NCBI GenBank assembly: GCA_038253555.1
Contig: JBBSGZ010000001.1
Location: 4,941 to 68,940 of the forward strand
DNA from: Thermoanaerobaculia bacterium
GTDB taxonomy: Bacteria; Acidobacteriota; Thermoanaerobaculia; UBA5066; Gp7-AA6
DNA length: 64,000 nucleotides
Reading direction: 5' to 3'
The notes under the pieces were generated by a model that saw nothing but the letters and a program-made list of their open reading frames with translations, searched no databases and was not told the origin of the DNA. Below, in pieces: positions 1-64,000 of this stretch. How positions within the stretch are numbered: position 1 is the stretch's first letter; the number at the start of each line of letters is the position of its first letter. Both the position numbers and the translations under genes were made by a program.

Positions 1-106
1 TCGCCGACTCCGTGGTGGTGGGGGGCTTCTTCTTGCAGGCCGCAAACGGCAGCATCGCCCCGACGACGAACATCACCGCGATGGGCTTCGACCAGTTCCT
101 CTTCAT
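1..106 (-). CDS. pal: Peptidoglycan-associated lipoprotein (Pal-like), N-terminal fragment running off the left edge
   Basis: The reverse strand from the ATG (cat at 104-106) reads MKRNWSKPIAVMFVVGAMLPFAACKKKPP, a lipoprotein signal with lipobox FAAC. An AAGGAG sits 6 nt upstream. The gene lies directly downstream of tolB. Identity rests on synteny; only 35 aa are visible. Confidence 0.5.
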   Translation of the reverse strand, partial: MKRNWSKPIAVMFVVGAMLPFAACKKKPPTTTESA

Positions 107-189
107 TCCCGTCTCCTTGTTCTTAAAAGCGGCCCGCGCTGCGAAAACGCGCGAGCCTCGAATTATAACAATACGAAGCGCTTACGTGC

Positions 190-1518
190 TCAGGGCAGCC
201 ACACCGGTTGCATGTTGGATCCGCCGCCGCTGGTCAACTGTCTCTTGTTCTTCCCGTCGGCGGCGTTCATCGTGTAAATCTGGGTGGAGCCTGCCCGGCG
301 CGCCTGGTAAACGATCTTCGTTCCGTCGGGGGACCAGGCCGGGTGTCCGTTGGCGCCGTCGGACGTCAGCTGGACGGTGTTGCCGGTCGCGAAATCTATG
401 ACGCAGATGTTGAAGTCGCCCTCGTTGCGGCAGGCGAACGCGATCTTGTCGCCCTGCGGAGACCACGCACCCTCGTCGTTCCAGTTTCCCGCAAAGGTCA
501 TGCGGCGGGCCCCGGTGCCCTCGGCATCCATCACCCAGATCTGAGGGGTCCCCGTCTGGTCGGACGTATAAAGAATCTGCCGCCCGGTCGGCGACCAGTC
601 GGGGGAAGCCTCGAGCGCGCGCGTGCTCGTCAGGCGCCGCACCCCGCCCCCGGACGCGCTCATCACGTAGATGTCCGCGTTCCCCCTGGCCGATCCGGAA
701 AATGCGATCGACGCCCCGTCCGGCGAAAGCGCCGGTGAAGCGTTCAACTCGAGGCCCGAGGACAACTCCCGCTGGCCGCTCCCGTCGGGGCCCATGATCC
801 AGATTTGCGGGTACCGGTGAACGTAACTCGTGAAGACGACTTTTCCGCCGTGGAAGTCGGGGTTCAGGATCAGGGAGTGATGGTTCGTCAGCCGGCGGGG
901 ATTGCGGCCGTCGAAATCCATCGCGTAGATCTCCTTCGTGCGGGCGCCGTCCCGGTCCGACACGAACAGGATCGTGGAGAGGAACGTCCCGGCGTGGCCG
1001 GTGAACTCCTTGATCAGGTCGTTGGCGACCGTGTGCGCGATCCGCTCGACGTAGGTCGCCCCGCCGGAGTAGCGCCGCCCGAAGATGAGCTTGCGGGACT
1101 TCAGGTCCCACACCCGCGCCTCGACAGAGACCCGGTCTCCCGCAACGTCTCCCCGCGTGTCGACCAGGACTTCGGCGCCCGTCGCGAGCCAGCGGCCGGC
1201 GGCTTCGCTCGTCGCGACGTCGCGCGAGCCGGCCGGGTCCGTCCGCGCTTCGGTGACGACGAACGCATTCGAGTACTCGAGGTCCGAGCGCAGCGTCGCG
1301 GTGAACGGCTCGGAGACCCGCGACTGGAGCGCCGCGACGCCGGGCGCTGAGAGCGGAGGGACGGCGAGCGACATCTTCCGGCCGGTCGGGCCGGTGATCA
1401 CGATGACCCCCCCCTCCGTCCGGGGCGCCGTCGGAGTCGTCTGCGCGGCCGCGGCGGCCGCCATCGCAGTGAAAAGCAGGCACGGCGCCCACGCACGGAG
1501 CGCGAGAGGTCGGCTCAT
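190..1518 (-). CDS. tolB: Tol-Pal system beta-propeller protein TolB
   Basis: 442-aa ORF with a signal peptide and repeated propeller blades (SPDWSPTGRQILYTSD, AWSPQGDKIAF, AWSPDGTKIVY). It lies in the tolQ-tolR-tolA-tolB-pal order. Confidence 0.93.
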   Translation of the reverse strand: MSRPLALRAWAPCLLFTAMAAAAAAQTTPTAPRTEGGVIVITGPTGRKMSLAVPPLSAPGVAALQSRVSEPFTATLRSDLEYSNAFVVTEARTDPAGSRDVATSEAAGRWLATGAEVLVDTRGDVAGDRVSVEARVWDLKSRKLIFGRRYSGGATYVERIAHTVANDLIKEFTGHAGTFLSTILFVSDRDGARTKEIYAMDFDGRNPRRLTNHHSLILNPDFHGGKVVFTSYVHRYPQIWIMGPDGSGQRELSSGLELNASPALSPDGASIAFSGSARGNADIYVMSASGGGVRRLTSTRALEASPDWSPTGRQILYTSDQTGTPQIWVMDAEGTGARRMTFAGNWNDEGAWSPQGDKIAFACRNEGDFNICVIDFATGNTVQLTSDGANGHPAWSPDGTKIVYQARRAGSTQIYTMNAADGKNKRQLTSGGGSNMQPVWLP

Positions 1519-2291
1519 TCGAAGAGCACCGACAGGCCCACTCGGCTCGACTGAAACTCGGAAGGGAGGGGCGGGAGAGGCGATGAGGCGAGGACCGCCC
1601 GGAGAGCGGCGCGGTCCACGAAGGGAAGGCCGCTCGACGTGACGATGTCCGCGTCCGAGATCGTTCCGTCCCGCTGAATCGTGAAATGGATGACGGGAGA
1701 GGTCGGAATGCTCGTGGCCGGTTTGAACCAGTTCGTCTCGATCGCGATCTTCACCCGCTCGTAGTAATAAGGGTAGTTGAATCCAGGCTGGTCGAAGGTC
1801 AGCCCGCCCACCCCCGCGCCGGCTCCCGTGCCGCTGCCGGACCCCGTCCCCGCCGCTGACGTCGACGGGACGGACGGCGCGCCCGACGCCGGATGCCCGG
1901 ATGTCGGAACGTGCGGCTTCCCCTTCGGGTCGCTGAACGCCGGCAGCGGCGGGTTCTTCTTCGGCTCCTCGCGCGCGGGAAGGAGCTTCGCTTTCTCCGA
2001 AGGCGGAGGAGGCACCTCGTCCGGGGGTTTCAGGATTTTCGGCCTCTCGGGCTCCGCGGCCGCGGGAACCGGGGCGGCCGCGAGATCGACCGCGTGGCCG
2101 CGCAGCGATCCGGCTGACTGGAGACGGACGGCGAGGGTGCGTCCCGGCACGAACCGCTTAGGGGACGAAAGCGAAGAGGCGAGAAGCGCGGCGCCCACGC
2201 CGGCGTGCAGGAGGATGGCGAGGGAACCGCCCGTCGCCCAGGGAAAGTTTTCGTGCTGGCGCTCCGCGAGGATCTGACCGACGGCGTCCAT
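1515..2291 (-). CDS. TolA/TonB-family energy transducer
   Basis: N-terminal TM helix, Pro/Lys-rich linker and a TonB-C-like end (FNYPYYYERVKIAIETNWFKP ... VIHFTIQRDGTISD). It sits between tolR and tolB and has a 4-nt overlap with tolB. Confidence 0.75.
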   Translation of the reverse strand: MDAVGQILAERQHENFPWATGGSLAILLHAGVGAALLASSLSSPKRFVPGRTLAVRLQSAGSLRGHAVDLAAAPVPAAAEPERPKILKPPDEVPPPPSEKAKLLPAREEPKKNPPLPAFSDPKGKPHVPTSGHPASGAPSVPSTSAAGTGSGSGTGAGAGVGGLTFDQPGFNYPYYYERVKIAIETNWFKPATSIPTSPVIHFTIQRDGTISDADIVTSSGLPFVDRAALRAVLASSPLPPLPSEFQSSRVGLSVLFE

Positions 2292-2293
2292 CC

Positions 2294-2728
2294 TTACTTG
2301 TACGTTTTCCGGGTGACCGGCGTCTCGGTAATCATCCCGAGATTCTCGATTCCCATGCGATTTAAGACATCGAGGGTCTCGACGACCGTGCCGTACGAGA
2401 GGGCGCGGTCCGCCTTCAGGAAAACCGTACGGTCTTTTCGCGATTTCAGAAATGCACCGAGCCGATCTTTAAGCAAGCCACGGGCCACGGGTGTCTCGTT
2501 GATGTAGTAGAGGCCATCCCGAGTGATCGAAAGGATGATCGGGTCCTGGATGCTGGAGGGTAGATTCGTCGTCGCGGTCTTGGGAAGCGCCACCGCGACG
2601 CCCTGGTGGAGCATCGGGGCGGTCACCATGAAGATGATCAGAAGGACGAGCATGACGTCCACCAGCGGCGTGACGTTAATGTCCGCGAGGTGGTCGTAGG
2701 GGTCTTCGGTCGTTCGGTGGAAAGCCAT
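2294..2728 (-). CDS. tolR: Biopolymer transport protein TolR/ExbD
   Basis: 144 aa carrying the ExbD signature INVTPLVDVMLVLLIIFMVTAP. Confidence 0.88.
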   Translation of the reverse strand: MAFHRTTEDPYDHLADINVTPLVDVMLVLLIIFMVTAPMLHQGVAVALPKTATTNLPSSIQDPIILSITRDGLYYINETPVARGLLKDRLGAFLKSRKDRTVFLKADRALSYGTVVETLDVLNRMGIENLGMITETPVTRKTYK

Positions 2729-2779
2729 GATCAGTCTGTCCGTCCGTCGGGGCGACAGTCACGAGGGCGCCGTCCCTTC

Positions 2780-3553
2780 CTACGTGAAGTTCCTCTCCGC
2801 GAGGTTGATGAATTCGAGCGCGAAATCCTCCATGCCGGAGCGCTGCTGCCGGACTTTGCCCATGAAGTAGTTGTAGAAGATGAGAGCGGGGATCGCCGCG
2901 GCGAGACCCGCGGCCGTGTTGACCAGCGCCTCCGAGATCCCCGGCGCCACGGCGGCGATGGATGTGGAGCCCGTCTGGCCGATCGCGCGGAACGACTGCA
3001 TGATTCCCCACACCGTCCCGAAGAGTCCGATGAAGGGACAGGCGGAGGCGGTCGTCGCGAGGAACGTCATGTAGCGCGTGAGCCGCGAGACCTCCACTCC
3101 GATCGCCCTCTCCAGGGCCCGCTCGACGCCGGCGATGTTCTTGATCAGGAGCTTGCCCCCCGCCGATCCCGCGGCCGTCACGGCCGGATCGTCTGGCCGG
3201 TTCGCCTTGACCTGCGCGTCGAGCTCCGCGTATCCCGCTTTGAAGAGAGTGGTCAGGGGGGAGTCGGTGAGCTCGGCCGAAATGGTGTTGACCTCGGAAA
3301 AGCGCTTGGATTTCCGGAAAAAGGCCACGAACTTGTCGGATTGCCCGCTCACCCGCCGCAGCCGCAGGAACTTTGCGAAGATGATCACCCACGAGATGAG
3401 CGAAAAGAGGAGCAGAATTCCGAGCACCACCTTCGCGGTGGGACCCGTTTCGCGGAAGAACACGAGGAGCGAGTCGCCGCCCGCCGGCAGATTGTCGGTG
3501 CGGACGGGCTGTGCGAGCTCCGCGATCATTGTTTCCGAACGTAACATACGCAC
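2780..3553 (-). CDS. tolQ: MotA/TolQ/ExbB proton channel protein
   Basis: Three TM segments and the conserved GLFGTVWGIM ... AVAPGISEALVNTAAGL region. The start is ambiguous among GTG 3553, ATG 3547 and ATG 3529. Confidence 0.9.
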   Translation of the reverse strand: MRMLRSETMIAELAQPVRTDNLPAGGDSLLVFFRETGPTAKVVLGILLLFSLISWVIIFAKFLRLRRVSGQSDKFVAFFRKSKRFSEVNTISAELTDSPLTTLFKAGYAELDAQVKANRPDDPAVTAAGSAGGKLLIKNIAGVERALERAIGVEVSRLTRYMTFLATTASACPFIGLFGTVWGIMQSFRAIGQTGSTSIAAVAPGISEALVNTAAGLAAAIPALIFYNYFMGKVRQQRSGMEDFALEFINLAERNFT

Positions 3554-3571
3554 TGGGAGGGGTCAAAGGGA

Positions 3572-5674
3572 ATGCGCTGCAGAACAAAGGCGGTTGTGAC
3601 GACCGTGAAGAAGTCCGCGCGCCGCGCCACCGGGTTCTCCGCGTCCGCGCGCCCCGTCGTCTTCGCCGCGATCGTCGCGACGCTCTGGACCTCGCCGCTC
3701 GCCGCCGCGACGGCTCCCCCCTCTCTCACAGCGGGAATCCCCGCTTCTCCGATCGAAACGCTCGGGGTCGACAAGATCGTCGCCGGGATGAAGGGCTACG
3801 GAGTTTCCGATCTGGGCGACGGGAAAGGGATCCAGCGGTTCGAGGTCCAGATCCTCGGCGTGATGAAGAGGTATGCGCCGCGCCAGGACCTGATCCTCGC
3901 GCGCGTCTCCGGCGCGGGTCTCGAGAGCTCTGGTGTCATAGCCGGGATGAGCGGGAGTCCGATCTACGTCGAAGGACGCCTGATCGGGGCGCTCGCTTAC
4001 GGCTGGCCTTTTTCGAAGGACGCCATCTGTGGAATCACGCCCATCCAGAGCATGCTCGATATCCGCCACGCCCCGGCTGGCCCGCCGGTGCCGATTGGCG
4101 GGTCCTCGCCGGGCGGGCAAGCCTCGGGCGCGCAAACCTCCGCTGCCGGACAGACCTCCGCTGCCGGACAGACCTCCGCTGCCGGACAGACCTCCGCTGC
4201 CGGACAGACCGCCGCTGCCGGACAGACCGCCGCGGCCTCAGGGGCCGATCGCTCGGACGCTTTCTCCGCCGGGCTCGGGGGAGGATCGGTCACGACGGCG
4301 GCGTTCGTGGAGGCCTTCTCCTCGGGCCACTTCCGGGAGCGGATGGACGATCTCGTCAAGCCTCTGCGCGCCGCGCCGGCCGACGGAATGGCCGCGCTGC
4401 CGATCCCCGTCTCGTTCTCCGGGGTCGGCGCAGGAGGAAAACTCTTCGACCGCGTCGCGGAGGCGGCGGGGTGGATGGCGGCGCCTTCCGGCGCGTCCGC
4501 ACGCCCCTCCGCCAGGACGGCCGCTGGAGCGGAATCCCCGGGCCTCTTTCCGGGCTCCGCGGTGGCGGCGCAGCTGCTGTCGGGAGACATGGACCTCGCC
4601 GCCACGGGAACGGTCACCTGGGTGGAGGGGAACTCCGTCCTCGCCTTCGGGCACCCCTTCCTCTCGATGGGGCCGGTCTCCATGCCGATGACACAGGCGG
4701 AAGTCCTGAGCGTTTTTCCGTCGCTTTACCGTTCTTTCAAGTTCGCGGCGACGGGGCCCGTCATCGGGTCCATCACCCAGGATCGATCGACCGGCATCCT
4801 GGGGACTTTCGGGACCCGTGCGCCCATGGTTCCGATCACCCTCAAGATCTCTTCCGACGCCGGGATCGCGCCGCAGACGTACCGTTTTGCCGCGGTGCAC
4901 AACTCCATGCTGACGCCGCTTCTCTCGGCCCTCGCGATCGACAACGTCGTGACGACTCTCGAAAAGCGAACGGGCGAGCGGACGCTCGTCTGGAAATCGG
5001 CGATCCGCACCCCCGGCCGCACGATCCGCTGGGACTCGGTCTTCTCCGGGCTGGCGGCGCGTGAAGAGGCGGTGAGCTCGCTGGCGGTTCTGACGAATTA
5101 CCTCATGGCCAACGAATTCCGGGACCTGACGATCCTCGGGATGGACGTCGAGATCTCCCACTCCGATCGCCTGCAGAGCGCCCGCGTCGTGCACGTGGAG
5201 GCCCAGAAGGCGCGCGTCCGGCCCGGTGAAGAGATCCCCGTCTGGGTCGATCTCGTGGACTTCCGGGGGAGCAGCCGCCGTGTCGTCATGATGCTCAAGG
5301 TCCCGGTGGACACTCCGCCGGGGACCTTGAACGTCTTCGTCGGCGACGGGTCTTCGGCGACGGCGTACGATCTCGCCGCCGTGCCCCCCGACCCGCAGTC
5401 GCTCGATCAAGCGCTCGATTTTCTGGCGCGCATCCGTCCCCCGAACAGCCTGAACCTGATTTCCTATCGCCGCGCCCCCGGCGCGATCGTCGGCGGCGAG
5501 GCGCTGCCTTCGCTTCCCCCGAGCGTCACCGCGATCCTGCGCGACCGCGGGCCGGGCGAGGCTTCGACGCCGGACCTCGCGTTCGTGAGGCTCCAGTCGG
5601 AGACGCTCGAGCAGCCCGTTCCGGTCACGGGGTCGGTGCGCCTGCACATCGACGTGGTCCCCAGAATCTGGTGA
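3572..5674 (+). CDS. Secreted peptidase S55 (SpoIVB-like) family protein with internal TSAAGQ repeat
   Basis: Signal-like N-terminus. The motif IAGMSGSPIYVEGRLIGALAYGW matches the SpoIVB/S55 catalytic serine region as I remember it. The long C-terminal domain is unassigned. Confidence 0.72.
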   Translation: MRCRTKAVVTTVKKSARRATGFSASARPVVFAAIVATLWTSPLAAATAPPSLTAGIPASPIETLGVDKIVAGMKGYGVSDLGDGKGIQRFEVQILGVMKRYAPRQDLILARVSGAGLESSGVIAGMSGSPIYVEGRLIGALAYGWPFSKDAICGITPIQSMLDIRHAPAGPPVPIGGSSPGGQASGAQTSAAGQTSAAGQTSAAGQTSAAGQTAAAGQTAAASGADRSDAFSAGLGGGSVTTAAFVEAFSSGHFRERMDDLVKPLRAAPADGMAALPIPVSFSGVGAGGKLFDRVAEAAGWMAAPSGASARPSARTAAGAESPGLFPGSAVAAQLLSGDMDLAATGTVTWVEGNSVLAFGHPFLSMGPVSMPMTQAEVLSVFPSLYRSFKFAATGPVIGSITQDRSTGILGTFGTRAPMVPITLKISSDAGIAPQTYRFAAVHNSMLTPLLSALAIDNVVTTLEKRTGERTLVWKSAIRTPGRTIRWDSVFSGLAAREEAVSSLAVLTNYLMANEFRDLTILGMDVEISHSDRLQSARVVHVEAQKARVRPGEEIPVWVDLVDFRGSSRRVVMMLKVPVDTPPGTLNVFVGDGSSATAYDLAAVPPDPQSLDQALDFLARIRPPNSLNLISYRRAPGAIVGGEALPSLPPSVTAILRDRGPGEASTPDLAFVRLQSETLEQPVPVTGSVRLHIDVVPRIW
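4136..4237 (+). repeat. In-frame 18-bp tandem repeat (acctccgctgccggacag), about 5.6 copies, inside the S55 peptidase gene
   Basis: Four identical copies lie at 4136-4207, a fifth has one substitution (accgcc...), and a partial sixth follows. The repeat encodes (TSAAGQ)n. Confidence 0.95.
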
Positions 5675-5681
5675 GCCCGGC

Positions 5682-7868
5682 GTGAGACTGCGATTCCGGT
5701 TCGGCGCGATCGTGGTGTGCGCTCTCGCCGCCGGCGCGTCCAGCGCCTCCGGAGCGGCGACGCGGATCTGGGTTTCGGACTCGAGCTCCGACTTCTCGCT
5801 CGGAGAGGCCCGCGGGATCGCCGTGACGATCGACGGGTCCCTCGTCCTTTCCCGCGCGAGCCGGCGCGTGGACGGAATCTCGGAGGCGTCTCTGTTCTCG
5901 GTGATCTCCGGCGCCGACGGCACCTCCTACGTCGGCACGGGAGACTCGGGGCGGATTCTCCGCATCTCGACCGGGGGCAAGGCCGACACGCTCGCCACGC
6001 TGAACGAGAAGGAAGTGACGGCGCTGGCCGTCGGGCCCGACGGGGCGATCTACGCGGGCGGTTCGCCGGGAGGAAACGTCTACCGGATCGACGGCGGGAA
6101 GCCCACTCTCTATTACGCCTCGGGGGCGCGGTACGTCTGGGCGCTCGCCTTCGCGGAGGGCCGGCTGTACGTCGGCACGGGGCTTCCCGGAGAGATCCAC
6201 CGCGTTTCCGCCGCTCTCAAGGGGGAGCGCCTCCACGCCACCCCCGACGCCCACGTCCGGACTCTCCACACCGACTCCCGGCATCGGGTCTGGGCGGGGA
6301 CTTCCGGATCGGGACTCGTGCTTCGCGTCGATCCTTCCGGCGCGGTGTCGACCATGTACGACTCGGCCAAGTCGGAAGTGACCGCGATCACGTCGAGCGG
6401 CGACGGGCGCGTCTGGGTCGCCGCCGGGTCTTCCGACGCGTCCTCCTCCGGCTCGGAGCCGATCTCGACGCCCTCCCCCGCGCCCCCGGCGCCGACGACG
6501 AAGGCCGCGAGCGCGCGCGAGGGCGACGGCAAGGAGAAGGCGGAGGTGACCGTCTCCGTGTCCACGCCGCGCCTCGCGCCGCCGGCCTCCGGGTCTTCGA
6601 AGGCGGGTTACTCGTCGGAGGTGCTGCTGTTCGAAGAGGGGGAGCCTGCGAGGCCGGTCTGGACGAGCTCTTCGGAGCTGGTCTTTGGCCTGTCCGCAGA
6701 CGCGGATCCCGCCGCGGTTCTCGCCGCGACCGGGCCGAATGGAAAGCTGTATCGCGTGGCGATCGGTCGGTCCGCCCTGGAACGGACGTTCGACGAGAAA
6801 CAGGTGACGGCGATCGGTGGCGATGTCATCGGCACGAACTCCGCCACCGGCGTTTACCGACTCGCCTCCGGCGCGCGGACGGGCGAGTGGGTTTCCGCGG
6901 TGAAGGACACGGGCCGCACCAGCCGGTTCGGCGCCTTCCGCTGGGAGGGGGAAGCCCCGGCGGGGACCCGCATCGAGTTTGCGTTCCGTTCGGGAGAGTC
7001 CTCGGCGCCCGACAACACCTGGAGTACCTGGACGACCTTTTCCGAACGGCAGCATGCGGACCGGAATCCCTCGCCCCCCGCCCGGTACATGCAGATCAAG
7101 GTCAGGATGAGCTCGGACGGCGGGCGGTTGCCCGCCGTGCGGCGCATCGAAGCTTCTTACCGCAACCGCAACGCGGCCCCGGTTGTCGATACCCTGACGG
7201 CGCTCCCTCCCAACGAGGTGTACGCCCGATCCGCGTCCGGAGGCTCCAACGTCTTCGAGACGACCGCCCCCGACGAAAAGGGCATCTTCACGAGCCTCGA
7301 GGAACCGCGCGCGGAAGGAGCTCCCCGGCGCCTGCTGCGGAAGGGCTACCGGACCCTGACGTGGCGAGCCACGGACGCGGACTCCGACACGCTCTCCTAC
7401 GACATCGAGTTCCGGCCGCTCTCGTCCAGCCGCTGGATGATGCTGCGCCGGAACCTCAAGGAGACGTTTTATTCGTTCGACGCGACATCTCTCCCGGATG
7501 GCGACTACGTGTTCCGGCTGACCGCGTCGGACGCGGAGGCGAATCCGGAAGAAAAGAAGACCGGGGTTCGGGATTCTTCGCCGGTGCGGGTGGACAACAC
7601 GCCGCCCGTGATCCGGCGGCTTCCTTCGAGCGGTGCGACGTTCGAGTTCGAGGCCTCCGACGCCGCTTCGCCCATCCTGGAAGCGGAATACAGCATCGAC
7701 TCGAAGGAATGGGTGCGCGTCGAGCCGAAGGACGGGCTGTCCGACTCGATGCAGGAGTTCTACGCGATTCCGCTCGACGGGAAGGTCCGCGGGGGATTCC
7801 TGCTCATCCGTGTGACCGATACCTCCCGGAACGTCGCCGCGGCCAGCTTCTCGCTTTCCGAGAAATAG
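5682..7868 (+). CDS. Secreted hypothetical protein with beta-propeller-like repeats and a C-terminal Ig/Fn3-like region
   Basis: 728-aa ORF starting 8 nt after the S55 gene. It has a signal peptide (AAGASSASGA) and repeats such as VGPDGAIYAGG, RLYVGTG and RVWAGTSGSG. The C-terminal segment reads TLTWRATDADSDTLSYDIEF ... DGDYVFRLTASD. Confidence 0.65.
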   Translation: MRLRFRFGAIVVCALAAGASSASGAATRIWVSDSSSDFSLGEARGIAVTIDGSLVLSRASRRVDGISEASLFSVISGADGTSYVGTGDSGRILRISTGGKADTLATLNEKEVTALAVGPDGAIYAGGSPGGNVYRIDGGKPTLYYASGARYVWALAFAEGRLYVGTGLPGEIHRVSAALKGERLHATPDAHVRTLHTDSRHRVWAGTSGSGLVLRVDPSGAVSTMYDSAKSEVTAITSSGDGRVWVAAGSSDASSSGSEPISTPSPAPPAPTTKAASAREGDGKEKAEVTVSVSTPRLAPPASGSSKAGYSSEVLLFEEGEPARPVWTSSSELVFGLSADADPAAVLAATGPNGKLYRVAIGRSALERTFDEKQVTAIGGDVIGTNSATGVYRLASGARTGEWVSAVKDTGRTSRFGAFRWEGEAPAGTRIEFAFRSGESSAPDNTWSTWTTFSERQHADRNPSPPARYMQIKVRMSSDGGRLPAVRRIEASYRNRNAAPVVDTLTALPPNEVYARSASGGSNVFETTAPDEKGIFTSLEEPRAEGAPRRLLRKGYRTLTWRATDADSDTLSYDIEFRPLSSSRWMMLRRNLKETFYSFDATSLPDGDYVFRLTASDAEANPEEKKTGVRDSSPVRVDNTPPVIRRLPSSGATFEFEASDAASPILEAEYSIDSKEWVRVEPKDGLSDSMQEFYAIPLDGKVRGGFLLIRVTDTSRNVAAASFSLSEK

Positions 7869-7911
7869 CCGGTCAGGAGCGCGTCGCCTCCATAATGGGA
7901 GGATCGTGAAG

Positions 7912-9642
7912 ATGCGCCTCGCCGGGTCTCTGGCCCGGGTCTGTCTGGCCGCGCTTTTTCTGGCCCCGGCCTGCGGAGAGGGGAGGCGGAACGTTTCTCC
8001 CGCGCGCCCGGCCGTCAGAGTCGCCAGGCCCACTCGGGTCCCGGCGTCTCCGGCGCTCCTCGGGTACCTGGACGAGTCGGCTCTTCCGCCCCAGCGCGAG
8101 GGCGGCGTCCTCCGACGGCGGCTGATCGGAGACCCGGCAACGTTGAACGCCGTGATGCAGTCGGGCGCCCCCGAGCAGGAGGTGCTTCAGTACGTGTCGC
8201 GCAACATCCTCGACTTCGATTCGCGGATGCGGCTCGTCCCCGGCCTCGCGGAAAGCTATACGGTGTCGCCGGACGGGCGTTCCTTCACGTTCACGATCCG
8301 CAGCGAGGCGCGATGGGAGGACGGCGTTCCGGTCTCCGCGGCCGACGCGGTCTTCACGATCCGCTCGATCGTCGACCCGAAGGTTCCCTCTCCCGTCTTC
8401 AAGTCCGTCTTCGACGGCCTCCTCTCGGTGGAAGCCTCCGGCGAGCGCTCCTTCACGGCGCGTTTCAGGGAGCCCTCCGCGTACCAGGCGATGGCTTTCG
8501 TCCTCCCGGTTCTGCCGGCGCACCGGTTCTCCGGAGTCGACTTCCTGCACGCGCCGGACAACCGCGCCCCGCTCGCCAACGGCCCCTATCGGCTGGCCTC
8601 GTGGCGGGCTCAGGACGAGATCGTGCTGGAGCGCAATCCCCGGGCGTGGGGCGCGCGGGGCCACTTCGATCGCGTCGTGTTCAAGGTGCTGCCGGAAGAC
8701 GCCGTCAGCTATCGTGCCCTGGTCGGCGGAACCGTCGACGAGACGCGGCTCGATACCTCCGGGAAGGAGCGCGCGCGCTCCGACCGCGCGTTTGCCGTCT
8801 GCTGCCGTTTGGTCGAGTACTACGATCTCGGCTGGAACTACATCGCGCTCAACAACAAATCGCCGCTCTTCTCCGACCCGTCGGTCCGGCGCGCGCTGAC
8901 GATGCTTCTAGACCGGGCCGGCATCGTCCGCGGCCTCTTCCGCGGGTCGGCGCGCATCCTGTCCGGGCCGTGGGCGCCGGATTCCCCGGCGTACGACCCA
9001 TCCGTCCCTCCGCTGCCATTTAACCCCCGCGCGGCGGCCGCGCTGCTCGACGCGGCCGGCTGGCGGGACAGCAACGGGGACGGAACACGCGACCGCGAGG
9101 GCCGCGACTTCGCCTTCGACCTCCTGGTCTCCTCGGGAACGACCACGGGCCGGCAGATCGATGAGACGTTCGTCGCGGAGCTCGCCCGCGCGGGAATCCG
9201 CGCGCGCATCCGCTCGCTCGAGTGGGCCTCCTTCACGGAGCGGGTCGACTCGGGAAATTTCGAGGCCGCCTCGCTCGCGTGGTCGGCGTCCGACCCCAAC
9301 CCGGACCCCTATCCCTACTGGCATTCCTCGCAGTCTCCCCCGCAGGGTTTGAACAGCCAGTTCTACCGGAACCCCCAGGCGGACCGGCTGATGGAGTCGG
9401 CGCGCCGGGAACAGAATGGGGAACGCCGGCTCGCGATTTACCACCGCCTCCACCAGATCTTCCGAGACGATGCGCCCGTCATCTTTGTCGCGACATCCTC
9501 GCAGAAATTCGGGTTCCGCAGCCGGGTGCGCGGCCTCGTCACGTCTCCGCTCGGCTTGTTCGGCATCTGGCCCGGGCCGATCGGCTGGTGGGACGCGGAG
9601 GGACAGGCCCCGCCCTCTCCGGCCGCCCGGAGCGGCCCGTGA
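7912..9642 (+). CDS. ABC transporter substrate-binding lipoprotein, family 5 (peptide/nickel, Opp/Dpp type)
   Basis: Lipobox LAPAC follows the signal peptide, and GGGAGG lies 7 nt upstream of ATG 7912. Family-5 SBP-like sequence runs throughout (e.g. YWHSSQSPPQGLNSQFYRNPQADRLM). Two permease genes follow. Confidence 0.85.
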   Translation: MRLAGSLARVCLAALFLAPACGEGRRNVSPARPAVRVARPTRVPASPALLGYLDESALPPQREGGVLRRRLIGDPATLNAVMQSGAPEQEVLQYVSRNILDFDSRMRLVPGLAESYTVSPDGRSFTFTIRSEARWEDGVPVSAADAVFTIRSIVDPKVPSPVFKSVFDGLLSVEASGERSFTARFREPSAYQAMAFVLPVLPAHRFSGVDFLHAPDNRAPLANGPYRLASWRAQDEIVLERNPRAWGARGHFDRVVFKVLPEDAVSYRALVGGTVDETRLDTSGKERARSDRAFAVCCRLVEYYDLGWNYIALNNKSPLFSDPSVRRALTMLLDRAGIVRGLFRGSARILSGPWAPDSPAYDPSVPPLPFNPRAAAALLDAAGWRDSNGDGTRDREGRDFAFDLLVSSGTTTGRQIDETFVAELARAGIRARIRSLEWASFTERVDSGNFEAASLAWSASDPNPDPYPYWHSSQSPPQGLNSQFYRNPQADRLMESARREQNGERRLAIYHRLHQIFRDDAPVIFVATSSQKFGFRSRVRGLVTSPLGLFGIWPGPIGWWDAEGQAPPSPAARSGP

Positions 9643-10610
9643 CGCGCTATATCGTGCGGCGCCTGCTCCTGGCCGTGCCGACACTCGCCGGCATCGTCGT
9701 CCTCGTCTTCTTTCTCCTGCACCTCGCGCCCGGAAGCCCGATGAGCGCGATGGGGGGCGATTCCGGCCGGCGCGTCTCGCAGCGTGCGGCGGAGGAAATG
9801 CGCAAGGTCTACGGGCTCGATCGGCCGCTGCCCGAAAGGTTCGGACGGTGGGTGAGCCGCGTCGTCCGGCTCGATTTCGGGGAGTCGTTCGTCGACCGGC
9901 GCCCCGTGCTCGAGCGGATCGAGGAAGCGCTGCCCTACACACTCGTGTTGAATGGGCTCGCCCTTCTCCTGACGCTCGCGATCGCGGTGCCGCTCGGCGT
10001 CGTGACCGGCGGCCGGCCCGAAGGGGCGCTCGATCGGGCCTCCGGCGCGCTTCTGTTCGCGCTCTACTCCCTCCCGGCGTTCTGGGCCGCGCTGCTTCTG
10101 CAGGCGCTCTTCTCCGTCCGCCTCCAGTGGCTGCCGCTCTACGGAGTTGTCTCCGATTCTCCGGAGGGAATCGGCCTGGCGGACCGCGCCGCGCACCTCG
10201 TTCTGCCCGTCGTCTGCCTGACCTACGGGTCCCTGGCGTTCTTTGCGCGGCTGATTCGCGCGAGTGTCGCGGAGACCCGCAATGCCGACTACGTCCTGGC
10301 CGCGCGCGCCCGGGGACTTTCGCGCCGGGAAGCCCTCTGGAAGCACGCTTTCCGAAACGCGCTCCTGCCGCTCGTCACGCTCCTCGGGCTCGTTCTCCCC
10401 GGACTTCTCTCCGGGAGCGTCATCATCGAGCGGATTTTCGCGTGGCCGGGAGTGGGGCGCCTCTATTTCGACTCGATCCTGTCGCGCGACTATCCGGTCG
10501 TCCTCGCCCTGTCGCTGCTCGGGGCCGTCGCGACGCTCCTCCTGACTCTGGCCGCGGACATCGCGAGCGCCGCCGTCGATCCCCGGGTGCGGGACGGAAC
10601 GCTCGGATGA
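9639..10610 (+). CDS. ABC transporter permease (DppB/OppB-like)
   Basis: GTG at 9639 overlaps the upstream TGA (GTGA). The N-terminus RYIVRRLLLAVPTLAGIVVLVFFLLHLAPGSP is typical of OppB/DppB. Confidence 0.88.
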   Translation: MTRYIVRRLLLAVPTLAGIVVLVFFLLHLAPGSPMSAMGGDSGRRVSQRAAEEMRKVYGLDRPLPERFGRWVSRVVRLDFGESFVDRRPVLERIEEALPYTLVLNGLALLLTLAIAVPLGVVTGGRPEGALDRASGALLFALYSLPAFWAALLLQALFSVRLQWLPLYGVVSDSPEGIGLADRAAHLVLPVVCLTYGSLAFFARLIRASVAETRNADYVLAARARGLSRREALWKHAFRNALLPLVTLLGLVLPGLLSGSVIIERIFAWPGVGRLYFDSILSRDYPVVLALSLLGAVATLLLTLAADIASAAVDPRVRDGTLG

Positions 10611-11455
10611 GCGCCATCTTCTCGGCCGCCCCTGCGCCGCGCCCGCGCCGCGCCGTCCCCGGCTCGGCGCGGGTCGCGCTCGCGATCGTCGTGCTCCTCT
10701 GGATCGTCGCGGCGCTCTCGCCGCTCGCCTCGCGGCGCGCGGCGGACATCCGGTTGAACGAGCGTCTCCTCGCCCCCTCCCGGACGCACCTGTTCGGAAC
10801 GGACGACCTCGGACGCGATCTTTTCGCGCGGGTGGTCGCGGCGACCCCGATTTCGCTCGCCATCGGGACGACGGCCGCCGCGGTGTCGGTGATCGTGGGT
10901 TTCGCAATCGGCGCCGCGGCGGGGTGGTTCGGCGGGATGACGGACCTGCTCCTCTCCCGCGCGATCGAGGTGGTGCTCTGTTTCCCCGTGCTCTTTCTTC
11001 TGCTGGCGCTGGCCGCGTTTCTTCCCCCCTCCCCGGCGACGGTCATTCTCGCGATCGGGTTGACCACGTGGCCGGGGGACGCCCGTTTTGCGCGGGCCGA
11101 GATCCTGAAGGCTCGGGACCTCGACTACACGCGCGCCGCACGCGCGGCGGGCGCGACGACTTCGCGCATTCTCCTGCGCCATCTCCTTCCCGTCGCGGCG
11201 CCCCCACTTCTGGTCTCCGCCGCGTTCGGCGTGGGCTGGGCGATTCTCGCGGAGGCCGCGCTCTCATTTCTGGGCGTGGGCCTTCCGCCGCCGATGGCCT
11301 CGTGGGGAGGAATCCTGGCCATCGCTCCGGCGTACATCGACGAGGCGTGGTGGATCGCGCTCTTCCCGGGTCTTGCGCTCTTTCTGACGGTCGCCGCCTA
11401 TAATCTGCTCGCCGAAGGGCTGCGGGCAGCGACAACGGAGAAAGTGAACCAATGA
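10607..11455 (+). CDS. ABC transporter permease (DppC/OppC-like)
   Basis: ATGA overlap with the preceding permease. Motifs HLFGTDDLGRDLFARVV and the EAA-loop-like RAEILKARDLDYTRAARAAGA are present. Confidence 0.88.
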   Translation: MSAIFSAAPAPRPRRAVPGSARVALAIVVLLWIVAALSPLASRRAADIRLNERLLAPSRTHLFGTDDLGRDLFARVVAATPISLAIGTTAAAVSVIVGFAIGAAAGWFGGMTDLLLSRAIEVVLCFPVLFLLLALAAFLPPSPATVILAIGLTTWPGDARFARAEILKARDLDYTRAARAAGATTSRILLRHLLPVAAPPLLVSAAFGVGWAILAEAALSFLGVGLPPPMASWGGILAIAPAYIDEAWWIALFPGLALFLTVAAYNLLAEGLRAATTEKVNQ

Positions 11456-11931
11456 GCGAGCGCGTGGCCCTCTATCCGGGTTCATTCGATCCGCTGACGA
11501 ACGGCCACCTGGACATCCTCTCGCGGGCGCGCCGCCTCGCCGACCGGGTCGTGGTCGCCATTCTCGAAAACGACGTCAAGACACCGCTCTTCTCGATCGC
11601 CGAACGCCTCGAGATGATCCGGGAGATCGTGGGCGAGGACCCCGCGACCCCCGTGCTCTCCTTCCAGGGGCTGCTGGTGGACTTCGCCCGCAAGACGGGA
11701 GCGACGCTTCTCGTGCGGGGACTGCGGGCCGTCTCCGACTACGAGTACGAGCTCCAGATGGCCCTGATGAACCGGCGTCTCGCTCCCGGAATCGAGACCG
11801 TATTTCTGATGGCGAAGGAGGAGTACTCGTACGTTTCCAGCCGGCTCGTCAAGGAAGTGGCGCGTCTCGGCGCGGACGTGCGCGGCCTCGTCCCGGATCC
11901 GGTCCTGCGGCGCCTGGTCGGGAAATTTTGA
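11452..11931 (+). CDS. coaD: Phosphopantetheine adenylyltransferase
   Basis: 159 aa with ALYPGSFDPLTNGHLDIL and SSRLVKEV motifs. Confidence 0.93.
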   Translation: MSERVALYPGSFDPLTNGHLDILSRARRLADRVVVAILENDVKTPLFSIAERLEMIREIVGEDPATPVLSFQGLLVDFARKTGATLLVRGLRAVSDYEYELQMALMNRRLAPGIETVFLMAKEEYSYVSSRLVKEVARLGADVRGLVPDPVLRRLVGKF

Positions 11932-12416
11932 CCGGCGGCCCCCCTCTCCGTGTCGTCGAGACCGGCGTTCGCGTGCGTTACGCGGAGACCGACCGCATGG
12001 GGATCGTGTACCACGCCCACTACATCGTCTGGTTCGAGATCGGCCGGACGGAGTTCTGCCGCGCCGCGGGAATTCCATACCGGGCGATGGAAGAGGCGGG
12101 CCTCCTGATCCTCGTCACGGGGGTCGAGTGCACCTACCGACGATCGGCGCGCTACGACGACGAAGTCCGGATCCAGGCGCGGATGCCCGAGCTTTCGGGC
12201 CGCGGCCTCTCCTTCGCGTACGAGGTCCTCGGGCCGGGCGGCGTCCGGCTGGCCGACGGAGCGACACGGCATGTATTTGCCGATCCGCAGGGACGGCCCC
12301 GGCGCGCTCCGGACGAGATCGTGGCGCCTCTGGAGCGTTTTCGTCAGCACACGATCGGCGTGCCCTCGTCATCGCCGGGTGGAGGAAACCGTCAGCGCCT
12401 CCCCGGCGTAGTTTGA
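11928..12416 (+). CDS. Acyl-CoA thioesterase, YbgC/4HBT hotdog family
   Basis: [28 protein letters not shown] is the YbgC-type signature. The TTG start overlaps the coaD stop. Confidence 0.78.
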
Positions 12417-12429
12417 TCGGGGGGAAAGC

Positions 12430-12900
12430 ATGAACAAAGCCACCTTTGGCGCGGGATGCTTCTGGGGTGTCGAGGCCGCTTTCCGGCAGGTGCCGGGCGT
12501 CCTGTCGACTGCGGTCGGGTACGCCGGCGGGACGCTGCAGGACCCGACCTATTCGGACGTTTGTGGCGGCCGCACCGGCCACGCGGAAGTGGTCGAGGTC
12601 GAGTACGACCCGCAGCGCGTCTCCTACGGGGAACTCCTGGACGCCTTCTGGGAGAACCACGATCCCACGACGTTGAACCGGCAGGGCCCGGATGTCGGAG
12701 AGCAATACCGGTCCGCCGTGTTTTTCCACGATGCCGCCCAGGAAGCGGCGGCGCGCGCTTCGAAGGAAAAGGTCGAGAAGTCCGGCCGCTACCGGCGGCC
12801 CGTGGTTACCGAGATCACCGAGGCATCGCAATTCTGGCGGGCCGAGGACTACCACCAGCAGTATCTCGAGAAGCGCGGGCTCGCGAGCTGCAAGATCTAG
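12430..12900 (+). CDS. msrA: Peptide-methionine (S)-S-oxide reductase
   Basis: The [12 protein letters not shown] catalytic motif and [12 protein letters not shown] are present. Confidence 0.93.
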
Positions 12901-12940
12901 GCGCTGCAGCCTTTCGACAGAGCGATTGGCGAAGGGCGAC

Positions 12941-13633
12941 TTACCGCTTCGCGTTTCCGATTCCGTATTTTGCGATCGTCCAGAGGATCTTGTAGCCGGC
13001 GCGAAGCGTACCCGAGACCGTCCCGGTGATCTTCGAGACACCGACCCTGCGCCGGTAGGAGACCGGAACCTCGGCGATCGCGAGCCCTTCCCGGACCGCT
13101 TTGACCTGCATCTCGCACGTCCAGCCGAAATTCGTGTCCTCCATCCCGATTTTTTCGTACGCGTCCCATCGGATCGCACGGAAGGGGCCGAGATCGGTAT
13201 ACCGATGGCCGTACAGCAGGCGAATCAAGAAACAGGCGAGAAGGTTTCCGAACCGCGCCTGGGGCAGGAGGGCGCCGGGCTCGCGGCGGCCGAGCGCGCG
13301 CGACCCGATGACGAGGTCCGCGCCGGCCTCGATACCCGCGAGCAGGAGCGGGATCTCCTCCGGGTGGTCCGAGTAGTCGCCGTCTAAGAACACGAGGACG
13401 TCCGGCGGATTCTCCCGGAGCGCGGCGACGCCGGCCAGACATGCGCTGCCGTATCCCCGCCGGGATTCGCGCACCAGGCGCACGGGGAGTCCGCTCGCGA
13501 TCCGCGAGGTGTCGTCGGTCGAGCCGTTGTCGACCACGACGACTTCGGAGACCGGCGGCCGGGGGATATCGGCGACGACGAGCGGGAGCGATTCACGCTC
13601 GTTGAAGACGGGGATGACCACGGAGACCGTCAT
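12941..13633 (-). CDS. Family 2 glycosyltransferase (dolichol/polyprenol-phosphate sugar transferase-like)
   Basis: VVIPVFNERESL ... VVVVDNGSTDDT ... VFLDGDYSD (DxD). The ATG at 13633 overlaps the upstream stop (ATGA). The longer ORF to 13885 has an Arg-rich, noncoding-looking N-terminus. Confidence 0.85.
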   Translation of the reverse strand: MTVSVVIPVFNERESLPLVVADIPRPPVSEVVVVDNGSTDDTSRIASGLPVRLVRESRRGYGSACLAGVAALRENPPDVLVFLDGDYSDHPEEIPLLLAGIEAGADLVIGSRALGRREPGALLPQARFGNLLACFLIRLLYGHRYTDLGPFRAIRWDAYEKIGMEDTNFGWTCEMQVKAVREGLAIAEVPVSYRRRVGVSKITGTVSGTLRAGYKILWTIAKYGIGNAKR

Positions 13634-14577
13634 CGACGGGGCTCCGGAGGGCGGGGGCGGGCCGCCATCGAAATCCCGAGCCCCGCGAAAATGAGGACCG
13701 CCGCCACGCCCGTCCGCGCCGCGAATCTCTCGCCGAGCACGGCCACGGCGAGAACGGACGCGATGAGCGGCTGCAGGAAGACGTACAGGGCGACTCGCGA
13801 CGCTTGCGTCCGCGCGAGCGCCCAGGAATTCCAGAGGTAGGGAAGCACGCTGCACAGAATCACGATCCCGGCGATGCCGGCCCACGCGGCTGCGGGGACA
13901 CGGGCGGGGGAGAACCGAAGGACACCGGGGGCCGCCACCAGGAGGATGGGGCCGGCGCCGTACAGGAAGATGCGCGACACGATTGTCTCGGCGGAGTATC
14001 TCGCGAGGATCGGGCGGGACAAAACGAGATAGCAGGAGTAGGAGAGAGAGTTGGCGAGGATCAGGAGATCGCCTCGCAAGGCTGTCCCGGCCAGCTGGAA
14101 ATGCCGGAGGTCGAGGAGCACGAGGACCCCGGCCGTCGCGAGTCCGACGGCGGCGATGCCGCGGGCGGCCAGCCTTTCCCGCCCCAGGAGCACCGCCACC
14201 GCGAGGGTGAACACGGGAATCGTCGCCGTCAGGATCGTCGTGTGGATCGCCGACGTCATCGACAATCCCAGGATGAACAGGATCTGATTGAAGGAGACGC
14301 CCAGAAGAGCGTAAAGCAGGACTGCCGGGCGATCCCGGCGCTCGAGCTCGCGTCCCCGCGAAAACCGCCGAACCGCTTCGAGCACGAGGGCGGCCGACGA
14401 GACGCGGATCGCCGCGAGCACGAGAGGGGGAATCGCCGGCAGGACGAGCTTGCCGAAGATGGGAAAGAGAGCGAAACCGGCCTGGGCCCCGAGGAGGGCC
14501 GCGTGAATGGTCCAGGTCTCGCCGCGGCGTCCCGCCGGTTCCGGGGACGTCCTTTCCGGAGCGGGAGCGAGGCTCAC
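13630..14577 (-). CDS. EamA/DMT-family transporter
   Basis: About 10 TM segments with duplicated EamA-like halves. The GTG start overlaps the ygfZ stop. Confidence 0.83.
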   Translation of the reverse strand: MSLAPAPERTSPEPAGRRGETWTIHAALLGAQAGFALFPIFGKLVLPAIPPLVLAAIRVSSAALVLEAVRRFSRGRELERRDRPAVLLYALLGVSFNQILFILGLSMTSAIHTTILTATIPVFTLAVAVLLGRERLAARGIAAVGLATAGVLVLLDLRHFQLAGTALRGDLLILANSLSYSCYLVLSRPILARYSAETIVSRIFLYGAGPILLVAAPGVLRFSPARVPAAAWAGIAGIVILCSVLPYLWNSWALARTQASRVALYVFLQPLIASVLAVAVLGERFAARTGVAAVLIFAGLGISMAARPRPPEPRR

Positions 14578-15473
14578 GAAAACGAAAGATCCGACGGAAA
14601 CGCTGAGCTCTCCGGCGCCTCCGTGGACACGAGGCGCTCTCCGGGGGCCACGTCGCGGAACGCCCAGCCGAGCCCGATCGCCCCGAGGCGAGGCGACAGG
14701 ACGGAGCTCGTCACGCGGCCCATTTCGACCTTCCCGCCGTCGGGCTCGCCGGGCCGCTTCAGGACCGTTCCCGCGGGCACCGCCCCGTCTGGAAAGCGGA
14801 ATCCCACGAGACGGCGATTGACCCGCCCGTACGTTCGCAGCCGGGCGACGATTTCCTGCCCCACGTAACAGCCCTTCGTCGTCGAGATCGCGTCTGCGAG
14901 GCCGACTTCGTCCGGAAGATGGGATTCGTCCACGTCCTGACCGAAGCGAGGTCGACCCGCTTCGACGCGCAGCACCTCCGCCGTCTCGTCGTCCAGTGAA
15001 ACCGCTCCGATGGCGGCGAGTCGCGCGATCGCGTCTTCGAGCTCAGTCGCGGGAACGAGGAGCTCGGCGGAAAACTCGGCTTCGACCGGCAGAGCGACTG
15101 ATCCGCCCGCCACGGCGGAGGAGGGAAGCGGCCGCCCCACGATCCCGATGCGGGCGAAGTCGGCGGAACGGTCTTCGATCGCGACCTTCTGGAAAACGGC
15201 GTACTTCGTGAGATGAGCCATCACCGTTACGCGCGACGAGGCCGGCAGAACCAGCCGGAGCCGATCGGGCATTCCGACGAGCCGCGCCACGAAGAGAAGC
15301 TTGCCTTTCGGCGTCAGACCCGCCGCGGCGAGGACGTGTCCGGGCTCCGCGCGCCGGACGTCCTGGGTGAGCTGACCCTGCAGAAAGGCGCTCCGGTCTT
15401 CGCCCGTGACGTCGAGAATGGCCGCGGGTCGGACCCGATAGGCGTGGAGAGAGGGAGAAGGGCTCTGATTCAC
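14574..15473 (-). CDS. ygfZ: Folate-binding GcvT-fold protein YgfZ
   Basis: The signature TKGCYVGQEIVARLRTYGRVNRRL (KGCYxGQE) and an N-terminal GEDRSAFLQGQLTQDV are present. Confidence 0.8.
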   Translation of the reverse strand: MNQSPSPSLHAYRVRPAAILDVTGEDRSAFLQGQLTQDVRRAEPGHVLAAAGLTPKGKLLFVARLVGMPDRLRLVLPASSRVTVMAHLTKYAVFQKVAIEDRSADFARIGIVGRPLPSSAVAGGSVALPVEAEFSAELLVPATELEDAIARLAAIGAVSLDDETAEVLRVEAGRPRFGQDVDESHLPDEVGLADAISTTKGCYVGQEIVARLRTYGRVNRRLVGFRFPDGAVPAGTVLKRPGEPDGGKVEMGRVTSSVLSPRLGAIGLGWAFRDVAPGERLVSTEAPESSAFPSDLSFS

Positions 15474-15934
15474 CGGGGCCGGATCTGCGCCCGGATGCGC
15501 GCTCGCGGCGAGTCGACGATATCCAGGGTCCGCATGCGGGTCGAGATGCGGATGTTGTCATCGAGCTTGTGGTCGTCCACCGTGTCGTCTTTGTCACCGG
15601 ACTTCACCACGCGCCCGGACCGGTCGTAGACGTCCACGGTGAGCGAGATGCGGCACTTGCCGGAGCCGCGGTTCTCGACGTGAAAATCCCACCAGAGCCA
15701 CGAGTTGTCGCTCGGATCTTCGCGTCTGGCCTTCCGGATGTCGTCGGGTCCCGGGTAGTTGCGCAGCGAAACGCTCCGCACGAAGCAGCCTCCCGACGTC
15801 CAGCCGAGGTTCGCTCGGCCGGAGCGGGGGATCGGAACCGACTTCTCGAATTCAGCACCGGTGGCGGGGATGGCCGTCGCCGCGGCCGCCAGCGCGAAGA
15901 GCGCCCGCCCGACGAAGTGAAAGCGCGACGTCAT
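15470..15934 (-). CDS. Secreted hypothetical protein
   Basis: The MTSRFHFVGRALFALAAAATAIPATGAEF signal peptide was chosen as the start. No family was recognised. Confidence 0.55.
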   Translation of the reverse strand: MTSRFHFVGRALFALAAAATAIPATGAEFEKSVPIPRSGRANLGWTSGGCFVRSVSLRNYPGPDDIRKARREDPSDNSWLWWDFHVENRGSGKCRISLTVDVYDRSGRVVKSGDKDDTVDDHKLDDNIRISTRMRTLDIVDSPRARIRAQIRPR

Positions 15935-16015
15935 ATCCAGTTCTCCTTCCGGCGTATTATCGCTTTCGTGGAAGACTCGAGCGAAGAGCCCGGCCGGCAC
16001 GTGATCGACATCTTC

Positions 16016-16234
16016 ATGATGTCCGTCAAATGCGGGAATTGCGACACCTACCAGACCGTGATTCGGTTTTCGAAGGGTCCCGAGAAGAACGTGTACACAT
16101 ACGAGTGCGAAAACGAGATCTGCGATCCGAATGTGACGCGGACCATCGTCGAGGTTCCGAGACAGGTGGACAACTCCGTCAAGCGCGCCGAGGAACTGCC
16201 GTACTACGACCGGGAGGAGAGCTCCGAGGTCTGA
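16016..16234 (+). CDS. Small zinc-ribbon-like hypothetical protein (72 aa)
   Basis: MMSVKCGNCDTYQ ... YECENEICDP gives a CxxC...CxxxxC arrangement. The gene has lower GC than its neighbours and is divergent from the secreted protein gene. Confidence 0.5.
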   Translation: MMSVKCGNCDTYQTVIRFSKGPEKNVYTYECENEICDPNVTRTIVEVPRQVDNSVKRAEELPYYDREESSEV

Positions 16235-16277
16235 CCGCCATTCTCCCGCCTTCGAATTCCTGTAAAATGAACCGTTT

Positions 16278-16760
16278 ATGAGTGCGACGATGACGACCCC
16301 TCAGCCGGGCGGCCCGCCGGCGCTGGCGCCGGACCTGCTGGCCAGGCTCCAGAAGAGGCTGGCGGGCTCTCCGGCAATCGGCTGGCTCCACCCGGTCCTG
16401 GAAAAGATCTCGCTCGACCATGCCGTCCTGAAGCTGCCCTACCGCGAAGAGGTCAGCAACGGGTCAGGCACGGTCCACGGCGGAATCCTCGCGACCCTGG
16501 CTGACACGGCCGTCGCCTTCGCACTCGCGACTAACTTCGACGGAAAGATGGGGTTTGCGACCGCGGACCTGACCATCCACTTTCTCCGTCGCGCACGAGG
16601 AGACGTCTGGGCGCGCGCGCGCATTTTGAAAAAGGGACGCCGCATCAACGTCGGGGAGGTCGAGATCGTGGATGCGGGGGACCGGCCGGTCGCCCGCGTG
16701 CTCGCCTCGTTTCTCCTGACGACCTCCTCGTTCGATTACGCACCGGAAGGAACACCATGA
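16278..16760 (+). CDS. PaaI-family hotdog thioesterase
   Basis: GTVHGGILATLADTAVAFA is the PaaI/DUF4442-type motif. The protein is 160 aa. Confidence 0.8.
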   Translation: MSATMTTPQPGGPPALAPDLLARLQKRLAGSPAIGWLHPVLEKISLDHAVLKLPYREEVSNGSGTVHGGILATLADTAVAFALATNFDGKMGFATADLTIHFLRRARGDVWARARILKKGRRINVGEVEIVDAGDRPVARVLASFLLTTSSFDYAPEGTP

Positions 16761-17788
16761 ACGACGACACGATCCCGTTTCCCGCGGCGGAAGAGGGAGG
16801 CGAGAAGAAAAGCCGCCGCCGCCGCGGCGGAGCGCGCCGCCACAAGGCGCGACCCGCGGGAGCGCCGGAGGAACCGAGGAACGGCGACCTGGCGCTCTCC
16901 GCCCCGGTCCCGCTTCTCGCCGCTCCGTCCCCCCTTGCCCCGGCGCCGGCGGGTCCCTCGCAGCCGATGGGGCCCGCGCAATCGATGGGGCCCCCGTCCT
17001 CTTCGCATGCGATGGCGCCGCTCTCCCTGGCACCGCCGCCGGCCCGCGTCTCCGTGGAGCAGCGGATCTCGCTCTTCATCGATTTCGAGAACATCGCGCT
17101 CGGGGCGCGCGACGCGAAGTACAAGAAGTTCGACATCCATCTGGTCCTCCAGCGGCTGATCGAGAAGGGGCGGATCGTCTACAAGAAGGCGTATGCCGAC
17201 TGGACGCGCTACTCCGATTACAAGCGCGAGTTCCACGAGGCCGCGATCGAGCTGATCGACATCCCCCAGCGGGGATACAGCGGGAAGAACTCTGCAGACA
17301 TCCGAATGGTGGTCGACGCCATGGATCTTGCAAACTCCAAGGGGCACATCACGACGTTCGTGATCTGTTCGGGAGACTCCGACTTTTCGCCGCTCGTCTC
17401 GAAGTTGAAGGAAAACGACAAGAGCGTCATCGGTGTCGGCGTCAAGAACTCCACTTCGGAACTCCTGATCAGCAACTGCGACGAGTTCATCTTCTACGAG
17501 GACCTCGTCCGCGAGACCCGCGAGCTGCCGTCCATCGAGAACCTGCCCGAGAAGAAGCGGGAGGTCTTCCGCCTGATGCTCGACTCCATGCAGGCGCTTC
17601 AGCGAGAGAACTACGACGTCATCTGGGGCTCGATGATCAAGCAGACGATGCAGCGCAAGCAGCCGTATTTCAACGAGTCCTACTACGGCTACAAGTCCTT
17701 CTCGGAGCTTCTGGAGGACGCCGAGCGGCTGAAGATTCTCGCGATGAAGAAGGATGCGAAGAGCGGCGGCTACATGATCAGCGTGTAA
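16757..17788 (+). CDS. NYN (LabA-like) nuclease-fold domain protein with C-terminal OST-HTH/LOTUS-like domain
   Basis: ISLFIDFENI ... AYADW ... SGKNSADIRMVVDAMD ... FVICSGDSDFSPLVSKL form the NYN motifs. The tail (VFRLMLDSMQAL ... YGYKSFSELLEDAERLKIL) looks LOTUS-like. The N-terminus is disordered and Arg/Pro-rich. ATGA overlap with the PaaI gene. Confidence 0.78.
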   Translation: MNDDTIPFPAAEEGGEKKSRRRRGGARRHKARPAGAPEEPRNGDLALSAPVPLLAAPSPLAPAPAGPSQPMGPAQSMGPPSSSHAMAPLSLAPPPARVSVEQRISLFIDFENIALGARDAKYKKFDIHLVLQRLIEKGRIVYKKAYADWTRYSDYKREFHEAAIELIDIPQRGYSGKNSADIRMVVDAMDLANSKGHITTFVICSGDSDFSPLVSKLKENDKSVIGVGVKNSTSELLISNCDEFIFYEDLVRETRELPSIENLPEKKREVFRLMLDSMQALQRENYDVIWGSMIKQTMQRKQPYFNESYYGYKSFSELLEDAERLKILAMKKDAKSGGYMISV

Positions 17789-17858
17789 AAGGGGAAATCC
17801 GGCGTCGGGCGGGACTCGAAGGATCAAGGACGAGAAATCGCAGCCTCGTTTCTCGTTT

Positions 17859-17879
17859 CCCGTTTCCCGTCCCGATCCC
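17859..17879 (-). repeat. G-tract repeat (GGGATCGGGACGGGAAACGGG on the minus strand) 15 nt downstream of the minus-strand stop at 17895
   Basis: The plus strand reads cccgtttcccgtcccgatccc. It is preceded by the hairpin cgagaaa(11 nt)tttctcg at 17831-17855. Confidence 0.8.
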
Positions 17880-17894
17880 GGGTTTCGCGGCCCG

Positions 17895-18907
17895 CTACTC
17901 CCTCTTCAGCGTGATCCGGTCGCCGGCGCCGCCGCCCTCCGGCCCCGACAGCGTGCCGTAGATCTCGAGCTTTAAGAAATCCGCCGCGCCGGAAAGGTCC
18001 CAGACGAGGTTCTGAAATCCGCGCAGAGAGCTCCCCGGAACGGGATGGATGATGCCGGACAGCGCGTCGACTCCGCGGTTTCGGGCGTAAGGCTTCGAGA
18101 AGAACACGTAGGAGAGGAAGCCGCTCTGGTTGACTCCCGCCTGGACCTGGTAGTCGTCCTCGACCGATTCGAGAAGCAGGTATCGCACGTCGAGCGCCTT
18201 GCCCGTCTGCCCCTCGAGAGCGCGCCAGACGCGCTCTCGCTTCGGGATCCACGCCGGGAAGGGGATGAAGTCGATCGGCACGCTCGCTCCCGCCGGCGAG
18301 GCGGAGAGGAGAGAAGAGATCTGCCCCAGGCGCTGGGGACCGTCCGGGGCCAGCCGGTAGCCGGCCCGGCCCCTCCGCGCCCGGGGTCGGTCAAGAGGAC
18401 GTGGGCCGCGAGAATCGCGCCGTCCGCATCTGTCTCGAGGAAGACCTGCTTGAGGGCGGGGCGCGCCGGAGCGGGCAGGGTCCTGGAATACTCCGTCGCC
18501 CAGCGGCCGGAGAGATCGAGCCGGGCGGACTTGACAGCGGGAGCCGAAGTCGGGGAAACGGGGGGAGCGGGGGCCGGTGAGCGCGACCGCAGCGCGAGAA
18601 AGATCAGGGTCGCCGCGAGCGCCGCGGCGACCCCGATTGCCGCCGTCTTTGGCGCGCCACGGGACGGATCCGCGGCCGGCAGACCGCCGTCGGGGCGCTC
18701 CGGCGAGACGGGGAGTCGCGGCGGGACCGGCGGCGGAGCCGTTTCGGGCGGAGGGGGGACCGTGGCGGGCGGGGCCTTCGGGGCGCTCTCCGGGACGGCT
18801 CCCCTCTCGGCCGGCGGCTCCGGCGGCTCGAGGGGTCGCGAGCAACGGAGGCACTTTTCGGTGGGGATTTGCGTGAAGCCGCACGTGGGGCAGGTCACCC
18901 AATCCAT
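17895..18907 (-). pseudogene. Zinc-ribbon / single-TM protein interrupted by an apparent frameshift near 18355-18385
   Basis: The N-terminal part in one frame (MDWVTCPTCGFTQIPTEKCLRC, Pro-rich linker, TM AAIGVAAALAATLIFLAL, ... KQVFLETDADGAILAAHVLLTDPG) then degenerates into Arg/Ser junk. Protein-like sequence resumes in another frame (GYRLAPDGPQRLGQISS ... FLSYVFFSKPYARNRGVDALSGIIHPVPG ... KLEIYGTLSG) and runs to the stop at 17895. Confidence 0.6.
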
Positions 18908-19020
18908 CCGCCCGAGTGTAGCAGCGAGGATTTCGGCTTTTCAGGCCCTCGTTTTCACTGTCGCTCGAGGGGAGATCGGGCTCCGGCGATACGACGGGAG
19001 ATAGGCAGACGAAGCGGCCT

Positions 19021-20079
19021 TCAAATCTCCCGGAAGAAAAAGCGATCGAGTACTCCCAGGCGGGCCTGCCGGTCGTAATCCGGGTCCATCAGCCAGAGAG
19101 CGGCGGCGATCGAGGAGGCGAGCGAGTTGCCGTCCTGAGGCGTGAAACAGAAGCCGACGATGTCCCGATCGCCGTTGTTGGTGATGGTCGGCGCTGCCAC
19201 CACGGCCTGGGAGAGGATGCGGCCGTAGTACCCGTGGTCGCGTCCGAAGGAGAAAATCTGGTTGGACGAGCGCTTCTCCGTGATCGCGATCCGGCGATTC
19301 GCGCGAAGCAGATCGAGCGCCCGCTCCTTGGTCATCGGGTTCGTCAGCTCCAGGTCGAACCAGAGCGAGTGCATGTACTGGGTGTTCAACTTCATGGCAG
19401 ACGAAAACAACTTCGTCTTCCACCCGATCGTTTCGAGAAGGCGGGAGGCATCCCGGGCATGGTGCGTGCCGTACTGGGGGTCGTCGTGCTTGCCGGCAGA
19501 GGGTGCGGGAGCGAAGCTCGAGTTCTGCGAGACGTCGTTTGCCCGGCGCATGCAGACGAAGCGGCCGTGCTCGAGACCCGAGCCGTGGTCCTCGTTTTCC
19601 GACAGGGTCTTAACGAGCGCGGCGATGTTGTGTGTGTTGCAGGAGACCACCTGGAGAAACCGGTCCTCGCCCGCCACCAGAGCTCCGTCGTTGATTCCCA
19701 TCGCGTAGGGCTTTCCGAACCCGAACTCGCTGCCCTGCGCCAGGAAACCCCTCGGACCCGAGAGCTTCTCGTAGGCTTTCTTGTTCTCGTTACCCGCCGG
19801 CGTGCAGTCGATGACGACCGTGGCGCGCTCGAGAGCCTCCTGGGCCTCGTAGTCGACCTTGTGCCCGAGAGCCTCGAAGTCGGCGACCTTGTCCGGGTCG
19901 ACGGCCAGTTTGGCGCCGCGCTGGAGGAGGTGGTTCACCTTCGCGCGCTCGGTCGTCATCGGGGTGCGCTTGTGGAAGGTGATCTCGTCGATCCCCAGGT
20001 ATTTCTTGAAGTCGGCGAAGAGACCGATCAGGGGCTCGCCGATGGTGCCGGTGCCGACGACGTGTACGATCTTGTTCAT
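19021..20079 (-). CDS. Type II (archaeal-type) glyceraldehyde-3-phosphate dehydrogenase-like oxidoreductase
   Basis: The Rossmann N-terminus VHVVGTGTIGEP, VVIDCTPAGN, the active-site-like VVSCNTHNIAALVKTL and HHARD align by eye with archaeal GAPDH motifs (IDCTPEG, VVSCNTT, HHGPD). Confidence 0.68.
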   Translation of the reverse strand: MNKIVHVVGTGTIGEPLIGLFADFKKYLGIDEITFHKRTPMTTERAKVNHLLQRGAKLAVDPDKVADFEALGHKVDYEAQEALERATVVIDCTPAGNENKKAYEKLSGPRGFLAQGSEFGFGKPYAMGINDGALVAGEDRFLQVVSCNTHNIAALVKTLSENEDHGSGLEHGRFVCMRRANDVSQNSSFAPAPSAGKHDDPQYGTHHARDASRLLETIGWKTKLFSSAMKLNTQYMHSLWFDLELTNPMTKERALDLLRANRRIAITEKRSSNQIFSFGRDHGYYGRILSQAVVAAPTITNNGDRDIVGFCFTPQDGNSLASSIAAALWLMDPDYDRQARLGVLDRFFFREI

Positions 20080-20238
20080 GCGTTTCGTTCCTGCTTCCGT
20101 GTCTTTCGATGTGCCGGCTCTCGGGGCTTCCGGGGGTCCAGATCCGGGACCGGCGGGGAGGCGGGAAGAATACGACGAACGACGTCATTCTCCAACGTCC
20201 GCCGAAGCTTTGTCCGGCGGGAGGGACGGGACGATCGC

Positions 20239-20868
20239 ATGACCGATCGCATAGAAACGATCCTTTTTGCCGGCCCGGGGGGCCGTCTCGAAGGGCTGTG
20301 GAAGGACGTCGCCCCCCCCCGGAAGGGAGGCGCCGTTTTCGCCCATCCTCATCCTCTTTTCGGGGGCACCCTTCACAACAAGGTGGTCTTTCGCGCGGCC
20401 CGGGCGCTCGTCGAGAACGGCTGGGCCACTCTGCGATTCAACTTCCGCGGCGTGGGGCTCTCGGAGGGGAAGCACGATGAGGGGCGCGGAGAGACGCTCG
20501 ATGTCTTAGCCGCCGCGGACGAGGTCGAGCGCCGCACCGGAGCCCCGCTCGTGACGGGCGGATTTTCCTTCGGGTCGGCCGCGGCGCTGCGGGCGGCCGC
20601 CGGGGACGCGCGCGTTGCGGCCTTCATAGGGCTCGGCCTTCCGGTCGCGACGGAGTCGATCCGCCAGGCACCCCGGCCGGTCGTGCCTGCGCTCTTCGTC
20701 GTCGGTGAAGAGGACACCTTCGGCCCTCCGGATCTTCTGCGGGAGTTCGTCGGTCGGTCCGGCACGGTCGTCGTGGTGCCGCACGCGGGGCATTTTTTCG
20801 AAGGCAGGCTCCCGGAGCTCGAAGCCGCCATCGGGAGTTTCCTGCGCGGGCTTTCCGTTCCCTCGTGA
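20239..20868 (+). CDS. Alpha/beta hydrolase (short, DUF-like serine hydrolase)
   Basis: HPHPLFGGTLHNKVV and the nucleophile elbow GFSFGS are present, along with a C-terminal HAGHFF. Confidence 0.75.
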   Translation: MTDRIETILFAGPGGRLEGLWKDVAPPRKGGAVFAHPHPLFGGTLHNKVVFRAARALVENGWATLRFNFRGVGLSEGKHDEGRGETLDVLAAADEVERRTGAPLVTGGFSFGSAAALRAAAGDARVAAFIGLGLPVATESIRQAPRPVVPALFVVGEEDTFGPPDLLREFVGRSGTVVVVPHAGHFFEGRLPELEAAIGSFLRGLSVPS

Positions 20869-21440
20869 TCATGCCCGGTTCGGAGCTCTCACTGGAAACG
20901 CGCCGGGACCTTCTCGGTCTCGCCCGCCGGTCTCTCGAAGCGCATTTCCGCGGCGATCCGCTGCCACGTCTTTCCTCGGACCGCTCGGAGGCGTTTGGCG
21001 CCGCCCGCGCACTCTTCGTGACTCTGCGCAAAGGAGGCGATCTCCGCGGCTGCATCGGCACTCTGTCGCCGGAAGGGGACCTCGGGCGCACCGTTCCGCG
21101 GTTCGTGGTGCGCGCCGCCTTTGAAGATCCGCGCTTCCCGCCTCTGGATCTCGAGGAGCTTCCGTTCGTGGAGATCGAGATCTCCGTCCTGACGCCCCCG
21201 GCGGAGGTCGAGAGCCCGGAAGAGATCGAGGTCGGCCGCGACGGCCTCATCCTCGAGATGTCCGGCAGAAGCGGGCTTCTTCTCCCCCAGGTCGCCACCG
21301 AGTGGGACATGACCAGGGAGAGGTTCTTAGACGAGCTCTCCCGAAAAGCCGGCCTTCCTGCGGACGCGTGGCGGGATCCCGCCGCGCGCCTCTGGAAGTT
21401 CCAGGCAGAGGTGTTTGCGGAGGAGGGCGCGGGGGGTTAG
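20865..21440 (+). CDS. AMMECR1-domain protein (AmmeMemoRadiSam system protein A-like)
   Basis: ALFVTLRKGGDLRGCIGTL ... AAFEDPRFPPL ... EIEISVLTPP are AMMECR1 hallmarks. Confidence 0.85.
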   Translation: MIMPGSELSLETRRDLLGLARRSLEAHFRGDPLPRLSSDRSEAFGAARALFVTLRKGGDLRGCIGTLSPEGDLGRTVPRFVVRAAFEDPRFPPLDLEELPFVEIEISVLTPPAEVESPEEIEVGRDGLILEMSGRSGLLLPQVATEWDMTRERFLDELSRKAGLPADAWRDPAARLWKFQAEVFAEEGAGG

Positions 21441-21461
21441 GGTCGGGCGAAGGGCGAAGGG
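21431..21461 (+). repeat. G-tract / GGGCGAA repeat spanning the AMMECR1 gene stop codon
   Basis: ggggggttagggtcgggcgaagggcgaaggg: five G3+ tracts with the TAG stop embedded (21438-21440). Confidence 0.85.
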
Positions 21462-21508
21462 CCAGGTGAGGAAGGTGAAGGCCGGGTTCAGTTCCAGCCT
21501 CCCGTCCT

Positions 21509-22300
21509 TCACCCGGACGTTGATTTTGCCCCTCCGCCGCCCGCGCCTGTCCGCGAATAAAGCAGCAGGGCGGCGGCGACCGCCGCGTTCAGCGAGTCAA
21601 CCGGCTCTCGCATCGGCAGGGTCAGCCGCCGGTCGAGATACCGGTAGGCGCCGGCGGGAAGCCCTGTGCCTTCCGCTCCGATGACGAGCACCGACACCTC
21701 GTCGAGCGGCTTCTCGAAGGGATTTTCTCCCCCCGAGGCGACCGCCCCGGTGATGGTTCGCCCGGCGGCGCGCGCATCCGCGGCGAACGGCTCGAACGAG
21801 ACCCGCCCCGAGACGGGAATTCTGAGAACGCTTCCCGCGCTGGCGCGAACGGCGCGGGCATGAAAAAAGTCGGCAGACCCGGGCGCGGCCAGCACCCCCG
21901 CGGCGCCTGCGGCCTCCGCGACACGCACGATCGCTCCCAGGTTGCCGGGGTCCTGCACACCGAAAAGAAAGACCGCGGGCCCGCGGCGACTCAGGATTTC
22001 CCCGACCGGAACGTCCCGCCGCCGCGCGACAGCGAGAAGATGCTGGGGCGTCTTCGACTCCGCGAGACGCTCGAGCACCGCGCGGGAGACCAAGCGGGGA
22101 CGAGCCGAAGCGATGGCGGCCAGCCGCCCCGGCCGGATGCTCCCATCGTGCAGGAGGTGGTCGAGCGGCAGGCCTGCGGCAACCGCCTCTAAGATCGGCT
22201 TCTCCCCCTCGATCAAGAAGTGTGTGCGGGCCTCGATGGCACGAACGATCTCGCGCACGGCGGGGTTCGAGGGCGATTCGATTCCCGCCATGATCCCCAT
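21509..22300 (-). CDS. TrmH/SpoU-family RNA 2'-O-methyltransferase
   Basis: GVQDPGNLGAIVRVAEAAG, LVIGAEGTGL and VDSLNAAVAAALLLY motifs are present. The start was chosen at MGIMAGIES; the longer ORF N-terminus looks noncoding. Confidence 0.85.
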   Translation of the reverse strand: MGIMAGIESPSNPAVREIVRAIEARTHFLIEGEKPILEAVAAGLPLDHLLHDGSIRPGRLAAIASARPRLVSRAVLERLAESKTPQHLLAVARRRDVPVGEILSRRGPAVFLFGVQDPGNLGAIVRVAEAAGAAGVLAAPGSADFFHARAVRASAGSVLRIPVSGRVSFEPFAADARAAGRTITGAVASGGENPFEKPLDEVSVLVIGAEGTGLPAGAYRYLDRRLTLPMREPVDSLNAAVAAALLLYSRTGAGGGGAKSTSG

Positions 22301-22316
22301 GCTATAACCCGCGGCA

Positions 22317-23513
22317 ATGAGGTCTTGGCGCGAACGCCTCGCCGCCGCGGTGGACCTCGAAACGGCGACGCCGGGATCCCCGCTCTCCGCGCTGTGGACG
22401 TTTCCGGCCATGATCGCCTCCGCGTTTCTGGTCGCATGGGGGGCCGAGGCGGCGGAGTTCCTGATGTCCCAGGGACTGGCCCTCGCCGTGCTGGCGCTGG
22501 TGCAGACCTTTCCCGAGTTCGCCGTCGAGGCGGTCATCGCCTGGAAGGCGGGCAAGAACCCGGACCTGGTCCATCTCGCGATCGCGAATTTCACCGGCAG
22601 CCTGCGGCTCCTGACGGGGCTCGGATGGCCCATGATTTACGCGGTCGCGGCCTTCTACTCCCGGCGGAGGCGCAGGACGCCGCTCGGACGGATCCGGCTC
22701 GAGGATGACCACGCGGTGGAAGTCCTTGGACTCCTGCCCCCGCTGGCGTATTTCGTCGTCGTCTGGGCCAAGGGCAGTCTGTCGCTCGCGGATTCCGCCG
22801 TCCTCGCCTCGACCTACGGAATCTATCTCTCGGTACTCTTGAGAATGCCGCCTCGCGAGGAGGCGCTCGAGCAGGACGACGAGGTCCCCGCCGTATCCCG
22901 CTGGGCACTCTCCTTTTCGGGCGGAAAGCGATGGGCCGCGGTGGGCCTCCTTCTCTTAGGGGGCGGCGCGATCATCTTCTTCATCGCGGAGCCCTTCCTC
23001 ACGTCGATGATGGCGTTGGCGACGAGCCTCGGAATGTCCCAGTTCGTCTTCATCCAGTGGGTCGCCCCCTTCCTCTCGGAGTTCCCCGAGAAAACGTCCG
23101 CCTTCGCGTGGGCCCGCAGGATCACGCGAGCCCCGGTCGCTCTCGTGAACATGATCTCTTCCAACATCAACCAGTGGGGGATTCTGTCGGGCCTCCTCGC
23201 CGTCATCTACTGCTGGAGCCACGGATCGACCGACCCGCTCCCGTTCGACGACTTTCAGAGGGGCGAGATCCTTCTGACGATCCTCCAAGCGTTTCTTGGC
23301 TGGCTGTTTTTAGCGTCGATGAGCTTCGAGCGCTACGAGGCAATCGGGCTCTTCGCCCTGTGGGCGATTCAGTTCGTCGTCCCGTCGCTTCGCCACGAGA
23401 TGCTCTTTGTGTATGGTGGGTGGATCGTGATCGAGATCGGGCTCCTCCTGACGGGCCGCAAGAAACTTCTCGCGGTCGCCGCCTTCGAAAGATCGTGGAA
23501 GAGGCGCGGATGA
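22317..23513 (+). CDS. Polytopic membrane protein, possibly cation/Ca2+ exchanger (CaCA)-like
   Basis: About 10 TM helices with two alpha-repeat-like segments (LVQTFPEFAVEAV and APFLSEFPEKTSA). The family call is tentative. Confidence 0.5.
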   Translation: MRSWRERLAAAVDLETATPGSPLSALWTFPAMIASAFLVAWGAEAAEFLMSQGLALAVLALVQTFPEFAVEAVIAWKAGKNPDLVHLAIANFTGSLRLLTGLGWPMIYAVAAFYSRRRRRTPLGRIRLEDDHAVEVLGLLPPLAYFVVVWAKGSLSLADSAVLASTYGIYLSVLLRMPPREEALEQDDEVPAVSRWALSFSGGKRWAAVGLLLLGGGAIIFFIAEPFLTSMMALATSLGMSQFVFIQWVAPFLSEFPEKTSAFAWARRITRAPVALVNMISSNINQWGILSGLLAVIYCWSHGSTDPLPFDDFQRGEILLTILQAFLGWLFLASMSFERYEAIGLFALWAIQFVVPSLRHEMLFVYGGWIVIEIGLLLTGRKKLLAVAAFERSWKRRG

Positions 23514-24703
23514 GCGGGATACGCCTCTCCCGGCGCGTCGAGGAGCTCTGCCCCTCTTCGACCGTCGCCGTCGGCAAAGCGGCGAAGGCTCTCGCCGCCT
23601 CCGGGGTGGACGTGGTGGACTTCGGCCTCGGCGAGCCTGATTTTCCGACGCCCGATTTCGTCGCCCGCGCCGGAATCTCCGCCATCGAAAATGGACGCAC
23701 GAAGTACACGGATACGGCCGGCGCTCCCGCCCTCCGGGAAGCGATCGCGGAGAAATACCGGCGCGAGCAGGGGAGCGGGTGCCTCGCCGAAAACGTCCTC
23801 GTGACCGCGGGCGCGAAGCAGGCCGTTTTCAACGCGTGCCAGGCACTCTTCGACCCCGACGACCAGGTCGCCATGTTCGCGCCCTACTGGGTCTCCTTTC
23901 CGGAGATGGTGCGCCTCGCCGGCGCGCGCCCCGTTTTCGTCGAGACGACGCTCGAGGACGGATGGCGGCCGACGGCGGCGCTTCTGGAGGAGCACGCCGG
24001 TCCGGACGTGCGCGGCGTGGTCCTCAACTCTCCGAACAATCCGACGGGCGCCGTCGTCACCCGGCAGGAGCTCGAGCGAATCCTGGAATGGTGCGCGCGC
24101 CGCGGCGCCGTGCTTATTTTCGACGAGACTTACGACCGCTTTCTGTACGAGGGGCGAGAGCATGTCTCCGCAGCGGCCTTCCGGGAACGATACCCGCAGC
24201 AGATTGTCGTGACCGGCGCGGCGTCCAAAACGTACGCGATGACCGGCTGGAGACTCGGGTGGGCGCTGGCGCCCCGGGAGCTCGTGGCCGCGATGGCCTC
24301 GTACCAGAGTCATTCCACCTCCAACGCGTCTTCCATCTCGCAGGAGGCTGGCCGCCTCGCGCTGGAGGATCTGGAGCGCTCTGACGCCTCCGTCGCCGGC
24401 ATGCTCGCCCAGTACGCGTTACGCCGTACCGCGATGATGGAGGCGCTCGGAGGAATCCGGGACATCGAGACCGCGCCGCCCGAAGGCGCGTTCTACACCT
24501 TCCCCCGCGTGTCGGCCCTTTACGCCCGGATTGGAGTGTCCGGCTCCGTGGAGCTCTGCCGCCGGCTTCTCGCGGAGGCCCACGTCGCCGCGGTCCCGGG
24601 AGAAGCGTTCGGCGACGACGCCTGCATCCGGCTCTCCTTCGCGACGTCCCTCGAGAGGATCCACGAGGGGATGCGGAGATTCACGGAGTGGGCGGCGAAG
24701 TAG
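23510..24703 (+). CDS. Aspartate/aromatic aminotransferase (class I PLP aminotransferase)
   Basis: DFGLGEPDFPTP, NSPNNPTG and SKTYAMTGWRLGW (PLP lysine) are present. ATGA overlap with the upstream gene. Confidence 0.88.
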   Translation: MSGIRLSRRVEELCPSSTVAVGKAAKALAASGVDVVDFGLGEPDFPTPDFVARAGISAIENGRTKYTDTAGAPALREAIAEKYRREQGSGCLAENVLVTAGAKQAVFNACQALFDPDDQVAMFAPYWVSFPEMVRLAGARPVFVETTLEDGWRPTAALLEEHAGPDVRGVVLNSPNNPTGAVVTRQELERILEWCARRGAVLIFDETYDRFLYEGREHVSAAAFRERYPQQIVVTGAASKTYAMTGWRLGWALAPRELVAAMASYQSHSTSNASSISQEAGRLALEDLERSDASVAGMLAQYALRRTAMMEALGGIRDIETAPPEGAFYTFPRVSALYARIGVSGSVELCRRLLAEAHVAAVPGEAFGDDACIRLSFATSLERIHEGMRRFTEWAAK

Positions 24704-24720
24704 ACCGCGGGAGTCTGGAC

Positions 24721-25773
24721 TCAGGTTTCGAGCGGAGGCCCGCCGGGAAGGACAGCGTCGCGGCCAGACTCCCCTTCGTCCGCGCGCTCTGCGAGCGGCC
24801 TCTCTTCGGCCCCGCTCGACTGCGGGACATCGCCCGAGGCGGAGATTTCGGAAGGAACCCGACGAGAAGAGAGGGGCACGCGGCGTGCTGCCGGCTCGCT
24901 CGCGTCGAAAAGCGCGAGCACCGAGCCCCAGGCCGCGACGCGCGCGGCCGGGCGGACGGCGAGCAGCAGCAAGAGGAGTGCGAGGTTGACGGCGACCGCG
25001 GGACCCGACGGCGTCCGCTGTGCCCATGCGGCGGAGAACACGATCACGAGCGCGGCACAGGCGGCGACGCTCCAGAACAGAAGGACCCCGAGCCCCCGGA
25101 GACGCAGACCCCGCAACTGGCGCCACCCTTTTCGAAACCCCGCGATCGCGCCAATGCCCGCCGTCCACCGCCGGGCGGCCCGGGCGAAATCGTAGAGGAG
25201 GGTCAGCGATCCGAGGATCCAGAGCGCGACAGCCCAGACGAGGATCGCCCACACGCCGCGCCCCCCGGAATGCGGAGGCGCCCCTCGAAAGAGAGTTTTC
25301 GAGAAAAATCCGGTCAGCCCCAGCCACAGGCCGAGCGCGATTCCGGCGAGAAGAGCGAACAGGGCAAAACACTTCAGGTTGTGACCGAAATGGCGGCGCG
25401 AACCCGCCCAGAACGCGGCCCTCGATTCCCGGACCGAGAACACGTCTCGCCCGAGCGTCTCCACGATGCCGCCCGCGAAGAAAATCTGCAGAAGGACGCC
25501 GAGAAGCGCCGCCCACACCATCGACTGGCGGGCGCCCGCGATCGCCGCCGATTTCTCGCGCACGAAATCGAGCGCTTCGATCGGCGCGAAGTCCGGATGG
25601 TTGCGGATGAGGTGATCGCCGGCAAGGGTGTGCTGGAACGCATCGGCCATCGCCGGGGCGAGGGGGGCGGCGGACAGGGCCCCGAGGACCACCGCGCAGG
25701 AGGTCAAAAGAAGGATGAGCCGTCCCCGCGAGAGCGCCGCGAAGCCCGCCGAAAGCGCCCCTGGCCGGTTCAC
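24721..25773 (-). CDS. Hypothetical polytopic membrane protein
   Basis: Several hydrophobic helices and no recognised family. A start at GTG 25773 (GTGA overlap with the peptidase stop) is preferred over the ORF maximum at 25824. Confidence 0.55.
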   Translation of the reverse strand: MNRPGALSAGFAALSRGRLILLLTSCAVVLGALSAAPLAPAMADAFQHTLAGDHLIRNHPDFAPIEALDFVREKSAAIAGARQSMVWAALLGVLLQIFFAGGIVETLGRDVFSVRESRAAFWAGSRRHFGHNLKCFALFALLAGIALGLWLGLTGFFSKTLFRGAPPHSGGRGVWAILVWAVALWILGSLTLLYDFARAARRWTAGIGAIAGFRKGWRQLRGLRLRGLGVLLFWSVAACAALVIVFSAAWAQRTPSGPAVAVNLALLLLLLAVRPAARVAAWGSVLALFDASEPAARRVPLSSRRVPSEISASGDVPQSSGAEERPLAERADEGESGRDAVLPGGPPLET

Positions 25774-27905
25774 GCGAGGGACCAGAGGAGCTGCTGGAAG
25801 AGGGCGGCCAGAGCCGCCGCCCATCCCAGATACTTGGCCGACGCCGCCCGTCCGTGTGTGTCGGCGGCCCCGCGCCCGACACCTAAGACCTTCGAGTCAT
25901 TCAACCGGTTGGCGTCCCAGGCGTTCTTATGGTCCGGATCGACGGCCGCCCACGCGAGGCGCGAGGTCGAAAAGACGCGCAGGCGAACCCAGCGCGCCTC
26001 GGCCGCCAGCGCGCGATCGACGACCCGCCCGTCCTCGAACACGAGACGCGCCCCGGCGCCGTGCGGCCAGTCTCCCGTATTAGCGAAAAGAACGACGGTG
26101 TCCCAGCGTTTTGGCGCCCGGTTCTCCCGGGACGTTTTTTTGCCCTTTCCGAACGGGCGCCCCTTCTCGAGGGTGACGCGCGCGCCCCCCCTGTCGAACA
26201 GGCCGAAGTCCTCCGGCGCCCGTTCGCTGGTCGCGGAGACGACCTGCCAGTCGAGGCGTGCGGTGCCGAGCACGATCTGCGACCGGTATTTCGAGAGGTC
26301 GCGCCCGGTCGAGCGCTCGAACGCGTCGAAGAAGTCGGCCGTCGACGGATGTCGGAAGGACCACTGCTGAAAGAACGCGCGCTCGGCGCGCGCGAAAGCC
26401 TCCGGCCCGAGGTCGTTCCGCAGCTGCGCCATGAAGAGGCCCACCTTCATGTAGGAGTTGACGCCGTACGAATTTCCCGACGCGTAACCCCACGCGTTGC
26501 GCAGGATCGGGTCGAGGTTCTTTCCCGAAGCGGCGACGCCGTGCGCATAGGCGAGGGAGCCGATCCCGACGCCGCCCGGCAGCTCGACGAAATCGCGCGC
26601 GCCGAACGCGAGGGACATGGAGCGGTACTCGGCGTCCGTGTTGAGCCCCTCGTCGAGCCACGATTCCTCGAACTCGTTGGTTCCAACCATCCCGTAGAAA
26701 TACTGGTGCCCGAACTCGTGCAGCGTCACGTTCTGAGTGAATCGCGCCTTGCGCAGCGGCCAGCGCGAAAGGGGTGCGATGGTGCCGCCCGTGATGAAGG
26801 TGGGGTATTCCATGCCTCCGGAGCCGAGCCCGTCTTCCGGTGGATCGACGACGGTCAGGGTCTCGTACGGGTAGGCGCCGAACCAGAGCCCGTAGAACGA
26901 GAGGGCGACCCGCGCGCCCTCCTTGTAGGCCCCCCGGGCACCTAGATGGTCGGGCTGGAGGAGGAGCCGAACGGTGACCGGCTTGAGCGCGAGATCCCCG
27001 GCCGCCATGCCGAGCTCCGCGGCCGCGCGCGCGGTCCATTGCGGCGGTACGTCGCGCGAGGGTTCGAACCGGTACTCGTGCACGACGTAGCGGGGGTCGG
27101 CCGTCCAGGCGAAGTCGTGCACGTTCTCCTGGACGTACCGATAGGAGGTCCGGTCGCCCTGTCGCGTGTCCGAAACGCGCCGCCCCGTCGCGCCGACCAC
27201 GAACGACGCGGGGACGTTCAAAGTGACGTCGTAGTCGCCGAAGTCCGCGTAGAACTCGGAGTTGGCGTGGAACGCATGGCAATTCCATGCGCCGGCCTGG
27301 CGCTGGCGCATCCCCGCCGGCTCATAGACGCCGAGCTTGGGAAACCACTGCCCGACGAGGTGATAGTCGCGCACGAAGCCGGTTCTCGCGAAGATCCGGG
27401 GAAGCTTCGATCGGAATTCGATTTCCAGAGCGATCTGTCCTCGCGGCGCCACGGGGGAGGGAAGGGGAACGGCGAGCACCGTCTCGTCGGCCGGTTCGTT
27501 CCCGTCCGGCTGGATTTTGCGGGAAGGGCCAAGCAGGTCCGTCCCTGCCTCGTTCTTCAGAGAAAGAATGTCGATGGCGCCCCAGTCTTCCGCCTTCTCG
27601 CCGGCGTGGTCGCCGCGCAGTTGCCCGCCGGATTCCCGCATGAAGGTCGAGCGGTTGTTTTTGAAGGCGTTCAGGTAGAGGTGGAATTGCAGCTCCGAGA
27701 CGCGGTCGTTGGAAGGATTGCGCCATACGAGCCGCTCGTGGCCCGTGACGACATGCGATTTCGGATCGAGCCTGGCGTCGATCCGGTACTCGACCACCGG
27801 CGGGCGGACCGGCGTCGCGGCGAGGGCGCCCGCCGGCGCGGCGAGTCCGGCGGCGGTCCAGATCGACCCGAGGATCCGGCGAACTGATGTTTGGCGCATT
27901 GTCAT
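25770..27905 (-). CDS. Secreted M1-family zinc metallopeptidase
   Basis: A signal peptide is followed by the HEFGHQYFYG ... WLDEGLN (HExxH-18-E) gluzincin motif. Confidence 0.88.
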   Translation of the reverse strand: MTMRQTSVRRILGSIWTAAGLAAPAGALAATPVRPPVVEYRIDARLDPKSHVVTGHERLVWRNPSNDRVSELQFHLYLNAFKNNRSTFMRESGGQLRGDHAGEKAEDWGAIDILSLKNEAGTDLLGPSRKIQPDGNEPADETVLAVPLPSPVAPRGQIALEIEFRSKLPRIFARTGFVRDYHLVGQWFPKLGVYEPAGMRQRQAGAWNCHAFHANSEFYADFGDYDVTLNVPASFVVGATGRRVSDTRQGDRTSYRYVQENVHDFAWTADPRYVVHEYRFEPSRDVPPQWTARAAAELGMAAGDLALKPVTVRLLLQPDHLGARGAYKEGARVALSFYGLWFGAYPYETLTVVDPPEDGLGSGGMEYPTFITGGTIAPLSRWPLRKARFTQNVTLHEFGHQYFYGMVGTNEFEESWLDEGLNTDAEYRSMSLAFGARDFVELPGGVGIGSLAYAHGVAASGKNLDPILRNAWGYASGNSYGVNSYMKVGLFMAQLRNDLGPEAFARAERAFFQQWSFRHPSTADFFDAFERSTGRDLSKYRSQIVLGTARLDWQVVSATSERAPEDFGLFDRGGARVTLEKGRPFGKGKKTSRENRAPKRWDTVVLFANTGDWPHGAGARLVFEDGRVVDRALAAEARWVRLRVFSTSRLAWAAVDPDHKNAWDANRLNDSKVLGVGRGAADTHGRAASAKYLGWAAALAALFQQLLWSLA

Positions 27906-27948
27906 CGAGGCGGCGAACGATATTCGGAAATCAGTCAGAATCCAAACC

Positions 27949-28932
27949 GTGCCGACCTGCCTGCTGACCGGAGCGACCGGTTTCCTGGGGTCTCACGTGG
28001 CCCGATCCCTTCTCACCCGGGGGTGGAGCATCCGCGCGCTGGCGCGGGGGGGGCCGGAGCGCCTGGGCGCCCTCCCCGCCGCAGGCGTCGAGGCGGTGAC
28101 CGGGGATCTCTCCGCCGCGACGGATTTGAGCGCCGCCGCCGCGGGAGTCGATGCGGTGGTGCACGTCGCCGGGATCACGAAGGCGCGAACGCGCGAGGAG
28201 TATCGGGAGGCGAACGCGCGGGGAACGGCGCGCCTGGTCGACGCGGCGCGGCGCAGCGCCCCCGGGGCTCTCTTCCTCCTCGTCTCGAGCCAGGCGGCCG
28301 CCGGACCGGCGCTGCGAGGCCGACCCGTGGCCGAGGAGGATCCCCCCCGGCCGATCTCATGGTACGGAGCTTCCAAGCGCGAGGGCGAGGAGGAGGTCCG
28401 AGGGGGGTGGCGGGGCCCTTGGATCATCGTCCGACCGTCGGTGGTTTTCGGACCGGGCGACCGGGGGTTGCTCCTCCTTTTTCAGGCCGCGTCGAAAGGG
28501 TGGTTGCCCGTCCCGGCCGGGGATTCCCGGATTCAGTTGATCCGCGCGGAGCGGGCGGCGGACGCCATTGCGGCGGCGGCGGCGCGGCGGGACCTGTCGG
28601 GCCGATCGGGCTTTCTCGCCGATCCGGCTCCGATCGCGATTGCGGAGCTTTCCGCTCTGATCGCGTCTCTGCCACCGAAACGTCCCCGTCTGGTGCCAGT
28701 CCCCCGGGGCGTGGTCCGAGCCGCGGGGGCGATCGAGACCCTCGTCGAGAGCCTGACCCGCCGTTCCCGGCCGTTCAATGCGGATAAAGCCCGGGAGATC
28801 CTGGCGGGCGACTGGGTCTGCGACGGAACGCCCTTTGCGCGGGATCTGGGAGTTCCCGTGGCACCGCGGCTTTTGGAGGACCTGTCGGCGACCTGGGGCT
28901 GGTACGTCCGGGAGGGCTGGCTCTCTTTGTAA
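27949..28932 (+). CDS. NAD(P)-dependent extended-SDR epimerase/dehydratase-family reductase (candidate ceramide/3-ketosphinganine reductase)
   Basis: LLTGATGFLGSHV (Rossmann) and the YGASK catalytic YxxxK are present. The gene lies 62 nt upstream of the SPT-like gene on the same strand. The GTG 27949 start is chosen to avoid overlapping the peptidase gene. Confidence 0.78.
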   Translation: MPTCLLTGATGFLGSHVARSLLTRGWSIRALARGGPERLGALPAAGVEAVTGDLSAATDLSAAAAGVDAVVHVAGITKARTREEYREANARGTARLVDAARRSAPGALFLLVSSQAAAGPALRGRPVAEEDPPRPISWYGASKREGEEEVRGGWRGPWIIVRPSVVFGPGDRGLLLLFQAASKGWLPVPAGDSRIQLIRAERAADAIAAAAARRDLSGRSGFLADPAPIAIAELSALIASLPPKRPRLVPVPRGVVRAAGAIETLVESLTRRSRPFNADKAREILAGDWVCDGTPFARDLGVPVAPRLLEDLSATWGWYVREGWLSL

Positions 28933-29006
28933 AATTTGCTAAGATCGGGTCCGATTCGGGGCGTCCCGCGGGGCGGTCGCCTGTCGTTTTTCGTGTGGGA
29001 GTGAAA

Positions 29007-30242
29007 ATGAGCAAAGTCGCTCCGGTGGAATCCGCGGCGCGGACATCGCCCCTGTTCGACAAGTGCTTCCGGTACGACGATGCGCACCGCATCCAGCGCG
29101 CGGGCCTCTACTCGTTTTTCCGGGTGGTCGATTCGGCGCAGGACCCCGAGGTCGTCATCGGCGGCCGCCGGATGATCATGCTCGGTTCGAACAACTACCT
29201 GGGCCTGACGAACGACCCTCGGGTGAAGGAAGCCGCGATCGACGCGATCCGCAAGTACGGGTCCGGCTGCGCCGGAAGCCGCTTCTTGAACGGAACCCTG
29301 GACCTTCACGTTATCCTGGAAGACAGACTCGCGAGCTTCATGCGCCAGGACGCGGCGGTCGTTTTCGCCACCGGGTTCCAGGTGAACCTCGGTGCGATCT
29401 CCTGCCTGGTCGGAAAAGGCGACAGCGTCTATCTCGACAAGCAGGACCATGCCTGCATCATCGACGGCGCGCGGCTTTCCTTCGGAGAGGTCCGTAAGTT
29501 CAAGCACAACGACGCGGCGGACCTCCGGCGGCAGATGAAAAATGACACCGGGAGTCGCGGAAAGCTCGTGGTGGTCGACGGCGTGTTCTCGATGGAAGGG
29601 GACATTGCGCCCCTGCCGGAGATCGTGGCGGTCGCTCGCGATTACGAGGCGGCCGTCATGGTCGACGATGCGCACGGCGTGGGCGTGCTCGGCCCGACCG
29701 GCCGCGGCACCGCCGAGCACTTCGGCCTGGAAGAGGAAGTCGATCTCATCATGGGGACGTTTTCGAAATCGATGGCGTCGGTCGGGGGATTCATCGCGGG
29801 GGAGTCCACCGTCATCGACTACATCAAGCACCGCGCCCGCACGCTCATCTTTTCGGCGGCGCCGCCGCCGGCCTCCGTGGCCGCGGCCTTGGCGACGGTG
29901 GACATCATGGAGCGCGAGCCGGAACGGCGCGAGCGGCTCTGGCAGAACACCCGGTTCTTTGCCGACGGGCTGCGGTCGCTCGGGCTCGATACGGGAGAAT
30001 CCGAGACGCCGGTCGTGCCCGTCGTCGTGGGGGAGGACTTCACGGCGCTCCAGATGGTCCATCGCCTCCACGAGGAGGGCATCTTCGTCAATTGCGTGCT
30101 CTCTCCCGCGACGCCTCCGGGCCGGGCCCTCATCCGGACGTCCCTGATGGCCACACACACGCAGGATCAGCTCGTGCGGGCCCTCGAGTCGATCGAAAAA
30201 GTGGGGCGAGAAGTCGGGCTGGTCCGCTCCGTCGGCGCTTGA
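29007..30242 (+). CDS. spt: Alpha-oxoamine synthase, serine palmitoyltransferase-like
   Basis: LGSNNYLGL, GSGCAGSRFLNGT and the PLP-lysine motif GTFSKSMASVGGF are present, as is ERRERLWQNTRFFADGLRSLG. These match my recollection of Sphingomonas SPT (GTFSKSVGTVGGF, KRERLWSNARAL) better than BioF/Kbl (GTLSKA/GTLGKA). GGGAG lies 5 nt upstream of ATG 29007. Confidence 0.7.
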   Translation: MSKVAPVESAARTSPLFDKCFRYDDAHRIQRAGLYSFFRVVDSAQDPEVVIGGRRMIMLGSNNYLGLTNDPRVKEAAIDAIRKYGSGCAGSRFLNGTLDLHVILEDRLASFMRQDAAVVFATGFQVNLGAISCLVGKGDSVYLDKQDHACIIDGARLSFGEVRKFKHNDAADLRRQMKNDTGSRGKLVVVDGVFSMEGDIAPLPEIVAVARDYEAAVMVDDAHGVGVLGPTGRGTAEHFGLEEEVDLIMGTFSKSMASVGGFIAGESTVIDYIKHRARTLIFSAAPPPASVAAALATVDIMEREPERRERLWQNTRFFADGLRSLGLDTGESETPVVPVVVGEDFTALQMVHRLHEEGIFVNCVLSPATPPGRALIRTSLMATHTQDQLVRALESIEKVGREVGLVRSVGA

Positions 30243-30321
30243 GGGTTTACCGCCGTCGATTCTGACTGGTCCGCTCTCTCCGCCGGCGGCGGTGGAGCGC
30301 CGGAAACGAGGCGGATGAGCC

Positions 30322-31467
30322 ATGACTGACGCCTCGGTTTCCGTCCGGCCGATCGGACATTCGAAGAAAGAGCTCTCCCGTTTCTTCGACGTTGCCGACC
30401 GGATCTACGCGAGCGACCCGCTCTGGGTCGCCCCGTTGCGCGACGACGTCGCCAAGGTCTTCTCAGCGAAAAACCCCTTCTTCCTCCATGGCGGGATGCA
30501 GCTCTTCGTCGCCTCCCGCGAGGGACGCGATGCAGGGCGGATCGCGGCGATCGTCGACCGGAACCACAACGATTTCCACGGCGATCGCACCGGGTTCTTC
30601 GGCTATTTCGAGAGCGAGAACGACCCCGTCGTGGCGCGGGCGCTCTTCGACGCCGCAGGAGCATGGGTCCGGGAGCGGGGGATGGACACGCTTCGCGGGC
30701 CGGCCAACCCGACCTTGAACGACGAGGCGGGACTCCTGGTCGACGGGTTCGACTCCTCTCCGGTGTTGATGATGACGTACAACCCCCGCTACTACGTGGA
30801 TCTCGTCTCAGGGGCGGGCTTCGCGAAGGTAAAGGATCTTCTGGCGTACTGGTTCGAGATCCAGCCCGGCCCGATGGCGCGGCTGGCCCGGATAGCCGAA
30901 CGGATCGCGCGGCGGGAAAAAGACGTGGTGGTGCGCAAGATCTCGAAGAAGACGCTCGCCGCCGACCTTCCGAAGATCCGCGAGGTCTACAACGCGGCGT
31001 GGGAGAAGAACTGGGGCTTCGTCCCCATGACTCCGGAAGAGATGGACTTCATGGCGAAGCGCCTGAAGCCCCTGGTCGACGAGGACTTCCTGTTCCTGGC
31101 GGAGGCCCGGCGGCCCGACGGCTCCCCCGAGCCCGTCGCTTTCCTTCTGGCACTCCCGGACTACAACATCTCGATGAAGCCGTTGAAGGGCCGCCTCCTT
31201 CCTTTCGGCTGGCTGAAATTCCTGCTCTCCTTGAAGAAGATCCGCTCGATGCGCGTGTTGACTCTCGGGATCAAGAAGGAGTGGAGACTGCGCGGCCTCC
31301 AGGCGGTCATGTTCGAAAAGGGTTTGAAGGCCGCGCTCGATCGCAACTATGTCGGGTGCGAGATGTCGTGGCTGCTGGAGGACAACGACGCGATCATTCG
31401 CTCCGCGGACTTCTGGGGCGGCCGCCTCTACAAGACATACCGTATGTACGACCGGAGGCTGGGGTGA
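30322..31467 (+). CDS. GNAT-fold-like acyltransferase of unknown specificity (candidate bacterial ceramide synthase)
   Basis: 381-aa ORF 79 nt downstream of the SPT-like gene. The C-terminal LTLGIKKEWRLRGLQAVMFEKGL resembles a GNAT motif-A region. No closer family was recognised by eye. Confidence 0.5.
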   Translation: MTDASVSVRPIGHSKKELSRFFDVADRIYASDPLWVAPLRDDVAKVFSAKNPFFLHGGMQLFVASREGRDAGRIAAIVDRNHNDFHGDRTGFFGYFESENDPVVARALFDAAGAWVRERGMDTLRGPANPTLNDEAGLLVDGFDSSPVLMMTYNPRYYVDLVSGAGFAKVKDLLAYWFEIQPGPMARLARIAERIARREKDVVVRKISKKTLAADLPKIREVYNAAWEKNWGFVPMTPEEMDFMAKRLKPLVDEDFLFLAEARRPDGSPEPVAFLLALPDYNISMKPLKGRLLPFGWLKFLLSLKKIRSMRVLTLGIKKEWRLRGLQAVMFEKGLKAALDRNYVGCEMSWLLEDNDAIIRSADFWGGRLYKTYRMYDRRLG

Positions 31468-31484
31468 CGACGGGGTCGTAAGGG

Positions 31485-31562
31485 GTGAGGCGTGAGGGGT
31501 GAGGCGAAAAAAAGAAGAAGCGGCAGGCCCCAGCGATGAGCGCCTGACGCCTCACGCCTCAC
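31485..31562. terminator. Long inverted repeat of GTGAGGC heptamer arrays between convergent GNAT-like and PAP2 genes (candidate bidirectional terminator)
   Basis: gtgaggcgtgagg (31485-31497) is the exact reverse complement of cctcacgcctcac (31550-31562). Flanking gtgaggcg/cgcctgac extends the stem with one mismatch. The A-rich loop is aaaaaaagaagaag. The right arm overlaps the last codons of the PAP2 gene. Confidence 0.5.
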
Positions 31563-32503
31563 GCCTGACGTCTCACGGCCGAGGTGGTCAACCGGTCATA
31601 AATCCGGTCTCCCAGCGGGACCGTCACGGCGGCGAGGATCAACCCGGCCAGCACGTCCACGACGTAGTGGTATCGGCAGTAGACCGTCGACAGGATCAGG
31701 CACGTCGCCACGGGCAGCAACCACCAGAACAGGTCGCGCGCGCGACGAAACGCCACGAATAAGACGGCGGCCGCGAGCATCGTGTGCCCGGAGGGAAAGA
31801 CGTCCAGCTTCGTGTGTTCGAGCTCGTCCAACGTCTGCGCGATGGCCGCCGCCACGGGAGTCAACTCCAGGAAAACCGTCTGCCGGCTCGCGAGGGCAAA
31901 TCGGGGACCGAGCGCCGGCACCGCGAAATACCCGGCATAGGACACGTAGTAGCAGAGGGTCAGCGTGAAAATGTAGCGCCGCAGGGCGGGGATGTCCCGG
32001 ATCCACAGAACGAATCCGAGCGCCAGCGAAATGAAGTAGTAGGTCGTGTAGGCCACGAAGAAGACATCCGTGAGCCACGGCCGGACGAATCTTTCGAGCC
32101 AGACCGTCACGTCCACGCCGAAGAGTGCCCGGTCCGCGGCGATCAGCAGCGCGTCCTTCGCTCCGCCTCGGGCCGCGAAGATGAGCACTCCCAGGGTCTC
32201 GTACAGCACGGGGATGAACGCCGCCGGATAGAAATCGACGAGAAACCGGATGGGTCCGGGCAGCCGTTTCTCCCGCCGGACGAGCGCCGTGATGATGGCG
32301 AGCGCCAGCGCCAGGACGGCATACCGAAGCAGGAGGCCGCCGGGATCCGCAAGGCGGCGATAGAGCACGAGGGTGAGAAGGGACACGGCGCAGAGGGCCG
32401 CGAAGTTGATCGCCTCGAGAGGGCGGAGGATTTTAATGTCCCGCGGCGGCGGCGGCTGGACGGGGCTCCCGGCGCTCGAGGATGAAGATGTCCGCGCCGG
32501 CAC
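31559..32503 (-). CDS. PAP2-superfamily membrane protein with sphingomyelin/IPC-synthase-like motifs
   Basis: Six or more TM helices. FPSGHTMLAAAV and YCRYHYVVDVLAGL match the SGHT and HYxxDV motifs of the SMS/AUR1-type PAP2_C branch. The start is uncertain: GTG 32503 is preferred, and the ORF maximum at 32710 would overlap nfeD. Confidence 0.72.
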   Translation of the reverse strand: MPARTSSSSSAGSPVQPPPPRDIKILRPLEAINFAALCAVSLLTLVLYRRLADPGGLLLRYAVLALALAIITALVRREKRLPGPIRFLVDFYPAAFIPVLYETLGVLIFAARGGAKDALLIAADRALFGVDVTVWLERFVRPWLTDVFFVAYTTYYFISLALGFVLWIRDIPALRRYIFTLTLCYYVSYAGYFAVPALGPRFALASRQTVFLELTPVAAAIAQTLDELEHTKLDVFPSGHTMLAAAVLFVAFRRARDLFWWLLPVATCLILSTVYCRYHYVVDVLAGLILAAVTVPLGDRIYDRLTTSAVRRQA

Positions 32504-32599
32504 GACGGGATTATCGCCGAAGGAGGGTCTTCCGGGCGGGCGTCTTCCCAGAGCGCGCCAGGACCTTTCACGACGGTCGGCACGGTAGACTCCCCGCGC

Positions 32600-33901
32600 A
32601 TGCCGGCGCGGCTCGCCTTCCTGCTTTTTCTCTTCGGGGCCGCCTCGGTCCCCGCGGGCGCCGCGCCCGCCCCGCTCGTCGTCGTGGGGCGGATCGACGG
32701 TCCGGTTCATCCCGCGGCCGCCGCCTACCTTCGCCGGCTGCTTTCAGGGGCGAGGGAGAGCGGCGCGAGCCTCGTCATTTTGGAGCTTTCGACGCCCGGC
32801 GGGCTGCTGACATCGACTCGGGAAATGGCGAGGTCGATTCTCGAATCTCCCGTGCCGGTCGCGACCTTCGTGGCTCCGTCGGGAAGCTCCGCGGCTTCTG
32901 CGGGGTTCTTCCTGCTCCTGGCGGGAGACGTCGCGGCGATGGCGCCCGGGACCAACTCGGGCGCCGCGCACCCGGTCGGGGGCCAGGGAGAAGACCTCTC
33001 GAAAACCATGACCTCCAAGGTCGAACAGGACGCGCGCGCGTTCATCCGCAGCCTCGCGCGGCAGCGGGGGCGCAACGCGGAAAAAGCGGAATCCGCGGTG
33101 ACCTCGAGCGCTTCATTCACCGAGACGGAGGCGAAGGAAGCGGGCCTCGTCGAAATCATCGCCCGTGACCGCGCGGATCTCATCCGGCAGCTCGACGGGC
33201 GAAAGCTCGCGAGGTTAAACGGGTCGTCGCCGCCACTGGCGGTGGCAGGCGCTCGGATCGAAACGCGGGAAATGGGATCGCTCGAGAGGCTGCTCGGGGT
33301 CGTGTCTCACCCGAACATCGCTTATATCCTCTTTCTCGCCGGCCTGGTCGGGCTCTACTTCGAGCTCGCCAGCCCGGGCGCCATCCTTCCCGGGATCGTC
33401 GGGGGAATCTCGCTTCTCCTGGCGCTCTATGCCTTTTCGGTTCTGCCCGTGAATCTCGCCGGCATTGCCCTGATTCTTTTCGCCGTTCTTCTCTTCATCG
33501 CAGAGGTGAAGGTGACGAGCCACGGACTGCTTGCGGTCGGAGGAGCGGTCGCGCTTCTCGCGGGCTCCGCGATGCTGTTTTCCGGACGCGAAGACGGCGC
33601 CGGCTATCGCGTGGATCTCTCGATCGTCGTGCCGGCCGTCGCCTTGACCCTTGCCGTCGTGGGGTTCCTGGCATGGAACACCGTGCGCCTGCGCCATCTA
33701 CCGGTGCGGACCGGCCGCGACAGCGTTCTCGGTCAGAGCGCCGTGGTCGTGAGGCCGATGGGGGAGGAGGGTTTGGGAACCGTCATGGTCCACGGCGAAT
33801 ACTGGGACGCGTCGGGGGCGCCGGCCGCGGCGGCGGGCGAGCGGGTGCTCGTGACGAGAGTCGAAGGCTTCACACTGCACGTCGAACGGAGGCTGTCATG
33901 A
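32600..33901 (+). CDS. NfeD-family membrane-bound ClpP-class serine protease
   Basis: Signal peptide, ClpP-like N-domain ([15 protein letters not shown] ... [14 protein letters not shown]), a central TM bundle and a C-terminal NfeD OB domain (HGEYWDA ... [13 protein letters not shown]). Confidence 0.85.
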
Positions 33902-34665
33902 CTCAGCTGATCTCGTTTCCCGGTCTGATCTTCGCGGCCTTCGTGGGACTGATCCTCTTTTTTAAATGGGTCAACATCCTGAAGGAATACGAGCGGGCCG
34001 TCACGTTCTGGCTCGGCCGCCTGGGCGCGAAGCCGAAGGGGCCGGGACTCGTTCTGATCTTCTGGCCCTTCGAGACGATGGTCCGCATTTCGCTCCGGAC
34101 GATCGTTCACGACGTGCCCGCGCAGGACATCATCACCCGGGACAACGTTTCCGTGAAGGTGAACGCGGTCGTCTACTTCCGCGTCGTCGAGCCCGACAAA
34201 GCCGTCGTCCAGGTGGAGAACTATCTGTATGCGACCTCGCAGCTGGCGCAGACCACCCTCCGCAGCGTGCTCGGAGAGGCCATGCTCGACGAGCTTCTGT
34301 CCGAGCGCGAGAAGTTGAACGTCGCCCTTCAGAGCGTCATCGATCAGCATACCCAGCCGTGGGGCATCAAGGTGTCGCTCGTCGAAGTGAAGCAGGTGGA
34401 CCTCCCCCCGGAGATGCAGCGCGCGATGGCGCGCCAGGCGGAGGCGGAGCGCGAGAAGCGGGCAAAGATCATCCACGCGGAAGGCGAGTTCCAGGCGGCC
34501 GCGCAGCTGTCCCGCGCCGCCGAGGTGATCGGTCGCGAGCCCGCCACTCTCCAGCTGCGCTATCTCCAGACGCTGACCGAGATCGGAAGCGAGAAGAACA
34601 CCACCATCATCTTTCCGCTGCCGATCGAGCTTCTTCGCGCGTTCCTCCCGAAGGAGACGAAGTAA
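33898..34665 (+). CDS. SPFH/band-7 stomatin-like (slipin) protein
   Basis: [13 protein letters not shown] ... [18 protein letters not shown] ... [17 protein letters not shown] are present. ATGA overlap with nfeD, the classic NfeD-stomatin operon. Confidence 0.92.
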
Positions 34666-34668
34666 AAG

Positions 34669-34697
34669 AGGCGAAAGGCGAAGGGCGAAAGAAGGGA
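34669..34697 (+). repeat. Degenerate (A/G)GGCGAA heptamer array immediately after the SPFH gene stop
   Basis: aggcgaa aggcgaa gggcgaa agaaggg begins 4 nt after TAA 34663-34665. Confidence 0.8.
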
Positions 34698-34798
34698 AAA
34701 GACTGCCCCGGTCGATCGACAGCGCGGCGGATCGGTTCCCCGGTCCGCCCTGCGCCGTCGCCCTGCGCCCCTCGCCTGACGTTGCTACACTCCGCGGC

Positions 34799-35497
34799 GT
34801 GGACGAGCCCCGCACGCATTACCAGCTCTCTTTTACGGCGCGGCAGGCGCTCCTGCTGTTCGTCGGGCTTCTGTCAGCCCTGGCGGCGGCTTACGTCTTC
34901 GGACTGATGACCGGCCTCGCCGGTCACGATCGGCCGGAAACGTCCATCGCGGCCGCGACGCCCGGCGCCGGAAGCACGACTGCGACGGGCCCGTCGGCGG
35001 TGACCCCGGACGCTCTCGAAATCCCGCGGGCCGTGCGGGGAGTGGCTCCCTCCCGTGCGCCGCAGCGAGGCTCGACGTCCTCATCGGCGGCACTGGTGCC
35101 GACTCCGGTCCCGGTCGCGGCCGGGCCGACGCCCTCTCCTGGACTCCAGCTCTTCGACGATGGTCCGGACCGCACGCCGGCCACGGGCGCCGCCCCGGCG
35201 CGAAGAGTCCGCACGCCGAAGCCCTCCGCCGAAACCTCCGGTTCCCACGCCGCCGCAGCCGGATATTTCTGGGTCCAGGCTCTGTCGGCCCCGTCCGAGA
35301 AGGAAGCCCGCTCGCGCCGCGACCGGCTCGCCGCGCACGGCTTTCCGGCGGTTGTCAGATCCGGCGGGGGGCCGAACGGGAAGGTCTACCGGGTGCGCGT
35401 CGGACCTTTCAAGACGAAGGAAGAAGCGGAGAAGTCGGCCGCGCGGCTGAAGACGCGGGAGAAGCTCCAGCCGTGGATCGTCCCGCCCGGAAAATGA
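34799..35497 (+). CDS. SPOR-domain (peptidoglycan-binding) membrane protein
   Basis: N-terminal TM helix, Pro/Ala-rich linker and a C-terminal SPOR domain (YFWVQALSAPSEKEA ... YRVRVGPFKTKEEAEKSAARLK). Confidence 0.8.
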   Translation: MDEPRTHYQLSFTARQALLLFVGLLSALAAAYVFGLMTGLAGHDRPETSIAAATPGAGSTTATGPSAVTPDALEIPRAVRGVAPSRAPQRGSTSSSAALVPTPVPVAAGPTPSPGLQLFDDGPDRTPATGAAPARRVRTPKPSAETSGSHAAAAGYFWVQALSAPSEKEARSRRDRLAAHGFPAVVRSGGGPNGKVYRVRVGPFKTKEEAEKSAARLKTREKLQPWIVPPGK

Positions 35498-36369
35498 CCT
35501 CCCTTCCCGCGCGCCCCCCGGAGTGGATCCGCGAAAAGCGCATACGCCTCTCAGAGCTCCATGGCGTCAAAGACGTCATGCGCCGCCACGCCCTCTCGAC
35601 GGTCTGCGAGGAGGCGCGCTGCCCCAACCGGGGTGAATGCTTCTCCCGCGGGACGGCCACGTTCCTGATGCTCGGCGACGTCTGCACGAGGACGTGCGGC
35701 TTCTGCGACATCGCGCACGGAAAACCCGCTGCGGTCGACGCTCTCGAACCCTTTCGGGTGGCCACCGCGGCGCGCGAGATGAAGCTCCAGTTCGTGGTCC
35801 TGACATCGGTGGACCGGGACGATCTTCCCGACGGCGGGGCGTCTCACTTCGCCGAAACGATTCGCGCGCTTCGGCGCCTCCAGCCGGCCCCGGGAATCGA
35901 GGTCCTCACGCCCGATTTTCAGGGGCGATTCATGTCGGTCGCGAGAGTCGTCGAGGCGCGGCCGGACGTCTTCAATCACAACGTCGAGACGGTCCCCCGG
36001 CTGTACACGCGCGTTCGACGGGGAGCGCGCCTCGACCGCTCGCTCGGGCTTCTCGCGGCGGTCCGCGCGCTCGACCCCTCGATCACGACCAAGTCGGGCT
36101 TCATGCTGGGCCTCGGCGAGCGCGACGACGAGGTCCACGCCCTCCTCGGAGACCTGCGGAACGCCGGCGTCGATATCGTGACGATCGGGCAGTACCTCCA
36201 GCCGTCCCGCGAAAGTCTTCCGGTTGAAGAGTATGTCCGGCCGGAGGTATTCGACGGCTATCGGGAGGCGGGCGAACGGCTCGGCTTCCGCCACGTGTTT
36301 TCCGGTCCCTTCGTCCGGTCGTCCTACCGCGCGGAGGAAGCCCTCCTCGCGTCCGCCTCGCTCCGCTGA
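35494..36369 (+). CDS. lipA: Lipoyl synthase
   Basis: CEEARCPNRGEC and the radical-SAM CTRTCGFC clusters are present. ATG 35494 overlaps the upstream TGA. Confidence 0.95.
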   Translation: MTSLPARPPEWIREKRIRLSELHGVKDVMRRHALSTVCEEARCPNRGECFSRGTATFLMLGDVCTRTCGFCDIAHGKPAAVDALEPFRVATAAREMKLQFVVLTSVDRDDLPDGGASHFAETIRALRRLQPAPGIEVLTPDFQGRFMSVARVVEARPDVFNHNVETVPRLYTRVRRGARLDRSLGLLAAVRALDPSITTKSGFMLGLGERDDEVHALLGDLRNAGVDIVTIGQYLQPSRESLPVEEYVRPEVFDGYREAGERLGFRHVFSGPFVRSSYRAEEALLASASLR

Positions 36370-36380
36370 GAGGCTTTCGA

Positions 36381-37931
36381 ATGAGCGTGTCGCGCTGGAA
36401 GACGCCCGCGGCCGGCGTGCTCTCCGGACTCCTTTTCGCGCTGGCTTTTCCGCCGTACGACGTGACGGTCCTTCTCCCGCTGGCTCTCGTTCCCTGGATC
36501 GCCCTCCTTTCGATGGAAGAAAGCCGGGGCCGCGCGCTTCTTTCGGGCCTCCTGTTCGGCATGGCGTTCTGGTGCGCGTCGGTCCCCTGGATCTCCTACG
36601 TCGTCACCGTGTACGGAGGACAGTCGAAGGCGATGGGCGTCGTGTGCGTCGGCCTCCTCGCTCTGATCTGCGCGGAGTGGACCGCGGTGGTCGGCTGGGG
36701 GATCGCCGCTCTGGCTCCACCGCGTTCGTGGAAGCGCTTCGCGGCGTTTCCCCTTCTGTGGATGGCCGCGGAGCATGCCAGGTCGGTGATCTACGGCGGC
36801 TTTCCTTGGAACCTGACGGGCTGGGCGCTCGCCCGAAGGCCCGTGTGGATCCAGACGGCTTCCCTCTGGGGCGTGTACGGAGTCGGATTCGCGGTCGCCG
36901 CGGTCGCGACGCTTCTCGCCGCGTTTGCCGTGCGCCGCCGCCCGATGTTCCTGGTCGTCGCCGCCGCGTCGGTGCTGGCGGTCGGAGTCGCCGGAGCGAT
37001 CCGGCTGACCCGGCCGGTCGAAACCGGGGCGCCGCTTCGAGTCCGGTTGATCCAGCCGAATCTGGCGGAAGAGGACCGGCGCACCGCCGACAAGGCGGCG
37101 GCCGGGTATCGCGCCGTGCTTGCACGCGGAGACGAGGCGGCCCTCGCGGGGGCCGACCTGATCGTCTTCCCGGAATCGGCGTTCCCGATGTACTGGGAGC
37201 GAAGCAGCCGGCTCCGCGAGGACCTCGCCCGACTGTCGGCGAAGTGCCACTGCGCAGTTCTGTTCAACGATGTGACGTCGGAGCCCGACGGCCGCGCGTC
37301 CAACGCCGCGCGGATGGTAACGCCCGAGGGGCTCGCGCGCGGGATCTACCGCAAGGTGCATCTCGTTCCGTTCGGGGAATACGTCCCGCTGCCTCGACTC
37401 TTCTTTTTCGCGCGCCAGATCTCGCACGAGATCGGGGAGTTCCTTCCGGCGGAGACTCCCGTCGTCCTGCGTTCGGGCCCGCTCGCGCTCGGAGTGGGGA
37501 TCTGCTACGAGATCATCTATCCCGGCCTGGCGCGGCGCCAGACGGCCGACGGCGCGAACCTGCTCGCCACGATCTCGAACGACTCCTGGTACGGGCGCGC
37601 GGGCGCGCAGGACCAACACTTCGCCGGCGCCCTCTTTCGCGCGGTGGAGAACGGCCGCTACCTGGTCCGCGCGGCGATCACGGGGATCTCCGGGATCGTC
37701 GATCCGCGCGGGCGCATTCTCGCGGAAATCGCGCCGAATGAGTCGGGGACGGCCGCGGGCACGATCGCCCTCCTCGGAGCCTCCACGGCGTGGACCCGTT
37801 GGGGCTACGTCCTCCCTCGGATCGCGGACGCCGCCGCGGCCGGCGTGCTACTCTTCGGCCTCGCCCGGTGGGGACGCGAACGCGCGGCGCGCCGCCGACG
37901 GCGGGCGGCGTCCCACGGAGACATCACATGA
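36381..37931 (+). CDS. lnt: Apolipoprotein N-acyltransferase
   Basis: N-terminal polytopic domain plus a nitrilase-like domain with ICYEIIYP (catalytic Cys) and ISNDSWYG. Confidence 0.9.
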   Translation: MSVSRWKTPAAGVLSGLLFALAFPPYDVTVLLPLALVPWIALLSMEESRGRALLSGLLFGMAFWCASVPWISYVVTVYGGQSKAMGVVCVGLLALICAEWTAVVGWGIAALAPPRSWKRFAAFPLLWMAAEHARSVIYGGFPWNLTGWALARRPVWIQTASLWGVYGVGFAVAAVATLLAAFAVRRRPMFLVVAAASVLAVGVAGAIRLTRPVETGAPLRVRLIQPNLAEEDRRTADKAAAGYRAVLARGDEAALAGADLIVFPESAFPMYWERSSRLREDLARLSAKCHCAVLFNDVTSEPDGRASNAARMVTPEGLARGIYRKVHLVPFGEYVPLPRLFFFARQISHEIGEFLPAETPVVLRSGPLALGVGICYEIIYPGLARRQTADGANLLATISNDSWYGRAGAQDQHFAGALFRAVENGRYLVRAAITGISGIVDPRGRILAEIAPNESGTAAGTIALLGASTAWTRWGYVLPRIADAAAAGVLLFGLARWGRERAARRRRRAASHGDIT

Positions 37932-39050
37932 CCTCTCGCGACGACCTCATTTCCTCGCTGACGAACGCCTCGGAGCGGCTGCTGTCGCTTCGGGGCTATC
38001 TTTGATCTCGACGCGGCGCGGAGCGCGCTCGAAGGACTGAGAGAAAAGCAGGGCGCGGCGGATTTCTGGAGCCGCCCGGAAGAGGCTCAGGACATTCTGC
38101 GGCAGGCGAGCTCTCATGAGCGCCGCATCGGCACGGCGGCCCGGCTCGATGAGCTCCGGGACGAGCTCCAGACCCTGGCCGAGCTGCTGCGCGAGGGGGA
38201 AGACGCGGACGCCGATGCGCGCGAGGTCTTGAGAAAGGCGGAGAGCTTTGGCGACGACCTCGAGCTCTCCGTCAAGATGGGGAACCCGGAGGACGAATCA
38301 AACGCCTGGCTCATGATTCACGCGGGTGCGGGCGGAACGGAGTCCCAGGACTGGGCGGAGATGCTGCTTCGGATGTACATGCGTTTTGCGGAGTCCCGCG
38401 GCTGGAAGGCGGAGCTGATCGACCGCCAGGACGGCGAGGAGGCGGGTCTTAAAAGCGCGACGCTTCACGTCGTCGGCGACCACGCGTACGGGTACCTGAA
38501 GGGCGAGATGGGGGTGCACCGGCTGGTTCGCATCTCGCCCTACGATTCCGCGCAGCGGCGGCACACTTCATTCGCGTCGATCTACGTCTCTCCGGAGATC
38601 GACGAACACATCGAGATCGAAATCCTGGACAAAGACCTGCGGGTGGACACGTACAGGTCGAGCGGCGCCGGAGGCCAGCACGTCAACGTGACCGACTCGG
38701 CGGTGCGGATCACGCACCTGCCGACGGGGATCGTAGTGACCTGCCAGAACGAGCGCAGTCAGGGCCGCAACCGGGATACTGCCATGAACGTCCTGCGAGC
38801 CAGGCTCTACCAGAAAGCGCTCGACGAGCGCCGCTCCGACGAGGAAAAGAAGGTGGGTGAGAAGAAAGCGATCGAGTGGGGGAGCCAGATTCGCTCGTAC
38901 GTCCTTCACCCCTACCGGATGGTGAAGGACCACCGCACGGGACACGAGACGGGCGACACGGACAAGGTGCTCGATGGCGGCATTACGCCCTTCATCGATG
39001 CGTACTTGAAGTCCGCGGCGGAAGGATCTCGGGCTTCGACCGCCTCGTGA
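37928..39050 (+). CDS. prfB: Peptide chain release factor 2, requires programmed +1 frameshift at 38003
   Basis: Frame 0 (37928-38002) encodes MTSRDDLISSLTNASERLLSLRGYL and then hits TGA in the context CGGGGCTATCTTTGAT. The +1 frame from 38004 continues DLDAARSALEGL ... SPYDSAQRRHTSF ... SGAGGQHVN (SPF and GGQ motifs). Confidence 0.93.
37991..38006 (+). promoter_or_regulatory. RF2 autoregulatory +1 frameshift site (internal SD-like GGGG, slippery CTT, in-frame TGA)
   Basis: cggggctatctttgat closely resembles the E. coli agggggtatctttgac site. TGA lies at 38003-38005. Confidence 0.9.
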
Positions 39051-39070
39051 ACGGAGAAGGGTCATCACCG

Positions 39071-39649
39071 GTGACCGCGCGCCCGCCGCTCGCCGGCTGG
39101 ATGGCCGAGTTGCGGGACCGGCTCGCCCTCTGGGACCGCCGGGCGAAGGCGCAGGAAGAAGGGAATCGGCGCGCCGCCGTCCTGGTGCCGCTCTTCGTGC
39201 GGGACGGCGGACTCTGGACGGTTTTCACGCTGCGGACGGAGTCCGTCGAACATCACCGCGGTCAGATCTCCTTTCCCGGCGGAGCGGAAGAGCCCGAAGA
39301 CGCGACGCTCTTCCACACCGCGCTGCGGGAAACCGAAGAGGAGCTCGGCATCCGGCCCAGGGATGCCGTGCCGCTCGGGCGTCTCTCGGCGATCGTCACG
39401 GTCACGAACTTCTACGTGGAACCCTTCGTGGCGGCGATCCCGCAGCCCTACGCGTTCGAGCCCCAGGAGACAGAAATTGCGGAGGTGGTCGAGGTCCCGC
39501 TGGCGGCCCTGCTCGCTCCCGGTGTCTTCGAAGAGCGGACGTTTTCCGGCCGCGATGAGCCCATCCTCTACTACCACTACGGCGGACACGTCATCTGGGG
39601 CGCCACCGCGAGAATCCTGCGCGAGCTGCTCGACGCTCTGGCGGGCTGA
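39071..39649 (+). CDS. Nudix hydrolase, CoA pyrophosphatase-like
   Basis: The Nudix box GQISFPGGAEEPEDATLFHTALRETEEELGI is preceded by LRTESVEHHRG, the CoA-pyrophosphatase-type upstream motif. GGAGAAGGG lies upstream of GTG 39071; GTG 39047 is an alternative start. Confidence 0.8.
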   Translation: MTARPPLAGWMAELRDRLALWDRRAKAQEEGNRRAAVLVPLFVRDGGLWTVFTLRTESVEHHRGQISFPGGAEEPEDATLFHTALRETEEELGIRPRDAVPLGRLSAIVTVTNFYVEPFVAAIPQPYAFEPQETEIAEVVEVPLAALLAPGVFEERTFSGRDEPILYYHYGGHVIWGATARILRELLDALAG

Positions 39650-39698
39650 CGCGGCATCTGCCGCCGGGTCCTCGGAGTGGAAGCGAAGCTGAAGCCCG

Positions 39699-40598
39699 TC
39701 AGTGCCCCTGGTAGCTTTTCTCGCCCGCCTCGACCCGGACAGCGAGGCGATTCTGTGACGGCGGCAGCGGACAGGTCGCGTACGGCGTGAACACGCACGG
39801 CGGGTTGTAGGCCTTGTTGAAATCGACCACAGCGGACGAACCCGGTGCGGGCGGCGTCACGTAAAGGAACCGGCCCCCCCCGTAAGTCTCCGTCCCGTTG
39901 GTCCGGTCTCCGAAAATGACGAACCAGTCCTCGGTACCCGCCTCCGTCACGACGTCGAGGCGGCAGATGCTGCCTCGCACCTCGAACACCAGCGCGCCGG
40001 GCGATTTCTCCCGAGCGGTCGAGCCGAGAATGTTCGGCACCAGGATCTCCTTCGCGGGCTGGTAGGACTCGAACCGCGCCTCGATCCGCCAGCGCGTCTC
40101 GACCGGAAAAGACTCGATTCCGCGGAAGCTCTTCAGGGCCGTGCTTTCGGCGTCCTTGACGCGCACCCCGATGCGGCCATTGCGTTCGATGAGGTAGAAG
40201 CGCAGCGGACCGCGCCGGATGAGGGTGGGCTCGCCCGAGGCATCGGTCGAGAGCGCGGACCCGGTGACCGGCTTTCCTCCGATCTCGACTGTTTCGCCCG
40301 GAGCCGTCGCAAGGCGTGCCCCCGCGGCATCGAGGCTGATCGTCGCGAGGCGCGCGGGCGCCTTGCCCGCGGGGAGAACGACGCGCGATTTCGGGTCGCT
40401 CCCCACGGTGTTGTCGCCAGGTTCGAGCCAGAAGAGGCCCACCAGAGTCAGCCATCCGTCCTCGCGACGCAGGCTTTGCAGGCGCCGCTCGCGCCACGCT
40501 TCGAGGTCGCGCCGGTGCGCGGCCGGGTCCGGGGAGGATGGGCCGGCGCCGACGACCATCAGCGGGAGGAGGAAGGCGAGCAGAGCTCTCGAGCGCAC
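39699..40598 (-). CDS. DUF1684-domain protein
   Basis: Signal peptide, then WLTLVGLFWL ... ETYGGGRFLY ... AYNPPCVFTPYATCPLPP, typical of DUF1684 as I recall it. Confidence 0.72.
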   Translation of the reverse strand: MRSRALLAFLLPLMVVGAGPSSPDPAAHRRDLEAWRERRLQSLRREDGWLTLVGLFWLEPGDNTVGSDPKSRVVLPAGKAPARLATISLDAAGARLATAPGETVEIGGKPVTGSALSTDASGEPTLIRRGPLRFYLIERNGRIGVRVKDAESTALKSFRGIESFPVETRWRIEARFESYQPAKEILVPNILGSTAREKSPGALVFEVRGSICRLDVVTEAGTEDWFVIFGDRTNGTETYGGGRFLYVTPPAPGSSAVVDFNKAYNPPCVFTPYATCPLPPSQNRLAVRVEAGEKSYQGH

Positions 40599-40677
40599 CC
40601 CGTCAGTGTACGACGAGCATCGGGTCGAGAACGTCTTCGGCCGGCTCGAGATTTCAACCTGGGAACTTCGGCCCGCC

Positions 40678-42330
40678 TCAGCTTCCCGCGCGATCCAGCG
40701 CGGACAGCTGCTCCGCCCGGGCGAGATTGGTTTTTGCGGGAGCAAAGGCCGCGTCCTGCGCGAGAGACTTCCGGAAGGCTTCGACCGCGCCGGAGAAGGA
40801 GCGTTTCCGCGTCCGCACCACGCCGAGGTTGTTCCAGAGCGTCGCCGATTTCGGATTCGTTTCGAGCGCCCGGACCAGCGCGGCCTCGGCCTCGTCGAGC
40901 CTGCCCGCATCCGCCAGGCTTCCGCCGAGCCCCGCCGCCGCTTCTTCGTTCCCGGGTTCGAGGTCCAGCGCCGAACGAAACGCCATCGCAGCGTCTTCGG
41001 GCTTCTTCATGGCCAGCCGGATGTGGCCGAGCGCCGTCCAGACCGGGGTCTCGTTCGGCGCGAGTCGGGAGGCTTCGGCCAGCTCGCGTTCGGCCTCCCG
41101 CAACTTTCCGCGTCGGCGAAAGGCCCTCCCGAGGTTCTCGTGCCCCGCCGAGCGTCCGGGCGCCAGCCGAACGGCCTCCATCAACTCTTCCGTCGCGCGA
41201 TCGGCCTGATCCGAACGGAAGAGAAAGACTCCGAAGTCGTTGTGCGCGTCGGCGGAGGCCGGATCGATCTCGATGGCGCGTCCGTAGGCGATTCTCGCGG
41301 CCGTCCGGTCCTTCAGCTCCTCCATCGCGCGCCCGAGTCCGAGCGCCGCCCCCACGTTTTTGCCGGAGAGCTCGAGAGCCCGGCGGTAATGGCTCGCCGC
41401 GGTGCTCCACTTCGCCTGCCGCTCCGCCAGCCGGCCGAGCGCGTACTCGGCGCGCGAGTTGCCGGAGTCGAGCACCAGCGCAGCTGTCGCTTCCCGTTCG
41501 GCGTCGCCCTCCTGCCCGAGAGCGAGGGCGGCGTCCGCGAGGATGCGGTGGGATTCGGAATTTCTCGGGTCGAGCTCCAGGGCACGCGCCGCTGCCGCCT
41601 GCGCCGCGCGGAAATCGCCGTTCTTAAACGCCGCTTCGGCGGTTTCGAGAAGCGGAGCCGCCGCCGACGCGCCGCTTGGCCCCGCCGCTCCCGCCGCGGG
41701 GGCGGCCACGGCCGGGCCCGAGGGAGAGATCGGCCCGCTCGTGACGAGGTTGCGCTCCAGATCCGACGCGCGTTTCCGGGAGGCGTCCGCGTCCGCGGAG
41801 CGCCCGAGCCGGTCGTAGGCCTCCCCGAGCAGGCGGTGAATCTGCGGGTCCGCCGAGCTCTCCGCTCTTTTCAGGTCGTAAAGAGCTTCCTCCGCCTTGC
41901 CGTCGGCGAGCTTTTCGCGGGCCGTGCGCTTCAATTCCGCGAGATCCGCGGCCGGGGCCGTGGCCCCCGCGACTTCCGTCCGAACGGAACGCGCGAGACG
42001 CACGAAATCCGGGCTGTAGAAGTCGGCGACGACGTCGAGGGCCGGGCGCGCGGTGAAAGCCACCTTCAGGCTCTCCCGGGCCGCCCGGGAGTTGCCCGCG
42101 ATGAAATAGGCCCAGCCGCTCTGAAACGCGAGCTCGGCCTTGCGGTCGGGCGCCGAAGCGGCGTCCGCGGCGCGAGCGTACTTCTCGGCCGCTTCCTGAA
42201 AGCGGCCCGCGTCGAAAGCGCGCTTGGCCTCGGCCTCCGATCCCGGGTCGGGAGCCGCCGTCAGCGACGCCGGAAAGAGGCTCCCCGCGACCGCCAGGGA
42301 GAAAGCGAGGAACGCGAAGCGGAGGCGCAT
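40678..42330 (-). CDS. Secreted tetratricopeptide-repeat protein
   Basis: The signal peptide MRLRFAFLAFSLAVAGS is followed by multiple TPR units (AEYALGRLAERQAKWSTAASHYRRALEL, etc.). Confidence 0.8.
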   Translation of the reverse strand: MRLRFAFLAFSLAVAGSLFPASLTAAPDPGSEAEAKRAFDAGRFQEAAEKYARAADAASAPDRKAELAFQSGWAYFIAGNSRAARESLKVAFTARPALDVVADFYSPDFVRLARSVRTEVAGATAPAADLAELKRTAREKLADGKAEEALYDLKRAESSADPQIHRLLGEAYDRLGRSADADASRKRASDLERNLVTSGPISPSGPAVAAPAAGAAGPSGASAAAPLLETAEAAFKNGDFRAAQAAAARALELDPRNSESHRILADAALALGQEGDAEREATAALVLDSGNSRAEYALGRLAERQAKWSTAASHYRRALELSGKNVGAALGLGRAMEELKDRTAARIAYGRAIEIDPASADAHNDFGVFLFRSDQADRATEELMEAVRLAPGRSAGHENLGRAFRRRGKLREAERELAEASRLAPNETPVWTALGHIRLAMKKPEDAAMAFRSALDLEPGNEEAAAGLGGSLADAGRLDEAEAALVRALETNPKSATLWNNLGVVRTRKRSFSGAVEAFRKSLAQDAAFAPAKTNLARAEQLSALDRAGS

Positions 42331-42344
42331 CGCCGTGGCGCGCG

Positions 42345-44207
42345 TCACTGGGCGTGTTCGGTCGGGGCGGGGGGAGACCATGTCTTCTTCTCTCCTTCGG
42401 GAATGGAAACTTCTTCCGTGTGGGGGTTCCACCCGGCACGGGACAAAGTGACCTTGTGCGTGCCGGACGGAAGGGCGACGGTGAGCGCCCCCGACAAGAC
42501 GCCGTGAAACTTCGAGTCGATGAGAACGGTCGCGCCCGACCATGCGGGCGCCTCGATGACGAGCGCGCCGATCGGGAAGCGGTACGCGATCGGGGCCGCT
42601 CCCGAAGACCCGACCTGAAACTCCTTCTGATAGCGGGGAAGCCCGGCCCCCTCGAAGCGCACCTGGTGGGTGCCCTGAGGGAGCTCTACCGTCCGCGCGG
42701 GGATCGAAGGTCCGATTTTCTTTCCGTCGACGAACAACGTGGCCGAAGGGATCGAGCTGAACTGGACGGGAAAGCGGCGGACCGGCCGCGCCGGCTCGGG
42801 CACCGGCGCAGGCGCGGGTTCCTCCGGCCGGGCGGCTGCCGGAACCGGAACCATCGTCGGGACGGCGGGGACGGCGTCCCGTCCGAGCTGAGGAGTGGGG
42901 AAAGCTATGGGAGCGGTCGAGACGGGCTTCGCGGCAGGTCGGGAGCTTCCGGCACGGCCGGAAACCGCGGGCGCGCTGGCCGGCCGTGCAGTACCGACGT
43001 GGGACGAAAGCTTCCAGGCGGCAAACAGGACCCCGAGCACCGCGACCGCGGCGGTGCCCGCCCAGAGCACCCAACCCGGCCCGCGGCGGCGCGCGCTGCC
43101 CGAGCCCGTGTGGCCCCCGGTCGTACGGTCGGCCGGCTCCTGAAAGTGGACGAGCTCGAGGTTCGCCGGCGGAAGCGGAATAGCGACCTGCGTCGGGGTG
43201 TGGTCATCCGTTTCCGCCCGGACCCGCGCCAGCGCCCCGGACGGCGGTGTGACACCGACCGGGGGTCTTGGAGCCACCGTCGTTCCGCGCGATGGCGTGC
43301 GAGGCGCGGGATTGGCCTCGGCCGCGCTCACGCCTCGCGTGGGAGTCAGCGGCGAGGCGGAATTCGGGTTCGTGCGGAACTGCGAAGAATCGCCCACCAG
43401 CTCGTGGTACACCGTCTGAAGATCCTGACGAAATGCCTCCATGGACGCGTACCGGCTGTCGGCGCTCTTTTCCATGGCGTGGGAAACGACCTCCGCGAGC
43501 GAAGCCGGGACGGCGGGCGCAAGGGACGTGATGGGCTCGGGCGTGTCGTTTAAGATCTTGTAAAGGACGGTCGAGAGGTGCTCGCCGCGGAACGGCTTGC
43601 GCTGGGTGAGCAGCTCGTACGCGAGGATCCCGAGCGAGAAGAGGTCGGTTCGTCCATCGAGCCCCTCCCCCCGGATCTGCTCCGGTGCGAGATAAGCCGA
43701 CGTGCCGAGCGTGATCCCCGTCTGAGTCAGGCTCGATTCGGAGAGCAGCGACTTGGCGATTCCGAAGTCCATGATCTTGACGGAGCCGTCCTCGAGGATT
43801 CGGATGTTCGACGGCTTGATGTCGCGGTGGATGATCGACTGGCGGTGCGCGTAACCGAGTCCGTCCGCGATCGACATCAGGATTTCGATCTTCCGGGGGA
43901 CCGAGAGCTGCTCGCCGCGCTTGACGATCTTGTCCAGGTCCTCGCCCGTCAGGAACTCCTGGACGATGTACGGGACTCCCTCTTCGACGCCGAAATCGTA
44001 GATCGTGGTGATGTTTCGGTGGTGCAGGTTGCCGGCGAGCTCCGCCTCCCGGAAGAACCGGCTTCGGATCTCCTCGTCATTCAACTGGCATGTCTTCACC
44101 GCGACCGTGCGCTTGATGAAAGGATCGCGGCCGCGATAGACGGCCCCGAAGCCGCCGACTCCGATCTGTTCGGAGATTTCGTATTTCCCGATTTTCCTGG
44201 TTATCAA
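42345..44207 (-). CDS. Ser/Thr protein kinase with TM segment and C-terminal PEGA-like domains
   Basis: GVGGFGAVYRG, VAVK, HRDIKPSNIL-like IHRDIKPSNIRI, DFGIAK and APE motifs are present. The C-terminal repeats end in SIPEGEKKTW. TTG 44207 is the only plausible start upstream of the G-loop. Confidence 0.9.
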   Translation of the reverse strand: MITRKIGKYEISEQIGVGGFGAVYRGRDPFIKRTVAVKTCQLNDEEIRSRFFREAELAGNLHHRNITTIYDFGVEEGVPYIVQEFLTGEDLDKIVKRGEQLSVPRKIEILMSIADGLGYAHRQSIIHRDIKPSNIRILEDGSVKIMDFGIAKSLLSESSLTQTGITLGTSAYLAPEQIRGEGLDGRTDLFSLGILAYELLTQRKPFRGEHLSTVLYKILNDTPEPITSLAPAVPASLAEVVSHAMEKSADSRYASMEAFRQDLQTVYHELVGDSSQFRTNPNSASPLTPTRGVSAAEANPAPRTPSRGTTVAPRPPVGVTPPSGALARVRAETDDHTPTQVAIPLPPANLELVHFQEPADRTTGGHTGSGSARRRGPGWVLWAGTAAVAVLGVLFAAWKLSSHVGTARPASAPAVSGRAGSSRPAAKPVSTAPIAFPTPQLGRDAVPAVPTMVPVPAAARPEEPAPAPVPEPARPVRRFPVQFSSIPSATLFVDGKKIGPSIPARTVELPQGTHQVRFEGAGLPRYQKEFQVGSSGAAPIAYRFPIGALVIEAPAWSGATVLIDSKFHGVLSGALTVALPSGTHKVTLSRAGWNPHTEEVSIPEGEKKTWSPPAPTEHAQ

Positions 44208-44297
44208 ATTTGCTACAGGTCGTGACAGTCTAAACGAAGCGAACCGGTCCGGGGTCCGCAGCGCTTCTCGCGCTCTCGCCGCGATAATCTGGCGGGC

Positions 44298-44837
44298 ATG
44301 CGAAGGATCCCGCTCACTCTTCTCCTGGCGGCCGCCGGCGCCGCGGCGGCGTGCGGGAGAGGCGCCCCGGCCAATCGGCTGGCGCGAGCCGCCGCGGCGT
44401 CCACCGAGCGGCTCGCGCAACCCGCGGTGTTCCGCCCGCCCGCGGACGGGATGCTGACCGAAGCCCAGGTCGACCGCTACGTGAAGGTCCGCCGCGCGGC
44501 CAAAGGGCGCACCGACGCCGAGGCTTCGCGCGCAGTCGGAGTCGACCCCGACGAATTTGCCTGGGTGCGGTCCCGGATCATCGAGGGCCTGCTCGAAGCC
44601 GACCGCCGCCGCGTCCGCGCCGCTTCGGACGAGGTTTACGGAAGGACCATCGCTTCGCTCCGGGAGACCCGGCGGGCGGTTCGGGATGCCTCGATCGCCC
44701 GGACCGTCGACGAGCAGATCGCGGGCCTCGAGCGCGAGCGGGCGACCCTCCGGCGCGCCGAGCCGGTGTCGCCTGCCCTCACCGCGAACGCGCGCCGGGT
44801 CGCGGCCCGCCGGGCCGAAATCGACGGCCCTCCGTGA
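44298..44837 (+). CDS. Hypothetical lipoprotein
   Basis: A signal peptide with a lipobox (LLAAAGAAAAC) is followed by an Arg/Ala-rich helical sequence. No family was recognised. Confidence 0.55.
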   Translation: MRRIPLTLLLAAAGAAAACGRGAPANRLARAAAASTERLAQPAVFRPPADGMLTEAQVDRYVKVRRAAKGRTDAEASRAVGVDPDEFAWVRSRIIEGLLEADRRRVRAASDEVYGRTIASLRETRRAVRDASIARTVDEQIAGLERERATLRRAEPVSPALTANARRVAARRAEIDGPP

Positions 44838-45895
44838 CGCTGAAGTCGATTCTGGAAGAGGAGATCGAGGCGGGCTCGTTTCCGGGCGGCGCGGCGCTCG
44901 TGGGAGATGCCGGGTCGATCGTCGCGCGAGCCCATGCCGGGCGCGCCACGGTGCTGCCCGAAGACGCGTCTCTCGAAGCCGGGACGCTTTTCGACCTCGC
45001 GAGCGTGACCAAAGCGCTCGCGGCCGGCGGATTGACCTGGGCGGCGCGGGAAGAGGGACTCGATCTCCGTTCACCGCCCGGCCGGTTTCTCCCGGGCTGG
45101 AAGAAGACCCGATACGAGGGGATCACGCTCGAGATGCTCCTCACGCACACGTCCGGACTTCCGGCGTGGTCCCCGCTCTATGCGCGTGGAGAGGGAGCGG
45201 CCGCGTACCGGCGCAGTCTCGGAGAAATCGAGCCGGAGGCGATTCCCGGCACCGCCGTCGTGTACAGCGACATCGGCATCCTGGTGATGGGGGACGTCTT
45301 TGAGGCTTTCTTCGCGACGCCGATCGACCGTGCGTTCTCGGACCTGATCGCAGGCCCGGCGGGCTCTGAGGCGCGTTATCTCCCGCCGGACCCGCTCCTC
45401 TGCGCCGCCACCGAGGCGGGCGACCAGACGGAGCGGGACATGACGGCCGCCCTGGGCCTCTCGTATCCGCACTTCCGCACCGGCGTCGTCCGAGGCGAAG
45501 TGCACGACGGCAACGCGTACCGGCGGGGAGGCGTGTCCGCCCACGCCGGTCTCTTCGGCACGGCCGAGGACGTCTGGCGGCTGGCCCGGCCCTGGCTCGA
45601 CCCCGGAAGACGGGAGTTCACGCGTGACCGGACAGTCGGCCTTTCCGAGGCGCGGGGGCTCGCGTGGCAGGGCGTCCGCGGCGCCAGATCGATTCCCGAG
45701 GCCGGATTCTCCTCCGACGCCTTCGGCCACACGGGTTTCACCGGGACTTCGGTCTGGATCGATCCCGGACGCGAGCAGATCGTCATTTTGCTGACAAATC
45801 GAGTCCATCCGGAGGTCCGCGGGGATTTCAACGAGGTCCGAAGGCGTTTCCACGGAAAGGTGCTGGAGGGGGAAGGGGAGTTCGGACGAGGTTAA
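44834..45895 (+). CDS. Serine hydrolase, beta-lactamase/transpeptidase-like (class C/esterase family)
   Basis: SxxK motif DLASVTKAL, YSD (YxN-like) and HTGFTG (KTG-like) are present. GTGA overlap with the upstream gene. Confidence 0.8.
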   Translation: MTLKSILEEEIEAGSFPGGAALVGDAGSIVARAHAGRATVLPEDASLEAGTLFDLASVTKALAAGGLTWAAREEGLDLRSPPGRFLPGWKKTRYEGITLEMLLTHTSGLPAWSPLYARGEGAAAYRRSLGEIEPEAIPGTAVVYSDIGILVMGDVFEAFFATPIDRAFSDLIAGPAGSEARYLPPDPLLCAATEAGDQTERDMTAALGLSYPHFRTGVVRGEVHDGNAYRRGGVSAHAGLFGTAEDVWRLARPWLDPGRREFTRDRTVGLSEARGLAWQGVRGARSIPEAGFSSDAFGHTGFTGTSVWIDPGREQIVILLTNRVHPEVRGDFNEVRRRFHGKVLEGEGEFGRG

Positions 45896-45989
45896 ATTCC
45901 GGGGACGGGCGGCGGCCGGCCCGCGAAGGCGGCCCGGGTCACGACCTCTCGAGCCGGCGCTCTGTTAGATTTTGAGCGGGAGAGTTCTC

Positions 45990-47171
45990 ATGCAGGACAT
46001 CGTGATTCTCGGCGGCGCGCGGACTCCGATGCTGGAGTACAACGGTGCCTTTTCCGACGTTTCGGCGATCGAGCTCGGAGCGCACGCCGCGCGCGAGGCG
46101 CTGGCGCGCACGGGGACCGATCCCGGGCAGATCGACCACGTCATCTTCGGCAACGCCCTTCAGACCTCGGGCGACGCGATTTACGGGGCCCGCCACGTCG
46201 GGCTGAAGGCGGGGGTCCCGAAGGAAGTGCCGGCTCTGACGGTCAACCGGCTTTGCGGATCCGGGTTCGAGTCGATCGTTCAGGCGGCTCACCGCATTCT
46301 CCTCGGAGAGGCGAAGACGGTGCTGGCGGGCGGAATGGAGAACATGTCCGCCGCGCCGCACGTGATCCGGGGTGCGCGAAAAGGGCTTCGCCTGGGGCAG
46401 GGGGCCCTCGAGGACTCGCTGATGGTGGCCCTGCTCGACTCGTACTGCGGCCTCTATATGGCGCAGACGTCGGACCGGGTCGCCGCGAAGTACGGGATCA
46501 CGCGGGAAGAGCAGGACGAGTACGCCCTCTCTTCGCAGCAGAGGGCTGCGGCGGCCCAGAGCGCCTGCCGGCTCTCCGAGGAAATCGCGCCGATCGACGT
46601 CAGGGCGGGCCGGAAGACCGTGCGAATCGAAAAGGACGATCACCTGCGGCCCGAGACGACCCTCGAGGGTCTGGCCGCTCTGACTCCTTCCTTCGGCAAA
46701 GGCGGCCAGGTGACGGCCGGAAACGCCTCCGGCATCGTGGACGGGGCGGCGTCCGTCGTGGTCACCTCGGCGGAGGAAGCCCGCGCCCGCGGGAAGAAGC
46801 CGCTCGGCCGGCTGATCGGATGGGCCGTCACGGGAGTGGAGCCGGAGCTCATGGGTCTGGGGCCCGCGCCCGCCGCTCGCGCCGCTCTCGAGAAGGCGGG
46901 TCTCCGTCAGGATCAGATCGACCTCTGGGAGATCAACGAGGCTTTTGCGGGCCAGATCCTGGGTGTCGTTCGCGAGCTCGGGCTCGATCGCGAGAAGTTG
47001 AACGTCAACGGAGGCGCGATCGCGCTCGGGCATCCGCTCGCCGCGACGGGCACCCGCTGCACGCTGACGCTTTTGAAGGAAATGCGGCGCCGCGGCGTCC
47101 GCTACGGCCTGGCGGGCGCGTGCATCGGGGGCGGACAGGGAATCGCGGTGGTGCTCGAAGCGGGATCGTGA
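45990..47171 (+). CDS. Acetyl-CoA C-acetyltransferase (thiolase II)
   Basis: LTVNRLCGSGFES (active Cys), NVNGGAIALGHPLAATG and GCIGGGQG are present. GGGAGAG lies upstream of ATG 45990. Confidence 0.93.
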   Translation: MQDIVILGGARTPMLEYNGAFSDVSAIELGAHAAREALARTGTDPGQIDHVIFGNALQTSGDAIYGARHVGLKAGVPKEVPALTVNRLCGSGFESIVQAAHRILLGEAKTVLAGGMENMSAAPHVIRGARKGLRLGQGALEDSLMVALLDSYCGLYMAQTSDRVAAKYGITREEQDEYALSSQQRAAAAQSACRLSEEIAPIDVRAGRKTVRIEKDDHLRPETTLEGLAALTPSFGKGGQVTAGNASGIVDGAASVVVTSAEEARARGKKPLGRLIGWAVTGVEPELMGLGPAPAARAALEKAGLRQDQIDLWEINEAFAGQILGVVRELGLDREKLNVNGGAIALGHPLAATGTRCTLTLLKEMRRRGVRYGLAGACIGGGQGIAVVLEAGS

Positions 47172-47249
47172 GGAGCGGCGCTGGACTGGACGGAACGGAT
47201 CCTCGGATTTCCGGTCCGCACCGCGGCCGTCGCCTCTTTTCTCGAGGAC

Positions 47250-47507
47250 TTGAAGGCGCGGCGGGCGGCCGACTTGAACGGCGTCCTCGTGACGTTCAAC
47301 GACGGCAGCCTCTGCCGTGACGCGCTCCGTCACTGGCTTCTGAAAGAATGGATCGTGATCGCGCCCCACTCGCCGCTGACGGCGCTCCCGGGGCGCGGGT
47401 TCACGCGGGATTTAACGCTCAGGCAGTTCTGCGGGGAAAACGCGGCCGCGCCGGAAAGCGCGCCCGACAGAGAAGAGGGAGGATGGGACGGCGATGACGA
47501 TTCGTAA
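47250..47507 (+). CDS. Possible small hypothetical protein in the thiolase-hbd gap
   Basis: The frame is open from the thiolase stop (47172) to 47507 and reads protein-like in part (LNGVLVTFNDGSLCRDALRHWLLKEWIVIAPHSP). There is no convincing RBS or ATG, and it overlaps the hbd start by 14 nt. Confidence 0.3.
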   Translation: MKARRAADLNGVLVTFNDGSLCRDALRHWLLKEWIVIAPHSPLTALPGRGFTRDLTLRQFCGENAAAPESAPDREEGGWDGDDDS

Positions 47508-48354
47508 AGTGGGCGTCCTCGGGGCCGGTTTGATGGGTTCGGGTATCGCGGAAGTTGCGGCCAGGAGCGGCTACGAGACGGTCGTGCGCGAGGTTTCGGA
47601 CGACCTCGGCCGGAAAGGGATCGCGAGGATCGAAGGGTCCCTGGCGAAGGCGGTCGAGAAAAAGAAGATGACCCCGGAGGAGAAGGACGCGGCGCGCGAG
47701 CGGCTCTCCACCACCACGAAACTGTCGGACCTCGCGGACTGCGACATCCTCGTCGAAGCCATCATCGAAAACCTCGACCTTAAAAAGGAGACGTACCGGG
47801 AGCTCGACCGGATCTGCAAGGCCGAGACGATCTTCTGCTCGAACACGTCTTCGCTGACGATTACCGAAATGTCCGCCGTGACGTCGCGGGCGGACCGATT
47901 TGCCGGCCTTCATTTCTTCAACCCGGTGCCGGTCATGAAGCTCGTCGAGGTGGTCCGGACGATCGCGACTTCGGAAGAGACTTTCGAAAGGGTGTTTCAG
48001 TTCGCGCAGTCCCTCGGAAAGGATCCGATCCGCGCGCGCGACAACTCGGGCTTCGTCGTCAACCGGCTCCTCGTTCCGTATCTCCTCGATGCCGTGCGCG
48101 CCTTAGAAGAGGGGGTCGGAAGCCCCGAGGACATCGACAAGGGAATGGAGCTCGGCTGCGGCCATCCCATGGGGCCGTTGAAGCTGCTCGACTTCGTCGG
48201 TCTCGACACGACCTTCTACATCGCTCAGATCATGTTCGACGAATACCGGGAAAAGCGGTTCGCGCCGCCGCCGCTCTTGAAGCGCATGGTGCTGGCGGGG
48301 CGCCTGGGCCGCAAGTCCGGCCGCGGATTCTACGAATACGGCGGCGCAAAGTGA
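47494..48354 (+). CDS. hbd: 3-hydroxybutyryl-CoA (3-hydroxyacyl-CoA) dehydrogenase
   Basis: VGVLGAGLMGSGIA (Rossmann), SNTSSL and GFVVNRLL motifs are present. Confidence 0.92.
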   Translation: MTIRKVGVLGAGLMGSGIAEVAARSGYETVVREVSDDLGRKGIARIEGSLAKAVEKKKMTPEEKDAARERLSTTTKLSDLADCDILVEAIIENLDLKKETYRELDRICKAETIFCSNTSSLTITEMSAVTSRADRFAGLHFFNPVPVMKLVEVVRTIATSEETFERVFQFAQSLGKDPIRARDNSGFVVNRLLVPYLLDAVRALEEGVGSPEDIDKGMELGCGHPMGPLKLLDFVGLDTTFYIAQIMFDEYREKRFAPPPLLKRMVLAGRLGRKSGRGFYEYGGAK

Positions 48355-49133
48355 GCGAGCTCGTGCGGGTCGACACCGTCGACGGGATCCGAACCCTCAC
48401 CGTCCACCGTCCGGAGAAGTTGAACGCGCTGAATGGCCACGTGCTCGAAGCGCTCGACGCCGAAGTGATCGAAGCCCGGCGTGACGCGACGCTGCGCTGC
48501 CTGATCATCACCGGCGCCGGAGAGAAGGCGTTCATCGCGGGAGCGGACATCGGGGAGCTCGCAAAGCTGACACCGGTCGAGGGCCGCGAGCACGCCCGGC
48601 AGGGCCAGGCGGTTCTCGACCGGATCGAGAACCTCGCAATCCCGACGATTGCCGCCATCAACGGCTTCGCGTACGGCGGGGGACTCGAGCTGGCGATGGC
48701 CTGCACCCTCCGCGTCGCATCGGAGAACGCCCGAATGGGACTGCCGGAAACCTCTCTCGGCATAATTCCCGGCTACGGCGGAACCCAGCGCCTGGCGAGG
48801 CTCGTCGGCCGCGCCCGGGCGTACGAGCTCGTCCTGACGGCGTCCAAGGGCGTGTCGGCGGCCGACGCGGAACGGATCGGGCTCGTCAACCGGGTCGTGG
48901 CGGCGGGTCAGGCGCTTTCCGCGGCGCTGGACATGGCGCGCGCGATCGCCGCCAATGGGCCGGCGGCCGTGCGTTACGCCCTGGACGCGATCCGCAGCGG
49001 CATCGAAATGCCTTCCGCGGAGGGCAGATTGCTCGAGGCGACCCTGTTCGGTCTCTGTGCCGCGACGTCGGACATGAAGGAAGGCATGACGGCATTCCTG
49101 GAGAAACGCCCCGCGAAGTTCACCGGGTCTTGA
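48351..49133 (+). CDS. Enoyl-CoA hydratase (crotonase)
   Basis: ITGAGEKAFIAGADI and INGFAYGGGLELAMACT crotonase-fold motifs are present. 4-nt overlap with hbd. Confidence 0.9.
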   Translation: MSELVRVDTVDGIRTLTVHRPEKLNALNGHVLEALDAEVIEARRDATLRCLIITGAGEKAFIAGADIGELAKLTPVEGREHARQGQAVLDRIENLAIPTIAAINGFAYGGGLELAMACTLRVASENARMGLPETSLGIIPGYGGTQRLARLVGRARAYELVLTASKGVSAADAERIGLVNRVVAAGQALSAALDMARAIAANGPAAVRYALDAIRSGIEMPSAEGRLLEATLFGLCAATSDMKEGMTAFLEKRPAKFTGS

Positions 49134-49192
49134 GGCCCCCTGCCCGGCGAAACGCCCGGCCCTGCTAAACTGAATACCGAGAAGGACGCACC

Positions 49193-50443
49193 GTGCACCC
49201 GCCCGAATCCGACCTGATCTACGACTGGAACCGAGCCGGCGGCTCCGTGTTCCCCGCCCGCGGCGTCGTGGAGCTCGACGACGAGACCCTGCGCGACGGC
49301 CTGCAGTCGCCGTCGGTCAAGAGCCCCTCGATAGAACACAAGCTGAAGCTCCTCCACCTGATGGAGGCGCTCGGGATCGATTCGGCCGACATCGGCCTGC
49401 CCGGGGCGGGCCCGCACGTGGTCGCGACGGTCACGCGCCTCGCGCGGGAGATCGTCGATTCGGGGATGAAGATCCGACCCAACTGCGCGGCGCGGACCGT
49501 CGCCGCCGACATCATTCCGATCATCGAGATCTCTCAGAAAGTCGGCATTCCGATCGAAGTCTCCTGCTTCATCGGCTCCTCCCCGATCCGGCAGTACGCT
49601 GAGGACTGGGACCTCGACCGCATGCTGCGTCTCTCGGAGGACGCCGTGTCGCTGGCGGTCAAGGAGGGCCTTCCGGTCATGTACGTGACGGAAGACACCA
49701 CGCGCGCGCACCCGGACCACATCCGGCAGATGTACACCACGGCGATGCGGGCCGGCGCCCAGCGTGTCTGCGTCTGCGACACCGTCGGCCACGCGACACC
49801 GAACGGCGTGCAGAACCTGATCCGCTTCGTCGTGCAGATGGTGAACGCCGTGAATCCCGAGGTGAAGGTGGACTGGCACGGCCACCAGGATCGCGGGTTT
49901 GGCGTCACGAACGCCCTCTGGGCGCTCGAGGCCGGGGCCCACCGCGTGCACGCCTGCGCGCTCGGGATCGGCGAGCGCGTCGGAAACACGCCGATGGATC
50001 AGCTTCTCGTCAACCTCCAGCTCCTCGGTTGGATCGACCGCGATTTGACCCGGCTTCACGACTACTCCTCGCTCGTCTCGGAGGCCACCGGAGTTCCGAT
50101 TCCGGACAATTACCCGGTGGTAGGGCGCGATGCGTTCCGGACCGGAACGGGAGTCCACGCGGCCGCGATCATCAAGGCGCGCAAAAAGGGGGACGAGTGG
50201 CTCGCCGACCGGGTGTACTCCGGGGTCCCGGCCGCGATGATCGGCCGCCGGCAGGTGATCGAGATCGGCCCCATGAGCGGCCTGTCGAACGTGCACTGCT
50301 GGCTTCAGGACCGGGGCCTCGAGGCGCGCCCCGAGGTCGTCGAGTCGATTTTTCGCCGCGCGAAGGAGAGCGACAAAATCCTCGCCGACGAAGAGATCCT
50401 TGCCATCGTTCACGCGCTCGCTGACGCGCCCACGGCCCATTAA
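49193..50443 (+). CDS. DRE-TIM (HMGL-like) aldolase, 2-isopropylmalate/homocitrate synthase family, short form
   Basis: DETLRDGLQSP, CDTVGHATP, HGHQDRGFGVTNAL and GIGERVGNTPMD motifs are present. It lacks a LeuA-type C-terminal regulatory domain. Confidence 0.7.
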   Translation: MHPPESDLIYDWNRAGGSVFPARGVVELDDETLRDGLQSPSVKSPSIEHKLKLLHLMEALGIDSADIGLPGAGPHVVATVTRLAREIVDSGMKIRPNCAARTVAADIIPIIEISQKVGIPIEVSCFIGSSPIRQYAEDWDLDRMLRLSEDAVSLAVKEGLPVMYVTEDTTRAHPDHIRQMYTTAMRAGAQRVCVCDTVGHATPNGVQNLIRFVVQMVNAVNPEVKVDWHGHQDRGFGVTNALWALEAGAHRVHACALGIGERVGNTPMDQLLVNLQLLGWIDRDLTRLHDYSSLVSEATGVPIPDNYPVVGRDAFRTGTGVHAAAIIKARKKGDEWLADRVYSGVPAAMIGRRQVIEIGPMSGLSNVHCWLQDRGLEARPEVVESIFRRAKESDKILADEEILAIVHALADAPTAH

Positions 50444-51404
50444 GACGAAGACACCCCGCGACGCGGTCCCCGCGGACGCCCCGCGTTCGGAATTTCTGCA
50501 GCGGCAGCTCCCCACGTTCCTCGACCATCTCGCGGTCGAGCGCGGCCTTTCACCGGCCTCCGTCGGCGCGTACGGGAGCGATCTGTCCGCGTTCGGCCGC
50601 TTTCTCGCGGCGTCCGGCGTGACGGCACAGGGCGCGACGCGCGCGGAGCTCGGCCGGTACTTCGGCTCGACGCGCGCGCGCGGTCTCTCCGCCCGATCCG
50701 CCTCACGCGCGCTTTCGGCGCTGCGGGCGTTCTATTCGTATGCCGCCCTTCACCTCGGGTTCACCGAGGATCCCACGATCGACCTGACGAATCCGAAGCT
50801 CGGATTCTCCCTTCCCAAAGCGCTGTCGGAAGCCGAAGTCGTCGCGCTGATGAACGCCCCCGACGAGGCGACCTCTCTCGGCCTGAGAGACCGCGCGATG
50901 CTGGAACTGCTTTACGCGTCGGGGCTGCGGGTCTCGGAGCTCGTCGGCCTGCCGCGGGCCGCGATCGATCTGCCCGCCGGGATCCTGCTCGTGAGAGGCA
51001 AGGGGGGAAAGGAACGGCTCGTGCCGTTCGGCGGGAGCGCGACGAAGTGGCTTCGCCGGTACCTCGAGGAGGCCCGGCCTGCCCTGGACACCCGCAGGTC
51101 CGCGGTCCTTTTTCTGTCTTCGCGCGGAGCGGCGATGACGCGCCAGCGGTTCTGGCAGATTCTGGAGGGATACGGCCGCTCGGCAGGGATCCGGTCCCCG
51201 CTCACGCCGCACGGGCTGAGGCACTCGTTCGCCACCCACCTCCTGGAGCACGGCGCCGACCTGCGGGCGCTGCAGATGATGCTCGGCCACTCGGACATCT
51301 CGACGACATCGATTTACACGCACGTCTCGCGCGGACGTCTGCGGCGGGTTTACGACGAATTTCATCCGCGCGCCAGCCGCTCGAGGAGAGGGAAGGTTCG
51401 TTGA
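50400..51404 (+). CDS. xerD: Tyrosine site-specific recombinase XerD-like
   Basis: LLYASGLRVSELVGL, HGLRHSFATHLLEHGADLRALQMMLGHSDISTTSIYTHV (R-H-R-Y catalytic set) are present. The only start candidate is TTG 50400, which overlaps the upstream gene by 44 nt. Confidence 0.82.
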   Translation: MPSFTRSLTRPRPIKTKTPRDAVPADAPRSEFLQRQLPTFLDHLAVERGLSPASVGAYGSDLSAFGRFLAASGVTAQGATRAELGRYFGSTRARGLSARSASRALSALRAFYSYAALHLGFTEDPTIDLTNPKLGFSLPKALSEAEVVALMNAPDEATSLGLRDRAMLELLYASGLRVSELVGLPRAAIDLPAGILLVRGKGGKERLVPFGGSATKWLRRYLEEARPALDTRRSAVLFLSSRGAAMTRQRFWQILEGYGRSAGIRSPLTPHGLRHSFATHLLEHGADLRALQMMLGHSDISTTSIYTHVSRGRLRRVYDEFHPRASRSRRGKVR

Positions 51405-51496
51405 GCGCGCGGCGTGGGTTTCGAGGCCTCTCCGACAGGGGTTTCGTAGGGCCGCAGGGGAATTTCCGGTCGCCGCTTCCTGTTCCCGGACGACGT

Positions 51497-52216
51497 ATGT
51501 CTTCATCTCTTCGAGCCGCTCTCCTGATCGGGTTTTTCACGGCGTCCGCGATGCGGGCGGAGCTCGTGATCTTCGAGGACGGCCGCGTTGTGAAGGCGGC
51601 CTCGTACCAGGTCCGCGGCGAGGAGGTCGAAATTCGTCTCCCCGGCGGCGGCAGCTATTCCGTCGATCTCCATCGCGTCGAGAGGATCGTCGACGACGAA
51701 GTCATCCTGCCTCCGGCCGCGGTCGCGCAGGCGCAGGCCCCGGCGGGGCCCGCGGTGACCTACGACATGCGCTACCAGGCGCATCGGAAGCCGCTCTTCC
51801 CGTCGCGCTACGACGCCGTCATCGACGCGGAGGCAAAGCGCTACGACGTCGACGCCGCCTTCGTCTCGGCCCTGATCCGGGCGGAGTCCAACTACGAGCC
51901 GCGCGCGGTCTCGCGCAAGGGCGCCCGCGGCCTGATGCAGTTGATGCCCGCGACGGCGCGCCGGTTGAACGTGCAGCGCCCCTTTGATCCCGCCGCGAAC
52001 GTGCGGGGAGGCGTCCGCTATCTGCGAGAGCTCCTCGACCGCTTCGATGGGAAGCCGGAGCTCGTGCTCGCGGCCTACAACGCCGGCGAAAACGCCGTCG
52101 AGAGCTACGGCGGGGTGCCCCCGTATCGAGAGACGGTCGGATACGTGAAGCGCATCCTCACGTGGTGGACGCCCGCCGTCTTGACGGGGGCGGGAATGGC
52201 CGCGGCGGAGCGCTGA
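51497..52216 (+). CDS. Lytic transglycosylase (SLT domain) protein
   Basis: A signal peptide is followed by IRAESNYEPRAVS, GLMQLMPATA and AYNAGENAV. Confidence 0.85.
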   Translation: MSSSLRAALLIGFFTASAMRAELVIFEDGRVVKAASYQVRGEEVEIRLPGGGSYSVDLHRVERIVDDEVILPPAAVAQAQAPAGPAVTYDMRYQAHRKPLFPSRYDAVIDAEAKRYDVDAAFVSALIRAESNYEPRAVSRKGARGLMQLMPATARRLNVQRPFDPAANVRGGVRYLRELLDRFDGKPELVLAAYNAGENAVESYGGVPPYRETVGYVKRILTWWTPAVLTGAGMAAAER

Positions 52217-52250
52217 GCCGGAAGCTCCAGCCGGCACCCGCCGACGAATT

Positions 52251-53036
52251 TCAGTCCATCCCGAGCCGCGCGAGGTAGCCCTTCTCCCGCACGCGTCCGA
52301 GCATCCACCCGAAGAAGGTCCCCCCCGCGGCGAGGTAGATCGCGTTCAATCCGACGGCGGCGACGAGCACGCCTCCCGGGACGTGACCCGTCGCGAGGGC
52401 CGACCGCATTCCCTCGAACACGTGCGTCGAAGGCAGCAGGAGCGAGATTGGACGCAGCCACGCGGGCAGGACGGCGACGGGGTAGAAGACCGCGGAGAGA
52501 GGCTGGATGAGGAAAGGAATTCCCCAGATCAGAGCCTCCGCGGCCTGTCCGAACCGCAGCACCAGAGCCATCGTGAACATCCCCATCGCCCAACCGAACA
52601 GGAGGAGCGAGAAGTAGAAAGGGAGGAGCGGAAGTCCGATCGCGAACAGCGGGAAGCCGTAGAAGATCCGCGCGAGTATGGCCAGCACGCCGGCCGACAC
52701 CGTCGCTCGCAGGACGCCGATCAAGGACGTGGCGACCAGCAGCTCCCAGGTCCGGACGGGAGCCACGAAGACATTCAGGATGTTTCGCGCCCAGATGTCT
52801 TCCGTGATCGACAGCGTGATCGCCTGCTGTGCGCTGTAGAAGATGTCCCAGAAGATGACGGCGCCGAGAAGGAACGTGACCCCCTTGGGCGCCGCGATTT
52901 GTTCGAGATACGAGGTCAGGAACCCCCAGACGAGCAGGTCCATGACGGGCCAGAACAGCACGCCCATCAGCCGCGCGGTGCTTCTTCGATACAGATAGAG
53001 ATAGCGAAGGAGAAGAGCGCCGATCCTGGAAATCAT
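52251..53036 (-). CDS. ABC-2 type transporter permease
   Basis: 261 aa with six TM helices and an ABC-2 layout. 4-nt overlap with the upstream ATPase gene. Confidence 0.8.
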   Translation of the reverse strand: MISRIGALLLRYLYLYRRSTARLMGVLFWPVMDLLVWGFLTSYLEQIAAPKGVTFLLGAVIFWDIFYSAQQAITLSITEDIWARNILNVFVAPVRTWELLVATSLIGVLRATVSAGVLAILARIFYGFPLFAIGLPLLPFYFSLLLFGWAMGMFTMALVLRFGQAAEALIWGIPFLIQPLSAVFYPVAVLPAWLRPISLLLPSTHVFEGMRSALATGHVPGGVLVAAVGLNAIYLAAGGTFFGWMLGRVREKGYLARLGMD

Positions 53037-53800
53037 CGGGTCGGCTCGATCATGTTTCCGTCACGCGCGATCGCGATGAACACGTCTTCCAGGGAGTCGC
53101 TCTGAGCGCGCGCCAGGAGATCCCCCGGCGTGCCCTCGGCGACCGCGCGGCCGTGCGCCAGAAACAGCACGCGGTCGCAGAGGACCTCGACCTCGCGCAT
53201 GTTGTGAGAGGTGTAGACGATCGTCACGCCCCGCTCGCGTTGCAGCTTCTGAAGGACCGTGCGGACTTTGTCGGCGATGTCGGGGTCGAGGCTGGCGGTG
53301 GGCTCGTCGAGAAACAGCACTTCGGGGTCGTTCAGGAAGGCCTTGCAGAGATTGACCCGCGTGAGTTGCCCGGAGGAAAGGGCGCCCGTGGCCCTGTTCG
53401 CGGAATCGGAGACTTCGAAAAGTTCCAGGAGTCCGTCGATCTTCGCCTGCGGCCGGCGAACTCCGTAAAGGCCCGCGAAAACGCGCAGGTTTTGCCGGAC
53501 GGTCAGATTCGACGGAAGGGAAATGTACGCCGAGGAGAAATTGACCCGCTGCAGGATCGCGAGCCGGTCAGACGGCATGGAGAGTCCGAGCACCCGTATC
53601 TGCCCGGCCGTCGGAGTCGTCAATCCGAGCAGGAGCTGAACCGTGGTGCTCTTCCCGGCGCCGTTCGCGCCAAGAAGCCCGAAGATCTCACCGGCAGCGA
53701 CGGAGAAGGAGAGTCCGTCCACGGCGGCGAGGTCCGCGAAACGCTTGGTGAGGCCCGCCACGGAAATCGCCGCTTCGAATGGGCCGGGGGTCTCGGGCAT
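53033..53800 (-). CDS. ABC transporter ATP-binding protein
   Basis: Walker A GANGAGKST, signature LSSGQ, Walker B LFLDEPT and the H-loop SHNM are present. Confidence 0.92.
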   Translation of the reverse strand: MPETPGPFEAAISVAGLTKRFADLAAVDGLSFSVAAGEIFGLLGANGAGKSTTVQLLLGLTTPTAGQIRVLGLSMPSDRLAILQRVNFSSAYISLPSNLTVRQNLRVFAGLYGVRRPQAKIDGLLELFEVSDSANRATGALSSGQLTRVNLCKAFLNDPEVLFLDEPTASLDPDIADKVRTVLQKLQRERGVTIVYTSHNMREVEVLCDRVLFLAHGRAVAEGTPGDLLARAQSDSLEDVFIAIARDGNMIEPTR

Positions 53801-53860
53801 AGAGACGGGCTCTCCTCTTCTTGTTCTCGCGGGCGGCGCGAGATTGTAAGGTCTCGCGTG

Positions 53861-54764
53861 GTGAAGATCTTCTCGACGGCCAGATACGTCCTCCCGCTGC
53901 CCGAGGGGCATCGCTTTCCCATGGAGAAATACGCGCGGCTGTCTCAGAGGGTGACGGCGGAGCTCGGAGCGCGGGCATCCCGTTTGCGAACCTCCCGCGG
54001 CGGATGACTCGGATCTTCTCCGGGCCCATACGTCCGACTGGGTCGCCCGGGTCTCCTCCGGAGCTCTCACGCGCGAGGAGATCCGCCGCATCGGTTTTCC
54101 CTGGTCCTCCGAAATGGTCGAGCGCTCGCGTCGATCCGCCGGGGCCACGATGGCGGCGTGCCGCGCGGCGATCGAGGACGGCATGGCGGTGAACCTCGCA
54201 GGCGGCACGCACCACGCATTCGCGCACCGCGGGGAAGGGTATTGCGTCTTCAACGACACCGCCGTCGCGGCCCGGGCGATGCAGAGCGAAAAGCGCGCGC
54301 GCCGCGTGCTGGTCATCGACTGCGACGTGCACCAGGGCAACGGCACCGCGGCGATCTTTCGGGACGATCCCTCCGTCTTCACGTTCTCGATCCACGGCGC
54401 GAAGAATTTTCCCTTCCGAAAGGAAAAAAGCGACCTCGACGTCGAGCTGCCTGACGGAAGCGGAGACTCGGAGTACCTCGAAGCGCTCTCGGCAGGATTG
54501 GCCGAGGTGACGATCCGTTTCCCCGCTCCGGACCTCGCGTTTTACGTCGCCGGCGCGGACCCGTGGGAGGGAGACCGCCTGGGCCGTTTGAAGGTCTCTC
54601 AGGCAGGGCTCGCTGCGCGCGACCGCCTGGTCCTCGGAGAGCTGCGCCACGCGGGGATACCCGTCGCCGTGACGATGGCCGGCGGATACGGCCGTCCAAT
54701 CGACGGCACGGTCGAGATCCACTTCGAAACCGTTCGCCTCGCCGCGGAGCTGTCCGGCCTCTGA
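53861..54764 (+). pseudogene. Histone deacetylase-family (class II-like) deacetylase with an apparent 1-nt frameshift near 53960-53978
   Basis: Frame A reads (V)KIFSTARYVLPLPEGHRFPMEKYARLSQRVTAELGA and then stops at 54005. Frame B, open from 53955, continues HPVCEPPAADDSDLLRAHTSDWVARVSSGALTREEIRRIGFPWSSEMVERSRRS ... GGTHHAF ... DCDVHQGNGTA. Confidence 0.72.
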
Positions 54765-55015
54765 CCCGCGGCCCCGGCATATCCGAGCGCAGGGAGAACG
54801 AACACTGCATCACCGGATTCTCGAGTTCTCGTAGTGCCCGCGGGCCCCCTGAACCCGACCTCTCCCCGAGCGCTGGGGGAGGGAGAAGGCCGCGGGTGAC
54901 CACTGCGGAGAGGGCTTTTGAGCAGGCGACGGACCGTCGGATCTTCGTATTTGCGAGTAAACTGGAATCCATCATCCTGCGTCCAATGCGCAGGACGGGA
55001 CGAAGGAGGTTCTTC

Positions 55016-55333
55016 ATGGATAAACGCTTTCGCTTGCTTTCCATGGCCACTCTTTTCGCTGCCGCTCTGTTCGTCACCCCCGCGGCCGGATCGGCCGCTC
55101 CCCACCGCATCTGGGTTCCCGGTCCGCCGCCTGCGCCGGTTGTCGAGGTCCGGCCGACTTCGCCGGGCCGCGGTCACGTCTGGGTGGGCGGATATCACCG
55201 CTGGGACGGCCATACCCACGTCTGGGTCCCGGGAAGCTGGCGCCGCGCCCCCCGTGCCCGGGCCGCCTGGGTCCAGGGCCGGTGGGTGCACTCCCGCCGC
55301 GGCTGGTACTGGCGCGAAGGGCACTGGCGCTGA
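55016..55333 (+). CDS. Small secreted W/G/R-rich repeat protein (YXWGXW-repeat-like)
   Basis: GGAGG lies 6 nt upstream. A signal peptide is followed by HVWVGGYHRWDGHTHVWVPGSWRR ... WVQGRWVHSRRGWYWREGHWR. Confidence 0.7.
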   Translation: MDKRFRLLSMATLFAAALFVTPAAGSAAPHRIWVPGPPPAPVVEVRPTSPGRGHVWVGGYHRWDGHTHVWVPGSWRRAPRARAAWVQGRWVHSRRGWYWREGHWR

Positions 55334-55356
55334 GCGCCGCCAGGAAAGGAGCCCGC

Positions 55357-55670
55357 ATGAGGAGAACGCGACGGTGGATTTCCGCCGGTCTCTTCGCGGC
55401 GGCCCTGCCCCTTTTAGTTGGCTGTCCGCCTCCGCCCGCGGGCGTCGTCTACGTGTCTTCGGGGCCGCCGCCGTTCCGCACGGAGTACGTCGGCGCCGCG
55501 CCGGGACATGATCATGTCTGGGTGCGCGGCTTCTATCAGTGGGCGGCGTCAGCTACGTCTGGGTCCCCGGCCATTTCGAACGCCGTCCGCGCGCCGGCGC
55601 GAGGTGGGTGGACGGACGGTGGCGGCATAACCGCCGCGGCTGGTTCTGGATCGCGGGCCACTGGCGCTGA
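55357..55670 (+). pseudogene. Paralogous YXWGXW-repeat-like lipoprotein, apparent 1-nt deletion at about 55540-55543
   Basis: AGGAAAGGAG RBS and lipobox LLVGC are present. The sequence HDHVWVRGFYQW then continues in the -1 frame as GGVSYVWVPGHFERRPRAGARWVDGRWRHNRRGWFWIAGHWR, ending at TGA 55668-55670. The G-run is GGG where GGGG would keep the frame. Confidence 0.6.
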
Positions 55671-55712
55671 GACGAATCGCGGGCCTTTGGGGTCGAAAAG
55701 GCCCGCGATTTT

Positions 55713-57587
55713 CTAGCGGTCGAGCACCTTCACGACGAGAAGCGTGCGGTCGTCCTCCGCGGGGTGGCCCGCGGCATGCATCGCGACCGCGGAGAGAATG
55801 GCTTCGTGCAGGCGCTCGGGGTCCGAACCCGCCTCCACGCGGAGCAGCGCCTCGAGGCGCTCAAACCCGAACGGGTCCCCGGAGGAATTCGCCGCCTCGA
55901 TAATCCCGTCCGTCAGGAACACCAGGCGGTCCCCGGGCGAGAGCTCGAACCGGGCCGTCGGAAAATCTGAGCGCGGCGAGATCCCCAGGGGGAAGGATGG
56001 CAGCGACAGGCTTTCCACGGTCCCTCCGGAGAGCCGGTACGGAGCGAGCTGGCCTGCATTCGTCAGCGTGGCGTCCCCGGTGGCGGCGTCGAAGGCGAGG
56101 AGCGCCAGCGTCATGTAGTTGCGGGAATCCGTCGAGCGGTGGATGAGCTCGTTCAACTTGATGAACAGCGGCGTGCCCTCCAGTCCCGACTCGAGGAGAG
56201 TGGACAGCCCCGCCTTCGCCATCGCGACGAGGAGCCCCGTCGAGAGACCATGTCCTGACACGTCGCCGATCGCGACCGCGCTGCGCCCGTCCGGCAATTG
56301 CGCATAGTCGTAGTAGTCCCCCCCGATTTCTGCGAGAGGCTCGAAGTGCGCGAGGAGCGAGAGCCCCGGCAGCGTCGCTCCGGGTGCGGGAAGCAGTTTC
56401 TGCTGGAGCGTCCGGGCGATCGCGATCTCCGACTCCAGCCGTTCCTTTTTCGCCGTCTCGACCAGCAGACCCTCGATGGACTCCGCCATCCCGTCGAAGG
56501 AGCGCGCCAGGTCCCCGATCTGGTTTTTCGAGCGCGAGTGCACGCGAACCGAGAACTCACCGCGGGCGATCGCCTGCGAGGCCCGGGTGAGCTGGTTGAC
56601 GTTGCGGGTGATCGAGCCGACGAGCACGAAAGCGACGGCGAGCGCGGCCAGGTACACGACGAGGAGCAATGCGGACAGGCCGCCGAAGATCGCCCAGAAG
56701 ACCCGCCCGATCTCAGGCACCCCCTGCGCGAAGAGCTGGCTCGAGAGATTCCGGGGAGACGTCTGGCCGATGAAGAGAACGACGTTGCGGCTGTTCGGCT
56801 CGGGGGCGAACGTTCCGACGGCCCTGTCCACGTAAACGCCCGCGATCCATTGGCGGTCGGCCCAGTTCCGGGTTGCGGCGGGCCCGGATGTTTTCGCCGC
56901 CGGGCGCTCGCGCCGGCTCTTTTCGCCGGGCGCCGACGGCGGCACCTTGGGTTCCTCGACGGCGGGCCCGGGGGTCTCCTTCCCCTCATCGCCGTCTTTC
57001 GAGAAACCGACGTTCCATCCGCGCCCGGTCCGCGAGGTGCCCACCTCGATCGTCACGTCGTAGCCGGTGGCCTTCGAGATCCGCCGCGCCCAGCTCTTCT
57101 CCGGGTCCGTCAGGAGAATCAGGACCGTGCGGCTGTCTGCGCTGTCCGGGCCGGGGACGGCCAGCCAGCCCTGGTCTCCCGCGATCACGGACCGGGGCTC
57201 CTTCAGACGAACCGCCCACGGAGCCACCGATCCGGGAGGAAGCCACGCGACGTCCGAGCGGACCACCCGCCCGGCGCCGTCGACCGAGAACGAGGGATAC
57301 CGCTCTCCGGACGCGGCGTCCGTGCGCGCCGCCGCCAGGGCCTCTCCGTGCACGCGCGTCGCCACGATCTGGTGCGCGACGAGGTATGCCCCGGCGAAGA
57401 GAATCGCGGCGAGGAGCGGGATCGGGAGAATTCCGATCAGGAAATACGAGAATGCCAGCCGCAGACTCAATTTTCGCACGATGGCGCGGAAGGCGATGAC
57501 GACCCCTCGGAAGAGGAGCACGAGGCCCGCCGTCCACGCCAGGCTGATCGCGATGAGGCGCGCGCAGCCCGATCCCGAATCAGTCAC
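55713..57587 (-). CDS. Membrane sensor with HAMP domain and PP2C/SpoIIE-type Ser/Thr phosphatase domain (RsbU-like)
   Basis: Two TM regions flank a periplasmic-type domain. A HAMP domain (NVNQLTRASQAIARGEFSVRV) is followed by IARTLQQKLLP ... GGDYYDY ... IGDVSGHG ... LFLTDGI. Confidence 0.88.
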   Translation of the reverse strand: MTDSGSGCARLIAISLAWTAGLVLLFRGVVIAFRAIVRKLSLRLAFSYFLIGILPIPLLAAILFAGAYLVAHQIVATRVHGEALAAARTDAASGERYPSFSVDGAGRVVRSDVAWLPPGSVAPWAVRLKEPRSVIAGDQGWLAVPGPDSADSRTVLILLTDPEKSWARRISKATGYDVTIEVGTSRTGRGWNVGFSKDGDEGKETPGPAVEEPKVPPSAPGEKSRRERPAAKTSGPAATRNWADRQWIAGVYVDRAVGTFAPEPNSRNVVLFIGQTSPRNLSSQLFAQGVPEIGRVFWAIFGGLSALLLVVYLAALAVAFVLVGSITRNVNQLTRASQAIARGEFSVRVHSRSKNQIGDLARSFDGMAESIEGLLVETAKKERLESEIAIARTLQQKLLPAPGATLPGLSLLAHFEPLAEIGGDYYDYAQLPDGRSAVAIGDVSGHGLSTGLLVAMAKAGLSTLLESGLEGTPLFIKLNELIHRSTDSRNYMTLALLAFDAATGDATLTNAGQLAPYRLSGGTVESLSLPSFPLGISPRSDFPTARFELSPGDRLVFLTDGIIEAANSSGDPFGFERLEALLRVEAGSDPERLHEAILSAVAMHAAGHPAEDDRTLLVVKVLDR

Positions 57588-57716
57588 CTGCGCGGCGGCG
57601 ATGGCCGCCGCGAGCGAGACCGCTTACACGATCATCCAGTTCCGCGTTGATTTTCGAAGGGCCACGGCGCCCGCGATTGTACGGGGGAGGGAAGCTCGAT
57701 TCGACGATCCGTTAAG

Positions 57717-58238
57717 ATGGGCCCGCCCGTGAGTTTCTTCCGCCAGGCGGCGCTGCTGCTGCCGTCCTCATTTCTCCTGGGAGTTCTGATCTTCCTCCTC
57801 ACGCACGGGCACCAGGATCCGGGCTTCGGGACCTACCCCTTTTTCGAGCAGTGGGGGGGCGGCTCCCTGGTCGCGGCGACACCCGAGGGCCGGTTCGTCG
57901 AACAATCGCTTCTCTTCTTCGTTCCGACCTACCTGATCTCGCTGCTCTTCATCCTGTTCGTGGTCCTGGCGGAACGCGGCCTGCTGGGCCGTCCGGAGCC
58001 ACGAGTCCGCTCCGCGTTCCGCGGCGCCTTCGAACCGGTCTTCGCGGCGACGTTTCTGATCGTGACCGCGCTCCTCGTGTGGGAAGGGGACCGTCTCGCG
58101 TCGCGGCTCGCTCCGGGCGCCCTGGTCGCGCCGCTTCTCGTCGCATTCGTTCCGTACGGCGCCGCCGCCCTGGCTCTGCTCCCCGCCGCGATCTTCGCTG
58201 CTCCGCTGGTCCTCCTGCGCCGGACCGATCCGACGTGA
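57717..58238 (+). CDS. Hypothetical membrane protein
   Basis: 173 aa with four hydrophobic helices. The stop overlaps the guaA GTG start. Confidence 0.55.
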   Translation: MGPPVSFFRQAALLLPSSFLLGVLIFLLTHGHQDPGFGTYPFFEQWGGGSLVAATPEGRFVEQSLLFFVPTYLISLLFILFVVLAERGLLGRPEPRVRSAFRGAFEPVFAATFLIVTALLVWEGDRLASRLAPGALVAPLLVAFVPYGAAALALLPAAIFAAPLVLLRRTDPT

Positions 58239-59773
58239 AACCGCCCGCGGCGATCGTCGTTCTCGACTTTGGAGGGCAGTACACGCAGTTGATCGCGCGG
58301 AGAATCCGCGATGCGCGGGTTTTTTCCGTCGTCCTGCCGCCAAACGCCCCATCGGCGGAGATCGCGCGCTGGAACCCGGCGGGTCTGATTCTCTCCGGCG
58401 GGCCGCAAAGCGTTTACGAAGAGGGCGCACCGGTCCCGGCCGCCGGGCTCCTCGACCACGGCGTTCCCGTGCTCGGCCTCTGCTACGGGATGCAGTGGAT
58501 GGCTCAGACTTCGGGGGGGGAAGTCCAGGGCGGCCACGGACGCGAGTACGGCCGCACTTCGGCGCGCGTCACATCCGATTCCGAGCTGTTTCACGGCCTC
58601 GAGGAGGCGCAGACCGTCTGGATGAGCCACGGCGATTCGGTCGTCCGCGCGCCGGAGGGAGCTCGGGTCATCGCCTCCACGCCCGGGACGGCGATCGCCG
58701 GATTCGAAAGCCCGGCGCGAGGGCTTTACGGACTCCAGTTCCATCCGGAAGTCCGGCACACCGAGCATGGAACGGCGATCCTTCAGAATTTTCTCTTCCG
58801 GGTCTGCCGCATCCAGCCGGACTGGAGCATGGCCTCCTTCCGCCACGAAAAAGTCGAGGAGATCCGGCGGCAGGCCCCGGACGGAGCCGTCATTTGCGCG
58901 CTCTCGGGCGGGGTCGACTCGTCCGTGACGGCGCTCCTTCTCCGCGAGGCGCTCGGCGACCGGGTGCATCCCATCTTAGTCGACCACGGGCTCATGCGCG
59001 CGCGCGAAACGGCGCAGGTCGTCGAGGCGTTTGGACGCCTCGGGATCGCCGTGCACGCGGTCGACGCCGCGGACCTTTTTCTCGGGCGGCTCACCGGCGT
59101 GACGGACCCCGAAGAGAAGCGCAGGATCATCGGGCGCACTTTCATCGAGGTCTTCGAGCGCGAGGCGAAGGCCATCCCTGATGCGAGGTACCTCGCGCAG
59201 GGGACCCTGTATCCGGACGTCATAGAGTCGATGTCGATCAAGGGGCCCTCGGCCGTCATCAAGACGCACCACAACGTCGGCGGGCTTCCGGAGAAGCTCG
59301 GGTTTCAGCTGATCGAACCGGTGCGGGAGCTCTTCAAGGACGAGGTGCGGCGGCTCGGCGCGGAAATGGGCCTGCCGCGGGAGTTTCTCGCGCGGCATCC
59401 GTTTCCGGGGCCGGGCCTCGCCGTCCGCATCCCGGGAGAGGTTTCCCGCGAAAAGGTCGCGATCCTCCAGCAGGCAGACGAAATCGTGCTCGATGAGATT
59501 CGAAGAGCGGGGCTCTACGACGCGATCTCTCAGGCCTTCGCGGTGCTGCTCCCCGTGCGGTCCGTGGGGGTGATGGGCGACAACCGGACCCATGAGTTCG
59601 TGCTCGCCGTGCGCGCCGTTCAGACGACGGACTTCATGACCGCGGACTGGTTTCGCATGCCTCACGAGGTCCTCGACGCGATCGCTTCCCGCGTCATTCG
59701 AGAGGTGCGAGGCGTCAACCGGGTGGTGTACGACGTCACTTCGAAGCCCCCCGCCACGATCGAGTGGGAATGA
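58235..59773 (+). CDS. guaA: GMP synthase (glutamine-hydrolysing)
   Basis: GATase domain (LDFGGQYTQLIARRIR, LGLCYGMQ), ATP-PPase motif SGGVDSSV and the C-terminal KPPATIEWE are present. Confidence 0.95.
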   Translation: MKPPAAIVVLDFGGQYTQLIARRIRDARVFSVVLPPNAPSAEIARWNPAGLILSGGPQSVYEEGAPVPAAGLLDHGVPVLGLCYGMQWMAQTSGGEVQGGHGREYGRTSARVTSDSELFHGLEEAQTVWMSHGDSVVRAPEGARVIASTPGTAIAGFESPARGLYGLQFHPEVRHTEHGTAILQNFLFRVCRIQPDWSMASFRHEKVEEIRRQAPDGAVICALSGGVDSSVTALLLREALGDRVHPILVDHGLMRARETAQVVEAFGRLGIAVHAVDAADLFLGRLTGVTDPEEKRRIIGRTFIEVFEREAKAIPDARYLAQGTLYPDVIESMSIKGPSAVIKTHHNVGGLPEKLGFQLIEPVRELFKDEVRRLGAEMGLPREFLARHPFPGPGLAVRIPGEVSREKVAILQQADEIVLDEIRRAGLYDAISQAFAVLLPVRSVGVMGDNRTHEFVLAVRAVQTTDFMTADWFRMPHEVLDAIASRVIREVRGVNRVVYDVTSKPPATIEWE

Positions 59774-59792
59774 CGGGCGCGCAGGACCCCGC

Positions 59793-60839
59793 GTGACCGG
59801 GCGGGTCGGCCGCGACCCCTTCCTCTTCCGGCTCGGCTGGTTCTTGAGGACGCCGGCGATCCGGCTCCGGCGCGCGCTCGGGCGGGCTCGCGGGGCCTTG
59901 CGGCCGGCGCGTTCGCGCGTGCGGCGCCAATGGAGCCCGGCCGCCGCGTCGGCGCTGGCCCCTCTCGTGTGGACGAACGCGCGGGTGGTGCGCGAATACC
60001 TGCACGAACGGGTGTCCGGGAATCCGGGCTGCGACTGGGTCACCTGGATGCTCTCCCGCCACGCGCGCGGCCGGGAGCTTTCCGCGCTCGTGCTCGGCGG
60101 CGGGGAGGGCTGGCTCGAGCGGGTGCTCGCGCGCGATCCGCGCATCGGAATGGTGATGGGGGTGGACCTCGCCCGCGAGGCCATCGAAGAGGCGGAGCGG
60201 CTCGCCCGGGACGAAGGGCTTTCCGACCGGATCCGGCACGAAGTTGTCGACCTCGACCGCGATCCGATCCCCGGCGGCCCGTACGACCTGATGCTCGCGC
60301 ACGACGCGATTCACCACGTTCGCGACCTCGAAGGATTGTTCGAGAGGATCGGCGGGGCGCTCGCCCCGGGCGGAACCCTTCTGTTCTGCGAGTACGTCGG
60401 GCCGCGGCGGTTCGACTTCGACGCACGGAGGCAGGCAATCCTGGATGACGCGCTGCGGTCGATTCCCGAGAAGTACCGGAGGCTCCAGGAGGGCCGGGGC
60501 CTGGCGACACGGGGGCACCGGACGGATCCCGTGGAGCTGGCGCTCCGGGACCCGTCCGAAGCCGTCCGTTCCGACGAGATCCTGCCCGTGTTGCGCCGGT
60601 CGATGTTGGTCGTCGAGGAGATTCCTTATGGCGGCGGGCTGCTGGCGCCCCTTCTCTTCGAGCTGATCTTGAACTTCGAGGAAGGGAATGCGGTCGACGA
60701 CGCGGTCCTCGCCGGGCTCTGCGAGCGCGAGCGCTCCCTGATGGCGGCGGGCGAGCTCGATTCGGACTACGTCGTGGTGGCGGCGAGGCGGAAGCCGGAG
60801 AGCTCGCCCGCCGCGTGGGGGGAATCAGGCCTGGTCTGA
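59793..60839 (+). CDS. Class I SAM-dependent methyltransferase
   Basis: VLGGGEGWL (motif I-like), VDLAREAIEEAERL and ALAPGGTLLFCEY are present. The Arg-rich N-terminal ~40 aa make the true start uncertain; GTG 59919 is an alternative. Confidence 0.78.
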   Translation: MTGRVGRDPFLFRLGWFLRTPAIRLRRALGRARGALRPARSRVRRQWSPAAASALAPLVWTNARVVREYLHERVSGNPGCDWVTWMLSRHARGRELSALVLGGGEGWLERVLARDPRIGMVMGVDLAREAIEEAERLARDEGLSDRIRHEVVDLDRDPIPGGPYDLMLAHDAIHHVRDLEGLFERIGGALAPGGTLLFCEYVGPRRFDFDARRQAILDDALRSIPEKYRRLQEGRGLATRGHRTDPVELALRDPSEAVRSDEILPVLRRSMLVVEEIPYGGGLLAPLLFELILNFEEGNAVDDAVLAGLCERERSLMAAGELDSDYVVVAARRKPESSPAAWGESGLV

Positions 60840-61904
60840 GATTTCCCGCGCGATCGCGCCCAGTCCGCGCTCGAGATTTTCGGTCGATCCGCCGAGAGCC
60901 ACCCGGAAGTGTTCCGGGGCTCCGAAGAACGATCCGGGCGCGACGGCGACGCCGGTCCGTTCGAAGAGGCGCTCGGTGAACGCGGACGCGCCCCGTCCAT
61001 CCGCGAACCGGGGAAAGACGACGCTGGCATCGGCCGGGATGCAGACGAGCTCCGACCTCTCCCGGAAAAAGTTCGCCCACAGGCGGCGGTTGCGCGCCAG
61101 GATCTCTCCGGCCCTCCGCGCGAGGGCCGGAAGGTGCGCGAACGCCAGGGCGGAGAGCCGCTCCGCCGGGATCGCCCCCGAAACGTCGATCACGTCGCGC
61201 GCTCGGCGGATGGCCTCCGTGACAGAAGGGGCGGCGATCGACCATCCGCAGCGAAGCGAGGATAGGCCGTAGGCCTTCGTGAGGCTGTTCGTGGAAATGA
61301 GAGCGGGGGAGCGGGCGCCGGCGGAAGCGATGGAGGCGCCTTCGACGGTATCGGCGTAGACCTCGTCGATGAGAACGTAAAACCCGCGCCGCTCGGCGAG
61401 CCGCGCGAGTGCCTCGAGAGAGGAGGACGAAGCGGCGATCCCCGAGGGATTGTGAGGGCTCGACACGATCAGAAGCCTCGTGCGCGGAGTCACTGCGGCC
61501 TCGACCCGGTCGGGGTCGAGCGCCCATCCCTCATCGAACGATCTCTGGAAGAAACGAACGGACGCGCCCAGCATCCTTGCCGCCGCGGGAAGGGGGTCGT
61601 ATCCCGGCCACTCCGCCAGGACCTCGTCTCCCGCGCGCAGGACGGCAGCGCAGGCGAGAAAGTTCGCGCCCGAACAGCCGCCCGCGGTCGCCACGTGGTC
61701 GCTCGAAACTCCGGCGCGGGCGGCGATCGCTTCGACGAGCGGCGGATATCCGTTCGGGCTGTCGCCGGACAGGTCCACGGCGTCTCGCGCGCCGGGCAGG
61801 TCGGCCAGAGTGCACGCCAGAAGATTGCTTCCCGCGAGGTCGATGGAGGGCACCGGACGATTTTTCGCCCAGGCCATGTAGGCCGTCCGGGTTGCGTTTC
61901 TCAT
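60825..61904 (-). CDS. PLP-dependent aminotransferase, class I/II fold (HisC-like)
   Basis: SSPHNPSG and NSLTKAYGLSSLRCGW (PLP lysine) are present. ATG 61904 overlaps the stop of the upstream permease gene. The 1036-aa ORF in the track is an artefactual extension. Confidence 0.8.
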   Translation of the reverse strand: MRNATRTAYMAWAKNRPVPSIDLAGSNLLACTLADLPGARDAVDLSGDSPNGYPPLVEAIAARAGVSSDHVATAGGCSGANFLACAAVLRAGDEVLAEWPGYDPLPAAARMLGASVRFFQRSFDEGWALDPDRVEAAVTPRTRLLIVSSPHNPSGIAASSSSLEALARLAERRGFYVLIDEVYADTVEGASIASAGARSPALISTNSLTKAYGLSSLRCGWSIAAPSVTEAIRRARDVIDVSGAIPAERLSALAFAHLPALARRAGEILARNRRLWANFFRERSELVCIPADASVVFPRFADGRGASAFTERLFERTGVAVAPGSFFGAPEHFRVALGGSTENLERGLGAIAREISDQA

Positions 61905-63214
61905 GATCGCCGGGCGAGCCGCCCCGCGTAGACGAAGTACACCGGAATCCCGGCGGCCAGCAGGGCAATGCCAACGGCGGACCGCTGCGGGCTCGAGAGC
62001 ACCGCGCTGACGACCGCCAGCACGGAGGCGGCGACGAAGAGGATGGGAAGGACGGGATACCCGGGCGTTCGAAACCGGCCGGCGGGGGGTGCCCCGCCCG
62101 CGCGGCGGCGAAGAACGAAAACGGCGGCAGCGGCGAGGCCGAAGAAGATCCAGTCGGCGAAAACCACCGAGTCGATCAGTCCGCCATAGTTGCCGATGGC
62201 GACGAGGACCGATGACCAGGCCGCCTGGAGCGCGATCGCCGCGGCGGGCGTCTGAAAACGGGAATGCAGCCTGGAAAGAGCGGGCGGGAAGAGACCGTCC
62301 CGCGCCATCGCGTAGGAGATCCGCGTGGGAGCCAGAAACGAGAGGTCGAGAAACCCGAACGTCGAGATCGCGATCGCGGCGGCCACGAACCGGTCGGCGC
62401 CGGAGCCCATGAGACGGCGGACGGCCTCGGCCGCCGGAGTCGCTGTTGCGGCGAGACCCTCGCGGCCGAGCGCGCGCAGGTACACGAAATTCACGGCGAC
62501 GTAGACGAGTATGACGATGGCGGTGCCGGCGAGGAGGGCGCGCGGCAGGGTCCGCCGGGGGTCCCGGGTCTCTTCCGCCACGAGGTTGGCGCTCTGCCAG
62601 CCGCCGTAGGAAAAGAGGATCGGCACGAGGGCGCCTCCGAACGCGAAGAGGCCTGCTCGAGGAAGAACGCCTCCGCCGGCCGCCGGCGCGGCGTCTGACG
62701 CAAATGCGAGTCCGCCCACCACGAGAGTGGCGAGAGCGGCGATCTTCAAAACCACCAGCGTGTTCAGCACGCGACTGCCGGGTTTGACGCCGAGCACGTT
62801 GATCCCCGCCAGCAGGGCGATGGCCGCGATGGCGAGGGGAGCGGAGGGAGCCCCGGGGCGGCCCGCCAGGCGGAGCGCGTATCGCGCGAAAGTGATCGCA
62901 ACGGCCGCGATGCCGCCGCCCTGGATCAGGAGGAGGGACGCCCAGCCGAAGAGAAACCCGACGAGAGGGTGATACGCCTCGCGCAGATACGCGTACTCGC
63001 CGCCCGCCCGCGGCAATGCCGCGGCCAGCTCCGCGAACACGAATGCGCCCGCCATGGCGATCGCGCCTCCGGCGACCCACGCGCCGAGGACGAGCCCCGC
63101 GGTCGGAAGCCGCTGCGCCACGACAGCGGGGTTGATGAAGATTCCGCCCCCGATGATTCCGCCGACGACAATCATCGTCGCGTCGAAAGTCCCCAGGGCG
63201 CGGCGGAGGGACAT
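61901..63214 (-). CDS. APC-superfamily amino acid permease
   Basis: 437 aa with about 12 TM helices and the N-terminal FDATMIVVGGIIGGGIF motif typical of APC transporters. Confidence 0.88.
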   Translation of the reverse strand: MSLRRALGTFDATMIVVGGIIGGGIFINPAVVAQRLPTAGLVLGAWVAGGAIAMAGAFVFAELAAALPRAGGEYAYLREAYHPLVGFLFGWASLLLIQGGGIAAVAITFARYALRLAGRPGAPSAPLAIAAIALLAGINVLGVKPGSRVLNTLVVLKIAALATLVVGGLAFASDAAPAAGGGVLPRAGLFAFGGALVPILFSYGGWQSANLVAEETRDPRRTLPRALLAGTAIVILVYVAVNFVYLRALGREGLAATATPAAEAVRRLMGSGADRFVAAAIAISTFGFLDLSFLAPTRISYAMARDGLFPPALSRLHSRFQTPAAAIALQAAWSSVLVAIGNYGGLIDSVVFADWIFFGLAAAAVFVLRRRAGGAPPAGRFRTPGYPVLPILFVAASVLAVVSAVLSSPQRSAVGIALLAAGIPVYFVYAGRLARRS

Positions 63215-63239
63215 GGAGTGTGAAGAGTAACGGACAGCT

Positions 63240-63280
63240 GGGCGAAGGGCGAAGGGCGAAGGGCGAAGGACGAAGGACGA
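63240..63280 (+). repeat. GGGCGAA heptamer tandem array (G-quadruplex-capable) in the permease/dnaE divergent intergenic region
   Basis: gggcgaagggcgaagggcgaagggcgaaggacgaaggacgaaa: four GGG tracts with 4-nt CGAA loops (63240-63263), then two degenerate GGACGAA units. Confidence 0.9.
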
Positions 63281-63383
63281 AATGCGGAGCGCGAAACGCC
63301 GACCGGGCGAGGGAACGGGAACAGACGAAGGCGGGGCACCGCCGGCGGCTGTCTCCGTCCGCCTCCGCTACAATCGTTCCTTC

Positions 63384-64000
63384 ATGCCCGGCGATTTCGT
63401 CCATCTCCATCTTCACAGCCAGTACTCCCTGCTCGACGGCGCCAACCGGCTGCCGGAGCTGTGCAGGAGAGTGGGGGAGCTCGGGATGAATGCCGTGGCG
63501 GTGACTGACCACGGAAACATGTTCGGAGCATTCGCCTTTTACCACGAGGCCATCAAGCAGGGCGTGCGGCCGATCATCGGGGTCGAGGCCTACATCGCGC
63601 CCGCTGACCGCCGCGATCGGGAGGCGCAGGCGGCGAGCGAGTCGGGCGACGGATATGCCTATCACCTGACGATCCTCGCGGCTACGCAGACCGGGTATCG
63701 AAACCTCGTGCGCCTGGTTTCCGAGGCCTACATGACGGGCTTCTATCATCGCCCGCGAATGGACAAGGCTCTCCTGCGGCAGCACGCCGAGGGCCTGATT
63801 GGCCTCTCGGGCTGCCTGAAAGGCGAAGTCGCCGGGGCGCTCGCGCGCGGCAACTACCAGTCCGCGAAGAAGGCCTTTCTCGAGTACGAGGACATCTTCG
63901 GCAAGGGGAACTTTTACGTCGAGCTGATGGACCACGGGCTCCCGCAGCAGACCGCCATCGTCCCGGACCTCCTCCGGCTCTCGACGGAAGTGGGCGCGCC
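63384..64000 (+). CDS. dnaE: DNA polymerase III alpha subunit, N-terminal PHP domain (partial, runs off right edge)
   Basis: MPGDFVHLHLHSQYSLLDGA ... AVAVTDHGNMFGA ... YHLTILA ... GNFYVELMDHG. Absent from the ORF track because there is no stop in the window. Confidence 0.93.
   Translation, partial: MPGDFVHLHLHSQYSLLDGANRLPELCRRVGELGMNAVAVTDHGNMFGAFAFYHEAIKQGVRPIIGVEAYIAPADRRDREAQAASESGDGYAYHLTILAATQTGYRNLVRLVSEAYMTGFYHRPRMDKALLRQHAEGLIGLSGCLKGEVAGALARGNYQSAKKAFLEYEDIFGKGNFYVELMDHGLPQQTAIVPDLLRLSTEVGA

Follow-up and report, generated by a model that had tools for sequence, protein, structure and literature searches.

In a 64-kb window, the whole stretch of DNA analysed here, from a Thermoanaerobaculia bacterium (Acidobacteriota), we identified three adjacent genes which, with a probability that we put at roughly 0.82, form a chromosomal cluster for dihydroceramide biosynthesis following the steps proposed below. 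The assignment draws on the presence of the genes, their family assignments, their homology to proteins of proteobacterial sphingolipid loci and their linkage across phyla.

Table 1 Features of the putative dihydroceramide cluster and its convergent neighbour (positions within the window).
Feature	Positions	Strand	Description
SDR, cerR-like	27949-28932	+	327 aa, extended SDR (NAD-dependent epimerase/dehydratase family) reductase
AOS, spt	29007-30242	+	411 aa, PLP-dependent alpha-oxoamine synthase of serine palmitoyltransferase type
bcerS-like	30322-31467	+	381 aa, YghO-family tandem-GNAT N-acyltransferase
Hairpin	31482-31565		GC-rich, long, between the bcerS-like gene and the PAP2 gene convergent with it
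PAP2_3/PAP2_C membrane protein	31559-32386	-	275 aa as called in the source

The ORF list and the translations confirmed the three adjacent same-strand genes described in an earlier sequence-only reading, together with the motifs quoted there: the SDR carries the N-terminal Rossmann motif TGATGFLG (GATGFLG at residues 8-14) and the catalytic YGASK, the PLP lysine of the synthase sits within GTFSKSMASVGGF, and ERRERLW is also present. GC3 values of 0.81-0.87 for the three ORFs, in a window of 68% GC, show the bias of real genes. Whereas the reported gap of 79 nt between the synthase and the 381-aa gene holds, that of 62 nt between the SDR and the synthase is obtained only with the alternative GTG start at 28995 and becomes 74 nt from the ATG at 29007 that the same reading had used, which is preceded by GGGAG 6 nt upstream. 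RNA folding gave no significant structure for the SDR-SPT spacer (z +1.1) and a value of −53.4 kcal/mol for the hairpin downstream of the third gene (z −6.4, with none of 200 shuffles equally stable), a probable bidirectional terminator closing the three-gene unit. The layout is operon-like, with this single strong hairpin at its end. No mobility genes were found around the cluster, its composition is the same as that of its flanks and the flanking synteny is conserved; nothing supports the earlier description of the cassette as transferable.

The synthase matched Pfam Aminotran_1_2 (6.4e-59), and its top NCBIfam model was NF047600 SerpalmtaseCFB with 556.9 bits, a score below the equivalog cut-off of 640, followed by the BioF/Kbl-related TIGR01825 (449.6 bits), Kbl (406.8 bits) and BioF (400.8 bits). 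The best PDB match was the SPT of Sphingobacterium multivorum (3a2b/8guh, 454.6 bits, versus 340.7 for Thermus BioF/Kbl), to which the protein aligns without gaps over 386 aa; identity to this crystallised enzyme amounts to 51%, compared with 43, 34 and 32.5% to Thermus BioF-Kbl, E. coli Kbl and BioF, respectively. In 100/100 bootstraps of a neighbour-joining (NJ) tree the synthase grouped with S. multivorum SPT while the BioF/Kbl references stayed outside; it was set apart from the Sphingomonas/E. coli-type Spt in 95/100, and nested with AOS genes that are linked to homologs of bCerS and CerR. These comparisons support a predicted enzyme of the serine palmitoyltransferase type rather than BioF or Kbl, in line with what the motifs had suggested.

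As the 381-aa protein had no Pfam or NCBIfam match, its earlier description as GNAT-like could not be checked by profile and was instead confirmed by a structure model (AF2, pLDDT 96.1, pTM 0.92), for which the best Foldseek matches were tandem-repeat GNATs (7q3a, 2wpw, MshD, FemX, NMT). [quoted passage not shown] The former (ECD_02850, aca) corresponds to Caulobacter CC_1154 (bCerS), as the E. coli epimerase ECD_02852 (epi) does to CC_1164 (PMC9386255), and the latter has likewise been equated with CC_1154 in the literature. The connection to the characterised bCerS and CerR enzymes thus runs via the E. coli and Sphingomonas locus proteins and the literature. On this sequence basis, a clear relationship of the predicted protein to bacterial ceramide synthases of the bCerS type is supported.

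For the SDR, which matched Pfam Epimerase (2.7e-27), blastp returned 28.5% identity to the epimerase (the CerR equivalent) of the E. coli yghO/spt cluster (E 2e-31) and 30% to the NAD(P)H-binding protein adjoining acp-spt in Sphingomonas (E 5e-21). The protein lacks a signal peptide and begins directly with the Rossmann motif, as do both of these homologs. On an HMM that combined the E. coli and Sphingomonas locus SDRs with 33 SPT-linked SDRs from other phyla (<42% identity), the protein reached 301.7 bits, whereas HpnA, its best NCBIfam model, gave 89 bits. The earlier placement in the ceramide reductase class is borne out by these matches, which support a putative CerR-like reductase.

Linkage was assessed for 80 GNAT-homolog loci from 80 genomes of many phyla. 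An SPT-like gene lay within 6 kb in 53/80 loci (38 of the 50 flanked on each side by at least 3 kb of sequence), both SPT and SDR were nearby in 41/80, and such loci occurred in Acidobacteriota, Verrucomicrobiota, Gemmatimonadota, Eisenbacteria, Ignavibacteria, Planctomycetota, Nitrospiraceae, Myxococcota and Bacteroidota. Among related Acidobacteriota/Thermoanaerobaculia genomes, the SDR-SPT-GNAT core is kept in all loci compared (L001-L007), and the complete order M1 peptidase(-), SDR(+), SPT(+), GNAT(+), PAP2(-), NfeD(+) recurs in L001-L003, L006 and L007. The expected conservation of the trio as a unit was therefore found, and because the order recurs in relatives and the linkage in many other phyla, the three genes do not lie together by chance. 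As 24/80 GNAT homologs have no SPT nearby, this family may have roles beyond ceramide synthesis.

It could be argued that the three genes are merely neighbours and play no part in lipid formation, the synthase being an ordinary one of Kbl/BioF type, the SDR a sugar-nucleotide epimerase and the GNAT an acetyltransferase unrelated to them, given the TIGR01825 score of the synthase, the lack of a curated family for the GNAT and the HpnA- or OleD-like names of the best NCBIfam models for the SDR, all far under their cut-offs. The cross-phylum linkage, the placement of the AOS apart from the BioF/Kbl references and the homology of all three proteins to genes of experimentally defined E. coli, Caulobacter and Sphingomonas sphingolipid loci largely refute this explanation, to which we assign hardly any weight. 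Somewhat less remote, yet still improbable, is the use of the same three enzyme classes for a non-serine sphingoid-like lipid, in which cysteate (sulfonolipid/capnine type), alanine or glycine (1-deoxy/1-desoxymethyl bases) would be joined to an acyl-CoA, followed by reduction and N-acylation. The choice of an AOS among serine, alanine, glycine and cysteate cannot be read from family or sequence, bacterial SPTs are known to accept alanine, the SerpalmtaseCFB score stays under its cut-off, and structures of cysteate-C-fatty acyltransferases can be recognised as relatives (28eh, 262 bits; 7u7h, 246 bits). However, the match to a bona fide SPT is far stronger than to these cysteate enzymes, the AOS nests with S. 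multivorum SPT and among AOS genes linked to bCerS and CerR homologs, and the neighbours scanned included no gene for a cysteate synthase.

In the dihydroceramide pathway that we infer, including its substrates, products and reaction order, the SPT would convert L-serine and a long-chain acyl-CoA into 3-ketosphinganine, the tandem-GNAT would N-acylate the amino group from acyl-CoA, and the extended SDR would reduce the 3-keto group with NAD(P)H to yield dihydroceramide. Whether acylation or reduction comes first is a matter of dispute even for Caulobacter and is not readable from sequence; among the homologous genes of B. fragilis, a cerS knock-out accumulates 3-KDS and a cerR knock-out keto-dihydroceramide, and these knock-outs (BF9343_4218 and BF9343_4240) fit an acylate-then-reduce route. 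Finally, the PAP2_3 protein would probably furnish ceramide with a phospho-alcohol head group taken from a glycerophospholipid, like Aur1, BT_1522 and sphingomyelin synthases.

In 26/80 loci, from several phyla, this convergent fourth gene adjoins the GNAT homolog, and all four genes occur together in 20/80, so that the cassette is not strictly minimal as had been claimed. Its co-conservation goes beyond what the sequence-only reading had found. The long ORF extends to 32710, and the 275-aa product (P0271) is identical to our query across the aligned region. Top among its Pfam models was PAP2_3 (67.9 bits), followed by PAP2 (43.7) and PAP2_C (27.7); PAP2_3 and PAP2_C we take to be the Aur1/Ipt1 and sphingomyelin-synthase families. 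The motifs PSGH and HYxxD are conserved in at least 90% of 27 cluster-linked homologs. Like these synthases, the protein is a multi-helix membrane protein, and the best two Foldseek matches of its AF2 model (pLDDT 79.5) were Aur1 (9ivc) and an IPC synthase-ceramide complex (9vj4), although the fold match is weak (E ~2e-3, TM ~0.5) and phmmer detected no sequence similarity to solved structures. A bacterial precedent for a PAP2 transferase exists in the AUR1 homolog BT_1522 of B. thetaiotaomicron, a PI-dihydroceramide synthase; no inositol-phosphate synthase or PI synthase genes were seen among the window ORFs scanned. That the protein is instead a phosphatase of lipid A 1-phosphate, C55-PP, PGP or ceramide-1-phosphate, with the ceramide trio correctly assigned, is a serious possibility, if short of an even chance: the source annotation reads "phosphatase PAP2 family protein", the only NCBIfam matches are weak phosphatase models (LpxE, 31.8 bits; SepP, 19.8 bits), and PgpB structures rank third and fourth, close behind the IPC synthases. 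On the other hand, the C1 phosphatase motif KxxxxxxRP is not visible in the translation, and the leading Pfam and fold matches, together with the linkage to ceramide genes in several phyla, argue for a transferase. Based on domain, motif and model, the protein is a candidate for a transferase that adds a phospho-head group to ceramide in the manner of Aur1/IPC synthases and sphingomyelin synthases.

The ceramide pathway of Caulobacter crescentus draws on the same three families: its Spt (CCNA_01220) is of the AOS type, its bCerS (CCNA_01212) is an N-acyltransferase of the YghO family and its CerR (CCNA_01222) is a reductase of the epimerase/dehydratase family (Olea-Ozuna 2021; Stankeviciute 2022). 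There, the genes are spread over ccna_01212-01226 (bcerS 01212, lptG2 01213, lptF2 01214, spt 01220, acp 01221, cerR 01222), a map matched by the Sphingomonas order of N-acetyltransferase, desaturase, lptG, lptF, ATP-binding protein, Spt, ACP and NAD(P)H-binding protein, whereas they are contiguous in the window, which holds no dedicated ACP (AcpR), acyl-ACP synthetase (AasR), LptF2/G2 paralogs or cpgABC head-group genes and whose Spt falls in another bacterial subgroup. The lack of ACP and ACP synthetase genes is not special, being the rule for the Bacteroidetes/delta-proteobacterial SPT subgroup, which uses acyl-CoA and has no linked ACP/ACS (PMC9386255) and which the window SPT resembles in its gap-free alignment to the S. 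multivorum enzyme. In Bacteroidota, a different phylum, the three genes are described as unclustered in the accessible part of PMC11334938, in contrast to the tight same-strand unit found here.

According to the accessible part of the same Black Sea study, MAGs from many phyla carry Spt-like, bCerS and CerR genes close to one another, with co-localisation defining "Spt-like", and Spt-like genes or such clusters occur in about 40 phyla; the window holds one more such cluster. The study counts 38 phyla; within that part, the supplement text does not contain the terms Acidobacteriota or Thermoanaerobaculia, and the PAP2 neighbour is not mentioned. The lineage had been regarded as a group not usually discussed as a producer, a view in need of correction, as the acidobacterium Solibacter usitatus is reported to contain ceramides (Halamka 2024). 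Because of these reports the novelty is low: the pathway was already known from a wide range of bacteria, and the cluster, though correctly called, is an ordinary example of it.

Genes 1–3 (SDR, SPT-like synthase and GNAT, respectively) lie on one strand of a window whose GC content (~68%) is even along its whole length, and in all three the GC bias across codon positions is that of real genes. The 62- and 79-nt gaps described in the sequence-only reading are present, although the former holds only from the GTG start of gene 2; from the ATG, which has GGGAG 6 nt on its 5' side, the spacer is 74 nt. The motifs quoted there were also found: gene 1 has GATGFLG and YGASK, and gene 2 has GTFSKSMASVGGF and ERRERLW. 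A divergent M1-peptidase gene lies 43 nt from the start of gene 1, and a stable hairpin (−53.4 kcal/mol, z −6.4 vs shuffled controls) follows gene 3, while terminator-like matches in the SDR–SPT spacer were discarded as folding revealed no significant structure (z +1.1). Given these spacers, the close divergent start, the 3' hairpin and the unstructured SDR–SPT spacer, genes 1–3 and the terminal hairpin look like the layout of one transcription unit, judging from the sequence. The hairpin is built of repeated GTGAGGCG-like units, and its 3' arm covers the final 7 nt of the PAP2 ORF. A second aminotransferase upstream was of the aspartate-aminotransferase type rather than an alpha-oxoamine synthase (AOS) and was set aside as lying outside the system.

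Features of the cassette and of its surroundings in the window
Feature	Coordinates	Strand	Remarks
Gene 1 (SDR)	27949–28932	+	ORF, GC3 within 0.81–0.87
Gene 2 (AOS)	28995 (GTG) or 29007 (ATG) to 30242	+	ORF, GC3 within 0.81–0.87
Gene 3 (GNAT)	30322–31467	+	ORF, GC3 within 0.81–0.87
Hairpin	31482–31565		84 nt, RNA folding; at the junction where GNAT and PAP2 converge
PAP2 membrane protein	31559–32386	−	275 aa in source annotation; convergent to gene 3
Extension of the long PAP2 ORF	32387–32710	−	108 aa, N-terminal, Arg/Gly/Pro-rich
NfeD ORF	32600–33901	+	5' end overlapped by the PAP2 extension
Second aminotransferase	22931–24703		ORF, aspartate-aminotransferase type
Beta-oxidation/ketogenesis-type run	45972–50443		thiolase, 3-hydroxyacyl-CoA dehydrogenase, enoyl-CoA hydratase, HMGL-like
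Xer-type tyrosine recombinase	50400–51404		next after the beta-oxidation-type run

Gene 2 encodes an AOS-family PLP enzyme of fold type I (Pfam Aminotran_1_2, 6.4e-59), the lysine motif of which, GTFSKS, aligns with GTFSKS of the Sphingobacterium multivorum SPT. Its top NCBIfam model was NF047600 SerpalmtaseCFB (serine palmitoyltransferase, CFB type; 556.9 bits), leading the BioF/Kbl-related TIGR01825 by 107 bits and Kbl and BioF by ~150. The NCBIfam SPT models are lineage-specific, and gene 2 scored under the equivalog cut-off of each (NF047600, 556.9 vs 640; NF047599, 414.3 vs 500; NF047603, 338.8 vs 670). A PDB-wide search placed S. multivorum SPT first (3a2b/8guh; 454.6 bits, 386 residues aligned with no gap), followed by Thermus BioF/Kbl (340.7), Sphingomonas SPTs (~300), Kbl (~280) and cysteate-C-fatty acyltransferase (262), with BioF (~228), ALAS (208) and CqsA (140 bits) at lower ranks. 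Identities taken from an alignment of 60 AOS sequences amounted to 51% for S. multivorum SPT, 43% for Thermus BioF/Kbl, 34% for E. coli Kbl and 32.5% for E. coli BioF. Neighbour-joining bootstraps set gene 2 together with S. multivorum SPT apart from the BioF/Kbl references in 100/100 replicates, split it from Sphingomonas/E. coli-type Spt in 95/100 and united all SPTs with the BioF/Kbl references outside in 87/100; this distance tree was built without ALAS, CqsA and CapB, which are covered by the PDB ranking. The earlier proposal that the synthase is nearer to SPT than to BioF/Kbl was thus borne out by the NCBIfam scores, the PDB ranking and the unanimous bootstraps. By its profile and tree placement, the gene 2 product is an alpha-oxoamine synthase of the SPT type, predicted to convert serine and long-chain acyl-CoA/ACP into 3-ketosphinganine.

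Only among the alpha-, beta- and gamma-proteobacteria is spt accompanied by its own ACP and acyl-ACP synthetase, and a Bacteroidetes/delta-proteobacterial SPT subgroup does without both (PMC9386255). As the window enzyme belongs, on sequence grounds, to the latter subgroup, the lack of an ACP and acyl-ACP synthetase is expected. The beta-oxidation/ketogenesis-type run further along the window is unrelated to the cassette and possibly a source of acyl-CoA pools.

Gene 3 gave no match to Pfam or NCBIfam and has no curated family. Its family is very large (7336 clusters at 50% identity for E ≤ 0.001; 1438 for E ≤ 1e-30), and the source annotations of its members read only 'N-acetyltransferase'. 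Its AlphaFold model (pLDDT 96.1, pTM 0.92) matched tandem-repeat GNATs in Foldseek (E 5e-16, TM 0.6–0.7), the closest folds being MAB_4324, the clavulanate tandem GNAT, MshD and glucosamine N-acetyltransferase, with FemX, MprF and N-myristoyltransferase ranking lower. Searching annotated plasmid/chromid records by tblastn recovered homologs over the full length. Among them were E. coli YghO and an N-acetyltransferase of Sphingomonas parapaucimobilis, to which pairwise blastp gave 34% identity (E 4e-75, about full length) and 36% identity (E 2e-71, over 5–380), respectively. The tie to characterised enzymes runs via these locus-defined homologs together with the literature equivalences of aca with CC_1154 and yghO ECD_02850, and of epi with CC_1164 and ECD_02852 (PMC9386255). 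Both identities and the tandem-GNAT fold uphold the suggested relationship of the third protein to bacterial ceramide synthases; according to sequence and model, gene 3 is a YghO-family tandem GNAT of the bCerS family, with N-acylation of 3-ketosphinganine or sphinganine as its predicted activity.

The gene 1 product carries the extended-SDR motifs GxxGxxG and YxxxK (TGATGFLG, YGASK) and matches Pfam Epimerase, NAD_binding_10 and 3Beta_HSD; its NCBIfam matches were weak and far sub-threshold (HpnA, 89 bits; OleD, 78 bits), and its top PDB match was weak too (66 bits). The claimed kinship to the Caulobacter-type ceramide reductase found support in comparisons with reductases of known sphingolipid loci, namely the epimerase of the E. 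coli cluster (28.5% identity, E 2e-31) and, in Sphingomonas, the NAD(P)H-binding protein beside acp–spt (30%, E 5e-21). In addition, gene 1 scored higher than with the best NCBIfam model or PDB entry, at 301.7 bits, on a profile of 33 SPT-linked SDRs from other phyla (<42% identical to gene 1) plus the E. coli and Sphingomonas proteins, a value that is indicative rather than independent because the members were chosen for their likeness to gene 1 and the score leans its way. CerR is periplasmic in Caulobacter; no N-terminal signal peptide was visible in gene 1, nor in its E. coli and Sphingomonas homologs. These similarities point to gene 1 as a cluster-linked reductase of the CerR type, predicted to reduce the 3-keto group of keto-ceramide or 3-KDS.

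In E. coli NZ_MG591698.1 (1322–9101), yghO stands with genes for a fatty acyl-AMP ligase, an epimerase/dehydratase, an ACP, an AOS and LptG and LptF paralogs, which amounts to a complete Caulobacter-like set. This locus has already been described (PMC9386255; bioRxiv 10.64898/2026.04.12.717747), and its RefSeq product names are still generic. According to PMC9386255, strain BL21 also carries the aasR-epi-acpR-spt/yghO cluster. The Sphingomonas order (N-acetyltransferase, desaturase, LptG, LptF, ATP-binding protein, Spt, ACP, NAD(P)H-binding protein) mirrors that of Caulobacter, with bcerS CCNA_01212, lptG2 01213, lptF2 01214, spt 01220, acp 01221, cerR 01222 and acps 01223; CerR is also listed there as CC_1164/CCNA_01222 'epi', and bCerS, of the YghO family, as CC_1154/CCNA_01212. 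On the basis of the enzyme families and of Caulobacter and Bacteroides fragilis genetics, Spt would condense serine with acyl-CoA to 3-ketosphinganine, the GNAT would N-acylate this product, the SDR would reduce the 3-keto group to give dihydroceramide, and the PAP2 protein may attach a phospho-head group. The order of acylation and reduction is debated in the literature.

We scanned one genome per GTDB species with a closer 12-sequence alignment, the 52-sequence alignment A2 being too diverse. The scan returned 80 loci with gene-3 homologs (43–88% identity) from Acidobacteriota, Thermoanaerobaculia, Verrucomicrobiota, Gemmatimonadota, Eisenbacteria, Ignavibacteria, Zixibacteria, Planctomycetota, Nitrospiraceae, Calditrichia, Myxococcota, Bacteroidota and others, and neighbours were counted by tblastn using the window proteins. 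An SPT-like gene lay ≤6 kb from the gene-3 homolog at 53 of the 80 loci, and at 38 of the 50 with at least 3 kb of flank on each side; SPT and SDR occurred together at 41/80, a PAP2 homolog at 26/80 and all four genes at 20/80. In the closest relatives, the SDR–SPT–GNAT core is kept in all seven of the loci L001–L007, five of which (L001–L003, L006 and L007) retain the six-gene window layout with M1 peptidase and NfeD on the flanks, so that conservation of the trio as a unit was found in relatives. The YghO family is probably wider than ceramide synthesis; beside this reading stand 24 of the 80 gene-3 homologs, with no SPT inside 6 kb. On Roseomonas plasmids, YghO-family homologs adjoin NTP-transferase genes and carry the annotation 'dATP pyrophosphohydrolase'. 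An Archangiaceae MAG (L072, 4726–9683) has the order SPT, GNAT, SDR, GNAT, and its two paralogous GNATs around the SDR may each have an acyl-chain specificity of their own in this myxobacterium.

Gene order differs by phylum (for example, SDR+ SPT+ GNAT+; SDR− SPT+ GNAT+; SPT+ GNAT+ SDR+ PAP2+; GNAT+ PAP2− SDR− SPT−), a variation that looks like selection for linkage and not like recent common descent. A mobile element was rejected on account of flat GC, of housekeeping neighbours (M1 peptidase, NfeD, SPOR, LipA, Lnt, PrfB) and of flanking synteny kept in relatives, and the word 'transferable' in the sequence-only reading found no support. No integrase, transposase or compositional break was seen at the cassette, and since relatives also keep the layout, we concluded that it is a vertically inherited chromosomal cluster and not visibly mobile. 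A 'Candidatus Rokubacteria' MAG (L005, 7264–10700) carries the trio with an SPT 77% identical to that of the window and nested within the acidobacterial SPT clade of the neighbour-joining tree, a placement reflecting either lateral transfer or a mis-binned contig.

The description of the trio as 'minimal' did not hold in view of the PAP2 neighbour, whose homologs are conserved as well. A longer PAP2 ORF reaches 32710, its extra low-complexity part overlapping the NfeD ORF; this is typical high-GC ORF over-extension, and the source annotation starts internally. The protein matches Pfam PAP2_3 (67.9 bits, cut-off 27), PAP2 and, marginally, PAP2_C (27.7, cut-off 27), and PF14378 was present in all 120 PAP2 homologs listed. 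PAP2_3 and PAP2_C are the families to which Aur1/Ipt1 and the sphingomyelin synthases belong. The C2 (SGH) and C3 (HxxxD) motifs were located at F305-P306-S307-H309 and H348-Y349-D352 (long-ORF numbering), with PSGH and HYxxD residues conserved in at least 90% of 27 cluster-linked homologs, whereas a KxxxxxxRP motif was not seen in the translation. Its AF2 model was moderate (pLDDT 79.5), and the top two Foldseek matches, yeast Aur1 (9ivc) and an IPC synthase–ceramide complex (9vj4), were weak (E ~2e-3, TM ~0.5); PgpB phosphatases came next and SMSr fifth, and phmmer against the PDB returned nothing relevant. A bacterial precedent exists in BT_1522, the AUR1 homolog that is the PI-dihydroceramide synthase of B. 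thetaiotaomicron. Because of the Pfam families, the motifs, the fold matches and this precedent, we propose the PAP2 gene as a candidate ceramide phospho-head-group transferase, with a lipid phosphatase at about even odds.

Tentatively, and with a probability of roughly 0.4, the cassette would be a four-gene unit in which the Aur1-like PAP2 beside a bCerS homolog, as found in Acidobacteriota, Verrucomicrobiota, Gemmatimonadota, Eisenbacteria and Bryobacterales, represents a widespread clade, as yet uncharacterised, of bacterial ceramide phospho-head-group transferases, and a GNAT–PAP2 pair alone would serve a substrate that is not a de novo sphingoid base. Such pairs, with neither SPT nor SDR in the flank covered, occur in an Akkermansia muciniphila MAG (L017, 2149–4291) and at L008 (1843–3927) next to GFO/IDH/MocA oxidoreductases, an amidohydrolase and dehydrogenases; here, spt may also lie elsewhere. 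Other Verrucomicrobiota (L009, L016, L020, L021, L031) show GNAT+ PAP2− SDR− SPT−. If true, the four-gene reading would mean that abundant soil and sediment phyla make phosphosphingolipids from a portable SDR–SPT–GNAT–PAP2 set.

Taken as a whole, the ceramide-pathway reading of the trio is supported, and the window cluster belongs to a bacterial ceramide pathway that is already known. Its enzymes have been published, as have their clustering and their spread over phyla, and the understanding of the pathway is unchanged. With a Black Sea MAG study, Spt-like genes came to be counted in 40 phyla instead of 9, and no mention of Acidobacteriota was found in the supplement text searched (PMC11334938). 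Ceramides have been reported for the acidobacterium Solibacter usitatus (Halamka et al. 2024, as cited elsewhere), which speaks against a group 'not usually discussed' as a sphingolipid producer. Modestly new are the tight arrangement of three genes in this lineage resembling Thermoanaerobaculia and the Aur1-like PAP2 neighbour that recurs over several phyla. The compact three- or four-gene acyl-CoA-dependent cassette is of modest practical value, being convenient for heterologous expression and offering a candidate head-group transferase. We predict from the genome that this lineage (Acidobacteriota/Thermoanaerobaculia) makes dihydroceramide-based lipids, a prediction that adds to the mounting evidence for bacterial sources of sphingolipids in soils and sediments.
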